Shown: positions 1-64,000, counted from the stretch's first letter. The stretch is DNA of 64,000 nt from an uncultured archaeon (GCA_964558645.1 CAZLEV010000001.1:61568-125567), one strand, 5' to 3'. Notes: generated from the letters alone by a model not told the origin. Translations and numbers: made by a program.

Positions 1-825
1 GGTAATCGCTTCTATGGCTGCGGTCTACAGGTCCAGGGCCATCCTGTTCACAACTGGGCTCTGGAGGTCACCAACAACACGGTAGAAGGACGCCCTCTCG
101 GATTTTTCCACAATGTAACAGATACTATCCTTGACCTTTCAGAATACGGTCAGATTATCGTTGTTGAGTCTCGTGACTTAGTCCTGCGGAACGCACTGAT
201 TCACTGTACAGACCATGGTATTCGTCTCGGGTATTGTGACAACGTCACCGTGACTGATTGTGAGGTATTCGACTGTTCGCGGGATGGCATAATCTCACAA
301 TATTCGTCAAACTGCACTTTCTTCAACAACCTAGTCCACAGAACACTGCGAGTTGCTATCTATCTCTTCCAATGCTCGAGATGCTCAGTCCACGAAAACA
401 TAATTCGTAGGAATCTGGATGGAGTGTACCTATCGGCCACAAACAACAGCACACTATCAGGGAACGAGATTGTCCTCAATGAGCGTTATGGCATCTGTCT
501 TGGTTTTGGGAGTGATTCCAATCTTATATTCAACAACAGGCTTGGATGGAACAATCACTCAAACGGATACGACGACTCTGAGAACAACGCTTGGGACAAC
601 GGTATAGTAGGCAATGCTTGGAGTGACTATGCCGGGGAAGAAGTATATCACATTGCTGGCCCCTCGAACAGCATTGACAGATTTCCACGTCGCTATGTCA
701 CAAGCACTACTGAAACAACCAACGGTGAAGAGTTCGATGGCTTGATACTCTTCTCTTTCAGTGCTCTGCTCGTTTCTCTCATTGGTGTGGTTGTGCTCTT
801 CGCCTTCAAGAAACGATATACCTAG
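1..825 (+). CDS. NosD/CASH parallel beta-helix surface protein with C-terminal TM anchor (5'-truncated by the window edge)
   Basis: Frame 1 is open from base 1 to TAG at 825. Asn-ladder repeats (NNTVEGRPLG, NNSTLSGNEI, NAWDNGIVGNAWSDY), a short Thr-rich linker, a hydrophobic helix and a KKRYT tail. Confidence 0.8.
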   Translation, partial: GNRFYGCGLQVQGHPVHNWALEVTNNTVEGRPLGFFHNVTDTILDLSEYGQIIVVESRDLVLRNALIHCTDHGIRLGYCDNVTVTDCEVFDCSRDGIISQYSSNCTFFNNLVHRTLRVAIYLFQCSRCSVHENIIRRNLDGVYLSATNNSTLSGNEIVLNERYGICLGFGSDSNLIFNNRLGWNNHSNGYDDSENNAWDNGIVGNAWSDYAGEEVYHIAGPSNSIDRFPRRYVTSTTETTNGEEFDGLILFSFSALLVSLIGVVVLFAFKKRYT

Positions 826-846
826 AGCTCTTGGAGTCTATGGCTT

Positions 847-1686
847 TCATGGCCATATTCGTGGCGGTACATGTGGCGGAATAGAGCCGGGGAGCCACAG
901 GTTAAGGAGGGGAAGGTATGGCGCTAGAGCAATCGTGACTACTACTAGGACGGCAAATGTGAAGGTATGCACTGCTGTCACATATGTGTAGTATGGTCTG
1001 ATGTAGGAGTAGAACGCAAACGCCGGGATGGATATTGCCGCCATTGCCATTATCTCTACGGGATCAAAGAAGAAAGGCATAGAAACTGGCCATAGGAAGT
1101 AGAATACTCCCGTTATCTTCTCGCTGGAAGTTTCATGATGTGCAATTTTGTGGATTCCGTCGACTCCCTGTGAGAGGAAGAAGACAGGTATCAAGAGCCA
1201 CCACTGGAGGCCTACGAAGAACATGGGTCCTGCGTAGAAGAGAAGGTCTCCAAGGCTCTCCACTCTCTCCCAGAGGGGATTTCTTGCTATGTATTCGGTC
1301 GCCTCGGTCATATAATAGCCAATCATCTGCATCAGAACTAGAATGGGAAGGAATACGAAGGATATGACAATCATTACTACCGCCGCTCTTGGCAGTTCCG
1401 AAATCTTGCCCTCGTGGTAATTGTCCAGCGGGTAGATACCGTGTAATGTAATTGCTGTAATCAGAACAAGAATCCCACTCGGAACGAAGAATAAAGGTTG
1501 AGCGAGGTAGCTGAAGACTCCAAGGAATGAATACATGTTGCCAGTCAAGGACTCGGGAGCGAGATACCAAACGCCGAAGACTACAAGCAGTTCGGGTATC
1601 AGCATCTTCATGCGGTAGTCTTGAATGAATCTCATGATGGGCCCATGTTCGTTTTCCGTTGACGTCATTGAATGCCACCTGTACAT
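847..1686 (-). CDS. Hypothetical polytopic membrane protein
   Basis: 279-aa ORF with about 7 hydrophobic segments; no family recognised. Confidence 0.6.
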   Translation of the reverse strand: MYRWHSMTSTENEHGPIMRFIQDYRMKMLIPELLVVFGVWYLAPESLTGNMYSFLGVFSYLAQPLFFVPSGILVLITAITLHGIYPLDNYHEGKISELPRAAVVMIVISFVFLPILVLMQMIGYYMTEATEYIARNPLWERVESLGDLLFYAGPMFFVGLQWWLLIPVFFLSQGVDGIHKIAHHETSSEKITGVFYFLWPVSMPFFFDPVEIMAMAAISIPAFAFYSYIRPYYTYVTAVHTFTFAVLVVVTIALAPYLPLLNLWLPGSIPPHVPPRIWP

Positions 1687-1720
1687 CTGAGAGCCTGTCC
1701 AAGAATGGCGCCACTTAAGA

Positions 1721-2755
1721 TTATCTGGTCAAGAAGCTATCTTTCACTTCTTTGAAGACGCCATCAAATTTTCTACTCTCAGCATGTATTCTCTCGGTCA
1801 ATGCATCTGAAAGACCAGAGAGACCACACTGGGTCGAGACCATCGAGTTTTCTGTAATCAACTCAATGCTGACTCCGCTATCTGTGAATCCTTGGAAAGT
1901 GCTTTGGAGGCCTCTGCGCAGGAGTTCTATCACTGAATCAAAGAAGGCCTCCTCATTGTTCGGGATGACCCCGAGAGCGAATCCGCCGCCTCTTTCAATG
2001 AAATGATTGATTGCCTCGGATTGCTCAGATTCAAGATGCGGTGGATAATGGAGCACATCAATGTGAATTAGCCTGGCCTTCGAATCCCAGAGGAAGTAAT
2101 TGTCCCCAAATCGAAGCCGCCTCCAATCATCACAGTAGTGGTACGCTGGAATAGCCCCCTTGGGATAGACACTCTCTGTAGCTCTTGCAAGTTCCCCGAC
2201 TTCCAGACCTCCTATCCTGTTGCTCTGAATCATATTGATTGTGTGTCCAAGTGCTGGGTCGTCTTGACAGAGTATTATATTGTCGCAGAAACTTTCCAGA
2301 AACTCAACTTGCCCTGCCGCAACTCTGGCCATCAGAGATGCGAAGAAGCTGATCATGCTCTTGGAGAGTAACTGGCCACCATCGGGCCCTCTTATGGTGA
2401 AAGCCATTGTGGCGGGGGCTGTCTGTTGCGTCTTAAAATCTACGAAAGGTCCTCTTGATCGAAGCAGGTGGAGTCCATGAGCATGCTTGTTATCTGGTAT
2501 CAACGGGCTGTCGTCTTGCATGATCTCACTGTACGTATACATATCCACATCCAGAGTGAAGTCTTCCTCTTCCTCGAATCCATCAATAAGATATGCGAAT
2601 TGCCGGACCATGTCTTCCTCCTTGAACCTGGGAAGCTGGTACCAGTAAGGAACCGCCAAATCTGTGATATAGTCAAGCGGTGCAGTGTAGTCTCTTGCTC
2701 CCACGCTGCCCACCCCGAAGAACTCACCTACGAGTCTTTGCGGAACTACTTGCAT
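1721..2755 (-). CDS. Single-barrel cobalamin-independent methionine synthase-like (MetE/UROD superfamily) protein
   Basis: N-terminal GVGS, QDDP, HxC zinc motif (YHYCD) and C-terminal TQCGL motif typical of the MetE catalytic barrel. Confidence 0.6.
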   Translation of the reverse strand: MQVVPQRLVGEFFGVGSVGARDYTAPLDYITDLAVPYWYQLPRFKEEDMVRQFAYLIDGFEEEEDFTLDVDMYTYSEIMQDDSPLIPDNKHAHGLHLLRSRGPFVDFKTQQTAPATMAFTIRGPDGGQLLSKSMISFFASLMARVAAGQVEFLESFCDNIILCQDDPALGHTINMIQSNRIGGLEVGELARATESVYPKGAIPAYHYCDDWRRLRFGDNYFLWDSKARLIHIDVLHYPPHLESEQSEAINHFIERGGGFALGVIPNNEEAFFDSVIELLRRGLQSTFQGFTDSGVSIELITENSMVSTQCGLSGLSDALTERIHAESRKFDGVFKEVKDSFLTR

Positions 2756-2767
2756 CGTCGTGACAAC

Positions 2768-4483
2768 CTATTTCTTTCGGCCTTCTGCCTTTCGTCTTAC
2801 AACCCTGTTACAGGAGTTCAATGCCGGACATCCTTCGCACTCTCTTGGAACATCCTCAATCTCTTCTCCATAGAGTAGAATCTGCTCTCCCACCCCTGTG
2901 TCTGCAATTTCGGATTCGCTGGCAACATCCTTTGTTTCAGCGCGTCTTACGTGACACTTGTGTTCTTTGAGTTCTTCTGTGAACTCATCGATGTCCCCTC
3001 TGATGGCCGCAGCCATCGGTCCCACACGCCTGACTACATACTTATTGAATTCTTCAAGTAGGAGTAGATGGTCTAATTCAGCCTCAGTCTCTGTTTCAAA
3101 GAGCGTTACGTCGTCGACAGTGGCGAACATGCTTTGAGATGTCCAGTCCTGAATGGATCGGATGACGTTGTTTGGAATCGGTTTTGTGCTCTCTGCTTCA
3201 AGAAAACCGACTATCTCCTTCTCACGCATGCCCAGCTCTATCGAGTGGAAGATTGACCTCTCTGTGATTCTGAATGTGCTCACCACGTCCGTCTTTACTT
3301 GCTCAGTGAACAGCATGAGTTTGTAGAGCTTGGCGTAGTCCATCTCTGAGGTGAACACTGTGAGTTCGAAGTTCGGCTGAACGATGAATGTTTCATGTCC
3401 CTCCGTTAGCTCAAGGGTGTGCCCTCTGAGAACACTACTTCCAACCTTTGTGAGTCGAATTGCGGTAAGGTTTCCTCCACGGTAAGCCGCCTCGACTAGC
3501 CCAAGGAGAACTGGTGTTTCCAATGCAAGAGTGACTCTTTCTTCATCTACCTGTATCCATTTGAGCGGCTGCTTCTCAATAAAGAGCTCACTTCTTATCC
3601 ATTGACGCAGTTCACTTATGGAAATCCACTCTTCTGTAGAGCTATCTCTGAGCCTGCAGATGATCAGATTCAGAGTATACTCCGTCGGTTGATCCGGTGT
3701 TGCCCAAATCGCTCTTGTGCGTCCGAGCGAGGCTAAGAGAATCCGTCTTGAGGCATTGTCTTGCTTGCCAGAGAACAGGGCCTCCACTTTGGCAGGTACA
3801 ACTCTGTCTTCTTCGATAATGGCGTATGCTCCAGCTTTTCGGGCAATCTTCTGGACCAAATCAAATCTCTCTTCAGTGGACTCGGACATGGGTTTGATTA
3901 TGTCCTCCATGTCTCGCTTGGGAAACTCCCAGGAGCTGGTCATTGTAACTTCATTCTTGGCAAGATACGATACCAAGAGCAGGATGTCCACCAGAAGACT
4001 GTCGCGTTCGTCGATAATCGTATCGGCCTTTTCTGGATTATATCTGCCAGTGTCAGGCTTCTTCGAGAAATGTTCCTCTAGATATGGCAAAAAATGGTCA
4101 ATTATCTTGAACTCCGCTACTTCACGGCCATATTCGGTGAGTCTGGACATGACTCTCCTGATTATGATGCCTTTCTTTCTCAGATCACGTTCAGTTTGGT
4201 TAAGCTGGCCGTAGCTGTAGATCTTCCTATAGGGCTTGAGTCGATCATAGCTCATGGCACCGCCATTGAGACTGAGCATTCCGAGCAGGTCTAGTTCGCT
4301 GGGAGTGAATGTGGCAAAGACTCTCTCTCTAGTTTCCTCGTCGCTCATCTTCTTGGCAAGAAGCTCCGTCAACTGAGTACCTGACCGGGTGCCGCTCAGC
4401 TCGATGCCCCAATATTGGCAGGCGACCATCAGGTCTTCACGAAACATGTGTTCAAGTTCATTCTTCAGGCTTTCCTTTGCCAT
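2768..4483 (-). CDS. XPB-associated protein with Helicase_C_3 / p52(Tfb2) clutch-like domain
   Basis: FIVQPNFELTVF...FRITERSI...GM...EIVGFL...PIPNNVIRSIQDW matches the XPB-NTD/p52 clutch pattern. No helicase motifs. C-terminal CEGCPALNSC. Confidence 0.7.
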   Translation of the reverse strand: MAKESLKNELEHMFREDLMVACQYWGIELSGTRSGTQLTELLAKKMSDEETRERVFATFTPSELDLLGMLSLNGGAMSYDRLKPYRKIYSYGQLNQTERDLRKKGIIIRRVMSRLTEYGREVAEFKIIDHFLPYLEEHFSKKPDTGRYNPEKADTIIDERDSLLVDILLLVSYLAKNEVTMTSSWEFPKRDMEDIIKPMSESTEERFDLVQKIARKAGAYAIIEEDRVVPAKVEALFSGKQDNASRRILLASLGRTRAIWATPDQPTEYTLNLIICRLRDSSTEEWISISELRQWIRSELFIEKQPLKWIQVDEERVTLALETPVLLGLVEAAYRGGNLTAIRLTKVGSSVLRGHTLELTEGHETFIVQPNFELTVFTSEMDYAKLYKLMLFTEQVKTDVVSTFRITERSIFHSIELGMREKEIVGFLEAESTKPIPNNVIRSIQDWTSQSMFATVDDVTLFETETEAELDHLLLLEEFNKYVVRRVGPMAAAIRGDIDEFTEELKEHKCHVRRAETKDVASESEIADTGVGEQILLYGEEIEDVPRECEGCPALNSCNRVVRRKAEGRKK

Positions 4484-4630
4484 CTATCTGCATATCTCCT
4501 AAGAGCGAGTCGTGTAAACAAGGAGCCTCTGTTTTCTGGCTTTTGACAGTTGCGGTTTAGGGTGTTCGTTTCTTGACTATTCTCCTCAAAGACAGTTGTA
4601 CGAGAGTCAACCTTATCTTGACGGGACATC

Positions 4631-5764
4631 TTGAGGGCTCGGGTGGAAATTCTGAAGCCGCCATTATGGTGCGTGAAGTATCGTCCGGAGAAATGGATCG
4701 ATTTCATAGGCCAAGACAAAGCAATCAACAGACTGCGGGAGTTCGCTGAGAATCAGGTGTGCCCTCATATGATCTTCATGGGCCCTTACGGAACTGGTAA
4801 GACAAGCGCTGCAGAGCTCTTTGCACGCTCCTACCTGAAAGATGATTATGCGTCCAACTACATGTTCCTGAACGTTAGAGATCTGATTAACTATCCAGTG
4901 TCCAAAGCAAAGAGGAGCATCCAAAAGCTTGCCAAACTGGATCGTGGTCAGCGGACGGATTTCGATGAGTATATGTCGTTTGTCTACAGGGAGGCCAAAG
5001 ACACACTCAAGAGAAGAGGCACAAGCAGAAACCCAAACCGAAGACAGATGCTTCAGGAGGCAATCCATATCTTCGCCTCTACCATGACTGTTGTGGACGA
5101 GAGAGTCAAGCTTCTCGTACTGGATGAGGCAGATGCACTGAGCTACAGCATGCAACAAGCATTGCGCCGGACAATGGAGGTCTACAGCGATGCATGTCGG
5201 TTCATTCTCATAACTCCGAGTCTTGCAGGTTGGAGTCCTGCCATTCTGTCAAGAACCGTTATCATTCGTTTTCCTGCGGTTTCAGAGAGTGCAGCAGGAG
5301 AGCTTGTAACCAGGATAGCACAACAAGAAGATGTGAAAATTGACGATAAAGGACTCGCTGCAATATCTCGAGAATCCAAGGGCAATTTGAGAAGAGCAAC
5401 GAATCTTCTTCAGATGGCTCAGGCTGGTTCGGGTGTGGTCTCGGAAGATAGTGTCTACGAGGTCTATGAGACTGCACTAGATCGAGGAGTTCGTGAGATG
5501 GTCTCGACTTCAATCAACGGTGATTTTCTCAAGGCTCGTAAGAAACTGAGATACATGCTGACATTTGACGGGTTCTCCCCTGATGAGATAATCTTGGGAA
5601 TAAACCGGGACATCATTGCTCGCCCCTTCTCCAAAAAACTGGCATCCACACTCGTAGATCGGATTGCAGAGATAGACCATCGAATGGTACTAGCAAGAAA
5701 TCCATTCATCCAACTGGAGGCATTGCTTGCTTCGATAGCCGCCATCACCGAAGAATCCGCCTAG
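4631..5764 (+). CDS. Replication factor C small subunit-like AAA+ ATPase (divergent paralogue)
   Basis: LWCVKYRP N-terminal motif, Walker A GPYGTGKT, Walker B LVLDEAD, QQALRRTME, GNLRRA and C-terminal IQLEALLA. Confidence 0.85.
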   Translation: MRARVEILKPPLWCVKYRPEKWIDFIGQDKAINRLREFAENQVCPHMIFMGPYGTGKTSAAELFARSYLKDDYASNYMFLNVRDLINYPVSKAKRSIQKLAKLDRGQRTDFDEYMSFVYREAKDTLKRRGTSRNPNRRQMLQEAIHIFASTMTVVDERVKLLVLDEADALSYSMQQALRRTMEVYSDACRFILITPSLAGWSPAILSRTVIIRFPAVSESAAGELVTRIAQQEDVKIDDKGLAAISRESKGNLRRATNLLQMAQAGSGVVSEDSVYEVYETALDRGVREMVSTSINGDFLKARKKLRYMLTFDGFSPDEIILGINRDIIARPFSKKLASTLVDRIAEIDHRMVLARNPFIQLEALLASIAAITEESA

Positions 5765-6048
5765 AACATCGGTTCATAATCTCCGGTAAGACGAACAGAA
5801 TTCTCCATGGCAATGGCTTGATTTGGTGACAGCTCTTGACTATCGAAAAGGAATTGCGCTTCAATCATGTCACCCTTCCTATCCAGTATGCCCTTCATCT
5901 TTGCCGCCGTTAGCATCCGTCTGATATCGCTGGGATAACCATACCGCCACCTGAATGAGAGGTACTCAACAGCCTCTTCCAATTCAACCGATGAACCAAT
6001 GGTCCTGAAGAGGTGCGCCAGTATGAGGATTATCTCACGTCCCATCAT
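5761..6048 (-). CDS. Small archaeal hypothetical protein (DUF2240-like winged helix)
   Basis: 95 aa; LSFRWRYGYPSDIRRML resembles DUF2240. Converges on the RFC-like gene with a 4-nt overlap. Confidence 0.5.
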   Translation of the reverse strand: MMGREIILILAHLFRTIGSSVELEEAVEYLSFRWRYGYPSDIRRMLTAAKMKGILDRKGDMIEAQFLFDSQELSPNQAIAMENSVRLTGDYEPMF

Positions 6049-7072
6049 ACGCCTAGCTCATTTACACAGTTTAATTAGCTTAATGAAGCCGGATGCACAT
6101 GACACGAATATGAGCAAGGAACTCCTCTCTGTTCATGGTCTATCTCTTGATGAGATCGGGAACCAAATCACGTCGGCGGTTGGTTGCTCTAATGACATTC
6201 ATTTCAACAGACGTCCCATTGGGGGCTGGACAAATATCAACCTTCTTGCAGAGTCCGACTCGAAGAGATATGTTGTGAAACTACCTGGGTTACGAGAGCC
6301 CAATGATCACAACCCCTATGAGTCTCAGTTCAAGGTATATGACCACTTCTCCAGACTTGGATTAAGCCCGGAACCAATCGCCTTCGGAAGACTTGACTCC
6401 AAATTGAGGACGCCGTTCTTGGTGCTCAGGTTTGTGGAGGGCGAAATAGTGCCACATTTCGCGAGGATGACATCGAAGCAGCTCTCTATGATGAAGGCTG
6501 CCATGATGACCTTCTCTCAGAATCCGATAGATGGCCTCCATGAATTCGAATCATCCGAGGCCTACGCCAAGTACCTTCTCAACAGGCTCACTGATGCCTT
6601 AAACCGTTATCCGATTTCTTCAACTTCTATGGTCGATGAGGGCAGAAGACTTCAAAGAATGACGGATTGTCTGGATGCGGAGGGGCTCTTGCAAGATGAT
6701 TGGCCTTGTGATATCATGCACGGCGACTTTCAAGAAGCGAATGTAGTCTTCACTGAGTCCAAAGCAGTCTTGCTTGACTTCGAAGAAACCTGCATAGGCA
6801 ACTCTCTGTTTGACATCGCATATCTTCTGGTGCAAAACCCTCTACACAATCTGACGGACAAAATCCCTTCAATACTGTCTGAAGGCAAAGAGAGAAGGAT
6901 TCGAGGGCTCTTCCCACTTGCTCTTCTCTCCGTGATATCATGGACCATTAGACGAATTGTGCAAACCAAATCTAGAGCAATTGAGGAGAGTCTGGCTGAT
7001 TCCCATACTGTGAAAGACTTGGAGGTCTACCTGCACTCAAAGATGCGGGCCTTTGAGATTCTTGTACCGTGA
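5999..7072 (+). CDS. Aminoglycoside phosphotransferase / choline kinase family protein (true start probably near 6083-6110)
   Basis: GGWTN loop, YVVKLP, Brenner motif HGDFQEAN and LLDFEE. Confidence 0.8.
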   Translation: MVLKRCASMRIISRPIIRLAHLHSLISLMKPDAHDTNMSKELLSVHGLSLDEIGNQITSAVGCSNDIHFNRRPIGGWTNINLLAESDSKRYVVKLPGLREPNDHNPYESQFKVYDHFSRLGLSPEPIAFGRLDSKLRTPFLVLRFVEGEIVPHFARMTSKQLSMMKAAMMTFSQNPIDGLHEFESSEAYAKYLLNRLTDALNRYPISSTSMVDEGRRLQRMTDCLDAEGLLQDDWPCDIMHGDFQEANVVFTESKAVLLDFEETCIGNSLFDIAYLLVQNPLHNLTDKIPSILSEGKERRIRGLFPLALLSVISWTIRRIVQTKSRAIEESLADSHTVKDLEVYLHSKMRAFEILVP

Positions 7073-7118
7073 GGAAGAAACTGATGTGATTCGTTGGAGC
7101 AATCTGTAAATATGCCCG

Positions 7119-7976
7119 TTGACCAAGTATGTCCTGTCCAAGGTGGATGCCATGAGTTTCAGAGAACTACTCGAAGAAGGGACTGGGTCGTATTTCACGG
7201 GCATAAAGACTCTGGATGATGAGATTCCTGATGGATTCCCGCGGAATAACTTCGGAGTTATTCGTGGACCTGGGGGTGGCGGCAAGTCAGTCTTCCTGAA
7301 CGAGATGGCAAAGTCTATGATGCACTCAGGGCGACCAGTGATCTACGTCTGTTTCGAGGACACCCCGCTTTCCGTTCTCCAAAGCCTCTGTTCTCGAGGT
7401 TGGGACTACAGCACTATGCTTGACAAAGGCATGATTGAATTGGTCGATTGTTTCTCCTCCCAGATTCTGGGAAAGACCACCAGGTATGAGCATACCCTTA
7501 CAGTAAGAAATCCCAATGACTCCGACCAGATAACTGATGCAATACGCACGCTAATCGATAAGCTTGACCCCGCACGTCTCGGTGGCATCTTTGTTGACTC
7601 AATCACGGAATTCTTCATCCAGTCGCACCCATTCAAGGCTATCAATACGATGAAGGCATGGCGTGCAACCTTCTGCAAGGAGCAACGAATTCCGCTTTGG
7701 GCCATCTATCACATGGGCCTGCAGCAGTTCTCCGCCTACGATGACACAATCACGTATTCTAGTGATGCCATATTAGACACAAGACATGAACCTGCCTTTC
7801 AGAAAGCAGGGATACTCATCAAGCAGTTCAGAGTCACCAAGGTGCGAGGAGCCCCTCATAATACTGCATGGGTCACCTTCGGAGTTGGCCCTCAGGGAAT
7901 ACGGCGAATGACTCTTGATGATATGAAAGAAATAGCACGGTCGATCACCAAATACGAGTCCCCCTCGCCTGATTAG
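7119..7976 (+). CDS. KaiC/RAD55-family RecA-superfamily ATPase
   Basis: TGIKTLD, Walker A GPGGGGKS, YVCFED, Walker B IFVDS and KVRG motif. Confidence 0.85.
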   Translation: MTKYVLSKVDAMSFRELLEEGTGSYFTGIKTLDDEIPDGFPRNNFGVIRGPGGGGKSVFLNEMAKSMMHSGRPVIYVCFEDTPLSVLQSLCSRGWDYSTMLDKGMIELVDCFSSQILGKTTRYEHTLTVRNPNDSDQITDAIRTLIDKLDPARLGGIFVDSITEFFIQSHPFKAINTMKAWRATFCKEQRIPLWAIYHMGLQQFSAYDDTITYSSDAILDTRHEPAFQKAGILIKQFRVTKVRGAPHNTAWVTFGVGPQGIRRMTLDDMKEIARSITKYESPSPD

Positions 7977-9682
7977 TGTCTGAAGAAGGTGTTGGGGTCC
8001 CTTTCCCAGATTCTCTCATCTCCAGAGGCTATGACGTACTGATAGCCCTGTTCTGTAAGGAAGAGTTGTCTCTTCGCAGCAAAGTCCATGTCTCTTGTGT
8101 CTTTGGTTATTACCGAGTAGAATCGGGCAAAGCTGCCATCCGTCTTTGGGCGAAGAATCCGTCCGAGTCGCTGAGCCTCTTCTTGTCTTGAGCCAAAAGT
8201 TCCTGAGACCTGTATAGCAACGTTGGCATCAGGGAGATCTAGAGCGAAGTTCGCGACTTTCGAAACGACCAAGACTTTGACTTTTCCCTCGCGGAAGGCA
8301 TTGTAGAGAGTCTGACGAGCATCATTACTTGTCTTCCCTGTTATCAGAGGGGCCTCAAGCGCCTCAGAAATGAGTTTGAGCTGCCTGAGATACATTCCGA
8401 TGACAAGTATGTTGTCGCCAGTGTGGTACTCCACAATCTCCTTGATCATGGCAATCTTGTCTGGATTCTCGGCTGCGATTCTGTACTTATGCCGGTCCTC
8501 GGCAAGAGCATACTTTCGTCGGAGCGATTCTGGTAGCTCGATACGCACCTCGTAGCAAACCGCGGTTGCAATCCATCCTTTATCCTCGAGGAGTTTCCAT
8601 GGCATATCGAATCTCTTCGGACCGATGAGACTGAACACTTCTTCTTCCCGTTCATCTTCTCTGACAAGGGTTGCAGTGAGCCCCAATCTTCTTGTTGCCT
8701 GAATTGTGGCTGTGACTCGAAAGACTGGTGCGGGCAGAAGATGGACCTCATCATATATGATTAGCCCCCAATTCTTGGCCTCGAAGACCTCGAAGTGCTC
8801 GAATTCGGATTCTCTTGATTTTCGATAGGTCATGATTTGGTAAGTTGCCACTGTCACAGGTCTAATCTCTTTGACATCTCCAGTGTACTCTCCTATCTGA
8901 TCTTCTGTCAGGGTGGTCTTGTCGAGGAGTTCTTCTATCCATTGACGAACGGCAACTGTGTTGGGACAGAGAATCACTGTTGAGGTCTGAAGTTCATACA
9001 TTGCTCCGATGCCTACCATGGTCTTACCGGCGCCACATGGCAGAACCACGACGCCAGAACCTCCTATGGTCGTTCCCCCTGCGTGAAACGATGCAACCGC
9101 GTCTTCTTGATAGTCTCTCAAGTTGAAGTCGTTTCCACTCAGTGTCTTCTCCCTGAGTTCAAAATGTAGTGGGTCTCCTTCCACGTACCCTGCAACATCC
9201 TCAACAGGATGACCTATCTCGATCAGTGCCTGTTTGACGAACCCTCGCTTCGTTGGGTCGACCAATATCGTAGTAGAATCAACTCTCTCAATCAGGTATT
9301 CCCGTACGTTCTTGCTCTGCCAGATTTGCTCTGCCAAATCCTCGTTGTCGCATAGTAGTAGCAGATCCTCATCCTCTTTGTACAGGCTCAACTGACCATA
9401 TCTGCTCATGTAGTCCAGAATTTCACGACTGATGTTGCCTGGGATTGGATACTTGGCATACTCTTCGAGAGACGCAATGACCTCACTCGGAGTCATACCC
9501 ACTGCAGCGGCATTCCAGAGACTGAGGGGAGTTATGCGATAGGTATGGACATACTCCGGACTCTTGACCAGTTCTGCAAATCGTGCCAGCGAGTCTCTGG
9601 CATCTTCGTATCGTTCATTGTCTACTTCAAGCAGTACTGACTTATCCGATTGAACTATGAGGGGATTCCTGGGGTCTGGCAT
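7973..9682 (-). CDS. xpb: XPB/Rad25 DNA helicase/translocase with N-terminal Helicase_C_3 domain
   Basis: LRDYQ, LPCGAGKT, DEVH, LTATLVRED (RED motif), QRLGRILRPK, plus N-terminal LIVQSDKSVLLEV...YRITPLSLWNA domain. Confidence 0.92.
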   Translation of the reverse strand: MPDPRNPLIVQSDKSVLLEVDNERYEDARDSLARFAELVKSPEYVHTYRITPLSLWNAAAVGMTPSEVIASLEEYAKYPIPGNISREILDYMSRYGQLSLYKEDEDLLLLCDNEDLAEQIWQSKNVREYLIERVDSTTILVDPTKRGFVKQALIEIGHPVEDVAGYVEGDPLHFELREKTLSGNDFNLRDYQEDAVASFHAGGTTIGGSGVVVLPCGAGKTMVGIGAMYELQTSTVILCPNTVAVRQWIEELLDKTTLTEDQIGEYTGDVKEIRPVTVATYQIMTYRKSRESEFEHFEVFEAKNWGLIIYDEVHLLPAPVFRVTATIQATRRLGLTATLVREDEREEEVFSLIGPKRFDMPWKLLEDKGWIATAVCYEVRIELPESLRRKYALAEDRHKYRIAAENPDKIAMIKEIVEYHTGDNILVIGMYLRQLKLISEALEAPLITGKTSNDARQTLYNAFREGKVKVLVVSKVANFALDLPDANVAIQVSGTFGSRQEEAQRLGRILRPKTDGSFARFYSVITKDTRDMDFAAKRQLFLTEQGYQYVIASGDERIWERDPNTFFRH

Positions 9683-9793
9683 CTACGTTCCTCGATGGGG
9701 TTATGCTGCCACATGGATGGGTCAGACAGAAACCGTGGAGGAAACCTTTACTTCAGGTATAAACCCTTCCGTGTAGACACCAATCCATTTGGT

Positions 9794-9808
9794 CATCTAT
9801 ATTAGATG
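9794..9808. promoter_or_regulatory. Perfect inverted repeat CATCTA-TAT-TAGATG in the xpb/MFS divergent promoter region (candidate operator)
   Basis: 6-bp arms seen directly in the sequence, about 35 nt upstream of the MFS start. Confidence 0.3.
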
Positions 9809-9843
9809 GATGAGATTTCTCAGCGCATATCGGGGAATTCTGG

Positions 9844-11265
9844 ATGGATGCTGAACCGAAGAGCGGCGAAGTGAAGAGTCTTTATACAAATCCCCGTGTG
9901 ATGGTCATTGCTCTTGACGCGATGCTAATCATGCTGGGCTTCGGCATCGTGAGCCCTTCGATGTCCTTCTATTTGATTGCTCTCGAGGGCGGACTCGATC
10001 AACCTCCAGGCCCTGATTATATCGTGCCTGCTGAAGTTGTAGCTCAGTTTTCTCTCATTCTGGGAATGATGACAGCCGCATTCATGGCCACGAGAACATT
10101 ACTGTCACGCTACTGGGGAAATGCGTCCGACGTTCATGGTCGTAAGCCCTTAATGATGCTCGGACTCGGTGGGTATGTCCTGCTGCTGATTCTGTTTGGG
10201 CTAGCTCAAGACTGGATTCAGTTGCTGCTCATTCGAGCATTCCAAGGTGTGATATCTGCGATGGTCTGGCCCGTTGCCCAGGCAGCATTAATGGACATTG
10301 TGGGGCAAGACCGCAGAGGTGAGGGTCTTGGGCTCTACATGGTAGTTTCAAATATTGGGTTCATAGTTGGCCCCGGTGTTGGTGGCCTACTCTACAACTT
10401 CTGCAGAGATTTTCTCGTGCTACCAGTCCCAGCAGTGTTCAGAGTCCCATATTTCATCGGGGCGCTCATCGCCCTTCCCGCCGTCATTATGACCGCTGTG
10501 CTCTTGAGGGAAACTGCCCCAGGGAAAACACATGAACCTCAAAACAGTGGGCTTCCTGCTACTGTAGAAGGCAAGGGGGGCGATATTCTCGATGTGGAGC
10601 TCGAGCAGATCAGCGTCAAGCGCCGTCGTATGATTCAGGCAATCTATCTGATGGCTCTGATGAATGGATTTGCTATGGGTCTGGGACAGCCAATTTTCCA
10701 GCTCTTCCTCATGAGCAAAATCACATCTGATATTGGTCTGATTGGTCTTATAATCTCTGGTGCCGGGGCTCTTGGCATGATATTCTCATTGCCCGCCGGC
10801 AGGTATGCTGACCGCCATGGACGAAGATCCATTGCAGTTGGTGGAACATTGGCATCTAGAGGCAGCTTCTTCCTTCTGCCGCTCACTACCACAATTCCAG
10901 AAACAAGTGTCATATGGATTACACAGGGGGCAACCCTTTCTGCATCTCAACCTGCCTTACGGGCCCTGCAGGCGGATCTGGTCCCCTGGAACTTGCGCGG
11001 CAAGCTGTTCGGTACCATTCAGGCCTTCTTCAATGCAGGCGCCACCCTGGGTCCGCTGCTTGGAGGAATCCTCTATGGGTTCTTCTCTCTCATGATCTTT
11101 GCAGTCGGACCCATCATCATCGAGGGCTTTGTCATTCCCTTCTGGCTCGCTGGTGCCTCTGGAGTATTCGGGGCCGCAATCCTATGGCGATATGTTGAGG
11201 AAACTCAGCCGATTAAAGTAGTTCGAGTTGATGATGCGGAAGAGGTTGCTTCCGACCTGACATGA
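9844..11265 (+). CDS. Major facilitator superfamily transporter
   Basis: About 12 TM segments; motif A WGNASDVHGRK and GRYADRHGRR. Confidence 0.92.
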   Translation: MDAEPKSGEVKSLYTNPRVMVIALDAMLIMLGFGIVSPSMSFYLIALEGGLDQPPGPDYIVPAEVVAQFSLILGMMTAAFMATRTLLSRYWGNASDVHGRKPLMMLGLGGYVLLLILFGLAQDWIQLLLIRAFQGVISAMVWPVAQAALMDIVGQDRRGEGLGLYMVVSNIGFIVGPGVGGLLYNFCRDFLVLPVPAVFRVPYFIGALIALPAVIMTAVLLRETAPGKTHEPQNSGLPATVEGKGGDILDVELEQISVKRRRMIQAIYLMALMNGFAMGLGQPIFQLFLMSKITSDIGLIGLIISGAGALGMIFSLPAGRYADRHGRRSIAVGGTLASRGSFFLLPLTTTIPETSVIWITQGATLSASQPALRALQADLVPWNLRGKLFGTIQAFFNAGATLGPLLGGILYGFFSLMIFAVGPIIIEGFVIPFWLAGASGVFGAAILWRYVEETQPIKVVRVDDAEEVASDLT

Positions 11266-11621
11266 TAGCTTCTCGCGGTCAACGTAAGAGATATATGCTT
11301 TCTGAATTGAAGCTGGGTAATCGCTTAGATACGGAGGTGCAAGCAGTCTATGAATCAAGGAATTAAATCTGAGGTATCAGCGGCCGTCTGCACCAGTAGT
11401 GTAAGTGTCTAATGATGTGATTCTTTCTCTGGGTCTTCTGATTGTTGCACGTGTCTGATCATTGATTTCCAGACGTGCTGGTGCCGAGGTGTCTGCTCCT
11501 TCTCACTCTGCTATTGTGACGATTGAACGATTGACGCGTGCGATCTATACTAAAGGTGTAACAAGAAATTGCATACGCAACTTACAATTAGTACGAGCTT
11601 GCTTGCCGGAGGCCATCGCAA

Positions 11622-12455
11622 GTGAGCCGTATCGAGAAGTACAATCCCCTGAAACATTCTAGCGCTTCTAGACAGATTCAGGCTGCAAAAGACAACTACT
11701 CAGGACGAGGCTCTTTGATCAAGGAGCCGACATTCGATGATATCAAGAGAGATGCGGTTGGCTTCGACCTTGCGACTGATGTGCTTCATCAAATCAACGC
11801 TGGCAAGGAGGCTTCCATCTATCTCGCCACATGGAGGGAGCATGCTATCATCCTCAAGGTATTTCGGATACATCAATCATGCCACAAGATATCCAAGAAA
11901 CATGGCTATAGCTCTGCTGCGAGTGCTAAGCGAACCCATCATGTTCTGGCTATGATGGAGGACCTGGCCGTCAAGGAGTTCGACCTGCTCATGAAATGCT
12001 TCAGAGCTGGAGTGCATGTCCCTACGCCGATTGGACGTGTTGGTCAATATCTGACCATGCGGTTCATTGGCGATGGGGATATACCAGCACCCCAGCTTCG
12101 GAACGTCGAATTGCAGAAACCCGGTCGGGTACTGGATCAGATTCTGGACGACTATCTGATTATGTATCGGGATGTGAATGTGGTTCATGGTGATCTGAGT
12201 GAGTACAACATACTCTGGTGGGACGATAGACCTTGGCTTATTGATGTGCCGCAAGCCGAGGCTGTCGATAAGCATTGTGACATGATGCGCATTGAGGGGC
12301 TCCTGCGACGTGACTTGCGAAATCTACTCGCATACTTCGAGGGCTATGGTATCTACAGTGATCCTGAGCAGATTCTGGATGTGTTCCTGTCGGCTTACGT
12401 TCCAGATAATCAGAAGCACTATCGAGAGCTTAGAATTAGAGGTGAGTTAGCATAG
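11622..12455 (+). CDS. RIO1-family serine/threonine kinase
   Basis: INAGKEASIY, GVHVPTP, VHGDLSEYNIL, LIDVPQA. Confidence 0.9.
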   Translation: MSRIEKYNPLKHSSASRQIQAAKDNYSGRGSLIKEPTFDDIKRDAVGFDLATDVLHQINAGKEASIYLATWREHAIILKVFRIHQSCHKISKKHGYSSAASAKRTHHVLAMMEDLAVKEFDLLMKCFRAGVHVPTPIGRVGQYLTMRFIGDGDIPAPQLRNVELQKPGRVLDQILDDYLIMYRDVNVVHGDLSEYNILWWDDRPWLIDVPQAEAVDKHCDMMRIEGLLRRDLRNLLAYFEGYGIYSDPEQILDVFLSAYVPDNQKHYRELRIRGELA

Positions 12456-12710
12456 CTTCGCCTAGAATCATGGCAGACCAACTGAAGAAAGAATCAGGTG
12501 ATCAGTGTTTCTGTCTGAAATCCTACAGGTCATGTGTTGATGCAAGGAATTCGAGAGAGATCTACTTCAAACTCTACACTCAGAAGACCGGTACTGCACT
12601 GTACTGATGACCTGAATAATCCTAGGCTAGCCTATCTCCTGCGACACCCTATCCACAATCGGACGCTTTGACCCCAGTCACGAGATAAGCCAACTGGTTA
12701 AGGGAACGGT

Positions 12711-13127
12711 CTACTCGACTTTCCGCAATACAACTCGAGACACGCCGTCAATCATTTTGAGCGAGTCTTCAAGTTCGTTCAGAGAAACAACCAGCTGATC
12801 CGGAACGAAGTAGCACTCGTAGTAACATTTCTCGCCCCTGAGGCAAACGCCGGTCGTGAAGATAATGTCGCTAAGTTTTGCGTCATTGAACGCATAGTTG
12901 AGCTGTTTCAAGAAATTCCTGGAGAGGTCGCTAATCTCGATTCGTAACAGGTAGATATTGTCTGAAGCAACAGGAAAGAGCTTCATCACCCGATCCTTGT
13001 GGTGTAGTATGGTCAATCCTGCCTTTTCTCCAATCTCCTTCACAAACTCCGCAGGAAACTCAACGGGTTTACCCGCTGTGAATCTCAGAATAACGGCCGA
13101 AGTGGCTCCCTCGCGATCTATTACCAT
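12711..13127 (-). CDS. Hypothetical protein, possibly with a C-terminal ACT-like ferredoxin fold
   Basis: 138 aa; beta-alpha-beta pattern ending in IDGVSRVVL; three Cys in TTGVCLRGEKCYYECYF. Confidence 0.5.
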   Translation of the reverse strand: MVIDREGATSAVILRFTAGKPVEFPAEFVKEIGEKAGLTILHHKDRVMKLFPVASDNIYLLRIEISDLSRNFLKQLNYAFNDAKLSDIIFTTGVCLRGEKCYYECYFVPDQLVVSLNELEDSLKMIDGVSRVVLRKVE

Positions 13128-13329
13128 TAGTTCAACGTCCTTCAGGGTGTATGTCGGTGATTGTGATTATCTCTCTAAATAAGTCATTCTGTTATCTCCA
13201 CCGGGGCACTCTCAGATGCAAGGGGAGCAATATCTGGGTATTACATCTGCTATGTGATAATCATGTTGCCCTCTTGAGAAAAGCTATATCAGGGAAGAGC
13301 ATAACATTTGAGCCGGAGATTGACCTTCA

Positions 13330-14040
13330 TTGAACCCACGTCTGTCACAGCTTATTGGTTTGGTCTTACTGGTCGTATGTGCGGCCATGACGTTAGTAGT
13401 ATATCAGAGTACACTCATGGTCACCGGTGAGCCAATGGTTGTTCTTGCATCTGGTATCATTGCTTGGGCCATTCTAGGTCTCCCCGAGCTGGTGATAGGA
13501 CTCTACTTGATTAATAGAGGGTCACGGGAGGCGCGCGTCAAAGATATTTCGGGCAGCTTGGTCCCCCTTGTCCAGAGAGAGGGACGAATTGGGGTTGACG
13601 CCGCGGCAAGAGAACTTGGAGTCTCAACTGAGGACGTGGTTGATGCCGCAGACCGCCTGGCTCATCGCAGGCTTCCTCTGGTCTACCTTGACCGTGCGAA
13701 GAGTGAGATTGTAAGTCCCAGTGCCGTGAGTCTGGAAGAGAGCCTGCTCCATCTTCTTCATGCCCAGAGAAGGATGTCTTTTGAACAGATTACGAGAGTG
13801 ACGAACTCAACAGACGAGCAGATAATAGAGGCAATGAGCGTTTTGTCGAAAATGGGACGATTTCGTGGCACCGTAGACAAGAACTCCCGTGTTGTCTATA
13901 CTGCTGAGGCCGTGGAACAACTACCCAAAGCAGTCACAAAGTGTCCTAACTGCGGTGGAAAACTCAAGAATCCGATACTACCAGGCGAAGAAGAGAATTG
14001 TCCCTACTGTGGTCACTTCATTGTGAATCGCGTTAACTAG
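13330..14040 (+). CDS. Membrane protein with 2 TM helices, tandem winged-helix (PCI-like) domains and C-terminal zinc ribbon
   Basis: Two N-terminal hydrophobic helices, HTH-like AARELGVSTEDV and SFEQITRV...GRFRGTVD, and CPNCGG...CPYCG. Confidence 0.65.
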   Translation: MNPRLSQLIGLVLLVVCAAMTLVVYQSTLMVTGEPMVVLASGIIAWAILGLPELVIGLYLINRGSREARVKDISGSLVPLVQREGRIGVDAAARELGVSTEDVVDAADRLAHRRLPLVYLDRAKSEIVSPSAVSLEESLLHLLHAQRRMSFEQITRVTNSTDEQIIEAMSVLSKMGRFRGTVDKNSRVVYTAEAVEQLPKAVTKCPNCGGKLKNPILPGEEENCPYCGHFIVNRVN

Positions 14041-15188
14041 TCGGTTCTAGTGACCATCGCTCTGTCACGTTCGCGCAATATCTTCCACTCACAACAGACG
14101 TTCTCTGTTCCGTCGTGAACAGCGTACCAATCGAAGAGATTCGCAGTCAGACATGAATGATTAGGCAGGATGTGTATCTTCTCTCCCGGTTTTACGTTTC
14201 TCAGAGGCGAACCGTCTACCAGTCGTATCTTTGCATGCTCCTGAGAGAGTGATACGATGCGGTCTCCCGTTGGTTCTCGGATATCTCCACTGGGAAATAC
14301 TCGTCCGTAGCCACTCACAGGATCAATGTGTACGGGCCCCAAATCCTTGGAAAGTGCTGTTGCGCCTGAATCAACCACAATCCGATTCCCGTAGTTGCCA
14401 ATCACACTTGCAAGCACAGTCAGAGCACAATCACTGAACGTGCAAGAACCAAGAGCTACCTGATCGTAATCATGGAATACGTAGTTGCCCGGCCGTATCT
14501 CGGTAATGCAGTCCTCTATGTCGTCCGTGAGCGACATTGTAGGGGTGGACCCGATGCTGACAACATCCGGTTCAAGATCGACGTTGCTTAGCTTCTCCGT
14601 AACCTTACACATAACAAGCTGTTCCTGCATTGCGACTGCTCTGACTTCTTCGACACTGGACGCCTCGTAAGCATGACCTGCGTGTGTCAGGATTCCTCTG
14701 AAGTCCAGCCATCTTGCGTCCTCTATTCCTCGAGCCAATTCAACTGGCTCCTTGCTGTCGGGGTCGACTCCACAACGGTGATAACCACAGTCTATTTTGA
14801 TGAGAACTCCAATCTGGACTTCTTGCTCTGCGGATTCCTTTGTGAGCCATTGGACTGGGTTGCTACTATCGACCAGTACAGTCATGTTGACATCTCTGGC
14901 AAGGTTCACAACACTTTCCACTTTGTCCTTGACAATTGGTACGGCAAGCGTGATGTTTTCGAAGCCAGAATCAGCAAAAGCCTTGGCCTCCCAGACTGTT
15001 GACACAGTGATACCACGGGCGCCTGCTGAACGCTGGAGACCTGCAATCTCCAAGCACTTGTGGGTCTTGATGTGGGGTCGAAGGTGAACACCATTAGCCT
15101 CTGCTTTCTTGGCCATTCGATCAATATTTTTTCCAAGTCGAGTTCTATCAAGAAGAAGAGCGGGAGTCTTTAGTTCATCGATGAGCAT
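14037..15188 (-). CDS. Fold-type III PLP enzyme, D-threonine aldolase / D-serine dehydratase (DSD1) family
   Basis: TPALLLD, LRPHIKTHK (PLP Lys), GYHRCGV, THAGH, GSTPT, EIRPGNYVF, SQEH and PNHSC. Confidence 0.88.
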   Translation of the reverse strand: MLIDELKTPALLLDRTRLGKNIDRMAKKAEANGVHLRPHIKTHKCLEIAGLQRSAGARGITVSTVWEAKAFADSGFENITLAVPIVKDKVESVVNLARDVNMTVLVDSSNPVQWLTKESAEQEVQIGVLIKIDCGYHRCGVDPDSKEPVELARGIEDARWLDFRGILTHAGHAYEASSVEEVRAVAMQEQLVMCKVTEKLSNVDLEPDVVSIGSTPTMSLTDDIEDCITEIRPGNYVFHDYDQVALGSCTFSDCALTVLASVIGNYGNRIVVDSGATALSKDLGPVHIDPVSGYGRVFPSGDIREPTGDRIVSLSQEHAKIRLVDGSPLRNVKPGEKIHILPNHSCLTANLFDWYAVHDGTENVCCEWKILRERDRAMVTRTD

Positions 15189-15235
15189 GGCTTTGACCTA
15201 GCCACTCGGACTATAGAGGCTGTCGGTCAGAGGCA

Positions 15236-16657
15236 CTAGGTGATTCCATGCTGATCGCCTCTTATTCGTCTTCTGAGATTGAGTCTGATCTCATCCATCT
15301 TGGATGCCACCCTGCTTTTCTCCGTCCAGAAGCCCTCTATCTCCTCGAAACCGTGCACGTCCCAGTAGAGTGGGCATCCTCCGAAGCAATAGCTGAAGTA
15401 TTCACAAGCCTTGCAACCCTCAGGAGCATAGTCCTTTGCTCTCCAGAATCTGGAAGCCCGATTATACCATACCTTCTCGAACCCGTCGTGAAGAAGGTCT
15501 CCGACCGGTTCGCTGAAGCTGGAGCATGGGAGGAGTCTTCCCTCTGCATCGACTGAGAGAAGACCATCACAACACGCGCAACTCTTTGCTCCCAATCCGT
15601 GAGCAATGGGGTTGAAGACGCAAACAGGTGTGGGAGCATACCAGACGAACTGAACTCCTTTCTTGCTGGCCCTCTTCTTCACTTTTCGCACAATGTCTCC
15701 AATCTCCGTGTACTTGATTTGGAGTTCATCTCTCAGCTTCGCCGCTGTCCCAGTATAGATTACCATATTCATGCTGAAATAGGTCAGGCCCAGCTCATCA
15801 GCGTGGAAGTCTACTAGCTTTTCAAGATTGTCTACATTAGGTCTGCAGATTGTTGTGTTGCAGTGAGTGTAGATGTCGGTTTTCCGAAGGTTCTTGATAC
15901 CCTCTACCGTCTGTTCAAAGGCGCCCGGGATTCCAACGATGTAGTCGTGAGTCTCTGCGTCAGCGCCTTCTATGGATACTTGTGAGCTGTTCAGCCCTGC
16001 CTCAACGAGTCCTGCAACGAACGATTTGTCAGCACAGCGCCGGCCATTCGTTATCAGATTGACACGGAGCCCCTTTCCTCTTCCGTGCTTGATCAGCTCG
16101 AACAGGTCGTTTCTGAGTGTGGGCTCTCCGCCTGTGAAAGAGAGCGATGGAACATGAGCATCATCAGCTATGATGTCTATGACACGTTTGACATCCTCGG
16201 TTGTCATCTCGCCCGATTCTCGGAATGGGGAATATGCATAACAGAACCTGCACTTGTTATTGCAGCGGTAAGTCACGGCTATCTCGCTGAGTACCGGATA
16301 CTTGATTTCGCCAGTTCCGAACGGAACAATCTTTGCTGTACGATAAGTGTAGACATTTTGGTTTCCGCTTACCATATTCTGTAAATCGTCCACAAATGCT
16401 GCCAGGTCATTGAGAACCTGCTGTTTGTCAGCGCCATGATTCTCTGTAAAATAGTTCACAACGCTCTCCGGACCCTCTCCTTCAAGGAGCATCTTGAGCA
16501 TGAGCATCCCTGTCCTGTTCAGATGCATGACCTTGTTGGGCCTCAAGATTAGGAGATTGTCTTCGGGGCGAGAGAAGAAGTAGTCTCTCACCTCTTCCAT
16601 GAATCTTGGTATCCATTTCAGGTCCTCAAGTGTGTACTGGTACTCTGAAACAGGCAT
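15236..16657 (-). CDS. PqqD(RRE)-fused radical SAM/SPASM peptide maturase
   Basis: N-terminal PqqD-like LNRTGMLMLKML...DLAAFVDDL, radical SAM motif CNNKCRFC, FTGGEPTL, ITNG, and SPASM CACC...GRLLPC...CKACEYFSYCFGGCP. Confidence 0.9.
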   Translation of the reverse strand: MPVSEYQYTLEDLKWIPRFMEEVRDYFFSRPEDNLLILRPNKVMHLNRTGMLMLKMLLEGEGPESVVNYFTENHGADKQQVLNDLAAFVDDLQNMVSGNQNVYTYRTAKIVPFGTGEIKYPVLSEIAVTYRCNNKCRFCYAYSPFRESGEMTTEDVKRVIDIIADDAHVPSLSFTGGEPTLRNDLFELIKHGRGKGLRVNLITNGRRCADKSFVAGLVEAGLNSSQVSIEGADAETHDYIVGIPGAFEQTVEGIKNLRKTDIYTHCNTTICRPNVDNLEKLVDFHADELGLTYFSMNMVIYTGTAAKLRDELQIKYTEIGDIVRKVKKRASKKGVQFVWYAPTPVCVFNPIAHGLGAKSCACCDGLLSVDAEGRLLPCSSFSEPVGDLLHDGFEKVWYNRASRFWRAKDYAPEGCKACEYFSYCFGGCPLYWDVHGFEEIEGFWTEKSRVASKMDEIRLNLRRRIRGDQHGIT

Positions 16658-16689
16658 CTTGAGCCAGTGATTGATTATGGTGACTTAAG

Positions 16690-16718
16690 CCTTGGTATCG
16701 TGACTACGGATAGCAAGG
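16690..16718. promoter_or_regulatory. Imperfect inverted repeat in the divergent promoter region of the radical SAM gene and the CHSA operon
   Basis: CCTTG-G-TATC-GT...AC-G-GATA-G-CAAGG. Confidence 0.3.
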
Positions 16719-16779
16719 ACCTGAAACGCTTATCTTTGCTTACGTCAGTTAGAAGACAACGCTTAGGAGAGAGTCAACA

Positions 16780-17175
16780 ATGACCACCGGTGAAATTAAA
16801 CTCCCATATGGTACGATAACTGACAAGAAACTCGAGATGCACTTCAATGCATATGATATCGATTTGCCCGTGATAGCCTCCGGAATTCGTGAGAGGATGG
16901 ATGTTCTCCGAGAACTCGATGTGGCATTTGCAGGATTTGGGACCGAGGTTCCTCAGAACGTTACTCAGCAGAATCCTGCAATCATCAAGGCCTTCTTTGA
17001 ATTCACAGGCACCGCGGGTGATGCGCAAGTCATAATGAAGCGAGTCTATCACATTGTCTGGTGTGGCATGATACAGGAGTTCCCAGATTTGATTGATTGG
17101 GCTCAGGCCAAAGCAGACTTGTCGAATCTGACCTACGCTCAGGCAGAGATCATGAGGGCAAGAAGGAGCGAGTAG
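16780..17175 (+). CDS. Hypothetical cytoplasmic protein
   Basis: 131-aa ORF with AGGAG upstream and protein-like composition; no family recognised. Confidence 0.75.
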   Translation: MTTGEIKLPYGTITDKKLEMHFNAYDIDLPVIASGIRERMDVLRELDVAFAGFGTEVPQNVTQQNPAIIKAFFEFTGTAGDAQVIMKRVYHIVWCGMIQEFPDLIDWAQAKADLSNLTYAQAEIMRARRSE

Positions 17176-17192
17176 TGGGGCCGAGACTTCCG

Positions 17193-17294
17193 ATGCCTGA
17201 AATAGAGGTTTCCGGTCTTCTACTCGGACTGCTTCATTGTCACTCAGCACAGGATGAAGGAATTCTTCGGAAGATAGCACAAGAGGTCAATTAG
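17193..17294 (+). CDS. Putative 33-aa peptide containing CHSA (MPEIEVSGLLLGLLHCHSAQDEGILRKIAQEVN)
   Basis: ATG 17 nt after the upstream stop and TAG 12 nt before the next start, so it fills the intergenic gap. It contains the same CHSA tetrad as the tail of the downstream protein. Confidence 0.35.
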   Translation: MPEIEVSGLLLGLLHCHSAQDEGILRKIAQEVN

Positions 17295-17306
17295 AGCAGA
17301 GAGTAC

Positions 17307-19481
17307 ATGGGAGAGAAACGAATGAAGAGAAGATACGTCGCAGGTCTACTCAGTCTGTTCATAGTCGGGATGATTGCATCCTCCAATACGGCTAGTGGTT
17401 CAGCAGAACTTGCAGCAGATCCGACAATCAACAGCGTCTATGTTGATGTTGTCGTCCTACAGAACGGCAGAATCAATGTGACTTATTTCATCACTTTTAC
17501 CGCAGCGAGTGGTGGGCTTGGTGGATTCGACCTATTCGGGATCCAAGAGAGCAGTGTATATGACTCAAACCGTGCCTATGTAGAATGGGGTGGCTCAAGA
17601 TACTCCCTTATCGTGGATAAGGTTTCTCAAGGCTACAAACTGGATTGGGTGCCCCGTACTCCTGAAGGTGAACAGGTCCTGGTAGTCTTTGGATACTTCA
17701 GCACGAACAGGATAATCGAACAGACCACAGGAGAGTACACTGTTGAAGGGTCCTCGGAACCCGTCACGGGTGACTTCGGTGTTCTCAACTGGGCGCCTGT
17801 GCAGTGGAGTATCGATGTGCTGTATGAGAATGTACGTCTGGTTTATCCGATTGAGATGGATGAGGCGTGGATAGAGTCTGGGGGTGGGATTACTTCCGAA
17901 GGTGCACTATATGCCGGATACGTGGAGGACTACCGACAGGGCATCCTCTCCTCGGGTGAGACCCTTCGGGATTACGATGAGAACAACCTTCTCGCATATC
18001 CTTCAGCCCCAGATACAACTCCCCGCAACTTCAGTGTTAGTCTGGCAGCTGACCCCGCATACGCATATGACAAGTTGCAGGTATTTCAGTACACGAACTG
18101 GTCGTTCTATGCCGACCATGTAGAACCAGGGGCTCTTGGTGTTGTAGGTGATACCTACGTTAACGTGGATGCTGATACCAATTTCGAGTATGAGTTAGTT
18201 GTTTTCAATTTCGGTGATAGCACATTGTCCAATGTAGAAGTCACTCTAGGACTACCTGACAATTTGACTCTGATCTATGGAGCGCTCGAAACATACATTG
18301 GGAATCTTGCGGGTGGCCAGAGCGAATACCTAACCTATACGTTTAGGGCTGATAACATTCCTGACGTACTAACAGTCATCTTTCTTGTGACAGGAGAGAA
18401 CAGTGAGGGTTCTGTGGATGGGACCTTTACAGTCGACGTTTACGTAAGGGAGTACATCCCGCCCCTGATACCACCGGATCTCCTCATAATTGGTATATCA
18501 GGGATTATGGCGCTCGGCATCCTCTATTACGTCTATAAGAAAGTCACATATTCGTACGGGGCCAAGTGGACTGCAGATGAGACCACTTATAGCTATGAGA
18601 GCCCTGAGATTGCAGTTGAGACCTATGGAACCCCTGGGACGGTTGCAGAGCTAGACCCCGTCGAGTCCGCTTTCTTTGTCAACACGAGCAGACAGAAACT
18701 TGTCACGATGATACTCATGTCCTGCGTCAAGAAGGGGGCCGTCCGGGTGATTTCTTCTGAGCCATTGAAGCTCTCGGTGACCGGCGTCAAGTTCGAGGAA
18801 TTGACCTACTACGAGGAGCTATTCCTCAAGGCTATCAAGGACAATGAGTTAGATCCAGAGCTGGTCGATGAGATGATTGATCAACTTGGAGAACGCGTCC
18901 AGAAGAAGTCTTGGGATGCGGATTTCGAGGCAACCAAAAACCGTCATGAAGAGATGGTCGAAGGGGCCTGGGAAGAGCTCGAGGCCAGTCCCACAATCGA
19001 TGGCAGAACTGACTACTACTTCGATAGAAGGTATCATGATTCTTGGGCCTGGTACTGGTTGTATATGCATCCGCGGCATGACACAAGAATCGGTGGTGTC
19101 TTCAGGGATACTGGTGGCTCAATCTCTCCCCCTGATATTCCAGAGTGGTTCAGAGGCGTTGCTGATGCCACCGGGCATGCGATCAGTGGCGCGGGACGAG
19201 TAGTAGGTGATATAGCAACTACGACTGGCCAGATTATGTCAAATGTCACAAGCACTATCGGTGAGGTCATGAATGGCGTTGCTAGCATCATCAGCGAGCC
19301 GCTGAAACCAATCGTTGAGGGTACTAGTCGCTGCGTATCACATGACGCATGCCACTCGGCATGTGTGACTCATGATGCATGCCACTCGGCTTGTCACTCG
19401 GCATGCCACAGTGCTTGCGTGTGTCATAGTGCATGCCATTCTGCCTGCCATTCAGCGTGTGTCAGCGGAGGATTTCGCTAG
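17307..19481 (+). CDS. Single-pass membrane protein (DUF2207-like plus Ig-like domain) with Cys/His-rich CHSA-repeat C-terminal tail
   Basis: Signal peptide, beta-rich ectodomain (VDVVVLQNGRINVTYFITF; YELVVFNFGDSTLSNVEV), TM LLIIGISGIMALGILYYVYKK, DUF2207-like ELDPVESAFF...SCVKKGAVRV...LTYYEELFL, and tail ending CHSACVSGGFR. Confidence 0.85.
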   Translation: MGEKRMKRRYVAGLLSLFIVGMIASSNTASGSAELAADPTINSVYVDVVVLQNGRINVTYFITFTAASGGLGGFDLFGIQESSVYDSNRAYVEWGGSRYSLIVDKVSQGYKLDWVPRTPEGEQVLVVFGYFSTNRIIEQTTGEYTVEGSSEPVTGDFGVLNWAPVQWSIDVLYENVRLVYPIEMDEAWIESGGGITSEGALYAGYVEDYRQGILSSGETLRDYDENNLLAYPSAPDTTPRNFSVSLAADPAYAYDKLQVFQYTNWSFYADHVEPGALGVVGDTYVNVDADTNFEYELVVFNFGDSTLSNVEVTLGLPDNLTLIYGALETYIGNLAGGQSEYLTYTFRADNIPDVLTVIFLVTGENSEGSVDGTFTVDVYVREYIPPLIPPDLLIIGISGIMALGILYYVYKKVTYSYGAKWTADETTYSYESPEIAVETYGTPGTVAELDPVESAFFVNTSRQKLVTMILMSCVKKGAVRVISSEPLKLSVTGVKFEELTYYEELFLKAIKDNELDPELVDEMIDQLGERVQKKSWDADFEATKNRHEEMVEGAWEELEASPTIDGRTDYYFDRRYHDSWAWYWLYMHPRHDTRIGGVFRDTGGSISPPDIPEWFRGVADATGHAISGAGRVVGDIATTTGQIMSNVTSTIGEVMNGVASIISEPLKPIVEGTSRCVSHDACHSACVTHDACHSACHSACHSACVCHSACHSACHSACVSGGFR
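19332..19478 (+). repeat. Coding repeat of 7x CHSA and 2x CV(S/T)HDA (11 Cys and 9 His in 49 aa)
   Basis: Read directly from the DNA. Ser codons of the CHSA units vary (TCG, TCG, TCG, AGT, AGT, TCT, TCA). Confidence 0.95.
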
Positions 19482-20237
19482 ATGCCCCAGTCAATCATGA
19501 CAATCTTCCATATGAGTGATGTGCACATTGGCGAACAGGGGGTCAAGATTGATGACTTTCTGAGAATCTTGGATGGTGTGGAGAAGAAGTCGAAGGCCAG
19601 GACCGAGCCCCTTCTACTGATCACTGGCGACCTGACCTCTGAGGGTCTCAGGGAGGAGTATGAAGCATTCCATGAGGCTGTTGATGGTGTCGACGTTCCC
19701 ATGATCATTGTGCCGGGGAACCACGACGAGCGGAACTACGGGACAGCTCACTTCGAGGAGCTCTTTGGCGAGCGGTTCACTCGCCATGAAACAGAAGATG
19801 TTGCATTGTTCGCCATTGATAGCTCCGAACCTGATAACGATGCAGGTCACGTTGGCAGGGCGTACTATATGCAGATACGCGACTTCTTCGGTCTAGCGAA
19901 GGGGAAGATCAAGATTCTTGCTCTGCACCATCATCTTCTGCCTGTTCCGCACACCGGTCGAGAACACAACGTGGTGGAGGACGCAGGCGATGTGCTTGGG
20001 ACTCTTCAGGTATCAAAGTGCTCTCTGGTCCTCAACGGTCATCGACATGTGCCGTGGATGTGGCGTCTCAATGAGATGGTTCATTACACTACTGGAACTC
20101 TTCTCTCTCGGAGAATCCGAGGTGCAACCACTCAAGTCTACACACGGATAGACCTAACGAGAAACGATGCCACGTTCAATCTGGTTCAAATAGATGGAGC
20201 TGAGCGTGTTCTGGGGCGAAGCGAGCTCGTTGTCTAG
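19482..20237 (+). CDS. Calcineurin-like metallophosphoesterase (CpdA/Icc family)
   Basis: SDVH, TGDLT, PGNHD, LHHH and NGHRH motifs. The ATG directly abuts the previous stop codon. Confidence 0.9.
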   Translation: MPQSIMTIFHMSDVHIGEQGVKIDDFLRILDGVEKKSKARTEPLLLITGDLTSEGLREEYEAFHEAVDGVDVPMIIVPGNHDERNYGTAHFEELFGERFTRHETEDVALFAIDSSEPDNDAGHVGRAYYMQIRDFFGLAKGKIKILALHHHLLPVPHTGREHNVVEDAGDVLGTLQVSKCSLVLNGHRHVPWMWRLNEMVHYTTGTLLSRRIRGATTQVYTRIDLTRNDATFNLVQIDGAERVLGRSELVV

Positions 20238-20273
20238 CCAAGCGAGATTGAATTATATTGTCGCCTGACCTAG

Positions 20274-21257
20274 ATGAAATCTAATATATCTGGAGAACGA
20301 CGCCTCATGATTGTCGAAGTCCTCATCATGTCAACCTACTACGGCATCAAACTCAGACTTGAGTACTTGCCACAGGTTGTGGATTGGGACACCATTCGGC
20401 AGGTTGGAAAGAGAACGCACACAATGGACCCGGTCATGGAACATGGCCCGAGTGAGATTCGGGTATACTATGCCAAGCAGATGGGTTCTGACGGATTATG
20501 GAGGCACTTCGGCATAGCACGGAGAAGGCCCTTTGTTGTAATGGTAGTTGGTGATGAATCGGAAGGCCGAAGCTCCGTCACAGACAAAGCACTATCCGTG
20601 TGTAGCGAAGTGGTCAGTGCTACCGATGGCAAGGCACTCAAATCCATTTCCTCAAGTCGACGGAAGCTACTTGCCCGCAGGATAAACGACCAAACCATCG
20701 ACTATGTGAGGCTTGTCATGTTTGGGGAGGCCGGGTCCGGCAAGAGCTCGCTGTTCTCTATGCTCACCTCGGGAGATATCACTGTTGAATATCGCCCATC
20801 AGTGAGGGCAGTTGCTGCCCCCAATGCAGGCCAGCTTCAAGCGATTCTCGAGAAAAACAAGCCCTATGAGTTGGATGAGTGGTACATGGTTGCGAACAAG
20901 TTGCTGACTCTCTATGACCTTCCAGGATCCACTCACTACAGGAAGCTGTGGACTTCTTATCTTAAGAGAGCCGATGTGGGAATCATTGTCCTGAAGAGCG
21001 ATAAGACTGGAGTGGCCCGTGCAAAAGGGGTCCTTGAATCACAATCTGGAAGCCTTCCAAAGCATGTCATTGCAGTTGCGAACTACCAGGATTTGGAGGA
21101 TGCTGTGCCGCCACTGACAATAGAACGATTCTTGGGCGTTACTACCTACGGCATGGTGGGTACCGATCTAGACCGCATCGAGCAGTTCCGTGACATTGTG
21201 AAGACGGCGTCAGTCTATCAAGTCGACTCTTCTTCTTCAGTGCTTCGCTCTTATTGA
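20274..21257 (+). CDS. Arf/Rab-like small GTPase with extra N-terminal domain (start may be at 20328)
   Basis: G1 GEAGSGKS, G3 YDLPG followed by YRKLWTSYLKRAD, and G4-like VANYQD. Confidence 0.8.
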   Translation: MKSNISGERRLMIVEVLIMSTYYGIKLRLEYLPQVVDWDTIRQVGKRTHTMDPVMEHGPSEIRVYYAKQMGSDGLWRHFGIARRRPFVVMVVGDESEGRSSVTDKALSVCSEVVSATDGKALKSISSSRRKLLARRINDQTIDYVRLVMFGEAGSGKSSLFSMLTSGDITVEYRPSVRAVAAPNAGQLQAILEKNKPYELDEWYMVANKLLTLYDLPGSTHYRKLWTSYLKRADVGIIVLKSDKTGVARAKGVLESQSGSLPKHVIAVANYQDLEDAVPPLTIERFLGVTTYGMVGTDLDRIEQFRDIVKTASVYQVDSSSSVLRSY

Positions 21258-21604
21258 AAGACCCACACAACTTCAACTGAACTGACATCCGACAGGGTTC
21301 CTATCGAACTGACAACACCTCTGACAACAACAATCGAATCAAGCGGTGGAGAGCTTCCAGCCCACTCGAAGATGATGAAGTTGTCTCCACTGATAGATCT
21401 GACCGTATGGAGATTCCCGGCTCTGAAGACCAGTCGCCCCTTGATTGTCACAGATGTTCCGTTGTCTACGTTGCCTGCATTGATCTCGGCGATACTGGTG
21501 ACACCGATCAATCCATCGTGCCAAGCGACAACACCTACTGCTACGATGATGATGAGGAACACCATTCCAATGGCTTTCTTATTCGATTTCTTCTTCCTTG
21601 GCAT
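21251..21604 (-). CDS. Membrane-anchored OB-fold protein
   Basis: Basic N-terminus plus TM, then TSIAEI...GTSVTIKG...VVVRGVV, typical of small extracytoplasmic OB folds. Confidence 0.55.
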   Translation of the reverse strand: MPRKKKSNKKAIGMVFLIIIVAVGVVAWHDGLIGVTSIAEINAGNVDNGTSVTIKGRLVFRAGNLHTVRSISGDNFIIFEWAGSSPPLDSIVVVRGVVSSIGTLSDVSSVEVVWVFQ

Positions 21605-21725
21605 GCGAAATCACTCTTGTCTTCGAGGTACGGCCCGTTATCTTTCTTTCTGGGCATCGGGTGTTTTGCCAAGAGCCTTCCTTCACACCAGCAGACTCTA
21701 AACATCTTGACATGCTATCATATCG

Positions 21726-22952
21726 GTGGCTATGAACGAGGCTGAAGAGTTTGTCAGGGTCTGTGGGAAAGTGGGGAACTACTCAAAGCGAATCACCGGT
21801 AATAGCATTGTCGACGCATATTTCGGCCCCCAAGAACTGGCACCTGCCTTACAAGATGAGCGTCAGTCCCCTGATGAATTGCTACATGAACTGGGTATTC
21901 TCTTGGATGAATGCAGAAATCGGCTGGCTCCCGAGCTGCGTCGTGAGTACATGCTAGGCGAGATACAATCTATGCAGGTGTTGGTCAGCTGGCTTGCAGG
22001 TAAGAAGATGTCTTACGCGGCCTTGGTGAAAGGACTCTTTGGCATTCAAATGACAGGCTTCTCGGATTCGGATCTCGTTGATGCTACTGGCGTACTACAG
22101 GACCATCTTGCAAAATACCCGGGAAACGACCTCAAGGAGAAGGTGCGACAGTTCACAGAGAAGAGTCAGGTCAGAGGAGAAGAACTCAGGAGTCTTATCA
22201 TGGGCGAGCTACAAGAGAAGACTCGGGAAGTGGGGGAGATGTTCAAGACTCAAGTATTCTCGCAGATTGGAGAAATGGTTTCTGATAATGGAGTCAAATA
22301 CGAAACAACTCAGAATGAGCCTTGGACTGGATACAATTATTATCAGGGCGACTATCGCTCTATCAATTGCTTCAACGTTGATCGTGCATTCATTAGAGAT
22401 AGATTGCTCGGTGTTGTTTACCATGAGTATGAGCACCACGTATCCAATCTCTGGCGCGAGAAGGCATACAAGGAAAGAAATTGGACCGAGTTGAGTATTG
22501 TTCCACTTCACACTGGAAGGTGTGTCATCTCCGAGGGCACAGCTGATACTGCCAGAGATTTCCTAGGGATCAGAGTAGACAGTCCTGGTAAGAAGGCTGT
22601 CGATGTTTTATATGCGCTCAGACGGATGGTCAATATCAATGCAGCAATAATGCTCAATCAAGAACAGCGGTCATTCGATGAAGTGATTGAGTTCGTTCAA
22701 GAAAGAGGACTTTTCTCTCGGGAGACTGCAGAGAAATCACTAAGATTTGTCAAGCGCAAGAGAAACGATGGTCGACCAAACCTGTGGGCGCCGTACGTAT
22801 TCAACTACTCCATAGGCCGAACTCGGTTTGTTTTGCCAGCATTTGAGAGGGCAAGAGCAGAAGGGGAGCTTACAAGATTTTTCCAGACAGTATACCTGAA
22901 TCCTTTCGCGCTGTCAAGCAGAACCTGGCCTGGGGCGTTTGACTGGCTCTGA
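21726..22952 (+). CDS. Gluzincin metallopeptidase-like protein (DUF885-related)
   Basis: VDAYFGP N-terminus, HExxH (HEYEH), downstream SEGTA third ligand and YVFNY. Confidence 0.65.
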   Translation: MAMNEAEEFVRVCGKVGNYSKRITGNSIVDAYFGPQELAPALQDERQSPDELLHELGILLDECRNRLAPELRREYMLGEIQSMQVLVSWLAGKKMSYAALVKGLFGIQMTGFSDSDLVDATGVLQDHLAKYPGNDLKEKVRQFTEKSQVRGEELRSLIMGELQEKTREVGEMFKTQVFSQIGEMVSDNGVKYETTQNEPWTGYNYYQGDYRSINCFNVDRAFIRDRLLGVVYHEYEHHVSNLWREKAYKERNWTELSIVPLHTGRCVISEGTADTARDFLGIRVDSPGKKAVDVLYALRRMVNINAAIMLNQEQRSFDEVIEFVQERGLFSRETAEKSLRFVKRKRNDGRPNLWAPYVFNYSIGRTRFVLPAFERARAEGELTRFFQTVYLNPFALSSRTWPGAFDWL

Positions 22953-23113
22953 CAGATGCACCCCTCATCTCTACTGGATTGCCCCTACTTCATTGATAAG
23001 AGAAGTGGTTCTTTGTTCATTCGTCGAGGTCGCCACAGATCACCTTCTCTATATCAGGTGCAAAGACTGAAATCCTTAACAAGGAGCATCTCTCTGTCTT
23101 CACAAGACTTTCA

Positions 23114-24133
23114 TTAGAGATGAATCTCTCCATCTTTCATTATTGTCCTAGAGCGGCCGTCTGCGTAGCCTATCGTCACAGTTGGCTTGTCAACTAGAAA
23201 GTCCTGATGGGTTGCTGAATTATTGCTAACCGTCCCCGGATAATCCATGTTGTTACCGAACGCCACATGGATAGTTTTCCCCACTTTCTCCGATTCTAGG
23301 AATTCCTCAACGATTCTGGCCTTGGGATTAAGCCCGATTGCGAACTCGCCGACATGTTTTGCCATCTTGTCTGTGGCTTGTGTTTCTTCGACAGCTCCTA
23401 GTGCCTTCTTGTCGTCAGATTCCAATTCCTGAACACACCCCTTCTCTACTTCAACACGTATCGGGCTTGTCAGGGGTCCGACTCCACCCACTGCAAGGTC
23501 GCAGACCAGCACGCCATCCATAGAGGTCTCAACCGGGCCAACCAGTACCTCGCCTGTAGGCAGATTCATCCATTTCATCGTTTTCCAGTTGATTGCGGTA
23601 TCGGTGAACCATGTTCTTCCTTTCACACTGAGTGTGAAGTCTGTGCCAGCTGGTGCTGCGACATGGACTGATTCAACATCTTGAAGCAGCGTCAGGAGGT
23701 TTCTTGCCTTCTCCTGCATCTCCGCGTTCTCTTCTCTTGTCAAGGCAAGGGCTCCTTGGGTGAGCATGTCCATTGTGATACCCGGACAGTGCCCTACTCG
23801 CGAATTGCCCTTTCTGGTCTCCAGTTTGATGATCTTGATTCTGAAGGGAGTTTCTTCGGCTGGTCCTCGTAGCAGATTAACGAAGATGTCTGGCTGCGGC
23901 TGGACATTGATCATCTCCATCAAGTGCAGGGGAACATCTCTCCTGACTCCCTCGTCTGTCTCAAGAACAAGTAACCTTGTCCAGAGGTTCAAGTCTAAGG
24001 CTCCGTTGGCAAACGCATCTCCAATCTCTCTTCTGACGTCATCGCATACAATCAGAATCGATTCTCCCCGTCTTGCTTCCAAAACAGACTCTAGCGCATT
24101 GGCTGCAGCTCTTGTTGCATCCATCAGGTACAC
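23114..24133 (-). CDS. Aminopeptidase, M29 (thermophilic metalloprotease) family
   Basis: NLPTGEV, GEFAIGLNP, ESEKVGKTIHVAFGNN and HQD. Confidence 0.85.
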   Translation of the reverse strand: MYLMDATRAAANALESVLEARRGESILIVCDDVRREIGDAFANGALDLNLWTRLLVLETDEGVRRDVPLHLMEMINVQPQPDIFVNLLRGPAEETPFRIKIIKLETRKGNSRVGHCPGITMDMLTQGALALTREENAEMQEKARNLLTLLQDVESVHVAAPAGTDFTLSVKGRTWFTDTAINWKTMKWMNLPTGEVLVGPVETSMDGVLVCDLAVGGVGPLTSPIRVEVEKGCVQELESDDKKALGAVEETQATDKMAKHVGEFAIGLNPKARIVEEFLESEKVGKTIHVAFGNNMDYPGTVSNNSATHQDFLVDKPTVTIGYADGRSRTIMKDGEIHL

Positions 24134-24318
24134 CGCGGAATGCAGCTGCAGACTTCCTTTAGGCTGTTATGGCTGGAAATAATGCTTCCATCTAAGGACC
24201 ACCAAGAAGCAGACTGCTCCAGCGCATCTCATTTCCTCATCCATCCAGCAGCACATTCCACTATCTCAGGCTGAAGAAAAGGATACGGGATGGCTGGAGG
24301 CCACCCCCTGAATGTCTA

Positions 24319-25704
24319 CTAGCCACCTTTTCTCTGAGCCGTGTTGTAGGCTGACTTGAGCTCTCTCTCCATCGAGCTCGGAATAGCACTCTTCCCTTTG
24401 ATCTCGCCCTCTTGTCTTCGTATAAAGACATAGAGCAATGTGATGTATACGATGTCAAAGGTACGCAGGACCAGAGTACTGGGTATCGCTGCGAATACTA
24501 CGAATATGATGGCAAAGAGTAGAGTCATCAACAGGTCACCTGAATACAGCCAACCTATAGCTGCTCCTCCGGCAGCGAATGCGATGAAGAAGATTGCTGC
24601 AAGAACGCCGAAGCCCCAGCGTACGGCCGTTTCCTTGATGATGACGTCAACGAAGTTACGTCGCACGAGGCTGGCACTCCGCTTGATTCCATCCTTCGCT
24701 CCAGTCTGTTCGGCCACCATAGCTGGAATCGTGAAGAAGTTGATGAGGGCCCATATCCAACCTATCACTCCGCCTGCAGCCCTTCCAACGGCAGCACCGC
24801 CTGCTCCGCCAAGCTCTCTACCGAGCCGCTGAAGTATGAATCTCACTATCACGACTATGACGCTCGCGACGCTAAGGGCTGCGATACCGCCGATAACTCC
24901 AAGTGTGCTCTTCACACCGTCACCTATGGTCGGGTCTCTTCCTCTCATGTAGATATAGACCATAGCCGACGACGTCCCATAAGCGAAGTTGTAGAAGAAT
25001 ATAGTCGTGAACAGATAGAGCACAACACCTACACCCACCGGCGTTGCCGTTTCAAGAGTCCACTCCGAAGTACCCATGAGAACATCCATTGGTGTGAACT
25101 GGAAGATGATTGCGCCGAACATCAGGGCCGAGATGAAGGTGAAGAACATTGTTACAAGCGGTGGTACAAACACACCCTTCTCATCGAGACAGACTCGTCC
25201 CGTCAGTTTGATGATCTCGCCAGCTCGCCTCACGCGGTCCTTGTAGACTGTGAACAGAAGGATGGTTATGAACAACGTGAACAGTCCCGGTATCATCACT
25301 GGCCATGCCGCGGTGAGCGCTGCGAAGTTGAAGCCCGATGCCACGAACAGGGCAATCGGGGCAAGCCAGGTGATCACGTTCATGAACACGGCTCCCAGAT
25401 AGATTAGAGTTCCCCCAAGCCGGTTTGCCAATGCCGACGCTCCCACTGCCAATAAGAGACTCAGGATTATGAGGGCCGCGAAGACGCCGCCAATAGTGTA
25501 TACATTTGCGGTCAGGAAATCCGGTAGTCCAGATGTCTGTATTGCATCGAGAATATCCTGACCGTACTGATTCCACAGCTGTAGCAGCGAATAGGTGCCG
25601 TAGGCGATGAAACCGCCGATGACTACAATGATTGCTACAATCGCACCTGTGTGGCTAGGATACTTCTCTTTGTCGTGATAAGATACAATGTCTGCTTTAG
25701 CCAA
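24319..25704 (-). CDS. Polytopic membrane protein resembling choline transporter-like (CTL/SLC44) and DUF6159 proteins
   Basis: About 10 TM; KDRVRRAGEIIKLTGRV...VFVPPL, IGGIAALSV...IVRFILQRL and NFFTIPAMV...GAKDGIKRSASLVRRN. Confidence 0.6.
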   Translation of the reverse strand: MAKADIVSYHDKEKYPSHTGAIVAIIVVIGGFIAYGTYSLLQLWNQYGQDILDAIQTSGLPDFLTANVYTIGGVFAALIILSLLLAVGASALANRLGGTLIYLGAVFMNVITWLAPIALFVASGFNFAALTAAWPVMIPGLFTLFITILLFTVYKDRVRRAGEIIKLTGRVCLDEKGVFVPPLVTMFFTFISALMFGAIIFQFTPMDVLMGTSEWTLETATPVGVGVVLYLFTTIFFYNFAYGTSSAMVYIYMRGRDPTIGDGVKSTLGVIGGIAALSVASVIVVIVRFILQRLGRELGGAGGAAVGRAAGGVIGWIWALINFFTIPAMVAEQTGAKDGIKRSASLVRRNFVDVIIKETAVRWGFGVLAAIFFIAFAAGGAAIGWLYSGDLLMTLLFAIIFVVFAAIPSTLVLRTFDIVYITLLYVFIRRQEGEIKGKSAIPSSMERELKSAYNTAQRKGG

Positions 25705-25784
25705 CTCTCTCTCCTCTTTTGGGTTGAAGACTAAGCTTCACTGAAGAAGAAAGAAGTTAAACTTTCGCACAGACGTTGAATGGA

Positions 25785-25815
25785 GGATAGAGGAGCTTTC
25801 GGCATTCCTCTATCC
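25785..25815 (-). terminator. Stem-loop just downstream of the wHTH three-gene operon
   Basis: GGATAGAGGA / TCCTCTATCC 10-bp perfect arms, about 10 nt after the stop of 25825..26067. Confidence 0.55.
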
Positions 25816-25824
25816 AGCTCGCAG

Positions 25825-26067
25825 TCAGTCGAACTCGCGTGCTAGTTCCATCATCTTTCTGACGGATAACACCTCGAGGGCAGGTGAGGCATAGGTGTCT
25901 GCTAGCCTTTCAGCTGCATCTTCAGGGACTCCTGATTGAGTCAGCAGTTTCTCGAAGGCCTTTCTGCTCTTCTTGACTTGACCCCTGGCGCGCCTGATGG
26001 CCCAGTATGACCTGACAAATAGTTTTGTCCCACCGGATACTGCGTCCCAGATCAAACGTGCCACCAT
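25825..26067 (-). CDS. Small helical hypothetical protein
   Basis: 80 aa; FEKLLTQSGVPEDAAERLADTY resembles a segment of the upstream gene product. Confidence 0.7.
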   Translation of the reverse strand: MVARLIWDAVSGGTKLFVRSYWAIRRARGQVKKSRKAFEKLLTQSGVPEDAAERLADTYASPALEVLSVRKMMELAREFD

Positions 26068-26069
26068 GT

Positions 26070-26495
26070 CTAGTCCTCTTCATCATCGTCTATTTCGATG
26101 TGGATGTTGCGGCCACCTTTGGCTTCATCCGAGGCAATACTCATGATCTTCTTGAAATCCAGTGCACTGACGTAGTTCTCCGTCATCTTCAAAGCTACTT
26201 CTTTCGGTATGCCCTCCTCTATGAGCTTGGAGTAGAACCGCCCGATTGCAGTTGCTACGTTGCCAGCGGACTCTGGGCTGTATAGGCTGCCGATCAGTCC
26301 AGAAATAAGCTTTGGAATTTCTTCGCTCAGCGCGCCGAATATCTCGCGAATCTCTTCTGCGTCTTCGACATGTGAGCTACGTTTCTTGGGTGTTTCTTCA
26401 TTACTCAAATCATTCACCACGGAGAAGTATGCATGGTCACTGAATATAGAGATGGTGGGCAGAAGTGACCAAAACTCCGATGTTTGTGTGTCCAC
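26070..26495 (-). CDS. Small helical hypothetical protein (true start probably about 80 nt further in)
   Basis: FYSKLIEEGIPKEVALKMTENY motif and acidic C-terminus; 2-nt gap to the next gene. Confidence 0.7.
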   Translation of the reverse strand: MDTQTSEFWSLLPTISIFSDHAYFSVVNDLSNEETPKKRSSHVEDAEEIREIFGALSEEIPKLISGLIGSLYSPESAGNVATAIGRFYSKLIEEGIPKEVALKMTENYVSALDFKKIMSIASDEAKGGRNIHIEIDDDEED

Positions 26496-26540
26496 TCTAC
26501 TTCGGAGTCAGCAGTATACTCGATTGGCGTTGTCTGTCTA

Positions 26541-27026
26541 TCAGCTCTTCGATAGGCTGAAGTATCGAGCTCGGTCGTCTTCATCATCGACCACGACGAG
26601 TATCCCCCGTTCTACTAGCTCATTCACACGTTCCCTGACAATCCTTCTTGAGGCCGTGCCTCTTTCGCTTCGAACAGCTGAAGTCAGTTGACTGATGTTC
26701 AGAGGACGACTTGTGTCTAGGGTCTTGATTATCGCCCAGCTGATATCGTCCTTCTTCAGATTGCCAAATCGCGACTCGAGTCTCTCCGCCTTTGTGAATT
26801 TGGACATGAGTTTGACCATTCCATCGTAGAACTCGAATCCTTCCCGGATTACCTTGGCTGATTCGCTGACCTCTTCGATGCCAGGTCCGATTCGCTCAAT
26901 CAGCCTCTCGACTCGAGCAAGTCGTGAGGAGATCTCATCTAGGCGATCCTGTACCTCCTCAAGAGACATCTCCGGATTCTCATCTGTTTTCCGCCCTGAT
27001 GCATCTTCGGGAGCATTGTTGTTCAA
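26541..27026 (-). CDS. Coiled-coil plus winged-helix transcriptional regulator
   Basis: N-terminal heptads, then DDISWAII...LNISQLT...RGTASRRIVRERVNELVERGIL. Confidence 0.75.
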   Translation of the reverse strand: MNNNAPEDASGRKTDENPEMSLEEVQDRLDEISSRLARVERLIERIGPGIEEVSESAKVIREGFEFYDGMVKLMSKFTKAERLESRFGNLKKDDISWAIIKTLDTSRPLNISQLTSAVRSERGTASRRIVRERVNELVERGILVVVDDEDDRARYFSLSKS

Positions 27027-27249
27027 TTCTGTGACCTCTTGAGGGAAGTCAGATTTACATCAGGGTTTAGTCGAGAATATGCTAAAAGAGATTCCGTATT
27101 GAGTAGGCATAGTGTGAAAGCAAGAACGAAGGACCTGAATGTCCTCTTTGAGATTGTTCAATAGACTAATGAGCAATCGGAGTATATTATAGGTCCAGCT
27201 GGTGACCGCGCCGTCACAATAAAGAGTTGTTACGAAGGAGACACTTCGA

Positions 27250-30200
27250 TTGAAGAGAGCCATGCCTTTCATATTATTCTTGATTCTGCTGGGATCATTT
27301 CCGATGCTATTTGATGTGAGTAGTACCGCCCCCCCTGACCAAACCAATTCATCTCTCAGAGAGAGTATGTTGGATTTCCATCGCATTGCAGATGAGTTCG
27401 GCGGAGTCCTTCGCGTCATCGCACAGTTCACAACTCCGCTGACCCCGACAATACGCTATGAGCTCGAAATGGCTGGAGTGACTTTCGGTTTAGGGGGTCC
27501 TGAATCTAGCCGTGTCCGGGATTACTATCTGCTAGAGGGACCTGTGGAGAGTTTCGAGAGCATAATGAATCTCGGAGTGATAACGGCTGTCAAGCCCCAG
27601 ACTCCGAGTAGATACCTTCATCCAACTCGTGACCTTTCTATCCCGGAGATCAATGCTGATGAGGCATGGAACATCATCGATAAGCTCGGTAGGAATGCTA
27701 CTGGCGAAGGCATTTTGGTGGCTGATTTGGACTCCGGAGTTGACTGGACTCATCCAGACCTCTGGTTCCCCGGAGAGGTCGAATATGACTGGATTGATGA
27801 CAACTCCAATAATGAGCCAACCAACGGGACTGACTACATAGACCTCAACCACAATGGAATTCCTGATGCTGATGAGGTTCTCTACTATCTGGATCTGGAT
27901 GGTGACGGCACCTTCAATGCCACAACAGATTGGATATGGGTTGACAATGTGACAGCTGATGGAGTCCCCCAGATTGGAGAACCGTTCTTCGTGGTCAGTG
28001 ACACCAACAACAATGATCAGCTTGAGGTGGGTGAAAAACTGCTGATGCTTACAACTCCCAAGACAAAGCACATCGTGGAACAGGATGGTTCTCATAATAC
28101 TCAGGTCTGGGAGAGGGGAGTGAATCTTACCCAGAGCACTCATGAGGATGCAGATGGCCATGGCACTGCTGTTGCAGGCATTCTTCTGGGCGGACAGCTG
28201 GGTTTCAGAAAATATGTAGGTGTAGCACCCGGAGCTGAATTGATGATGATCAAAGTCCTAGGCTCTCAGGCCACATCACTGACAGTCGAAGAGGGACTGA
28301 CGTATGCCTATAATCACGGTGCTGATCTCATCCTCACCGAGATTGGTTCTTGGACCTATGAGTACCTGGATGGGAGTTCGGCCTCTGAGACTCTCATTGA
28401 CACGATCGTTGCTGCCGGAATCCCGGTCATCTCTCCCAGTGGGAATCTGGGCGGAAAGGAAAAGCACAGTCTGTTCAACACATCTGCCAATGTTGCTAGG
28501 CAAGTGGATTTCTCAATCCCTTCGCCAAGCGATGATCCGTATCTGAATCAGGAGATCGAGAATGTCTACATGACCGTACTCTCAGTGAACTCTACTGACT
28601 TTCAGAATTGCAACTTCAGCTTGATCTTCAATCTACAGTCCATGGGCGGTCCTCTCCAGTTCACCGTCTACCTCCACCCGGGTGTTGGTTATTGGAGCTG
28701 GAACACAGACAATGTTGCAGGATATTCTTTCTATGTGGATTCTTTTGTATCGGTTTCAAATAGATCCACCCCGATGCTTGCGATATGGATAAAGGGGGGA
28801 CAATTGCCGACAACAGGACCGGGCAATGCGCCTCCTTGGCATCAGCTCAATGTGACGACTCCCAGTGATACCACCTTTCATGGCTTCGTATCTGATGACA
28901 AGACATCTTGGACAGGCGGGGCCGTCTGGAAGAGCGACATTTCCGACGATTATCACATCACGTGGCCTTCTACGGCGGACTCGGCGCTCAGTGTGGCAAG
29001 CTACAGGACGAGAAACCTCGTAGGCGGCGGCGTTGTTGGCGATATTGCTAGTTTCTCATCGAGAGGACCAAGAATCGACGAGATCTCGAAACAGGGTATT
29101 GCTGCTCCTGGAGGATACGATATCATCTCGGACTACACCAATGCTTCCAGCTGGGCCACGTGGTACAACGCATATGGGCAACTACCTTTCGATCGCCAGT
29201 TTGGCAGCTACAGGCTATTCAGTGGCACCTCGGCATCTGGGCCTCATGTAGCTGGGTGTGCGGCATTAATACTCCAGCTGGCCCCTTCACTTGGGACAGA
29301 GGTCAGTAGCATTATCAAGTCAACAGGTCGGAACGATAGCTACACCGGGGACATTCCAAACAATATCTGGGGCCACGGCAAGCTTGACGTCTTTGCCGCT
29401 GTGGCATCCATTGACACCACATCTCCGACAGTGTTGTCTGTGGGCCGTTCACCCACTGATGTTGACTATGGAGAGACGGTGCAGATCGAAGCGAATGTGA
29501 CTGACAATGCTGCTGTCGCCTCAGTGTACTGCAAGTATGAAGTAGGTGGATGGTCTGACCCGACATTTGTTCTGATGGAACAGCAACTGAGCGGCAATTA
29601 CACCACTCTCATCGGTCCCTTTGATTACGGTGATAGTGTTAGTTTCTCAGTGTATGCCAATGACACTGCTGGCAATGATGTTGAGACCGCGGTTGACACT
29701 TTCAATGTGGGGGACTCCATTCCTCCCCAACTCGAGGACCACTGGAGAAACGCCACAACCCCTGCAGAAGACCATGATGTTCTCATCACTATTGATGTGA
29801 TTGAACCCACAGGCTCATCAGGTGTAGACACAGTCATTCTGAACTGGACATCGGATGGTTGGGCGTCGTTCACGGAGACTCTAATGGCACTAGATGGCAG
29901 TGTATATTCAGGTTTAGTACCAGGCCAGCCACTCGGCACAACTGTCGAGTATCGCATCTTCGCCAATGACACCGCAGGAAACACGAATACCTCCCATAGT
30001 TTTGAATACACAACAGTTGAGGCTGAACAGAATCCGCCGATTATCGGTACACCTTCGATCGATCCCAACAATCCCTTTGCTTATCAGCAGGTCAACATGA
30101 CTGTGACGGTTACTGATGATACAGCTGTGAATATGGTCGTCCTCTCTTATTACAATGGAACAGCTTGGATCAACCTTACTATGAGCGGATCGAATAATGA

Positions 30201-30489
30201 CTACTCTGCTACCATACCGGGCCTTCCCGGAGGTACTGAGGTCACATACCGTATCTACGCTCAGGACACAATCGGCAACTGGGCGGTCTCTCCCGATTAT
30301 TCCTATACTGTGCAGTCAGAAACCACAACTACGACCACAACTACGACTACAACCACAACCACTTCAACAACGACCAGCACAACGACGACAACCCCTGAGG
30401 AACCTGAGTACCTCATCTTGGCGCTGATGCTGGCATCAATATTGGGACTCATAATACTGGCAGCTCTCTACAATAGAAGACAGAACTAG
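27250..30489 (+). CDS. Membrane-anchored S8 subtilase with Ig-like repeats and Thr-rich linker
   Basis: Signal peptide, catalytic triad DLDSG / HGTAVAG / GTSASGPHVAG, three YANDTAGN-type Ig repeats, poly-Thr, TM and basic tail. Confidence 0.9.
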   Translation: MKRAMPFILFLILLGSFPMLFDVSSTAPPDQTNSSLRESMLDFHRIADEFGGVLRVIAQFTTPLTPTIRYELEMAGVTFGLGGPESSRVRDYYLLEGPVESFESIMNLGVITAVKPQTPSRYLHPTRDLSIPEINADEAWNIIDKLGRNATGEGILVADLDSGVDWTHPDLWFPGEVEYDWIDDNSNNEPTNGTDYIDLNHNGIPDADEVLYYLDLDGDGTFNATTDWIWVDNVTADGVPQIGEPFFVVSDTNNNDQLEVGEKLLMLTTPKTKHIVEQDGSHNTQVWERGVNLTQSTHEDADGHGTAVAGILLGGQLGFRKYVGVAPGAELMMIKVLGSQATSLTVEEGLTYAYNHGADLILTEIGSWTYEYLDGSSASETLIDTIVAAGIPVISPSGNLGGKEKHSLFNTSANVARQVDFSIPSPSDDPYLNQEIENVYMTVLSVNSTDFQNCNFSLIFNLQSMGGPLQFTVYLHPGVGYWSWNTDNVAGYSFYVDSFVSVSNRSTPMLAIWIKGGQLPTTGPGNAPPWHQLNVTTPSDTTFHGFVSDDKTSWTGGAVWKSDISDDYHITWPSTADSALSVASYRTRNLVGGGVVGDIASFSSRGPRIDEISKQGIAAPGGYDIISDYTNASSWATWYNAYGQLPFDRQFGSYRLFSGTSASGPHVAGCAALILQLAPSLGTEVSSIIKSTGRNDSYTGDIPNNIWGHGKLDVFAAVASIDTTSPTVLSVGRSPTDVDYGETVQIEANVTDNAAVASVYCKYEVGGWSDPTFVLMEQQLSGNYTTLIGPFDYGDSVSFSVYANDTAGNDVETAVDTFNVGDSIPPQLEDHWRNATTPAEDHDVLITIDVIEPTGSSGVDTVILNWTSDGWASFTETLMALDGSVYSGLVPGQPLGTTVEYRIFANDTAGNTNTSHSFEYTTVEAEQNPPIIGTPSIDPNNPFAYQQVNMTVTVTDDTAVNMVVLSYYNGTAWINLTMSGSNNDYSATIPGLPGGTEVTYRIYAQDTIGNWAVSPDYSYTVQSETTTTTTTTTTTTTTSTTTSTTTTTPEEPEYLILALMLASILGLIILAALYNRRQN
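30322..30393 (+). repeat. Thr/Ser-rich coding repeat (ACN codons), probable glycosylated stalk
   Basis: 24 consecutive Thr/Ser codons before the TM anchor. Confidence 0.9.
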
Positions 30490-30600
30490 GTTGCATCAAA
30501 TGACCTGATTGCCCTCTTACGCAGATACTGCTTAGATGCTCTTATATGAGCAAGACTTATTCCCATCATGAACTGGATAGAAACGTGAGTGTCCTAGAAA

Positions 30601-30966
30601 ATGAAGCAACTCGGCACATTCGACCTTAAACTGGAAGGAGGAACCCTCAGTAGAGTCCTTGGTTCTGGCAAGAAGATTCCTGTTGAGGTTTACGTGGATG
30701 GTGAGAATACCATCCTCTTCCTAGATTGTTCCTGCTGTGAGGAGTTGCTCGCAAGCAAGCTGCCTGGCGGAGTCTTGATCCCAATTGCATCCACACTCAA
30801 GGCTTTCTTCGAGGACAGAGGTATGCGGAATCTTGACGTAACCGTTGATGGGTCCATGATGCAGCGGACCTACCGTGGAGTCATCGCCAAAGAACTCATG
30901 GATGACATGCAGGATCTGCTTGAGGATGCCGTTGCAGAGTTCTTAAGAAAGCGAAGAGCAACATAG
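30601..30966 (+). CDS. Hypothetical protein with CSCC motif
   Basis: 121-aa ORF containing LFLDCSCCEELL. Confidence 0.7.
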   Translation: MKQLGTFDLKLEGGTLSRVLGSGKKIPVEVYVDGENTILFLDCSCCEELLASKLPGGVLIPIASTLKAFFEDRGMRNLDVTVDGSMMQRTYRGVIAKELMDDMQDLLEDAVAEFLRKRRAT

Positions 30967-30995
30967 ACGATGGTTTCGATGCGTCTTACGACATG

Positions 30996-31023
30996 AAGAA
31001 AAGAAGAAGGGGCCGAAGCCCCT
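30996..31023 (-). terminator. Hairpin plus U-rich terminator of serC
   Basis: Minus strand reads AGGGGC-TTCG-GCCCCT-TCTTCTTTTCTT (UUCG tetraloop), about 10 nt after the serC stop. Confidence 0.75.
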
Positions 31024-31032
31024 CAGTGTCTA

Positions 31033-32130
31033 TCACTGATTCTTGTCTTGGAACTCCTTCATGAACTCGGTGAGCTCCTTAGTTCCCTCCACGTCCGCAG
31101 CATTGTAGATTGAGATCCTCATTCCCCCGACCGAACGATGTCCCTTGAGCCCAATGAAGCCCCTCAGTGTGGCTTCTTCTACACATTTCTTCTCCAGTTC
31201 CTCTGTCGGAAGGTTGAACGTGACATTCATCAAAGAGCGCGAGTCTTTCCGCGCATGACCCGTGTAGAATCCGTCCGAGCCATCTATTACGTCATAGATG
31301 TACTTCGCTCTCTCTTCGGCTCTTCTCTCTAGTTCTGGAACTCCACCCAGCTCCTTGTAGTGATCCATGACCAGCTTGGCTATGTAGATCGCGAAAACTG
31401 GGGGCGTGTGGTAGAGCGAATTCTTGGCTGCCTCTGTTTTCCATTTGAGAAGAGTCGGAACGTTCTCTGGCACACGATCCAAAAGGTCCTCTCGAATGAT
31501 GATCAGTGTGGCACCGGCGGGTCCGATGTTCTTCTGGATACCCGCATAGATGACCCCAAAATCCTTCACGTCAATCTCTCGAGACAGAATGTCCGAAGAC
31601 ATATCACAGGTCAGGGGAACATCTTTCGGAACCTCGGGCCAATAGTGCCACTGAGTTCCATTCACTGTGTTGTTGCTAGTGATATGTGCAAACGCAGCTT
31701 CTGAGCTGAACTTGACGTCTCGCGGGACATATTTGTAATCGTCCTGAGCAGATGAGGCAACAACCTTGACATCTCCGTAAAGCTCTGCCTCCTCTATTGC
31801 CTTCTCAGACCATCGACCTGTGTCTGCATACTCCATCGGTCTGCCTGGCAAATGAAGATTCTGAGGTATCATGAAGAACTGGGTTGAAGCTCCTCCCTGT
31901 AGCCATAGAATCTCATAATCATCGGGGACTCCCATCAGATCTCGGACAAGCGCTATGGCCTCATTGTGGAGTTTATCGTATTCTTTGGACCTGTGAGAAA
32001 TCTCCAGTATTGACATTCCAGTTTCTTCCCAGTTCAAAAGCTCTTCCTTGGCTCTCTTCAATGCAGGGAGTGGAAGAGTAGCTGGGCCCGGATAGAAATT
32101 ATACACTCGATCTACCATGAGTAACACCAA
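31033..32130 (-). CDS. serC: Phosphoserine aminotransferase (bacterial-type)
   Basis: YNFYPGPATLP, SILEISHRS, LQGGASTQF, DMSSDILSR, GIQKNIGPAG, RSLMNVTF and LKGHRSVGGMR. Confidence 0.95.
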   Translation of the reverse strand: MVLLMVDRVYNFYPGPATLPLPALKRAKEELLNWEETGMSILEISHRSKEYDKLHNEAIALVRDLMGVPDDYEILWLQGGASTQFFMIPQNLHLPGRPMEYADTGRWSEKAIEEAELYGDVKVVASSAQDDYKYVPRDVKFSSEAAFAHITSNNTVNGTQWHYWPEVPKDVPLTCDMSSDILSREIDVKDFGVIYAGIQKNIGPAGATLIIIREDLLDRVPENVPTLLKWKTEAAKNSLYHTPPVFAIYIAKLVMDHYKELGGVPELERRAEERAKYIYDVIDGSDGFYTGHARKDSRSLMNVTFNLPTEELEKKCVEEATLRGFIGLKGHRSVGGMRISIYNAADVEGTKELTEFMKEFQDKNQ

Positions 32131-32324
32131 ATTCTTTTTCTAAACACTGTGCAGTCCCACGGTGAAGACTATATGTGCCTTCAAGACTACGTGTCCGCGA
32201 CTGTTTCACCTTCATAATAAGGACATCGATGAGTGAACGCACAGACGACTCTGTTTCAGTGAAGGAGTTGGGACAGACTCTTGATGGCCTGTCCCCCCTC
32301 TTCGATGAATGCGTGGATATCAGC

Positions 32325-33656
32325 TCATCTGAGCTTGTTGATTGTGAAACCAGTGTGGACCTTCGGATAGAAGAAAGTGCTCTTCTGCGGCATGCACTCA
32401 AAGCCGTTTGCCACAGCTTCAACCTCTTCTACACGCGTCGGGTTCATGAAGAGAACAGCTTGTGCTTCATTCTTGACCGAGCGAATTGAGTCTTTGACTG
32501 CATCGCCGATGCCCTTGACATAGACTACATAACCTCCTCCACTCACGGTGCCTTCGAGAAGCTTCTGTTTGTCAATGCCGAAGACTCTGTCAAGAATTAA
32601 TGAATGCAGGATGGACACGTCCAACCTCCTTAGCTCCTCTGATTTGTCAGGAAGCATTTTGTCCATAATGCTGGGGTTCTTGAGAGTTAGAGCGTAGTAT
32701 TTGCCATCGTCCATGAAGAGCCCGAAAGCATGCTGTCCCTCTTCAAAGCGTTCATCCATCAACTGGAACATGGGTTCTTTCTCGGTGAATTCGTCGACTT
32801 CGAAATGCTCTCTTATGCCCTCAAGAATTTTCGTCTTGTCGAAGTTCTCAAGATTCTGAACTAGTCTGTGAGTTGGCAGGACAACAAGTCCCGGATTCTG
32901 AATATTGACAAAGGTCAACATACGGTACTTGGCACTCTCAAGTTCTGGGTTTTCCTTTGAAAGGGCAAGTGCAGTCTTGTATCGATGATGGCCGTCTGCG
33001 ATGATGACATACTTGTCAGACATATGGTCTGTAATATGCTGCTTGTCTTCGTCATCCGTTATCCTCCAGATTCGATGGCGAACTCCCTCTCTGTCTTTGA
33101 CATCAGCAATTGGCTGTTCTTTCATGTGCTTCTCAAGTATTTTGTCTACGGCTCGTTCATGATCCGGATATATCACAAAAATCTGACCGAACTGGGCCAT
33201 TGTCGCTCGAGAGAGGTTCAGCCGGTCTTGGATATCTTTCGGAAGCGTTTCTTCATGCTGAAGGACGCCAGCGAAATCCCCATCTTCAGGAGCTTCTGTT
33301 GCGAACTCCTCGAGCTCGATCAGCCCAATGAATCCAAAACGGAACATCATCTCTCCATGTACTTCGAAGTTCTGTCCATAGATGTAAAATGCGTCTTGGT
33401 CATCTTGAACTAATACATCGTTTTCGATCCATTTCTCAAGAAGTCTTCCCGCTCTGGTATATTGGTTCTCCTCATCAGAATCCTCTTTGCGGGGTTTGTT
33501 CTTTATTATCCATGAGATGTTGTATTCTGAGAGTCCTTGAAGTTCGTCCACAAGCTTTCCCTTGATTATGTCATAGGGTGGTGAGAAAAGCTTCGCGAGG
33601 TCTCCGGCTTTCTTCTCATTGTATCGATAGGCCTTGAAAGGAACGACATTTACCAT
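32325..33656 (-). CDS. DUF1015 family protein
   Basis: PFKAYRY, SPPYDII, QHEETL, IADGHHRY, LPTHRLV and MPQKSTFFYPK; neighbour of serC. Confidence 0.9.
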   Translation of the reverse strand: MVNVVPFKAYRYNEKKAGDLAKLFSPPYDIIKGKLVDELQGLSEYNISWIIKNKPRKEDSDEENQYTRAGRLLEKWIENDVLVQDDQDAFYIYGQNFEVHGEMMFRFGFIGLIELEEFATEAPEDGDFAGVLQHEETLPKDIQDRLNLSRATMAQFGQIFVIYPDHERAVDKILEKHMKEQPIADVKDREGVRHRIWRITDDEDKQHITDHMSDKYVIIADGHHRYKTALALSKENPELESAKYRMLTFVNIQNPGLVVLPTHRLVQNLENFDKTKILEGIREHFEVDEFTEKEPMFQLMDERFEEGQHAFGLFMDDGKYYALTLKNPSIMDKMLPDKSEELRRLDVSILHSLILDRVFGIDKQKLLEGTVSGGGYVVYVKGIGDAVKDSIRSVKNEAQAVLFMNPTRVEEVEAVANGFECMPQKSTFFYPKVHTGFTINKLR

Positions 33657-33847
33657 TATATTTCCTCCACTGAGTAGTGCAGTCCATTCTTAGACAATGG
33701 CAGCATGGCGGCGCAGAAATACGGCAATGTCATAAGTCTTTCTTTGGAAACAAACACGAGATTGTCAATTCCAAGAACAACGAACGTCAGACTTAAATTG
33801 AGATGTGGCGCGAACACGGAGGCTGTAAAATTCAGGGGTGATAAAGA

Positions 33848-34114
33848 ATGGAGTTCTGCGATAAGTGTGGTACTTTGATGATTCCGGAGAAGAAGGATGG
33901 GAAACCCATCTTGAAATGTAGAGAGTGTGGGCATGAGAAGAAGATTGGCAAGTCGCCCAAGTATACTGTGGAGTACAGGATCAAACACTCACCGAAGGAG
34001 AAGATTGTGGTCGTAGAGGGGGACTCACAGAGGAATGAAGATATCTCTGAAGACGAACGCAGAGAGCGTCGGAAGGCCATTCTTGAGTTCTTTGATGCTG
34101 ACGAATCAGAATAA
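33848..34114 (+). CDS. TFS/RpoM (RPA12/RPB9)-like protein with only the N-terminal zinc ribbon
   Basis: MEFCDKCGTLMIP...LKCRECGH; ends in a charged helix and lacks the QTRSADEP C-terminal ribbon. Confidence 0.8.
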   Translation: MEFCDKCGTLMIPEKKDGKPILKCRECGHEKKIGKSPKYTVEYRIKHSPKEKIVVVEGDSQRNEDISEDERRERRKAILEFFDADESE

Positions 34115-34166
34115 CTCTAAGGAACCTTTAAGTTCGTGTTTAGACGAATATATCATGTCGATGCGA

Positions 34167-34217
34167 ATGATGACTGTTCCATTGCCCTAGTTCTAAACGG
34201 CTTCCTTGCAGTACTGA
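34167..34217 (+). ncRNA. Candidate box C/D sRNA
   Basis: Intergenic ATGATGA (box C) to CTGA (box D) spanning 51 nt, downstream of a TATA-like CCTTTAAG. Internal C'/D' boxes are weak. Confidence 0.3.
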
Positions 34218-34245
34218 GCTACGGGGAGGTCATGGAGGTATACCC

Positions 34246-35124
34246 TTGAAAAAGAGAGAAGTTGACTTTCATTACGATGTAGTTCCCTTCATTCTGAAGG
34301 AGGGCGACGTTCTGGATATTCTGAGAGTGGCCAACGCGGGTCTTGACATCCCCGAGAATCACCTCTCGGAAGCATTGGACGATCTGAAAGACTTGATGAA
34401 CCCGGACGGAGGGGTGCCCTTTGCTTTGCAGAAGGGAAATCCCAGTTCGGTCAAGAAGACCGCAGAAGTTCTTTCACTCATTGTGAACTATGATGAATGC
34501 TCGAAGATCATCGAACCAATGACAGAATTCCTGATTTCCAGACAGAAGAAAGATGGAGGCTTTGCCGAGACTCTCAACTTGGAACCCCTCATTCAGGACC
34601 GATATGCCTCTGCTGGAGGAGTCGAATGGTATCCTGTGGGTAAGAGCATCACGTGGCTGACTGGAAAGGCTTTAGAGGCCTTGTGCCGTGTGGGCTATGA
34701 AGAGGAGCATCGTCTGCGAAAAGCGCGCGATTTCCTCATGTACTCCCAGAACGAAGATGGCCACTGGCCCGATTACCTGGGCCAGAACGAGTCTGACCCG
34801 CTCGCGACAGGGAATATCTTTGCAGGGCTGACCGAGATGGGTGTCAGCAAGGACCACAAAGTCTACCAGAATGCTCGGGCCGCGCTATTCCATCACCTCA
34901 AGACTTCTGCAGATAGCGGATCCACTTATGATATGGTTGATCTCTCTGCGGTTGATGCAGTCGAGACGGAGATGGAGCGGAAAGTGGTTGAAAAGGGCTT
35001 TGAGCTCGTCATAGAGAGCCAGAACAAAGACGGCGGTTGGGTCGATCTGGGGATGAAGAAGAGCAATCCCGAACTAACCTCCCTTTTGGTCTTTGCTCTG
35101 AATACCTGTTGCAAAGGCAAGTGA
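34246..35124 (+). CDS. Prenyltransferase/squalene-cyclase repeat (alpha-alpha barrel) protein
   Basis: QW-like repeats NPDGGV, QKKDGGF, QNEDGHW and QNKDGGW; no DxDD motif. Confidence 0.75.
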   Translation: MKKREVDFHYDVVPFILKEGDVLDILRVANAGLDIPENHLSEALDDLKDLMNPDGGVPFALQKGNPSSVKKTAEVLSLIVNYDECSKIIEPMTEFLISRQKKDGGFAETLNLEPLIQDRYASAGGVEWYPVGKSITWLTGKALEALCRVGYEEEHRLRKARDFLMYSQNEDGHWPDYLGQNESDPLATGNIFAGLTEMGVSKDHKVYQNARAALFHHLKTSADSGSTYDMVDLSAVDAVETEMERKVVEKGFELVIESQNKDGGWVDLGMKKSNPELTSLLVFALNTCCKGK

Positions 35125-35244
35125 TTTCAGAGTGGCCCTCGTGGAAGAGATAGGTCTGTAATTCGAATGGATTTCTCAGAACCTTTTATTGTGCTGATGC
35201 ACTTGTGACGGCTTGGGACCCCTTGAACAAGAGAGTGTAGAACC

Positions 35245-35718
35245 GTGAATCTTAAAGTACAACGTAATGACGAAATCGTCGAATTGCGAAAAGTAGATCT
35301 TGAAGCACTGAGTCCGCCTCTCTATAGAACAATGATTGGCTACAATTCTCTTAAAAGACTCGGATATTCCATATCCTTCATCAGGCCGAAGAAGAACTCC
35401 TCAGGGGATTTCGAGCGTATCAGGTATAGCTTCATTGAGCGAGGAATCATGACTCGCCAGCTTGAGGAGGAGCTAGAACCTGATATGAAACGGGGGATAC
35501 TCAACCAGCTTCCTCGTGGCGATTTTGCGATAGTTCTCTTACTTACACAGGTTCCCAGACGGGGTGTCAACATACGATTGGATAAGTTCACCTACGAGTT
35601 TCTAGGATGCATTCTCATGAGAGACGATGAAATTCTAGATGTTGTAATGAACACGGCACCAACGCGTGAGATTCTGATGCCAACATACGAAGAAGCAACA
35701 ACTGCCACTGTGAGTTAG
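35245..35718 (+). CDS. Hypothetical protein
   Basis: 157-aa ORF downstream of a TATA-like AACCTTTTATT. Confidence 0.65.
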   Translation: MNLKVQRNDEIVELRKVDLEALSPPLYRTMIGYNSLKRLGYSISFIRPKKNSSGDFERIRYSFIERGIMTRQLEEELEPDMKRGILNQLPRGDFAIVLLLTQVPRRGVNIRLDKFTYEFLGCILMRDDEILDVVMNTAPTREILMPTYEEATTATVS

Positions 35719-35874
35719 CTATATGCTCCGTGTCAGAGGCGTAGATTCCTCCTCAAGCTGACGAATCTTCTCTCTCTTCTTCCTCGTACGATAGGCTTGT
35801 AGCCCAGCTCTTCCGAGGAGAATCATGAATGGAATGATCCACCAGATGATGTAGAGCCCCATGTCAAACTGCAT
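35719..35874 (-). CDS. Small single-pass membrane protein, 51 aa (absent from the ORF track)
   Basis: My translation: MQFDMGLYIIWWIIPFMILLGRAGLQAYRTRKKREKIRQLEEESTPLTRSI. TM followed by a positive-inside stretch; fills the intergenic gap. Confidence 0.6.
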   Translation of the reverse strand: MQFDMGLYIIWWIIPFMILLGRAGLQAYRTRKKREKIRQLEEESTPLTRSI

Positions 35875-35955
35875 TATCTGCACTCAGATGGACGTTCTTC
35901 GTGATACAATTAAGCTTGTTGGCTTACGCACCAAATCGTCTTCTCAGGCAGGCTT

Positions 35956-37698
35956 ATGTTGAACCACTCGGGAGACCTACAATGTGGAGCTGTGATCATG
36001 CCGCGAAGTCTGAGAGGTGTTCCGAAGGAGATAGCTGCGTTCGGTGAACGCCAGTTCCGAGAAACCGGTGCTGTTGCGGTTGAGGTCTTGCGGGTGAAAG
36101 CCTCGACCGTGCGTAAGCATTTCAGACGCCTCCAGGGCATAACGTATCTTGTTGCTGTCGTCAATCTTGATAGAATCCGTGTATACTTCTTCAACAGGGA
36201 AGGCGTCATGCTGGTGGGGGAGAATGTCGAAACTTCGAAATACAAGAAGATTCGCGAGAAATCTCGCCTTCTGGCAAAATTCGAGAAACCACAAGAACCC
36301 ACCAAAGAAGAGCTGAGGATGGAGGCAACTGAGGAACTCAGGAACTCTCTCTCAAGAGCTATCAAGAGGGTATGCAGGTTCCTCGCATTGACTGAGCCAC
36401 CATTCCCAGAGACCTATGTGAGCAAGCAGTCCCTTGCTGAACACACACAGTCCTTTGGTCTCAAGATTGAGGATGATGCGCTGGTCTTCCAAGAGTCTCT
36501 GTTGCATGGTGCACCCCTTGAAGGTCTGTCAAATCGCGCGGCATTTCTATTGCTATTGGACGCACAGAGGGCCAGAGTTGAATACCTGAATTGTCTGGGA
36601 AATGCCGTGGCTGCTGCTGTCTTGAAGAGCCCCTTGTGTGAAGAATGGCAAGATGTCTGGCTCAAGAACTCCAAAGAAACGGATTATCATGTTTTGATGC
36701 GCCATTTCATTCGGCACCTTGAAACATACCAGGAACAAGGTTTCTTGCGTCTGTTGGAGGTGGCAAAATCCAGTCCACCCATTGAAGATACTTCCAGATG
36801 GACCAAGAGCCTGAAGATGATCCATGACACGCTCGAGCTCAGTGCAGGTACCGAGGAGTTTCCAGTCCTCAAGAGATTCTTGGGCGACCTGACAGATCTC
36901 AATGCATTGAATCAGAAGCGTAACACACTCGAACGTTTTCATCTCGCACCCAGAGTTTGGTGTAACCCACAGTCTCTGGAGCGCCAGATGCATGTTAATC
37001 TTGACACTGGTGACCTGCAAAGCGATGCACTCTGTGAGATTGTCTATGTCGATGCTCATTCTCCAAAGACCATGCGGATTCTGGAAGAAGGTGAACTCCA
37101 AGTAAATGCCATGGAGTACATGCTGAATCTTGAAGATGTCTTTCCCAAGCCGGGCGGCTTAGCGTCGCGTGGAAGGTATCTGGTTGAACGTGCTCTGGCT
37201 GCTATGGGGGTACAGTCCTCGTCAGAACTGACCTTTTCAAGAAGGCTTGAGTTCAATGGTGGAACGATAAGCAACGCGGAGAAGGCAGTACTTGAGAGAC
37301 TGTGGACTGGACGCCTGCAGATTCTGTCAGACTCATTGATCGGCTCACCGAAGCGAATGCAGTCGTTGATTGATAGTGGGCATTTGGTTCTGATTCCTGA
37401 TTTCAATCACTTGGGTGTTTCACCGACGCATCTCCTTGTAGGCGAGCTAGAATCTGTAGTCGGCATCTGCAGAGAACACGCACTGGAGGCAACCCTATTT
37501 CACTCGTCATCTGACTCGTTCGCCATCGCATGTTCAGTTTCGCACTGGAAACAACAATTGCTGGATGAGTGCACAAGATTGCACGTTCGGTTGTATCCTA
37601 TCATGGGGGTCAGCTCAGTCAACAAGCTGGTGCGAGATGAGCCGGTGCTTTTTGACCTGTCCGAGTCTGTGACATGGAGCAGCTCCTCTAGTCCCTGA
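35956..37698 (+). CDS. Hypothetical protein
   Basis: 580-aa ORF; C-terminal LIPDFNHLGV weakly recalls an Lrp/AsnC linker. Confidence 0.6.
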   Translation: MLNHSGDLQCGAVIMPRSLRGVPKEIAAFGERQFRETGAVAVEVLRVKASTVRKHFRRLQGITYLVAVVNLDRIRVYFFNREGVMLVGENVETSKYKKIREKSRLLAKFEKPQEPTKEELRMEATEELRNSLSRAIKRVCRFLALTEPPFPETYVSKQSLAEHTQSFGLKIEDDALVFQESLLHGAPLEGLSNRAAFLLLLDAQRARVEYLNCLGNAVAAAVLKSPLCEEWQDVWLKNSKETDYHVLMRHFIRHLETYQEQGFLRLLEVAKSSPPIEDTSRWTKSLKMIHDTLELSAGTEEFPVLKRFLGDLTDLNALNQKRNTLERFHLAPRVWCNPQSLERQMHVNLDTGDLQSDALCEIVYVDAHSPKTMRILEEGELQVNAMEYMLNLEDVFPKPGGLASRGRYLVERALAAMGVQSSSELTFSRRLEFNGGTISNAEKAVLERLWTGRLQILSDSLIGSPKRMQSLIDSGHLVLIPDFNHLGVSPTHLLVGELESVVGICREHALEATLFHSSSDSFAIACSVSHWKQQLLDECTRLHVRLYPIMGVSSVNKLVRDEPVLFDLSESVTWSSSSSP

Positions 37699-39376
37699 TC
37701 TCGACGATTGTTCCTATGGCTCTGGTGTTTGCTTCACGAAGCACGATTCTATCTCCTGCCTGTACTGCTTCGGGAACCATTAGAAACTGAAGACGGACTC
37801 TTGCGAAATCTCCCACACACAGGTATTCCTTATCATAAATGTGCTGGAGCACGACAGTCTGTTGGATTGTATGACATTGCATGACCGGGCAGTAACCCTT
37901 AGATATTCTTGTCGGGTGGCGCGTGACCACTATATTTGCTTCGAAGACTCTGGCACTCTGTACTGGTTCCTCAGTGTCTGCAATCAGCTGTCCTCTTCTG
38001 ATCTTGTGCTTGTCCACATCTTTGACGTCGAATCCAAAGAGGTCGCCTGCACGTACGCGTCCAACCCTCTTCTTGAACATCTCTATGCTGAACAGGCGTC
38101 CCTCCATGAACTCTCCATTCGGATCAGGTCCAATCAGTAGGTTTTGCCCTGTCTTGAAGACACCCTGATTTACGGTCCCTGTAATCACCACACTCGTTCC
38201 CTTGATGCCTCTATACACCTTGTCGACGAACCCTCTTGCGGGTTCTGAGAGATCCCTCTCACCTGAGAACGATGGGAGTCTTGAGAGCAGACTGGTGAGC
38301 AGTGACAGAGATTCCCAATCCGTCGCCGCGACTTGGAGAATCGGTACAACGACTTGGTTGCCAATCTCCTTGATGACTGCTGGGATGTCTTCCTCTCCTT
38401 TGACATTGACCGGTATCTTTCCGATCTCCTTCAGAGTCTTTCTGACGAGACTCTGTACCAGTTCCATCTCATCGTCCGCTGTCTTGTCACCTTTAGATAT
38501 CACCACGATGAATGGGGCCTCTTGATTCGCCATGAGTATCATGTGTTCACGTGTGATATCATCCAGTCTCTTGGAGCCTGTCCTTTCTTCTTCGCTTCGG
38601 ATTAGATTCGCCTCTTCAGGGCCAGGAACTAGAATCATCCCGTACTGAGCATCCGCGCCAAGGATACTCCGAATCATGGTCTTACTGTATTCCTTGTGCC
38701 CTGGGGCATCGAAGAATGTGAGGATCTTCTTGGAACGATCAAGAACCCTTGCAGCCTCCTCCTTGTTGAGCGGATTCTCAAGATGGATTGGAACACCCGT
38801 TTCATCATACCCTAGAAATGCAAGATGGATATCTGCAGTCTGTCCTCGGGTGATCTCTTGAGGGTGTTTCAGCAGAAAGGACCTTGCACTTCCGCTTCCG
38901 TTGTCTGGCTTCCCGGTGACGAGAGCTCCAATCAGTGTTGACTTTCCTGAATTGACTCTGCCTGCAACGTTTACAGAGCAGGTCTCTTTGATTTCCAGTG
39001 CTTCTGTTCTCTTGAGAAGGTAGACCCCGACCAGACCTCTTGGAGTCTCCACCCATTCTTCTTCGACTATGTCCACTTCTGCTTCTTGACATATGCGATT
39101 GAGTATCTTCTCGGCGTTCTTCAGCCCTGACTCCGTGAGACCGTAAAGTCGCCACTGATCACCATTGATATCTTCTATGCCGATGAGAAATCTCCCTTCA
39201 AACGGGCTTTCACATGTCATGTACCTTATTCGTGTGACTAGCTTTTGTTTCCTCACAGGTCTGAGATCAGTCTTTGTCAGGTTTCTTTTGAACTCGGTGT
39301 TTCTTGTCTCTCCCACCCTGAGGATTCTCTGAACTTCCTCGACTGTGGTCATCTGGGGCAACCCTGTTGTCATCAT
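37688..39376 (-). CDS. GTPBP1/GTPBP2-family translational GTPase (archaeal GPBP)
   Basis: N-terminal GETRNTEFK...FLIGIED, G1 GRVNSGKST, LKHPQEITRGQT, DAPGHKEYSKT, and EF-Tu-like domains II and III. Confidence 0.88.
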   Translation of the reverse strand: MMTTGLPQMTTVEEVQRILRVGETRNTEFKRNLTKTDLRPVRKQKLVTRIRYMTCESPFEGRFLIGIEDINGDQWRLYGLTESGLKNAEKILNRICQEAEVDIVEEEWVETPRGLVGVYLLKRTEALEIKETCSVNVAGRVNSGKSTLIGALVTGKPDNGSGSARSFLLKHPQEITRGQTADIHLAFLGYDETGVPIHLENPLNKEEAARVLDRSKKILTFFDAPGHKEYSKTMIRSILGADAQYGMILVPGPEEANLIRSEEERTGSKRLDDITREHMILMANQEAPFIVVISKGDKTADDEMELVQSLVRKTLKEIGKIPVNVKGEEDIPAVIKEIGNQVVVPILQVAATDWESLSLLTSLLSRLPSFSGERDLSEPARGFVDKVYRGIKGTSVVITGTVNQGVFKTGQNLLIGPDPNGEFMEGRLFSIEMFKKRVGRVRAGDLFGFDVKDVDKHKIRRGQLIADTEEPVQSARVFEANIVVTRHPTRISKGYCPVMQCHTIQQTVVLQHIYDKEYLCVGDFARVRLQFLMVPEAVQAGDRIVLREANTRAIGTIVEIRD

Positions 39377-39632
39377 TCACATGATCTCTCGTTATAACAA
39401 TATCTGACTCACAAGATCTCTTTGTGACCATGAATCCTTGAGAGGCGTGTAGGAGATGCCTGGACAACGACGATGGTTATGTGGTTCTTCCTAATTCAAT
39501 GTCCTGGCCAATACGGCAAATCAACAAGTCTATCCTTGTGACTATGCTTGGTCGCCCGAATCAACAGGTTAATAGTGTGAGATTGGCAAACACGACTCCG
39601 AACGCACAGATGCTCGGAGATGAGACCTGATC

Positions 39633-41021
39633 TTGTTTGATTTACTGGAACGAGCGATGGAGACGGCCCGTGGCTTGGAGGCAGCATATGTTGAGCTCCG
39701 TGGTGAGGATATCTTTATCGAATACATTCAGATGGACGACGGACGAATAAATGCCCTGACTCAGAGAATCGAGAGAGGCGTTGCAGTACGAGTCTTGGCT
39801 GATGGCGCATGGGGCTTTGTCACCACTGGCGACTTGGAGCGCCTAGATTCAGCGATAAAGGATGCATACTCGATTGCTAGGGCTGCAGCCCCGACCCGAA
39901 AGGAACCTATCGAACTCGCTGAGACAAAGTCTGTTCACGATACGGTGAGGAGTTCAGTGAAGGAAGATCCTCGTCATATCCCTGTTGAAGAGAAAGTGAC
40001 ATACTTGCGAGATACGACGCGGGTGATTCGCGACTATGATGAACGGATCACTGCCGTGACACTGAAGATGCAAAACGCCTCGGGAGAGAGATTTCTTCTG
40101 ACCTCCGATGGTACGCGGATAGAATCGCCAGTGAACCTTGTCTGGATCTACCCGTGGGTGACTGGCAAAGAAGGTACTCGGCTGAGCGCAGCTCGTTACG
40201 AGGAGGCCTCTACTCATCAGGGCTGGGAGTTCATGAGAGCAACCGCAAGTCCCGAATTCATAGGTGAAGAGGTGGCTAACCGTGTGAAGCTGCAACTTGA
40301 TGGGGTTCCAGCAAAGGGCGGAAGCTTCCCTTGTGTTATGGGGCCAAGAGTGATCGGTGTCTTGGCACATGAAGCTCTTGGTCACCTTGCCGAGGCAGAC
40401 TTGACAGTGCACACCCCTTTCAATGACAGACTTGGCGAAGTTGTGGCGGCTCCCGGTGTCAATATGGTTGATGACGGAACTGACCCGGGCAATCTCGGAA
40501 CTGCGAAGTACGATGATGAGGGAACTCCAACAACCCGTGTTGACATCATAAGAGACTCGGTGCTCACTGAACTGATGACCAATCGGGAGTATGCAGCCAA
40601 GATCGATCAACGCCCCACTGGTAACGCTCGCGCAGAGAGCTATCTATATCCACCTATCATTCGTATGCGGAATACTATGTTTGAGAGAGGTGATCACTCC
40701 CGTGAGGAGATCTTTGAGGGTATTGGATTCGGGTACTATTGTGCCGATTTCAGGGGTGGACAGGCACAGATGAATGCAAGCTTTCAAGTCGGTGTTCAAG
40801 AGGCCTATGAAATAGTCAACGGTGAAATCGGTCGACCGGTCACAGACCTTTCGATATCTGGTATCGCGACTGATGCGTTATTCAAGATTGAGGCTGTTGC
40901 CGATGAGGGTTTTCCGTTCGAAGTTGGGCGGTGCGGCAAGGGCCAGACTGCGTACATCTCTGCAGGAGGCCCCCATATTCGGTTTTCGAAAGGTGGTATT
41001 ACCTTCGGAGGAAAGGACTAG
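39633..41021 (+). CDS. tldD: TldD metalloprotease
   Basis: GVAVRVLADGAWGF, HEALGH, DDEG, GNARA, RMRNT and CGKGQ. Confidence 0.93.
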   Translation: MFDLLERAMETARGLEAAYVELRGEDIFIEYIQMDDGRINALTQRIERGVAVRVLADGAWGFVTTGDLERLDSAIKDAYSIARAAAPTRKEPIELAETKSVHDTVRSSVKEDPRHIPVEEKVTYLRDTTRVIRDYDERITAVTLKMQNASGERFLLTSDGTRIESPVNLVWIYPWVTGKEGTRLSAARYEEASTHQGWEFMRATASPEFIGEEVANRVKLQLDGVPAKGGSFPCVMGPRVIGVLAHEALGHLAEADLTVHTPFNDRLGEVVAAPGVNMVDDGTDPGNLGTAKYDDEGTPTTRVDIIRDSVLTELMTNREYAAKIDQRPTGNARAESYLYPPIIRMRNTMFERGDHSREEIFEGIGFGYYCADFRGGQAQMNASFQVGVQEAYEIVNGEIGRPVTDLSISGIATDALFKIEAVADEGFPFEVGRCGKGQTAYISAGGPHIRFSKGGITFGGKD

Positions 41022-41030
41022 GAGGCGCCA

Positions 41031-42389
41031 ATGATGATTGATGAGAATGAACTACTCGCCCTTTGTGATCATGCAGTTGCCTTTGGAATGGCGAAAGGCG
41101 TTGATCAAATAGAAGTTCAGGCGCAGTTCAAGTCAGAACTGGAGACCGAGGTAGAGCAGGGCGAGGTCAGCAGTGTGAATCGAATCATGGGTAGTGAGAT
41201 TGCAGTCCGTGTGTTTCTCGATAAACGGATGGGTTCTGCATTCACAAACATTGCGACAAAGGGATCAGTGGCCGAAACAGTATCGCTGGCCATTAAGGCC
41301 TCCCAGTCTCTAAGCCCTGACGAAGATTTCGTTTCGCTTTCGAAGCCCTCCAGCTATCGAAAAGTCGAGGGATTGTGGGACGGGTCGGTTCTGAAGGCTG
41401 ACCCGGGCAGCGTGGTAAAGGACGTTGTCGAGATTGTTAGAATGGGGGCATCTCACGAGGGGCTCGTTCCTGCTATGGCGAGCTCAGGAGCCAATGCATA
41501 CCTTATTGCATATGCCAATAGCAACGGAGTACGCCATGCGGAGAAGACGAGCATAGGTTATGGGTTCCTGGCCGCTATTGCCAAGACCGAGAGTGGAGTT
41601 ACACCCATGGTCTTTGCAGTAGATATCGGTCGTGACCTCGCCATAGACAAGGAGAAGATTGTCAATGAGGTGGCCGACACACTATCCATTTGCAGGAACG
41701 AAGTAACCGGAAGGTCAGGCCGTCACGTGACAATCTTCCACCCTCGAGCTCTACTACAGCTTCTCCAAAATACTCTGGTCCCTTCTATCAAAGGCGAGAA
41801 TGTTGCAAGAGGCAAATCAAGGATTGCTGATAAGATTGGAGAGCAGATTGCATCGGAGAACATCACACTCCATGATGATGGAATCCATCCTGAGGGGGTT
41901 GGTTCTTCAGTTGCGGATGCCGAGGGTGTGGCCCGACAGAAGACAACAGTCATCGACAATGGAGTTTTGAAATCCTTCCTATGGGACACCTACTGGGCCC
42001 ATAAGATGGGCGTTCAGACCACAGGAAATGCCTCAAGAAACATGCGTCAGGGTCTCGTAGAGATTGAACCGACAAACATTGTCATTGAACCTGGAACCAG
42101 AGAGATTGATGAGATAATCTCTGGGATTGAGTACGGTTTCTATGTTCAGAATGTGCAAGGAGCGCACAGTGCCAATCCTGAGTCAGGGGATTTCAGCGTC
42201 GTTGGGAATCCAGCTATTCTTATCGAAAACGGCAAGAGAGTGGGGCAGGTTCACGGCCTGATGGTATCTGGCAATATGTTCGATATGTTGAAACAAACAA
42301 AGGAAGTCGCCAAGACCCCTCACTACTTGCAGGGTATCATCGCACCAGAGATTGTCTTCGCTGATATTTCGATTGTTACGAAGGAGTAG
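41031..42389 (+). CDS. pmbA: PmbA/TldE partner subunit
   Basis: Follows tldD; DAEGV, TTGNA and ANPESGDFS; no HExxH. Confidence 0.9.
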   Translation: MMIDENELLALCDHAVAFGMAKGVDQIEVQAQFKSELETEVEQGEVSSVNRIMGSEIAVRVFLDKRMGSAFTNIATKGSVAETVSLAIKASQSLSPDEDFVSLSKPSSYRKVEGLWDGSVLKADPGSVVKDVVEIVRMGASHEGLVPAMASSGANAYLIAYANSNGVRHAEKTSIGYGFLAAIAKTESGVTPMVFAVDIGRDLAIDKEKIVNEVADTLSICRNEVTGRSGRHVTIFHPRALLQLLQNTLVPSIKGENVARGKSRIADKIGEQIASENITLHDDGIHPEGVGSSVADAEGVARQKTTVIDNGVLKSFLWDTYWAHKMGVQTTGNASRNMRQGLVEIEPTNIVIEPGTREIDEIISGIEYGFYVQNVQGAHSANPESGDFSVVGNPAILIENGKRVGQVHGLMVSGNMFDMLKQTKEVAKTPHYLQGIIAPEIVFADISIVTKE

Positions 42390-42513
42390 AAAGGTGCGGG
42401 AGGTCGTGACAAAGGACCAGTATCTCCATCCTTTGGCTTTTCTGCACACAAAGCATATCAATTATAGACATACCACGTTAGAGTTGCCAAGAAAGACCTG
42501 AGGTTCTCGTACC

Positions 42514-45500
42514 TTGAAGCGTACATTGATGATCATCATTCTTCTTACTGCGATGGCGTTCCCTGCTGCTTTCAGCACTGCAGAACGATGGCAAAACCCA
42601 CTTTCCTATGACTACGTGGCGGCTTCGCTCCGGATGGAGTTGGGTGTCGTGCAGGAAACCAGATCCTCTACGACGTACGAGTACAGGGATGTACTTCTTC
42701 ACTTCGCGGATGAGTTAAGCCCTCACGAGCTTTCATCAATACAAGATAGCGGAGTAGATTTCCTCCATCGTGGAGGTGAGCCTATTCACGTGGGTGGCTT
42801 TTATCGTGCGAGGATTGACCGCTTAGAATCACTGAGAGCGGCTCGTGATTTTGGGCTCCTGAGGGTCTCTTCTGGCTCCAAGCAGTTCTATCCCTCCCTG
42901 GCTTCATCTGTTCCGGCAACCAGAGCTCCTGATGTCTGGAACAATCTCAACACGGATGGGGTGGCAATTGATGGGAATGGAACTCTTGTGGCTGTTATCG
43001 ATACTGGTGCCTCATGGTTACATCCCTCATTCTGGCGTGTAACAGGAGGACCGTATGAAGTGATTCAAGATGGTTCTCACTTCTATGTGGACCTCAACGG
43101 GGATGGGGAGCCGGGAGTCGGTGAGGGGCCGATAAGAGTCGTTCACGCTCAGAACCCCTCAACCATAGAGGCCTCAAATGAATACCTCTACATCGATGTC
43201 AACAACAACGGGGTGTTCGATTATGGAGATGGTGACCGATGGCTCTGCGGTGTAGACTCGAATCAAGATGGCATCATCGATCTGCCGTCTGAGGATGTAG
43301 TACTCCTGAATGAGAGTAAGGTCTCTCTGTTCTACGACCAGTATTCCGGTGACGTCTATCAGCGAGGAGTGAACTTGACCTCTGGTGCGCTTAGCGTAGG
43401 CGACACGCACGGCCACGGCACTCACGTTGCTTCCACCATTGCAGGTGGTCAACCTGGGTACAGCCAGATGTTGGGGGCAGCCCCGGGTGCCGACCTGATA
43501 ATCGTAAGAAGTCCACTGCAGTCCAGCGACATCATCGACGGTATCCACTTTGCCCTCGCGAATGATGCTGATGTCATCAACATGTCGTTTTCCAGCTTTC
43601 TCGGTTTCATGGACGGGACCGATGTGGAAGACCTAGCCGTCAACGAGGCCTTGCGAAGATACGGTACTATATCGACATTAGCGGCTGGGAATCTTGCTGG
43701 AAGGTCCAAGCATGCCAGCTTTACCGTGACAGGTGGAGGGAATGGTTCTGCGATGTTCTCCGTACAGAATCCGCCGGATTACTCGTTTCTCAACATACTC
43801 TGGCACAGCGCTGATCGAGATGAAGAGATAGTCCTCACGACTCCCGGTGATGAAGAGATAAACCTGGGACGCTTCTCGGACATAGATGGAATGAGTTACG
43901 AGCTTGTAGAGTCAGAGATTCGAGCATACATCTTTCCAGATACGAGTATTCGGGGGACAAACCAGATAATCATCCAGGTTTCAGACGAAGAACATCGGTG
44001 GGATAGCGGTATCTGGCAACTGACCGTCATCAATAGCGCGGGGGAGCCAGTTCGAGTCGACGCTTATGCTTGGGATAACAGCTGGGATGGCTCAAATCTC
44101 AGATTCACTTCCCAGATAGATAACAGCCGCACGGTGAGCTCGCCCGGAACCGCCGATTTGGGAATCACTGTGGCTGCATATGATGAATCAACGGAACAGA
44201 TCTCATCAAGCTCGGGCCGGGGTCCCAGAATAGATGGCGTTCCAAAACCGGACGTTGCGGCGCCAGGAGCATCCATCCTGGCTGCAAGAAACAGCATCTC
44301 AAGCCTCTGGTTCTCGAGAAGTGGTACAAGCATGGCGGCACCCCATGTTGCAGGTCTTGTGGCTCTGCTTCAACAGACCTCATCGGATGAGTCTGGCTGG
44401 GAGGCCCTGAGTTCACTACTTCAAGGTGCAGGCGACACCAAGACTCACCATAGCCCACCTGATGACCGCTGGGGATACGGCCTCAGTGACGCCCTATCAG
44501 CTGTCCGCCATCTTCTTCCGCTATCGGCCAATCCAAGTCTTCCGAGTCAGGGATGGGTTGGAATCGAAGAGATATACTCGGGCAATCCAGAAGACGGGAT
44601 TGACGGAGAGCTTGACATTGTTTCTGTACTCGGATATCTGAACACAACTGCCCTTTCACTTGCCGTAGAGACTGCTCAGCCTCCTGATTTTTCCGGCACC
44701 AATACCCTACTTCTCGGGTGGGATTCAGATGGCAATCCCGCTACCGGAGATAATGGAGTGGATTATCGTGTTGAAGTGACTGGTGGTACTAGTCAGGTGT
44801 ATGAGTGGACGGGGTCGGCATTTGAAGAGTCAAGCATCCCGACTCTTGCTTGGAGTATCGGGAACACTCAGTATATCTCTCTGGAGAATCCATCGGCAAC
44901 CCCGGCACGTAACCTCTCAGTTTCAACCCTCAACACATCGGGACTGCAGGACTGGACGGGCTGGCTATCCTTGCAGTATAGATGGCGCCCGGTCGTTAGT
45001 GATTTCTCTCTTGCAGTTTCAGGTTCTGGATACTTGGCTAGCTTCAGTCTTCAGGACTGGGACAGCGATGCCTCTGTTCTTAGCGTTGGTTGGGCCTTGA
45101 GCGATGGTTCCTTCAATGCACTACGCTCCAACACTGTTATGGGAACCAACTCTATCAGCTTGGAAGGTGATTACTCCGAAGAGGACACCTCTGAGGCATT
45201 CAGTTTCATGCTTAATGTGAGCGATTCGGACTCTGTGCTCTACTTGCCACCTGTGATGCTCGTATCCGCTGGAGCTACAAGCATCCAGTTCTCCAATACG
45301 AGTCTGTTGACCAATGAGATTCGGGTGGGTCCGTTTTTCTCCGGGGTAATAAGAGGGAGCTTCAGCTTGGATGGCTATCAACTAGTTGAAGAGATCGAGG
45401 TTTCTTTTGTCAACGAGTTCGGTTTTGCACTGAATTTCTCAGTGCAGGGTTCGAACGGTGACTATTGGTTTGAGATATCTGCTTCGGGTTTCACTGCGGG

Positions 45501-45690
45501 GGTCTACGATGTATACGCAGTTGCGCGGATTGGAACCGGGCAGCGTTACGAGCACAAGTTCGGCACTCTTGCAGTCATTCAGGATTACTCCGCGCTTACG
45601 AGTCTGCTGCTAGTGGTTGGAGCAGGCATAGTTATAATCGTCGTTATCAGAAGAGTCATCTCACCCTCTCATAAGGAGTTATCATCATGA
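42514..45690 (+). CDS. Membrane-anchored S8 subtilase (paralogue of 27250..30489)
   Basis: Signal peptide, VIDTG / HGTHVAS / GTSMAAPHVAG, DxNxDG insert and C-terminal TM. Confidence 0.9.
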   Translation: MKRTLMIIILLTAMAFPAAFSTAERWQNPLSYDYVAASLRMELGVVQETRSSTTYEYRDVLLHFADELSPHELSSIQDSGVDFLHRGGEPIHVGGFYRARIDRLESLRAARDFGLLRVSSGSKQFYPSLASSVPATRAPDVWNNLNTDGVAIDGNGTLVAVIDTGASWLHPSFWRVTGGPYEVIQDGSHFYVDLNGDGEPGVGEGPIRVVHAQNPSTIEASNEYLYIDVNNNGVFDYGDGDRWLCGVDSNQDGIIDLPSEDVVLLNESKVSLFYDQYSGDVYQRGVNLTSGALSVGDTHGHGTHVASTIAGGQPGYSQMLGAAPGADLIIVRSPLQSSDIIDGIHFALANDADVINMSFSSFLGFMDGTDVEDLAVNEALRRYGTISTLAAGNLAGRSKHASFTVTGGGNGSAMFSVQNPPDYSFLNILWHSADRDEEIVLTTPGDEEINLGRFSDIDGMSYELVESEIRAYIFPDTSIRGTNQIIIQVSDEEHRWDSGIWQLTVINSAGEPVRVDAYAWDNSWDGSNLRFTSQIDNSRTVSSPGTADLGITVAAYDESTEQISSSSGRGPRIDGVPKPDVAAPGASILAARNSISSLWFSRSGTSMAAPHVAGLVALLQQTSSDESGWEALSSLLQGAGDTKTHHSPPDDRWGYGLSDALSAVRHLLPLSANPSLPSQGWVGIEEIYSGNPEDGIDGELDIVSVLGYLNTTALSLAVETAQPPDFSGTNTLLLGWDSDGNPATGDNGVDYRVEVTGGTSQVYEWTGSAFEESSIPTLAWSIGNTQYISLENPSATPARNLSVSTLNTSGLQDWTGWLSLQYRWRPVVSDFSLAVSGSGYLASFSLQDWDSDASVLSVGWALSDGSFNALRSNTVMGTNSISLEGDYSEEDTSEAFSFMLNVSDSDSVLYLPPVMLVSAGATSIQFSNTSLLTNEIRVGPFFSGVIRGSFSLDGYQLVEEIEVSFVNEFGFALNFSVQGSNGDYWFEISASGFTAGVYDVYAVARIGTGQRYEHKFGTLAVIQDYSALTSLLLVVGAGIVIIVVIRRVISPSHKELSS

Positions 45691-46970
45691 GAATTGTCGT
45701 TGTTGGTTATGGTCCCGGAGGGGTTTCCGCGGCCAATGCAGCACATATGTTCGCTCAGGATGCTGAGGTTGTTATCATAACCGAGGAAACATCTCCCGCA
45801 CACAGAAAACCGGGGTCCTCACTAGCATTGGAGTATCCTGAAACTGACAGACTCAACATCCCCGACTGGACACCCGAGTCGCTTGAGAAGAAGGGTATTG
45901 AGGTTGTGACCGGCCATCGTGTAGTGTCAGGCGACCTGAAGGACAAGAATATTGTCGTCATTGGTCCAGAGGGTGAAGAGAAGACAATGGGCTATGACAA
46001 ACTGATACTTGCAACGGGCGGGAAGCCCTATGTTCCTGATATTCCAGGCACCGACCTGGAAGGCGTTTACACAATCCAGGATGTTTCAGATGCGTCAAGA
46101 GTGGGTCAGCGTCTGTCTAACATTGAAACCGTGGTTGTAGTGGGCGCGGGATTCAGCGGCCTGGAGGTTGCAGAGCGATTCTTCGAGTTAGGGAAGAGAG
46201 TGCACATCATTGTGCGGTCCCGGCTTCTTCGACGCCTCTTGGAGCCTGAGCTTAGCGAAGAGCTTCAATCTAGAATTCCCTCAGCTATTCGTGTACATCA
46301 GGGCAATACGCCACAGCGGGTTCTCGGCGATACACAGGTTGAGGGACTTGTTGTTGGCGAGAAGACCATCGAGACCCAAGCAGTTCTGTTCATGACGGGT
46401 GTCACTCCAAACACGGAACTCGCACGAGAACTCGGTCTCGATATCGGTGAGCTTGATGGAGTGGTGGTGGATGAAAGGATGCAAACATCGGATGGGGATG
46501 TCTATGCTGTAGGCGACTGTGTTCAGATGCATGATTTCTTGACAGGCGAACCTGTGCTGATGCCCATCGGCAGTGTGGCTGCTCGAGCAGGTCGTCAAGC
46601 TGGTGTTGCTGCCGTTGGAAACAATCGCCTCTACCCGGAAACCAAGCTCAGATTTCAGTACGACCGAATATTCGACACGGACATCGTATGCATGGGCCAT
46701 TCTTCGGAGATAGCAGGCAGGGTTGGCAATGAGGTACGGGTCACTCTTCTTCAGGATGATAGCGAGGCTGCAAAGATTGCGTTGGTTACTGATATGAACG
46801 ACCGCATTGTTGGTGGACAGGTTCTTGCATCAAGGATGGGTCCGAGAATTGGATATCAGATCCTTGCGAGGATGGACGAGGGACTGAAGTTAAGTGAGGC
46901 CCCTCTGCTTGATCCTCGCCATGACCAAATCAAGAGCCTTCTGGAGGAAACACTTGGCCCAATAGACTAG
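45687..46970 (+). CDS. FAD/NAD(P)H-dependent pyridine nucleotide-disulfide oxidoreductase family protein
   Basis: GYGPGG, ATGG, GAGFSGLE and TSDGDVYAVGD. The N-terminal redox Cys of Nox/CoADR is absent (AHRKPG). Confidence 0.85.
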   Translation: MRIVVVGYGPGGVSAANAAHMFAQDAEVVIITEETSPAHRKPGSSLALEYPETDRLNIPDWTPESLEKKGIEVVTGHRVVSGDLKDKNIVVIGPEGEEKTMGYDKLILATGGKPYVPDIPGTDLEGVYTIQDVSDASRVGQRLSNIETVVVVGAGFSGLEVAERFFELGKRVHIIVRSRLLRRLLEPELSEELQSRIPSAIRVHQGNTPQRVLGDTQVEGLVVGEKTIETQAVLFMTGVTPNTELARELGLDIGELDGVVVDERMQTSDGDVYAVGDCVQMHDFLTGEPVLMPIGSVAARAGRQAGVAAVGNNRLYPETKLRFQYDRIFDTDIVCMGHSSEIAGRVGNEVRVTLLQDDSEAAKIALVTDMNDRIVGGQVLASRMGPRIGYQILARMDEGLKLSEAPLLDPRHDQIKSLLEETLGPID

Positions 46971-46974
46971 GTCG

Positions 46975-49866
46975 CTATTCAATCTCTGGCGGCCTTCCTC
47001 TATCCTCCACCTCAATTTCCCATTCACCATCATCATATCTTCTAGGCCGTTTCTTGCGGCCATATTTGAGATAGGCCACATAGACGATTCCAACTGCAAC
47101 TGTCGCCAAGAAACCTCCTATGACCAGGGTTGAAAACTCCGGGTCAACCGTTTCGGCGGCTACAAGAAAGGTCTTCTTGAACAACTTCACGTTCCCTTCC
47201 GAATCCACGGCTCTGATTGCTATGTCGTAAAAACCCCCTGTTTCAATCACGAAGCTCGATGTGAACTTGTACCCCAGAGACTCAACCATACTGTCGGTGA
47301 CATTCTCGCCACTTGGGCTGGTGATTGTTATTGAGACAGTTTCAAGGTCTTCGTCAAAAATGTACGTTGTGACATTGGCCTCTTCTCCAATCTCTCCTCT
47401 GTTCAGTACTACATCGAATATCCTTGGTCTGGCCGGGATTACGTTTTCAGCGATGTTTCTGAGAAGATTAAGATTGTCTGCTCCTCCTCTGACGGCATCA
47501 TATACCGTGCTATCATAGAGAATGGATCCGTCTGAGACCGCAATCACTTTTCCATTTCCATAGTCAGCCTTAGCGAGCACCGCGTGATTCTTCTCAGAAT
47601 CAATCCAGAATAGTCCTTGTGCACCTGCAACAGAGGGGTCTACACTGAAAGTGCTGCCCATCAGAATATACAAATCCGAAACGCCTACAGTAAGTGGGTC
47701 ATCTTCAACAACTCCGCCGTATGACTCGCCGTAGAACCTGCCCGTGAACTGTGTCATTCCAACACCTATCCCCTTCTCTTCGCACTGAATGCCAACAGGG
47801 GCAAGAATCCTGTTATACGATTCAATGGCAAAACTGGCACTCTGGGTGGTGCTGTCATAGAACTCTGAGAGAATCAGCAGAGTGCCTCCATCCTGGATGA
47901 ACTGGTGGATAGCCTCAACCTCGGCGTCTGTGTAGTATGTTTCGGTGTCCATTATCATGAAGACATCGGACTGTGAGAGGTCTCCATATCGAATTGGAGC
48001 CGCCTCCATTGGATCGGAAAACAGGTCCATGATCACCCCCTTGCCACGCAGGTAGTCTTCAAAGTAGCGATAGTAGGTCGGATCATCTGGATCATCAAGG
48101 GAGTGATGGGACATGTCAACTAACAACCTACCGCCATACGTGGATATAGTGAAATCAATCTCAATGCTACAGGCGGTCACATTGGCTGCAATGAGTTGCA
48201 GACACGCTTGATAGTGGCCCGTCGAACTCAACGGGAGGTCTTGAGGGATCTCAAGGTTGATGCTGAAGTAAGAATAGCCCGCCCGGATGTCAACAGCGTC
48301 TTCTGTCACTATGAAATCGCTTGCATTTCCGTTGATTTGGATTGCTGCCGGTCCAAGATTCACAGTTGAGATGACTGTGACATTCTGTGCCTCACGTTCG
48401 TCTCCAACAATGAGGACTCCGCTGCCCCCAGGCAAGGTCGGATACCTTAGAGGGGCTGCTACAGTGATCATTCGCGACGTATTACTGATAAGCTCAGAGG
48501 ACTTCGAGGCGTTGACAATTCCGTGGCCCTGCGCCATGGCATCTTGTTTCAGGTCTGTGGCTCCCTTCATCAAGTAGCTCTTGATTTCAAGGGGCGTAAG
48601 CCCGGTGTACTGATTCATGAGGAGTGCTGACACTCCTGCCGCCAGTGGTGCAGACACGGAGGTTCCTGACCATTGCGTGTAGAGATCTCCGAACTGGCTG
48701 AAGTTGTAGAGGGGGTATTCGAAAGAGTCTGCGCCATCCCATCGGCCTGACACTACATTGGAGCCGGGCGCCAGGATATCGGGCCTCGTGAATACTCCGG
48801 GCGGATTGGTTATCGTCCTGATGACAGGACCTCTACTGCTAAATGATACGACTCCACTTCCCCCTGAGGATGCTCCAACAGCCACGACTTCCTCTACTAT
48901 TGCAGGAGAGTTGATTGTTTCCGTCGCTGGGCCATCATTTCCTGCAGCAACAAACACCGGCGTGTGTCCCTCTCGTACGGCGGCTCGGGCCGCAAGTGCC
49001 GAAGGATCCACGTAATTCGAGTCACTCCAACTGCCTCCAAGACTCAGACTGATTGCGTCCACACCTTGTTCCACAGCAAACTCTATTCCTTCTGCTATTA
49101 CGGAGTCCTGACCGGAACCAGTCTCATCAAGGACCTTGATAATCAGAAGTTCAGCGCCCGGAGCCATCCCTGTAAATGCCCCATCCATTCCCTCTCCTGA
49201 TCCTGCAATGAGCCATGCACATGCAGTCCCGTGGCCGTTGTCATCATAAGCATCGACGCCGTCAGAAGGATCCATATCATGCTCCTCGTTCACCAAATCC
49301 TGGAAACCTGCAAGTCTGTCAGCCAAGTCGAGATGGTCTCCTTGTACACCACTGTCTAGCACAGCGACTGTAATGCCGGTCCCGTTATACCCTTCATTCC
49401 AGAGCCTTCCAACGTCCATTATCTCATCCGGATGGACATAGCTGACGCCGTTACTCATGCTCAATTCATGAGAATCTGGTCGGGACTCGAAATCGAATGT
49501 TCTGTCAATGTCAACAGCTTCAACTTGAGCAACATCAGCCAACCGATGGATAGCATCTAAATTAGCATATGCAGAAACAACAGGGATGAGACTGAACACA
49601 TGTCGTAAAGTGATGGCGTTCCCAACGTACCCCATCACTAAGTTGGTCATCTCGAGCGAGGTGGTGCCATGTGGGAATCTGGCAACAATCGGAATCAGAC
49701 CGTCCGATGCGGTGGCACTCATCTCTTTCACGAGCATCGGTCCAATCTTCGTACTTATGTTTGCGTTTGTCTTGCCATCAGCTGGTATCACAATCCCCCA
49801 GAGAGGGCCCAAGAATAGCACGACAAGCGTCATGGCAATGATCTGCTTTCGGTTCAAGTTCATCAT
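46975..49866 (-). CDS. Type I membrane S8 subtilase with DUF4350/GATase-like domain (Site-1-protease-like architecture)
   Basis: Signal peptide, I9-like propeptide, VLDSG / HGTACA / AAGNDGP / GTSVSAP, RLLVDMSH...GGTLLILSEFY...GKVIAVSD, TM and RKKRPRR tail. Confidence 0.85.
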   Translation of the reverse strand: MMNLNRKQIIAMTLVVLFLGPLWGIVIPADGKTNANISTKIGPMLVKEMSATASDGLIPIVARFPHGTTSLEMTNLVMGYVGNAITLRHVFSLIPVVSAYANLDAIHRLADVAQVEAVDIDRTFDFESRPDSHELSMSNGVSYVHPDEIMDVGRLWNEGYNGTGITVAVLDSGVQGDHLDLADRLAGFQDLVNEEHDMDPSDGVDAYDDNGHGTACAWLIAGSGEGMDGAFTGMAPGAELLIIKVLDETGSGQDSVIAEGIEFAVEQGVDAISLSLGGSWSDSNYVDPSALAARAAVREGHTPVFVAAGNDGPATETINSPAIVEEVVAVGASSGGSGVVSFSSRGPVIRTITNPPGVFTRPDILAPGSNVVSGRWDGADSFEYPLYNFSQFGDLYTQWSGTSVSAPLAAGVSALLMNQYTGLTPLEIKSYLMKGATDLKQDAMAQGHGIVNASKSSELISNTSRMITVAAPLRYPTLPGGSGVLIVGDEREAQNVTVISTVNLGPAAIQINGNASDFIVTEDAVDIRAGYSYFSINLEIPQDLPLSSTGHYQACLQLIAANVTACSIEIDFTISTYGGRLLVDMSHHSLDDPDDPTYYRYFEDYLRGKGVIMDLFSDPMEAAPIRYGDLSQSDVFMIMDTETYYTDAEVEAIHQFIQDGGTLLILSEFYDSTTQSASFAIESYNRILAPVGIQCEEKGIGVGMTQFTGRFYGESYGGVVEDDPLTVGVSDLYILMGSTFSVDPSVAGAQGLFWIDSEKNHAVLAKADYGNGKVIAVSDGSILYDSTVYDAVRGGADNLNLLRNIAENVIPARPRIFDVVLNRGEIGEEANVTTYIFDEDLETVSITITSPSGENVTDSMVESLGYKFTSSFVIETGGFYDIAIRAVDSEGNVKLFKKTFLVAAETVDPEFSTLVIGGFLATVAVGIVYVAYLKYGRKKRPRRYDDGEWEIEVEDRGRPPEIE

Positions 49867-50035
49867 CCTGCGTTTTGTAGGTGCTCTTGCTCGATTCTGT
49901 GATTCTTCAATTAAGCCTTATCTTGAGGGCGGAATCTCTTCGGAGTCAGCTCGGTGTGGCCGAGAAATAGACCCAATACACTTTTCGACCAGTAGTACTT
50001 GGGTTAGACCACCTAACAAGAAGGAGATGGAATAA

Positions 50036-50326
50036 ATGGGAAGTAAACCACCGCTATACGAAAGAAGACTCCAGCTGAAGCACTTTTTTGATGATCGAAC
50101 CACCGGGCAGACCCGAAGAACGTGGCTCGAGCTTCAGCTTCAGCCGCCAGAGAAGAGCTCTGAGGGCTGGGTTAATGACGGCAGGATTCGCCTGAGTCTC
50201 GGAGAAGACCGCGATGTAAAGGGATCCTTCCTGCTATCAATAGAGGAGGCGTCTCGGATGTTCAAAGTACTTGAGATGATGTTTGAGGATCATGAGCACC
50301 AGAAGGCTGAACTCTGGAGAGAGTAG
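50036..50326 (+). CDS. Small hypothetical protein, possibly PC4/Whirly-like beta4-alpha fold
   Basis: AAGGAG upstream; beta strands followed by FLLSIEEASRMFKVL helix. Confidence 0.6.
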   Translation: MGSKPPLYERRLQLKHFFDDRTTGQTRRTWLELQLQPPEKSSEGWVNDGRIRLSLGEDRDVKGSFLLSIEEASRMFKVLEMMFEDHEHQKAELWRE

Positions 50327-50440
50327 ATCTTCGCTGAAAAGAGCCCTAAACAACTGGTCACCAGCATCTTCTCGTCAAGACCGTTAATCAGGAATAGATT
50401 TATTCAATGATCTCAACTACTACTCCGAGGAGGAAACACC

Positions 50441-51544
50441 TTGGTAGGTATACATCCTGTTCCTAGTCTCGGAGTAAGCGTAGATTCTCAGTTTCCAATG
50501 AGTGATATTCTGGCCGTTATCCCCTATGTGTTGCCGCTTGTCTTTCTCGGAATGATATTTCTTTTCTATCAGCGATATCTACCAAGGGATGAGTTACGAC
50601 GGAATATCCTCGTCTTCGTCGGCATCGTGTTTCAAATCACGGCGTTCCTCATGGTGCTTTACACAGGATTTGGGGCCGTCTGGTGGGGGCCAGATGAATT
50701 GACCTTTGGTTCGTGGTGGTTTCTCATAGGTCTTCTTCAATTTGCCACTGATGTTGTGTTCGGGTCCGTCCTGGCCAGCATGATCTACCTCATCCTGGTA
50801 GTTGTTGCGCTGGGTATTGCCACACATTATGTGATAGCTCCTCCCGATCCTGACTTTGTGGCCCTTCGCGAGGAATTGCGGAATACCCAAGAGGCACTGA
50901 AAAAGGCGGAGGAGGCAGTTAGACAACTCGAAGCTGAAAAGAAACAGCTCACGGAGCAGTTCGCGGAGCGGGAAGACAGCTTCTCAGAGCTCCAGTCTGA
51001 ACTCGAGTCCTTGAAGGCACGAGTTGAGGATGCAGAGGCGGAGAAAGTGAGTCTGGCAAAGCAGCTCGAGGAAGCACCGGGGGTCGGCGTCGAGCGTGAA
51101 CAGCAGCTTGTTGCTGAGATAGCCAAGAAGGATGAGACCATCCAATCCCTTCAGTCTGAGATAGACGATCTTCGCCTTGTTGTTGAATCCCGGCCAACTG
51201 CCGTGGTTGATTCTGAACAGATCTCTAGTTTGGAGTCAGAGCTGAAGACAGCAAAGGCAACATTGGTAGACGTCGCTCGACGCGCAGAGACTGCATCTGA
51301 GGTGTCTGATAGCGTCATATCTGACTTGGCTGAATTAATCTCTACAATCGAGGGAAGCGGCCTGGATCCGTCTGCAAAGATCGCTTTGACAAGTCTGGTC
51401 AAAGGACTTGGTAGGGCAATGGGGCGTGTCTCGCGACCAGATGATGGTAAAGCACCAGATACCCGTGTTGAGATGATCGGGGCCGTCATGATGGTGCACG
51501 AGATTGTGGATGGAATCAAGAAGCTGGTCCGCTCAACCAAATGA
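50441..51544 (+). CDS. Membrane protein with N-terminal TM helices and long coiled coil
   Basis: Three to four hydrophobic segments, then about 150 aa of E/K-rich heptads. Confidence 0.75.
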   Translation: MVGIHPVPSLGVSVDSQFPMSDILAVIPYVLPLVFLGMIFLFYQRYLPRDELRRNILVFVGIVFQITAFLMVLYTGFGAVWWGPDELTFGSWWFLIGLLQFATDVVFGSVLASMIYLILVVVALGIATHYVIAPPDPDFVALREELRNTQEALKKAEEAVRQLEAEKKQLTEQFAEREDSFSELQSELESLKARVEDAEAEKVSLAKQLEEAPGVGVEREQQLVAEIAKKDETIQSLQSEIDDLRLVVESRPTAVVDSEQISSLESELKTAKATLVDVARRAETASEVSDSVISDLAELISTIEGSGLDPSAKIALTSLVKGLGRAMGRVSRPDDGKAPDTRVEMIGAVMMVHEIVDGIKKLVRSTK

Positions 51545-51669
51545 TTGTCGGGCCTTTACTTCAGATTTATGCGTTCACTCGGAAGATGGAAGGTTTGGAT
51601 TGACAAACGCTTTCAGTCGTAATGCTTAATAGACCCATGCCAAGTTGTTTGGTTAATCACACACGATCT

Positions 51670-51800
51670 TAGAGAACGCGATTTGAGGAGATATTCCTGT
51701 TGCGCTGGAGGAGAGTTGCAGCAGGCTTCGGAGGTTTGTTAGCAGTCGCAAGTAGAGTGTCCATATGACACCTTCTCTGCGTTGCTTGCCTCGTTCTCTA
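51670..51800 (+). promoter_or_regulatory. Structured 5' leader of the large S8 protease gene
   Basis: TAGAGAACG / CGTTCTCTA 9-bp closing stem enclosing internal hairpins, between a TATA-like GCTTAATAG and the GAGGAG RBS. Confidence 0.5.
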
Positions 51801-51828
51801 TGTCAACTTGTGAGGAGAAAGAGTAAAA

Positions 51829-54800
51829 ATGAGTAAAAAGCGAACTGTAGCAGTTCTGTTATTTCTGGCTGCCCTGAGCATGTCTATGCTTATGGCACCA
51901 GTAGGCCCGATGGCCAGCACAGAATCTGCCAGCCCGCCAGCGCTCACTCCAGATGTCCAGGATCAGGTGGACGAGTGGTATAAGACCCTCGAACAGCCTG
52001 GCTACCAGGCCACAGTCGACTCTGTGTTGGCTGAATGGAGTAGGAGCGGCGTGCTGAGCGACAGGGTCGTGACCAGACCTGACGGCGCCGTGAGTGCGCT
52101 TGTCTTTATGGCCCCATGGGTCGATATGACAGCCGTACGCGACGTTGTTGAGGTAAAATGGTCAGTAGACCTGAAGGCAATGAGGACCGCTCTGGTCAAC
52201 GTGCCTGGTGTCGATGCTCTCGAGGCACTGAGAGCAATCGATGGTGTTGGTGGAATCGAGGCCGATCAGTATAGGTTTGAGCGACCAGATGAACTGGTCA
52301 AGAACTTGGACAAGCTTGAGAACCCAGGTATCGGGGTTGATATGTACAAGATCAAGGAAGTTGTGAAGGCTGATGACAGCACACTCTACGCCGGCCAATA
52401 CAACGGTAGCGGAGTAGTTGTCGGTCATCTTGACACAGGAATGGACTATGGCAATCCTGAGCTGGAGCACACCCTTGATGCAATCAATCACGGTGCTTAC
52501 GACCCAAGTGGTGATGGGCTGGTTCCAACGTTCTATCACGCAAACTCCACTCCAGTCAACGTGACCGAGTGGACAGCAGACCCCTATAACCTTCTGACCT
52601 ACGTGGATGACGACGGCTTCGTCTACCTCGATGTCGAGGGTTGGGATCCCATGGTCAACTCGTACTACTATCCAGGATATCTGATTGGCAATGATGATCA
52701 TGCTGGCTGGTTGTACTACTATTCCAATGCATGGGGTGTCGAGGGAGTCCAAGATGTCTTCGAGAACTATGTCTGGAAGGACATCAAACTACCCAATGCA
52801 TCGGCACTTGCCACTGGTACCAACTACTCAGTTGGTTTCATCATGCAGCAGCGATGGTCTCCGATGAGCATGATATTCGGTCCTGCTCTTGTCTACGAAG
52901 ACACTGGCAACGAGAAGAACGTCATTGTTGGCTGGGAGGACACTCTCGGCTGGAACAAGCTCTGGTCTGGTGCCATCTGGTACGAGGCTATCGATCTCAC
53001 GGACATCTACGACGCATATGATGTTGTCACCACATTCGACAACAGCTTCTATGATGAGTGGGACGAAGGAGAGATCTACAACCTTGATAACCCGATTGTG
53101 AACAAGGACTTCAGCGGCGACGGTATTGCCGACTTCAGCCTTGGTGCACTTGGCTGGTGTTACGACGACCATGGTTGGTTTGACAATGAGATCCTCTTCA
53201 ACGGTATCAGGAGCGATGGTGACGCCTTCGCACTGTACTTTGACGATGGCACTCACGGTACTGCAACCGCTTCACATGTTGCAGGTGCAGGCAAGCTGAC
53301 CTATGAACATGCAGAGGAAGGCTTCGGCACAACTGAGTTCACCATGGAAGGTATCGCACCTGGTGCAAAGATCCAGTCAGTCAGACTGATCACTCATGGT
53401 GGATCCTACGGCTCGTATCTATGGGTCTGTGGTTTCCATTGGAATGAGACCAGTGGTGAGTGGTACTACCTAGGTGAGCATGAAACTGACCTCGTGACCA
53501 ACTCTTGGGGTTGGATAACCGAACCAGCAAGTGAGATGAACTATCTCGCGCTGACCTGGAACATCCTGTCAAGTCCTGGCTTCCTCGATGCGACCTATAA
53601 CGGCGTCCTGCACGTATTCTCAGCAGGCAACGAGGGTTCAGGATTCATGACGATTGGTCCGCCCGGCGCAGCACACGGTGTCCTTACTGTTGGTGCCTCT
53701 ACTAGCAGTCACTGGCTTGAGTACCTCTATGGCCCGACACAGCCCTACGAGGGTCTGGCATCCTTCACAAGCAAGGGACCGGCCTATTCTGGCTATGTCA
53801 AGCCCGATGTACTCGCACCTGGTCTTGCAGGCTACGCAGCCGTGCCCTGGTTTGCACAGTACATGGCTGCAGATGGTTACTGGCTCGCTAGCGAAGCAGA
53901 ATACACGCTGTTCTCTGGTACTAGTCAGGCAGCCCCCGTTGTAGCGGGTGTTGCAGCACTCGTCTACGAGGCGATGGGCGGAGCTCATGCGACCCCGTTC
54001 GAGGCAAAGATGATTCTCCAGTCAACCGCTGACGACTTGGGTTATGACCCGGCGAGTCAGGGCTTTGGGAGAGTCAATGCAGATGCAGCTTGTGCATTCG
54101 CAGAAGGAACTGCTGGTGCAGTATCATACAACATCGACTCGTGGAACAACATTGCAGCAATCCTAGCTAACCCATGGAAGAAATGGGGTACAACCGGAAC
54201 TCCGGCCAACAAGAGCCTGGACTACCCAACAGACTTCTGGGATGGTTCGCTCTTCTTCGGTCATTTGTATCCGGGTGAGAGTGCCACAATCCATCAGAAC
54301 GTCCACACTGACTTCTTTGGAACCCGTGTTGCATTCGGCGCCATGAGCTCGTTCGATGCATACACGATGGTCGAGGCCGAAACATTCACGTTCACCGACA
54401 CGACGTTTGTATATTCAGACGACAACGTGACGGGAGATCTAGCATACGGTTACCACATGCTGAGTGACCTTATTGGTGTTGACTACGACACGGCCGCTTC
54501 GACCTACAAGTACATCACCATCGGCGTATCATTCGATGCTGCTGATGTTGCTGGTGCAGAGCCATGGATGTTCCTCTATGACTGGGAAGACAACAATGTC
54601 ACTGATGGCTATCCGAACCTCTGGAACGGAACCCACGGTGATGAACTGCATCGTCTGACCAGCGCGAGCGACCCGAGTAACACCAACATGATGTCTTGGG
54701 CCACCACAGATGCGAACATCAATGCCGCACTCCTAGGTGACCTGACGTTGGTCATCCATGATCCTGTGTTCGATGCCAATGAGACAGCTAGCCTACTTGG

Positions 54801-56619
54801 CCTAGTTGACGGCAACGAGTTCACAGCCACTGTGATCTTCTGGCAAGAGGTCGACGCATCTGCTTCGATCACCTTCGCGGATGGTGGAGCGGAGCACACT
54901 GTGAACATCACAATGGATGTTCCCGCTGGTACCGATGCTGGTATCCATCAGGGATTCGTTGTGTTGACCTACGGAACTGACGTCCTGAGGATTCCTTGGA
55001 GCGTCATGGTCAAGGCACAGATTGCAGTTGGAAAGGACACCGCACAGACCATCGTTGATGGCTTTGGTGATGCCCTATCACCCTACGACATGCCGATGTA
55101 CGGCTGCATGGATTCTGACCCAGACGACTGGGACTTCAGAACCATCGTTCTGAACATCCCCGAGGCTGGAGAGAACGCTACCTACCTCGGTGTACGTGTT
55201 ATCTGGCCTGAAGGCGGAAACAACATGTACGTCGATGTACGCGATGAGAACGCAACATCTCTTGCTGCTGGTGCCGACGGCACTGCAACAACTACTGCGA
55301 TTCTTGCTGCTTTGCCAGCCGACCCAGTTGGTGACTACTACCTCTTCATGCATGCGCTCGCTGTGAACGGTACAACGTTCCTACCTGCGAACTACAGCGT
55401 CGAAGTGATGTGGTACGAAGAGCTAACCACTCAGGATCTCCAGTTCACCTGGACATCCAACGATAAGCCCAGTCCGTCAACTATCACGGACGGCGACACC
55501 CTTGTGGGCGATCACGTAGTGGTCAATGCTTCCTACCCAGAGTTCAACCTGCCGGCAATGCCCGAGTACGAGGTTGACTCAGTCGGGATCTCGTTCCTGT
55601 CTGGTCTCTACCATGTGGGCACAGGACCCCTTGTCATTCCGGACGCCAACTACGATCCATTCTCAGGTGTGATTGATCTTGATCAGTTTGCTTGGGAGTA
55701 CGTGGAAGGTATCAACGCGGGCGACACAGTCAAGGTGACTGCTGACTTCACGAACGGCGACTGTGACATCATGGCATGGTGGGCTGACACCGACAACAGC
55801 ACATGGACCTACGCGAACAACATTCTGGGCTCTCAGATGGCCACTGGTGCCAAACCTGAGAAGGGCTCGTTTGTTGCAACTAGGTCGGGTGCGGTCATGT
55901 TCGGTATCTTCGACTACGATCTGCAAGAGGGTACATACACACTGACAGTAGACACTCGAGTTGGTGTATCAGCAACTGGTACTCCCGATGAGGTAACCTA
56001 CGACACGTATACGTTCCTGAAGAACGGTAGCTTCTCAGTGCAGGTTGAGGCGACGACCAAGACCAACATTGGATTCGAGGTCAACTACTTAGAGCTGAGA
56101 TTCGAGAACTTCTTCTCGCCAGTAGTCTCTGACGTAGAAGTCACTGGTACTGGCACGACGAAGAACATCACGTGGACAGCCTCCGACCTGAACGCAGGTG
56201 ACGATCTCTACTTCGAGCTCTATCTGTCTCAGGACTCGGGAACGACCTATCAGCTCGTAGCTGTGAACCTCACTGAGACCTTCTACCTCTGGGATTCATC
56301 CGAGTTCATCGAACGGGACACCTACAGGATTCGGGTCATTGTCTTTGACAACGATCCTAATGAGAATCCAACTGTAGGTCCCAATGACTACTGGATGGGT
56401 CTGACTGACTCTGCGGAGTCTGAGGTGTTCAGTGCAGGCGGAGTCGAGCCAACAACCACTACGACTACCACAACTACGACCACCACAACCACTACAACCA
56501 CAACCACAACCACGGAAGAGCCCCCAGTGGGTATCGATCCGTTGTGGATTGGTCTGATTGGCGGTATTGGTGTCGGTGTTGTTGTCGTGTTGATACTCTT
56601 CCTTGTGAAGAAGAAGTAG
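51829..56619 (+). CDS. Large pyrolysin-like S8 surface protease with Thr stalk and C-terminal TM anchor
   Basis: Signal peptide, HLDTG / HGTATASH / SAGNEG / GTSQAAP, insert of roughly 270 aa between catalytic Asp and His, 21 Thr, TM and KKK. Confidence 0.9.
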   Translation: MSKKRTVAVLLFLAALSMSMLMAPVGPMASTESASPPALTPDVQDQVDEWYKTLEQPGYQATVDSVLAEWSRSGVLSDRVVTRPDGAVSALVFMAPWVDMTAVRDVVEVKWSVDLKAMRTALVNVPGVDALEALRAIDGVGGIEADQYRFERPDELVKNLDKLENPGIGVDMYKIKEVVKADDSTLYAGQYNGSGVVVGHLDTGMDYGNPELEHTLDAINHGAYDPSGDGLVPTFYHANSTPVNVTEWTADPYNLLTYVDDDGFVYLDVEGWDPMVNSYYYPGYLIGNDDHAGWLYYYSNAWGVEGVQDVFENYVWKDIKLPNASALATGTNYSVGFIMQQRWSPMSMIFGPALVYEDTGNEKNVIVGWEDTLGWNKLWSGAIWYEAIDLTDIYDAYDVVTTFDNSFYDEWDEGEIYNLDNPIVNKDFSGDGIADFSLGALGWCYDDHGWFDNEILFNGIRSDGDAFALYFDDGTHGTATASHVAGAGKLTYEHAEEGFGTTEFTMEGIAPGAKIQSVRLITHGGSYGSYLWVCGFHWNETSGEWYYLGEHETDLVTNSWGWITEPASEMNYLALTWNILSSPGFLDATYNGVLHVFSAGNEGSGFMTIGPPGAAHGVLTVGASTSSHWLEYLYGPTQPYEGLASFTSKGPAYSGYVKPDVLAPGLAGYAAVPWFAQYMAADGYWLASEAEYTLFSGTSQAAPVVAGVAALVYEAMGGAHATPFEAKMILQSTADDLGYDPASQGFGRVNADAACAFAEGTAGAVSYNIDSWNNIAAILANPWKKWGTTGTPANKSLDYPTDFWDGSLFFGHLYPGESATIHQNVHTDFFGTRVAFGAMSSFDAYTMVEAETFTFTDTTFVYSDDNVTGDLAYGYHMLSDLIGVDYDTAASTYKYITIGVSFDAADVAGAEPWMFLYDWEDNNVTDGYPNLWNGTHGDELHRLTSASDPSNTNMMSWATTDANINAALLGDLTLVIHDPVFDANETASLLGLVDGNEFTATVIFWQEVDASASITFADGGAEHTVNITMDVPAGTDAGIHQGFVVLTYGTDVLRIPWSVMVKAQIAVGKDTAQTIVDGFGDALSPYDMPMYGCMDSDPDDWDFRTIVLNIPEAGENATYLGVRVIWPEGGNNMYVDVRDENATSLAAGADGTATTTAILAALPADPVGDYYLFMHALAVNGTTFLPANYSVEVMWYEELTTQDLQFTWTSNDKPSPSTITDGDTLVGDHVVVNASYPEFNLPAMPEYEVDSVGISFLSGLYHVGTGPLVIPDANYDPFSGVIDLDQFAWEYVEGINAGDTVKVTADFTNGDCDIMAWWADTDNSTWTYANNILGSQMATGAKPEKGSFVATRSGAVMFGIFDYDLQEGTYTLTVDTRVGVSATGTPDEVTYDTYTFLKNGSFSVQVEATTKTNIGFEVNYLELRFENFFSPVVSDVEVTGTGTTKNITWTASDLNAGDDLYFELYLSQDSGTTYQLVAVNLTETFYLWDSSEFIERDTYRIRVIVFDNDPNENPTVGPNDYWMGLTDSAESEVFSAGGVEPTTTTTTTTTTTTTTTTTTTTTEEPPVGIDPLWIGLIGGIGVGVVVVLILFLVKKK
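56452..56514 (+). repeat. Poly-Thr coding repeat (21 Thr)
   Basis: 21 consecutive ACN codons. Confidence 0.9.
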
Positions 56620-56633
56620 CTCTAGACTTTCAA

Positions 56634-56666
56634 AGGGGGCACACGCCCCCTACACCCTTTTTTTTT
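56634..56666 (+). terminator. Hairpin plus oligo-U terminator
   Basis: GGGGGC-ACAC-GCCCCC followed after 7 nt by T9, 15 nt after the stop codon. Confidence 0.75.
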
Positions 56667-56724
56667 CAGATACTCATCCCAGAATCAGTCCATAAGATTG
56701 GTCGTTTCGCTTTCTGACTAGCAC

Positions 56725-57822
56725 TCACTTTGCAGTGATTCGTCCTATTCTCAGACCCTCCGGATTCACCACATTGGGTGGTATTCTGCCTGAGAGAGCC
56801 GCTATGATATTCTCCGCGCACATGACTGACATTTTGTTGCGAGTTGCGTAGCTGGCGCTTCCAATGTGGGGCAGAACCACTGTATTGGGCAGTCTTGTGA
56901 GTTCATTGTCTGCGTCAAGGGGTTCCTGTGTGAATACATCCAGCCCGGCTGCGTGTAGGTGCCCGCTCTTGAGTGCATCAATAAGTGCTTCTTCGTCAAC
57001 AACCGGCCCCCTGGATGTGTTGACGAGTATCGAACCTTGCTTCATCATCTGGATCTCTCTTGCACCTATCAATCCCTCTGTGGACTCATCCAACGGAACG
57101 TGAAGTGTCACTATGTCTGATTCGGAGAGCAGTTCCTCCAACGATACGCTCTTGGCCCCAACCTCTCTCTCGATTGAAATTGTACCCTCGTTTCTACTAC
57201 GGGAATGGTACAGCACCTTCATGGCGAATCCCTTGGAGCGTCGAGCAACTGCTGATCCAATTCGCCCCATCCCAACGATTCCCAGTGTGGCACCGAAGAC
57301 ATCTTTTCCAAGCAAGAGCATCGGCCGCCACCCAACCACCCACTCTCCCTGCCGCACATACCTATCTGCCTCTACAACTCTGCGGCATGTCGCCATGATG
57401 AGCGCCCATGTTAGGTCTGCAGTTGTTTCAGTGAGAACTCCAGGGGTATTGGTGACAATCACACCTCGTTCTGTGGCAGTTTCAATGTCAATGTTGTCAT
57501 AGCCCACAGCGTATTGGGATATAACCTCAAGCTTGGGCAGTTGTAAGATCAACTCTCTATCAATGGGGTCCGAGAGGAGCGTGACCAGGCCCTGGCAATC
57601 TCTTGCTTGTTCCGCTATTTCTTCTTTGGTGGGTTCCCGATTATGCTCCCAGACTTTGACATCGAATTCTCTTCTCAGTATAGCTAACCCTTTGTCCGGT
57701 ATCTCACGGGTCACGAAGACCTTCTTCAAATCAATACTCTCCATGTGGATGCTCCATGCTGTACATCGTCTTAACCAACTCTGATTAATCTCACGCCTCA
57801 AGGAATCAATCCAGAAAAACAC
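56725..57822 (-). CDS. gyaR: Glyoxylate reductase / D-2-hydroxyacid dehydrogenase (true start probably near 57744)
   Basis: AVGYDNID, TNTPGVLTETTAD, GMGRIG, NTSRG, GLDVF and PHIGSA. Confidence 0.85.
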   Translation of the reverse strand: MFFWIDSLRREINQSWLRRCTAWSIHMESIDLKKVFVTREIPDKGLAILRREFDVKVWEHNREPTKEEIAEQARDCQGLVTLLSDPIDRELILQLPKLEVISQYAVGYDNIDIETATERGVIVTNTPGVLTETTADLTWALIMATCRRVVEADRYVRQGEWVVGWRPMLLLGKDVFGATLGIVGMGRIGSAVARRSKGFAMKVLYHSRSRNEGTISIEREVGAKSVSLEELLSESDIVTLHVPLDESTEGLIGAREIQMMKQGSILVNTSRGPVVDEEALIDALKSGHLHAAGLDVFTQEPLDADNELTRLPNTVVLPHIGSASYATRNKMSVMCAENIIAALSGRIPPNVVNPEGLRIGRITAK

Positions 57823-57921
57823 AGTAGACAGGAAGCAGTAACTTTATCAATAATGGGTCGATACGCTCGGCTGCAAAACAATGCGTAAATCCTGCCCCTT
57901 ATATCTGGAAACGCTAAATAT

Positions 57922-58233
57922 ATGCAACGAGCAACAACGCTCTCAGGTCGGGTGTTAAAGATGAACATGTCTCTAGAACTACCTCGCAGTGCGATTATTG
58001 TACTTGACAAGCTGCAACATGAGGGACCAATGACACCGAAAGACATCTCTGACAAGGTTGATCTAGCCCCGAGAACTGTATCGTTTGCACTCAGGAAGCT
58101 TATGGGTCAGAAGCTCTGTCGCAAGATACCAAACCTGCAAGACATGCGACAGCCCCTCTATCTGGCTGATCTGGAGAGAACTCGAGAACTTCGAATGAAG
58201 TACGAGCATGTCTTCCGTCAGGTACTGATCTGA
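57922..58233 (+). CDS. MarR-like winged-helix regulator (start probably at 57961 or 57967)
   Basis: LPRSAIIVL...GPMTPKDI...LAPRTVSFALRKL...PNLQDMRQPLY. Confidence 0.8.
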   Translation: MQRATTLSGRVLKMNMSLELPRSAIIVLDKLQHEGPMTPKDISDKVDLAPRTVSFALRKLMGQKLCRKIPNLQDMRQPLYLADLERTRELRMKYEHVFRQVLI

Positions 58234-58246
58234 TTATCGGCTCATG

Positions 58247-58282
58247 GAATCCTTGGGTGAACAACGCAGTTCACGGGGATTC
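58247..58282 (+). terminator. Stem-loop downstream of the wHTH gene
   Basis: GAATCCTT-GG-GTGAAC / GTTCAC-GGGGATTC followed by a pyrimidine-rich run. Confidence 0.4.
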
Positions 58283-58342
58283 TCCCCTCTGTTTCAGCTA
58301 GAGTTAATAGTGCTTCTCTTTTGCTTCTGACAGTGGCTGAAC

Positions 58343-58528
58343 ATGGCGCATGAAGGTTTGACTGTAGTGCTCGTAGTACTCGGTGTTATGTTACTGCTTG
58401 GCTACTATCTAGGACCAAATCGTGAAACACGTGCAGTGAAGAGAATTGAGGGCAAGATTATGCTGGTACCAACTGGTGTTCTTCTCTTCATCCTCGCCGC
58501 TGTTATTTTCTCAGGAATACTCGGCTAG
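58343..58528 (+). CDS. Small two-TM membrane protein
   Basis: 61 aa; two hydrophobic helices around a basic loop. Confidence 0.65.
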   Translation: MAHEGLTVVLVVLGVMLLLGYYLGPNRETRAVKRIEGKIMLVPTGVLLFILAAVIFSGILG

Positions 58529-59496
58529 TCTTCGGGAAACTCCATAGCCAATAGTCTGCATAGAAGGCCCGCTGACAGGAGATCTGCTGTACTACCCGGA
58601 TTCAGACGATTATTTTCAACCCCAAAACTCCTCTCAAGCATGGATAGTTTCTCCTCGATACACATTTCGCCGTCGATATACGATATGGCGTCGACAATGC
58701 TTTTCTGAACTTGTTGGGCCTTGGCCAGACCTTCTTTCTTTGCTATCAGCTTGTCAGGATGTCGCGATAGAAGCCATAGAAAGGTCTCAACGATGCCCTC
58801 CTCAATGTCTTCGAACCCCCTGATTGTCTTTGTAAGATGCGGATAGATTTCTTCGATGACTCTGGAGTATGCTGTTGCATACTCTTCACTGATTGCATCC
58901 ACATCCCTTGCAAGTTCCGACAGCTTGAGCAGCGTGAGTTCATCATCTGAAACATTCTGGTACACTCTCGGATTCGCGATATCATAGCGGGAATGCATCT
59001 CAGTCCAAGACTCCTCTATTCTCGCACTGATGCCGCTAGTGAGGTTATGGCGCAATGCCCGATAGAAATGCAGTGTATCATCAACAGTGGTCAGTTCCAG
59101 AATGCGTCTGATCGATGCTCTGAGGGTCTGAGGTTGAAACGCTCCTGCATCTAGGACAGTGTACGTAGAGGCCACCACCAGGGGTATGTGTAAAATGATT
59201 GAACCGAGGATTGTGTTGCTCTTGCTGAATCCTGAGAATGCATCATCGACACAGCCTAGAATCAACTCCCCGATGCCAACCTCTGCTGGATCAATCTGCC
59301 CGCTGTGGAGAAGAATCCCCTTTTCTGCTGCTTGCTTCATACCTCTGTTTGTCAAAGCGATGGTCGCCAAGAAATGCCGATAGGACATATCAGAGAAGCG
59401 CCTCAGTCGATTCACGTTTCCTGGTTTCGGGGCACTGACTTCAAGGAGCATGGCGAGCTGTGCGAGACTTGTGATTCTCCAAGCTAGGTCTTTCAC
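58525..59496 (-). CDS. citG: Triphosphoribosyl-dephospho-CoA synthase (CitG/MdcB family)
   Basis: LLEVSAPKPGNV, NTILG, PDKLIAKK and LNPGSTADL. Confidence 0.85.
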   Translation of the reverse strand: MKDLAWRITSLAQLAMLLEVSAPKPGNVNRLRRFSDMSYRHFLATIALTNRGMKQAAEKGILLHSGQIDPAEVGIGELILGCVDDAFSGFSKSNTILGSIILHIPLVVASTYTVLDAGAFQPQTLRASIRRILELTTVDDTLHFYRALRHNLTSGISARIEESWTEMHSRYDIANPRVYQNVSDDELTLLKLSELARDVDAISEEYATAYSRVIEEIYPHLTKTIRGFEDIEEGIVETFLWLLSRHPDKLIAKKEGLAKAQQVQKSIVDAISYIDGEMCIEEKLSMLERSFGVENNRLNPGSTADLLSAGLLCRLLAMEFPED

Positions 59497-59579
59497 ACTT
59501 CTTCACCCATCACATCTGATCCGGTACTGATATGACGCAGAAAGCATAATAGGGCTTCTGAATCAACTCTGGGTAGCTG

Positions 59580-59918
59580 ATGTTCATGAGCATATCTGCA
59601 CGTCTCACCTTTTCGCAAGTAGGCCTTCTGGTTTCAATCATTGTCTACCTCGCCGTGAGAGGATTTTTCGTCATATTGAATCTCGGCCTCTTATGGACGC
59701 AAGTGGGGGGTTTCCTCAGTATTGCATTTCCTCTAGGCCCGGTCATTGTTCTAGGATTTACTGCATGTGTGGTTTCGTACGGTTATTCCTATCTTGGCCT
59801 CTGGCTGATGGATAACTACCAACACATGGTTGGGCTCCTCACCATATTCTTCGGAGTGATTCTCATCCCGGGGGCACTAGCAGTCTACTCATGGTTCTTC
59901 TTCCCCGTGATTGTGTGA
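59580..59918 (+). CDS. Small membrane protein (3 TM)
   Basis: 112-aa hydrophobic ORF. Confidence 0.6.
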   Translation: MFMSISARLTFSQVGLLVSIIVYLAVRGFFVILNLGLLWTQVGGFLSIAFPLGPVIVLGFTACVVSYGYSYLGLWLMDNYQHMVGLLTIFFGVILIPGALAVYSWFFFPVIV

Positions 59919-59922
59919 TCTA

Positions 59923-60666
59923 TCAATCTAGGATTATGGGGAGTATCTCTTCTGCCCGCCCTCTCAGGACCACATCTGCAACGTCATCCCTGTTTGTACC
60001 GTGCAGATTAATGAGTACTATCTTTGCTCCCGCATTCTTGGCTAGCTGGGGAAGGAACGCCGCCGGATATATCTCCAGACTAGTACCCGCCACTATCATG
60101 AGGTCTGCGTCCTTGGATATTCTAACAGCCTCTTCCATGGCATCCTCAGGTAGTGGTTCTCCAAAGAGTATCGCCTCTGATTTGATTACTCCACCACAGT
60201 CGCGGCACATTGGCGGCGTTTCACCTTCAGCAACTCTACGGTGGAGTTCCTCACCCACAAACTCCTTTCCGCACTTCATGCAATATGCCCGAAGGTAGTT
60301 GCCATGCAGCTCAATGACCTTGCTGCTACCAGCACGTTGATGCAGGTTGTCTATGTTTTGAGTGATTATTCCGATCATTGTTCCATGCTTTTCGAAGTCG
60401 GCAAGGGCTTGGTGTGCTTGGTTCGGTTCAGCATCAAGAAGAACACCGGCAAGATAGTGACCCATCTCCCAGAACTTGGCTGGGTTCTTAAGAAAACTCT
60501 CGTAGGTAGCATACTCGAGAGGGTCAAATCTGGTCCAAAGCCCCCCTTCTGATCTAAAATCTGGAATGCCAGAATCCACACTGATTCCTGCGCCAGTGAG
60601 AGCACAGACTTTCTTAGCATCAGCAATCAGTTCTCTCGCCCGTAGAATATCCTTATCTGAAAGCAT
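59923..60666 (-). CDS. cobB: Sir2-family NAD-dependent protein deacylase
   Basis: TGAGISVDSGIPDFR, TQNIDNLHQRAG, ELHG, CxxC...CxxC and GTSLEIYPAA. Confidence 0.93.
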   Translation of the reverse strand: MLSDKDILRARELIADAKKVCALTGAGISVDSGIPDFRSEGGLWTRFDPLEYATYESFLKNPAKFWEMGHYLAGVLLDAEPNQAHQALADFEKHGTMIGIITQNIDNLHQRAGSSKVIELHGNYLRAYCMKCGKEFVGEELHRRVAEGETPPMCRDCGGVIKSEAILFGEPLPEDAMEEAVRISKDADLMIVAGTSLEIYPAAFLPQLAKNAGAKIVLINLHGTNRDDVADVVLRGRAEEILPIILD

Positions 60667-60880
60667 ACTGGAATATCAGGAGGCAAGCTAGATTTCGTTT
60701 TCGGTATTGAGCTCTCTGAAGAAGATGTAGATGTCGAAAGCTTTTTCTTATGTGGTTTCCGACAAACGCTAGAGTCACCTAAGGGGTACATGTCCTCTGA
60801 TGAGGTCACCCCGGTCGGTCCAACCCGCCGACCAGTTTCTGTGCTTGTTAGCTAGAGATAATCATCCATAAGTCGTCAGA

Positions 60881-61501
60881 GTGACCAGAGAGATGAAAGA
60901 AAACAACGCATCCCACCGAGAAGAATCCTCAGACGAAGAAGAAGAAGAGCCAGTGGAGATCGATTTAGAGTCCGAGTCTGATGAGCAGGAGACCGACACT
61001 GAACTCTCAGAGGCTGAACAGCGTGCTGATGAACTGCTTGAGAAACTCATGCGAGTGCAGGCTGAGTTTGAGAACTATAGAAAACGGATGAATGACAGGT
61101 TCAGTGAGGCGACGAAGTACGCTAGCGAGAGTATCCTGTTGAAGGTGCTTGATATCCATGATAATCTTGAGAGGGCTCTACAGGTGAACTTTGAGGAGAA
61201 TCCAGATGCTGCTAGAAAGGGGATTGAGGCGATTGAGAAGCAGATGCAGAAGTTGTTCGAACAAGAAGGTGTTCGGCCAATAGACGCTTTGAATGAGCCC
61301 TTTGACGCCTACTATCAGCACTCAGTGGCGAAAGCATGCGATCCCGAACAGCCTGACGGTGTAGTTGTCGAGGTCTATCAGAAGGGATACATGATACATG
61401 ACAAGGTCTTACGTCCTGCTCTGGTCTGTGTCAATCGACAAGAAGCCCCTGTCGACAATGGTGACAGTGATAAGGAAGCCTCTGAAGAAGAAGGTGAATA
61501 G
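60881..61501 (+). CDS. grpE: Nucleotide exchange factor GrpE
   Basis: RVQAEFENYRKR, DNLERAL and QKGYMIHDKVLRPALV. Confidence 0.95.
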   Translation: MTREMKENNASHREESSDEEEEEPVEIDLESESDEQETDTELSEAEQRADELLEKLMRVQAEFENYRKRMNDRFSEATKYASESILLKVLDIHDNLERALQVNFEENPDAARKGIEAIEKQMQKLFEQEGVRPIDALNEPFDAYYQHSVAKACDPEQPDGVVVEVYQKGYMIHDKVLRPALVCVNRQEAPVDNGDSDKEASEEEGE

Positions 61502-61504
61502 ACA

Positions 61505-63379
61505 ATGACGAAAGTTGTAGGTATCGACTTAGGTACAACCAATAGCGGAATCGCATATATGGAGGGCGGAAAGCCCACGATTATCCCCAACGCAGAGGGA
61601 AAACGACTTACACCGTCGGTAGTGGGAATAACCCCCAAGGGAGAGATAGTCGTCGGAGAACTAGCCAAGCGACAGGCTGTTTCCATGCCTGACCGCACAG
61701 TCCGCTCGATCAAGCGGAAGATGGGACAGGACTACAAAGTAAAGATTGATGACAAGGAGTACACTCCTCAGGAGATTTCTGCGATGATCCTCCAAAAACT
61801 GAAGAAGGATGCCGAGGCATTTCTTGGCGAAGACATAGAGAAGGCAGTCATAACTGTGCCGGCTTATTTCAATGACAGTCAGCGCCAAGCGACCAAGGAT
61901 GCGGGCAAGATAGCCGGCCTCGAGGTCATGCGAATAGTCAACGAGCCCACCGCATCGACTCTTGCATATGGCCTTGAAGAGGGTGAGGATCTGAAGATTC
62001 TCGTTTACGACCTTGGCGGCGGGACTTTCGATGTATCCATCCTGGATATCGGTGAGGACGTCTATCAGGTGCTCTCTACCAGCGGAAACACGCAGCTCGG
62101 CGGTGACGACTGGGACAAGCGAATCATTGATTGGGTTGCGGATAACTTCAAGGACGAAACAGGCATCGATCTGAGTGAGGATCTTTCTGCAATGCAGCGC
62201 ATTCGAGATGCTGCCGAACAGGCCAAGATTGAACTCTCTACGGTGAAGCAGACCACCATCAACCTTCCCTATATCACTGCTGACCAGAGTGGTCCGAAAC
62301 ATATTGACATGGAGATCACACGCGCTAAATTTGAACAGATGACAGATGACCTTGTTCAGGCCACACTGGGTCCAATTCGTCGAGCTCTATCCGATGCGAA
62401 GATGGAGGCGGAAGATGTTGATCGGATACTGCTGGTCGGTGGGGCAACACGAATGCCCATGATTCAGGAGGCAGTGCGGGGCATTTTCGGAAAGGAAGGT
62501 GACAAGAGTATCAACCCAGATGAATGTGTTGCCCTTGGTGCTGCTGTTCAGGCCGGCATCATCGCCGGTGACACTGACATCCTTTTGCTTGATGTTACGC
62601 CGCTAACCCTGAGTGTAGAAACACAGGGCGGGATTGCCACCCCTCTCATTGAGCGCAATACAACCATACCGACAAAGAAGAGCAAGATATTCACGACTGC
62701 CGCAGACAACCAGACTGCAGTTGATATCCATGTAGTCCAAGGGGAGCGTAAGCTAGCTAGAGACAACATGAGTCTGGGCAAGTTTCAACTCGTTGGTATT
62801 CCTCCTGCACCTCGAGGTGTTCCCCAGATAGAAGTTGAGTTCGACATAGATGCCAACGGCATTGTGAATGTCAAGGCCACTGACAAGGCTACCGGGAATG
62901 AGCAATCCATTACCATCACGGCTACTACAAATCTGTCAGACAATGACGTCGAGAGAATGGTGGAAGAAGCCGAGAAGTATGCAGAAGAAGATGCCAAGCG
63001 GAAGGCACAGATCGACGCGAAGAACAATGCAGATGCCATGATCTATCAAGGCGAGAAACTCGTGCGGGATATGGGTGACAAAATACCCGACGATCTGAAG
63101 AACGAACTCAAAGAGAAATCTGACAAACTAAGAAAGGCAATCGAAGCAGAGGACTTCGATAAAATCGAGTCTGGTACAGAGGAGCTTCAGCAGGTCATCT
63201 TCAAGATATCGGAGAAGGTCTACGGAGCTGCCGGTCCTGGTGGAGCAGGACCCGCAGGCGCAGACTTTGACCCAAGTCAGATGGGTGTCGATCCAAGCAA
63301 GATGGCCGGCGCTTCATCCTCGTCAGAGGACAAGAGTGAAGACGAGGCTGTTGACGTAGACTTTGAGGATCTGGACTAG
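61505..63379 (+). CDS. dnaK: Chaperone DnaK/Hsp70
   Basis: [25 protein letters not shown] and [11 protein letters not shown]. Short N-terminal form without the Gram-negative insert. Confidence 0.98.
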
Positions 63380-63395
63380 ATTCAGGTGAAACTCT

Positions 63396-64000
63396 TTGGC
63401 AGAGGACGATTACTATGACATTCTCGGTGTTAGCAGAAATGCCACAGAGGCGGAGATAAAGAAGGCTTATCGACGGCTCGCCAAGGAGCACCATCCTGAC
63501 AGAAATCCTGGTGACAACTCGGCAGGAGAGAGACTCAAGAAGATCAATGAGGCATATGAGGTACTCAGTGATTCCGAAAAGAGAGCCAACTACGACAGAT
63601 ATGGTACTGCTGACTTCCAAGGCATCAACATGAACGGCTTCAGCGATATCTTCCGTGACTTCTTCAATGGATTTGGTGGATTCGGGATGGGCCGCAGAAG
63701 GCGAGCGGGTCCTCCCCCAGGGGACAATCTCCGGATAACAATCCATCTCACCTTCGACGAAGCCTTTTTCGGAACTGAGAAGGAGATTGCATTCAATCGG
63801 AAAGTAAAATGTGAAACATGCGGTGGAAGTGGCGCAAAGCCCGGCTCTTCTCCGACAACCTGTCGGACTTGTGGGGGCCGAGGACAGGTAGCACGTTCTA
63901 TGGGCGGATTCATGACTGTTGCTCAGACCTGCCCAACCTGCGGAGGTCGAGGAGAGACCATAGACAATCCATGCTCCAAGTGCAGAGGTTCTGGTCTAGA
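63396..64000 (+). CDS. dnaJ: Chaperone DnaJ (3'-truncated by the window edge)
   Basis: TTG start after AGGTGA; [13 protein letters not shown]-rich region and CxxCxGxG repeats. Confidence 0.95.

Follow-up and report, generated by a model that had tools for sequence, protein, structure and literature searches.

The 473-aa radical SAM enzyme encoded in the window (the whole 64,000-nucleotide stretch of archaeal DNA analysed here) is best read as a peptide- or protein-modifying maturase that would act on the cytoplasmic (C-H-S/D-A)n tail of the neighbouring membrane protein and leave a ladder of thioethers in place on that protein, a reading which has strong backing from comparative genomics and to which we give a probability of roughly 55%. 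Taken separately, the tail is quite likely to be the substrate, thioether formation as the chemistry falls a little short of an even bet, and metal binding is a speculative suggestion for the function of the modified tail. Thorarchaeota are the nearest named relatives of the source archaeon, in line with the Asgard-like host proposed before. The enzyme gene (15236-16657, minus strand; ORF call and Pfam) is divergent from a plus-strand operon encoding a 131-aa protein (16780-17175), a 724-aa DUF2207-like type-I membrane protein, the presumed substrate (17307-19481; ORF, homologues and AlphaFold2), and a metallophosphoesterase (19482-20237; Pfam Metallophos). The original observation of an RRE-fused radical SAM/SPASM gene facing a membrane-protein operon is thereby borne out by the ORFs and Pfam, and the 131-aa gene at the head of that operon is new to the description.

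The Pfam domains found in the enzyme above their cut-offs are PqqD (PF05402; residues 37-93, 16379-16549 on the minus strand; 31.2 bits against 23.4), Radical_SAM (PF04055; residues 128-283; 89.7 against 29.5) and SPASM (PF13186; residues 363-419; 21.7 against 21.5). The first is an N-terminal PqqD-like RRE, in an N-terminal block that is kept in 70 orthologues, and such a fused RRE points to a peptide substrate. The CX3CX2C motif, CNNKCRFC (C132/C136/C139), is invariant across the 70 orthologues and places the enzyme in the radical SAM superfamily. Equally invariant are seven cysteines (C346, C360, C378, C415, C418, C424 and C428) of the SPASM region (residues 346-428, 15374-15622 on the minus strand; Pfam match and invariant columns), where GRLLPC and CKACEYFSYCFGGC can be read. 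A pair of auxiliary 4Fe-4S clusters is to be expected from the Gx4C and Cx2Cx5Cx3C motifs of this region, as in the SPASM subgroup defined by the seven-cysteine pattern Cx9-15Gx4C ... Cx2Cx5Cx3C ... C and two auxiliary clusters.

The top HMM matches of the enzyme are AhbD, NirJ2 and PqqE, every one far under its cut-off, and none of the cofactor or lipid rSAM-SPASM models was reached (AhbD 149.8 bits against 500, NirJ2 140.4 against 500, PqqE 129.5 against 381, Tes 81.6 against 450). AhbD and NirJ have no fused RRE, which the window enzyme has. It is not a member of the SCIFF (TIGR03974; 51.9 bits against 425), PapB (NF047865; 88.6 against 340), ACGX (TIGR04340; 93.8 against 400) or CrpC family (TIGR04463, rSAM_vs_C_rich; 44 against 525), and among the curated HMMs it is above cut-off in no characterised family, the sacti- and ranthisynthase models included. 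This, and the cofactor enzymes at the head of its matches, were counted against the main reading. A defence-system assignment was rejected, PADLOC having returned generic rSAM-core similarity to viperins and nothing more.

Just two stretches of the 724-aa protein are hydrophobic, residues 11-29 and residues 391-411, and YKK comes after the latter. AlphaFold2 gave a beta-rich ectodomain, one transmembrane helix (residues 390-415), a cytoplasmic fold (residues ~440-600) and a low-confidence tail. In nucleotides of the plus strand, the extracellular beta-sandwich (residues 38-381, pLDDT >90) spans 17418-18449, the single transmembrane helix (residues 391-411 from hydrophobicity and AlphaFold2) 18477-18539, and the folded cytoplasmic domain, with winged-helix-like and helical parts according to AlphaFold2 and the family alignment, 18624-19106. 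The two hydrophobic segments, the YKK and the AlphaFold2 layout together place the (CHSA)n tail, by prediction, on the cytoplasmic side, in agreement with the topology first proposed. A tail on this side would share the compartment in which the oxygen-sensitive radical SAM enzyme works, a point counted in favour of the proposed reaction.

In structure comparison, residues 36-267 of the ectodomain resemble the lumenal domain of Ost1/ribophorin I (Z 16.1, rmsd 3.1 Å, 187 residues) and residues 273-423 resemble TRAP-beta (Z 12.8). Family-wide, P433, L449, E453, E503, W536 and D539 of the cytoplasmic domain are kept, and the family comprises 243 clusters at 50% identity (E<=1e-30), with members in at least 120 species genomes of bacteria and archaea and in 9 Asgard families. 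The earlier description of the protein as DUF2207-like holds weakly, through its architecture (signal, beta ectodomain, transmembrane helix, cytoplasmic winged-helix-like part, low-complexity tail) and the weak matches of 23 of 80 family members to DUF2207 (PF09972; best 25.4 against 24.4 bits), but the window protein itself has no match at E<=0.01. For TIGR04222 (cut-off 43 bits) the best score was 29.2 (P0048); 12 of the 80 members reach E<=0.01, and once more the window protein is not among them.

The C-terminus of the protein reads ...SRCVSHDACHSACVTHDACHSACHSACHSACVCHSACHSACHSACVSGGFR, exactly as first described. The Cys/His-repeat tail, RCVSHDACHSACVTHDA(CHSA)3CV(CHSA)3CVSGGFR (19329-19478, plus strand; from the sequence and an 11-genome comparison), holds 13 Cys and 11 His within 50 residues, and is the most constrained portion of a protein which is 51-64% identical over its whole length among the Thor genomes: 48 of the 50 residues are invariant across 11 genomes. 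The tail codons each show two to six synonymous codons with the peptide unchanged, synonymous change being saturated, and TRF reported a 12-bp x 2 array and nothing longer. The repeat is therefore not the product of DNA slippage, since the array is minimal and the codons vary synonymously while the peptide is fixed; extreme purifying selection acts on the tail. A 33-aa ORF with one CHSA (17193-17294) is unconserved even within the genus and was discarded as a chance match.

RiPP cores seldom show invariant His or so extreme a sequence conservation. Both features fit a native metal-binding site equally well, and were counted against the proposed reaction. The tail might thus be an unmodified Cys/His metal or Fe-S module, as its 13 Cys and 11 His and near-complete invariance would suit, with the rSAM linked to it through another substrate, a cofactor step or regulation; the cofactor enzymes among the best HMM similarities agree with this. 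We consider such an explanation distinctly unlikely, partly because of the fused RRE, a sign of a peptide substrate, and partly because of the pairing of the two genes across genomes. In a phylum sample of 301 genomes from 30 Asgard families, where full-length rSAM orthologues (at least 390 bits) were set apart from paralogues (at most 187 bits) by a clean gap, tailed protein and rSAM orthologue are present in the identical 9 families and 21 families have neither, a perfect match at family level. Both genes were found in 26 of 26 genomes of family f5, in 11 of 11 of f22, and in 54 genomes (plus G000) of f1, a family in which another 15 lack both and the 7 that disagree are fragmented assemblies. 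Family f12 speaks for the unmodified module: the rSAM orthologue is there not linked to the membrane gene and in some genomes occurs without it (19 of 19 genomes against 8 of 19, the genes on separate contigs), and two genomes gave no membrane-protein match even using a same-family query, the genomes being 72-91% complete.

The pairing extends to bacteria. An unbiased scan of GTDB species genomes with a degenerate DNA pattern for CHxA repeats gave at least 120 stretches, mostly bacterial; about 20 of 120 were set aside as unrelated, being tandem ACHA-type repeats or other frames (e.g. Kuenenia, Streptomyces and Nonomuraea records). The rSAM orthologue adjoins the tailed gene in 85 of 89 informative (bacterial) loci and is present elsewhere in the same genome in the remaining four. 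In the bacterial cassettes the two genes are usually tight and co-directional, which again argues against an unmodified metal module, and their rSAMs are 41-44% identical to the window enzyme over the full length. The system is not special to this archaeon and is widespread in bacteria; among them Desulfobulbus alkaliphilus DSM 24258, which is in culture, has the full cassette. Genomes holding the tail without this rSAM clade had been named as one finding that would refute the idea, and every apparent case proved to be an assembly break or to have the rSAM elsewhere: G243 has a 100-N scaffold gap inside the membrane gene, and in G188, G200 and G255 the genes are fragments lying at the ends of contigs. 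Co-occurrence and adjacency in archaea and bacteria, together with the enzyme tree, uphold the view that the tail of a membrane protein, rather than a free peptide, is the best substrate candidate.

In the rSAM tree, one clade (SH-aLRT 96) consists of partners of (CA)n tails, and a second (SH-aLRT 94) unites the enzymes that accompany (CHxA)n tails in Thor, in other archaea and in bacteria. The enzyme tree is accordingly divided by tail type rather than by domain of life, which speaks against an unmodified metal module; as the covariation is a single split of the tree, it represents one evolutionary event. PF27846 ('tSAM_targ_Cxxx_rpt') weakly matches the tails of bacterial homologues. Only Cys and Ala are common to the two tail types, and this points to a Cys/Ala-based chemistry, e.g. 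Cys-S to Ala-C. In the proposed reaction the enzyme would dock onto the cytoplasmic part of the membrane protein, and 5'-deoxyadenosyl radicals would take hydrogen from one residue per repeat, which would then be bonded to the adjacent cysteine sulfur. The outcome would be a ladder of small intramolecular thioether rings, of sactionine or ranthionine type, remaining on the membrane protein with no release as a natural product, and a tail of this kind, crosslinked and lined with His, would lend itself to metal binding or signalling.

The same substrate could undergo a different chemistry, such as formylglycine formation from Cys, Cys heterocycles or thioamides, epimerisation, or C-C or C-N crosslinks to the invariant His, and this we hold to be unlikely but not negligible. 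Within the repeat unit His (93%) and Ala (94%) are conserved on a par with Cys, anSME and cofactor enzymes also belong to the SPASM group, and the enzyme is above cut-off in no sacti- or ranthisynthase model; the Cys tails of related TIGR04222 proteins have moreover been proposed for a non-thioether enzyme, MNIO (PMC12452194). Thioethers are nevertheless favoured by the (CA)n-tailed relatives, which are served by the sister rSAM clade and are entirely without His, and by the products known to date for RRE and SPASM enzymes with Cys-repeat substrates, most of which are thioethers (PMC13692751 and the established RiPP literature).

The accompanying genes bear on whether the product stays on the protein. 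The 131-aa protein, conserved across Thor and bacterial loci and unassigned to a fold family, is 62-95% identical over 13 Thor loci, in each of which its gene lies directly upstream of the membrane gene; in 7 bacterial loci it is likewise upstream of that gene. Its AlphaFold2 model has a pLDDT of 86, and searches of Pfam, NCBIfam, PDB sequences, Foldseek and VIA gave no notable match (best Z 7.8), the Atlas giving only leads below 0.9. An antisense 168-aa ORF (16774-17280, minus strand) was rejected as the gene, because the sense frame of 131 aa is the better conserved of the two. The metallophosphoesterase starts at the base right after the membrane gene's stop codon and abuts or overlaps that gene in most Thor loci; it is missing from the 120 pattern-derived, mostly bacterial loci, and is a Thor-specific neighbour. 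Bacterial cassettes have as third gene an uncharacterised one of ~330 aa with membrane segments, for which HMM search found no homologue in the source archaeon's genome and the Atlas gave unnamed clusters only; a 408-aa neighbour at 21726-22952 was rejected as its counterpart (hhalign probability 0.4%). The cassette contains no conserved peptidase or protease and no transporter or exporter family, archaeal or bacterial, which fits modification in place. A tethered precursor, from which the modified tail is cleaved to act as a free and possibly exported RiPP, would resemble RiPP logic in having a C-terminal Cys-rich core behind a long 'leader', and processing or export of the tail by the bacterial membrane protein is conceivable in principle. 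Such a fate is nonetheless highly improbable, given the lack of peptidase and transporter families in both domains, the cytoplasmic position of the tail, its invariant rather than hypervariable sequence, and the large folded domains that are conserved along with it.

Precedents exist for a modification that stays on the protein. QhpC/QhpD of quinohemoprotein amine dehydrogenase, named in PMC13692751, is a known case of thioether crosslinking of a protein substrate by an rSAM. There an rSAM-SPASM enzyme forms Cys-to-Asp/Glu thioether bridges in a subunit that keeps its protein function; QhpC is small and soluble and of another sequence context, unlike the membrane protein. Another is CrpA/CrpC of Methanococcus voltae (PMC13692751, 2026), where CrpC, an RRE-rSAM-SPASM enzyme, crosslinks CrpA, a Cys-repeat protein of 28.8 kDa, through ranthionines. 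Shared features are three 4Fe-4S clusters, a C-terminal Cys-repeat of a whole protein, an archaeal and RiPP-like setting with no obvious protease, and a possibly metal-related function; CrpA, however, is soluble, with 17-residue repeats and C-X-X-Q/D motifs, whereas the window has a membrane protein with 4-residue CH(S/D)A units. The CXXX-repeat system likewise has Cys at every fourth target residue and the target beside a radical SAM/SPASM maturase, but its curated targets are small (98-position model) compared with membrane proteins of 500-900 aa. Its maturase model TIGR04115 gave 15.5 bits against 350 with the enzyme, TIGR04114 no match at E<=10, the target model TIGR04117 at most 15.3 bits against 50, and the associated-protein model TIGR04116 no match on cassette genes; literature searches on the CXXX repeat and on DUF2207 brought up nothing of relevance. 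A subset of TIGR04222/DUF2207 membrane proteins with Cys tails has been proposed as MNIO (DUF692) substrates (PMC12452194), and shares with the family described here weak sequence similarity and a Gly/Ser/Cys-rich extreme C-terminus encoded beside a RiPP-type modifying enzyme. That set is mostly actinobacterial and multi-pass, with an MNIO partner and predicted periplasmic tails, whereas the proteins described here have an rSAM partner, a single pass, a predicted cytoplasmic tail and an exact CH(S/D)A or CA repeat unit. The system lies outside the curated CXXX-repeat, CrpC, SCIFF, ACGX and PapB families, yet does not amount to an entirely new type of system. To call it a candidate new system was an overstatement, since whole-protein rSAM-SPASM crosslinking is already published (PMC13692751) and TIGR04222 Cys tails have been proposed as substrates of RiPP enzymes (PMC12452194).

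It is tempting to go further and suppose that the rSAM makes a protein-derived poly-thioether/His ladder of a new kind from the tethered (CH[S/D]A)n tail, which would equip a receptor-like protein with a dedicated cytoplasmic module for metal binding, redox chemistry or signalling, ancient enough to occur in bacteria and several Asgard lineages and the first mechanistic role for DUF2207/TIGR04222-type proteins; as a whole, this extended proposal is rather doubtful. Desulfobulbus alkaliphilus DSM 24258, with its full cassette, makes experiments independent of uncultured Asgard archaea, and the short, sharply defined substrate motif would be of use for enzymology. If the main reading is true, there would be a large bacterial and archaeal family of membrane proteins whose cytoplasmic tail is modified by a radical SAM enzyme of the RiPP type. 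The range of rSAM crosslinking, so far peptides and a few soluble proteins, would then reach proteins anchored in the membrane, and the poorly understood DUF2207/TIGR04222-like proteins would gain a biochemical handle.

By its reading frame and Pfam, the gene at 15236-16657 (minus strand) encodes a 473-aa RRE-radical SAM-SPASM enzyme (rSAM). Residues 37-93 form a PqqD/RRE domain (31.2 bits against a cut-off of 23.4), residues 128-283 the radical SAM core (89.7 bits) and residues 363-419 a SPASM domain. The protein carries CNNKCRFC and, further on, GRLLPC and CKACEYFSYCFGGC, a complete SPASM pattern for two auxiliary clusters. The rSAM reaches no curated cut-off among the NCBIfam models, as seen for AhbD (149.8 bits, cut-off 500), NirJ2 (140.4, cut-off 500), PqqE (129.5, cut-off 381), the ACGX system (93.8, cut-off 400), PapB (88.6, cut-off 340), the SCIFF maturase TIGR03974 (51.9, cut-off 425), the CrpC family TIGR04463 (44, cut-off 525) and the CXXX-repeat maturase TIGR04115 (15.5, cut-off 350). 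The nearest solved structures, PqqE, Tes, SkfB, BlsE and SuiB, are all distant.

The open reading frame at 17307-19481 (plus strand) encodes a 724-aa membrane protein with weak similarity to DUF2207 and TIGR04222, and its C-terminal Cys/His-repeat tail does not match the TIGR04114 or TIGR04117 models. It contains only two hydrophobic segments, residues 11-29 and 391-411, the second followed by YKK. The AlphaFold2 model (80 relatives as input, mean pLDDT 81) has a beta-rich ectodomain at residues 38-381, one TM helix at 390-415 and a folded cytoplasmic domain at about 440-600, while the region from about 603 to 714, which ends in the tail, is poorly modelled. The hydrophobic segments with YKK and the modelled layout together place the tail, as predicted, on the cytoplasmic side. 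This confirms the original prediction, which had noted the enzyme gene and a membrane protein ending in a cytoplasmic (CHSA)n tail, and which gave the C-terminal sequence exactly.

Whole-protein identity to the window protein is 54-64% across 12 genomes from its family, with almost no change in the last 50 residues. When 11 genomes were compared at the codon level, a single amino acid was kept at 48 of the 50 tail positions, and every position used 2-6 synonymous codons, both Ser codon families among them. The only tandem array detected by TRF is 12-bp x 2. The repeat is maintained by selection on the peptide and not by DNA slippage.

The family is large and present in both bacteria and archaea. 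With the cytoplasmic half of the membrane protein as query, 89 homologous proteins were retrieved from Thor-, Odin-, Hel- and Promethearchaeota and many bacterial phyla, and every one with its C-terminus present ends in (ACH[S/D])n-ACVSGGxx; an exhaustive profile search gave 243 clusters at 50% identity (E<=1e-30). Across 153 distinct tails the repeat unit reads Cys, then His (93%), then Ser (75%) or Asp (17%), then Ala (94%), with 5-18 Cys per tail. Other Asgard families carry a simpler (CA)n tail, e.g. GGGGCACACACACACAGGGR, and both types occur in series in two Promethearchaeota proteins. A 142-aa protein of Pseudomonas mucoides P154a (locus L125, 803-1231) ends in ...GNWGYCHSACHGACHGACHGARGWR and is followed by a 498-aa ORF. 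It is not itself homologous to the membrane protein and may represent a separate CHxA-repeat system.

Linkage of the two genes was examined with a degenerate DNA pattern of 3.5 CHxA units, which was scanned over one genome per GTDB species and gave at least 120 stretches. Among the matches listed, 89 loci hold a true homologue with sufficient flanking sequence; the rSAM orthologue lies beside the tailed gene in 85 of them, and elsewhere in the genome (430-593 bits) in the remaining four. On four bacterial contigs the tailed membrane protein, an rSAM/SPASM enzyme (41-44% identical to the window rSAM over its full length) and an unannotated protein of 330-420 aa, which is not TIGR04116, form a co-directional cassette in that order. 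The complete cassette also occurs in a cultured bacterium, Desulfobulbus alkaliphilus DSM 24258 (locus L110). Defence-type genes adjoin two of these four cassettes (TIR_2 and AAA_22 beside L042 4486-7685; DUF4276 and AAA_15/21 beside L043 5529-7465), and PADLOC gave no defence assignment for the cassette proteins themselves.

Profile searches over a sample of 301 genomes of the phylum, in which full-length rSAM orthologues (at least 390 bits) were cleanly separated from paralogues (at most 187 bits), found both genes in the same nine families and neither in 21. In the family of the window, both genes are present in 54 genomes plus G000 and both are absent from 15, with 7 further genomes discordant. 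The four "tail only" cases are all assembly breaks, one a 100-N gap inside the gene (G243) and the rest contig-end fragments, which also lack the gene for a 131-aa protein described below. The one real caveat to co-occurrence comes from another Asgard family, f12: all 19 genomes have the rSAM, but the membrane protein was found in just 8, and there on a different contig. In two f12 genomes even a same-family query gave no membrane-protein match; these MAGs are 72-91% complete. A conserved protein of about 235 aa, not Cys-rich, lies directly downstream of the rSAM in f12 (L041 9144-9848; L169 3957-4673).

In a maximum-likelihood tree of 75 rSAM orthologues, rooted on two paralogues, the partners of (CA)n tails form an Asgard-only clade (SH-aLRT 96), and the partners of (CHxA)n tails a second one (SH-aLRT 94), which unites all the bacteria with Thor, a further Asgard family and one record each from Heimdall and Thermoproteota. 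The split by tail type puts the Thor enzyme nearer to bacterial enzymes with its own tail type than to those of Asgard archaea with the other. As the tree has one such split, the covariation is a single evolutionary event rather than a statistical result.

The 131-aa protein (16780-17175, plus strand) is encoded divergently from the rSAM gene, 122 bp apart. Its frame is 62-95% identical across 13 Thor loci and immediately precedes the membrane gene in all; in the genome G021 it still adjoins that gene although the rSAM sits 6 kb from the pair, and homologues occupy the upstream position in 7 bacterial loci. A fold search with its model (pLDDT 86) gave no match at Z 8 or above. In (CA)n-tail Asgard loci (L039 2838-3218; L174 7418-7804) the same position is held by a zinc-ribbon protein of about 126 aa ending in ...CPYCG...VKW. 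Two other ORFs were rejected as conserved genes: one of 168 aa on the antisense strand, less conserved than the 131-aa frame, and one of 33 aa that contains a single CHSA and is not conserved.

A metallophosphoesterase gene (19482-20237, plus strand) begins directly past the stop codon of the membrane gene, and such abutting or overlap in most Thor loci suggests translational coupling; it was not found in the 120 pattern-derived loci listed, which are mostly bacterial. Of the 13 Thor loci, just 4 retain the downstream Arf/Roc-like GTPase gene (20274-21257), which is therefore probably outside the system. A 408-aa protein at 21726-22952, without any Pfam family, is syntenic across most Thor loci and shows no relationship to the third gene of the bacterial cassette.

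The ectodomains (aa 36-423, window 17418-18539) were also compared by fold. The first (aa 36-267) aligns with Ost1/ribophorin I of yeast and human in its lumenal domain, with Z 16.1, an rmsd of 3.1 A over 187 residues and 8% identity; the next unrelated group scores much lower, at Z about 12. The second with the TM helix (aa 273-423) resembles TRAP-beta (Z 12.8). These modelled similarities may mean that DUF2207-like proteins are linked by fold to translocon-associated subunits of the eukaryotic ER, or may come from a shared beta-sandwich and nothing more.

The central proposal, that the tail of the membrane protein is the substrate of the enzyme, is upheld by the linkage, the co-occurrence and the match between enzyme and tail type. 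The rSAM would modify the tail in place. Because (CA)n and (CHxA)n tails have only Cys and Ala in common, the simplest common chemistry would be a bridge from the Cys sulfur to a carbon in each repeat unit, possibly to Ala, and the His conserved in CHxA units suggests a metal-binding ladder. Both the thioether and the metal binding are what we infer here; the enzyme may carry out another Cys chemistry instead, or the tail may act as an unmodified metal site. The lack of a conserved peptidase or exporter in the cassette, together with a tail that is invariant rather than hypervariable, argues against a released natural product.

The claim of a new kind of system went too far, since tailoring of a protein tail by a RiPP-type enzyme is an already published concept. 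CrpC of Methanococcus voltae, like the window rSAM an RRE-rSAM-SPASM enzyme, forms ranthionine crosslinks in CrpA, a Cys-repeat protein of 28.8 kDa, with QHNDH given as another modified protein (PMC13692751), and MNIO enzymes are proposed to act on TIGR04222 membrane proteins whose C-terminal tails contain Cys (PMC12452194). In the literature we found no description of an rSAM-linked, single-pass CH(S/D)A family. Overall, the rSAM and its tailed membrane protein constitute a real, strongly conserved and uncharacterised system.
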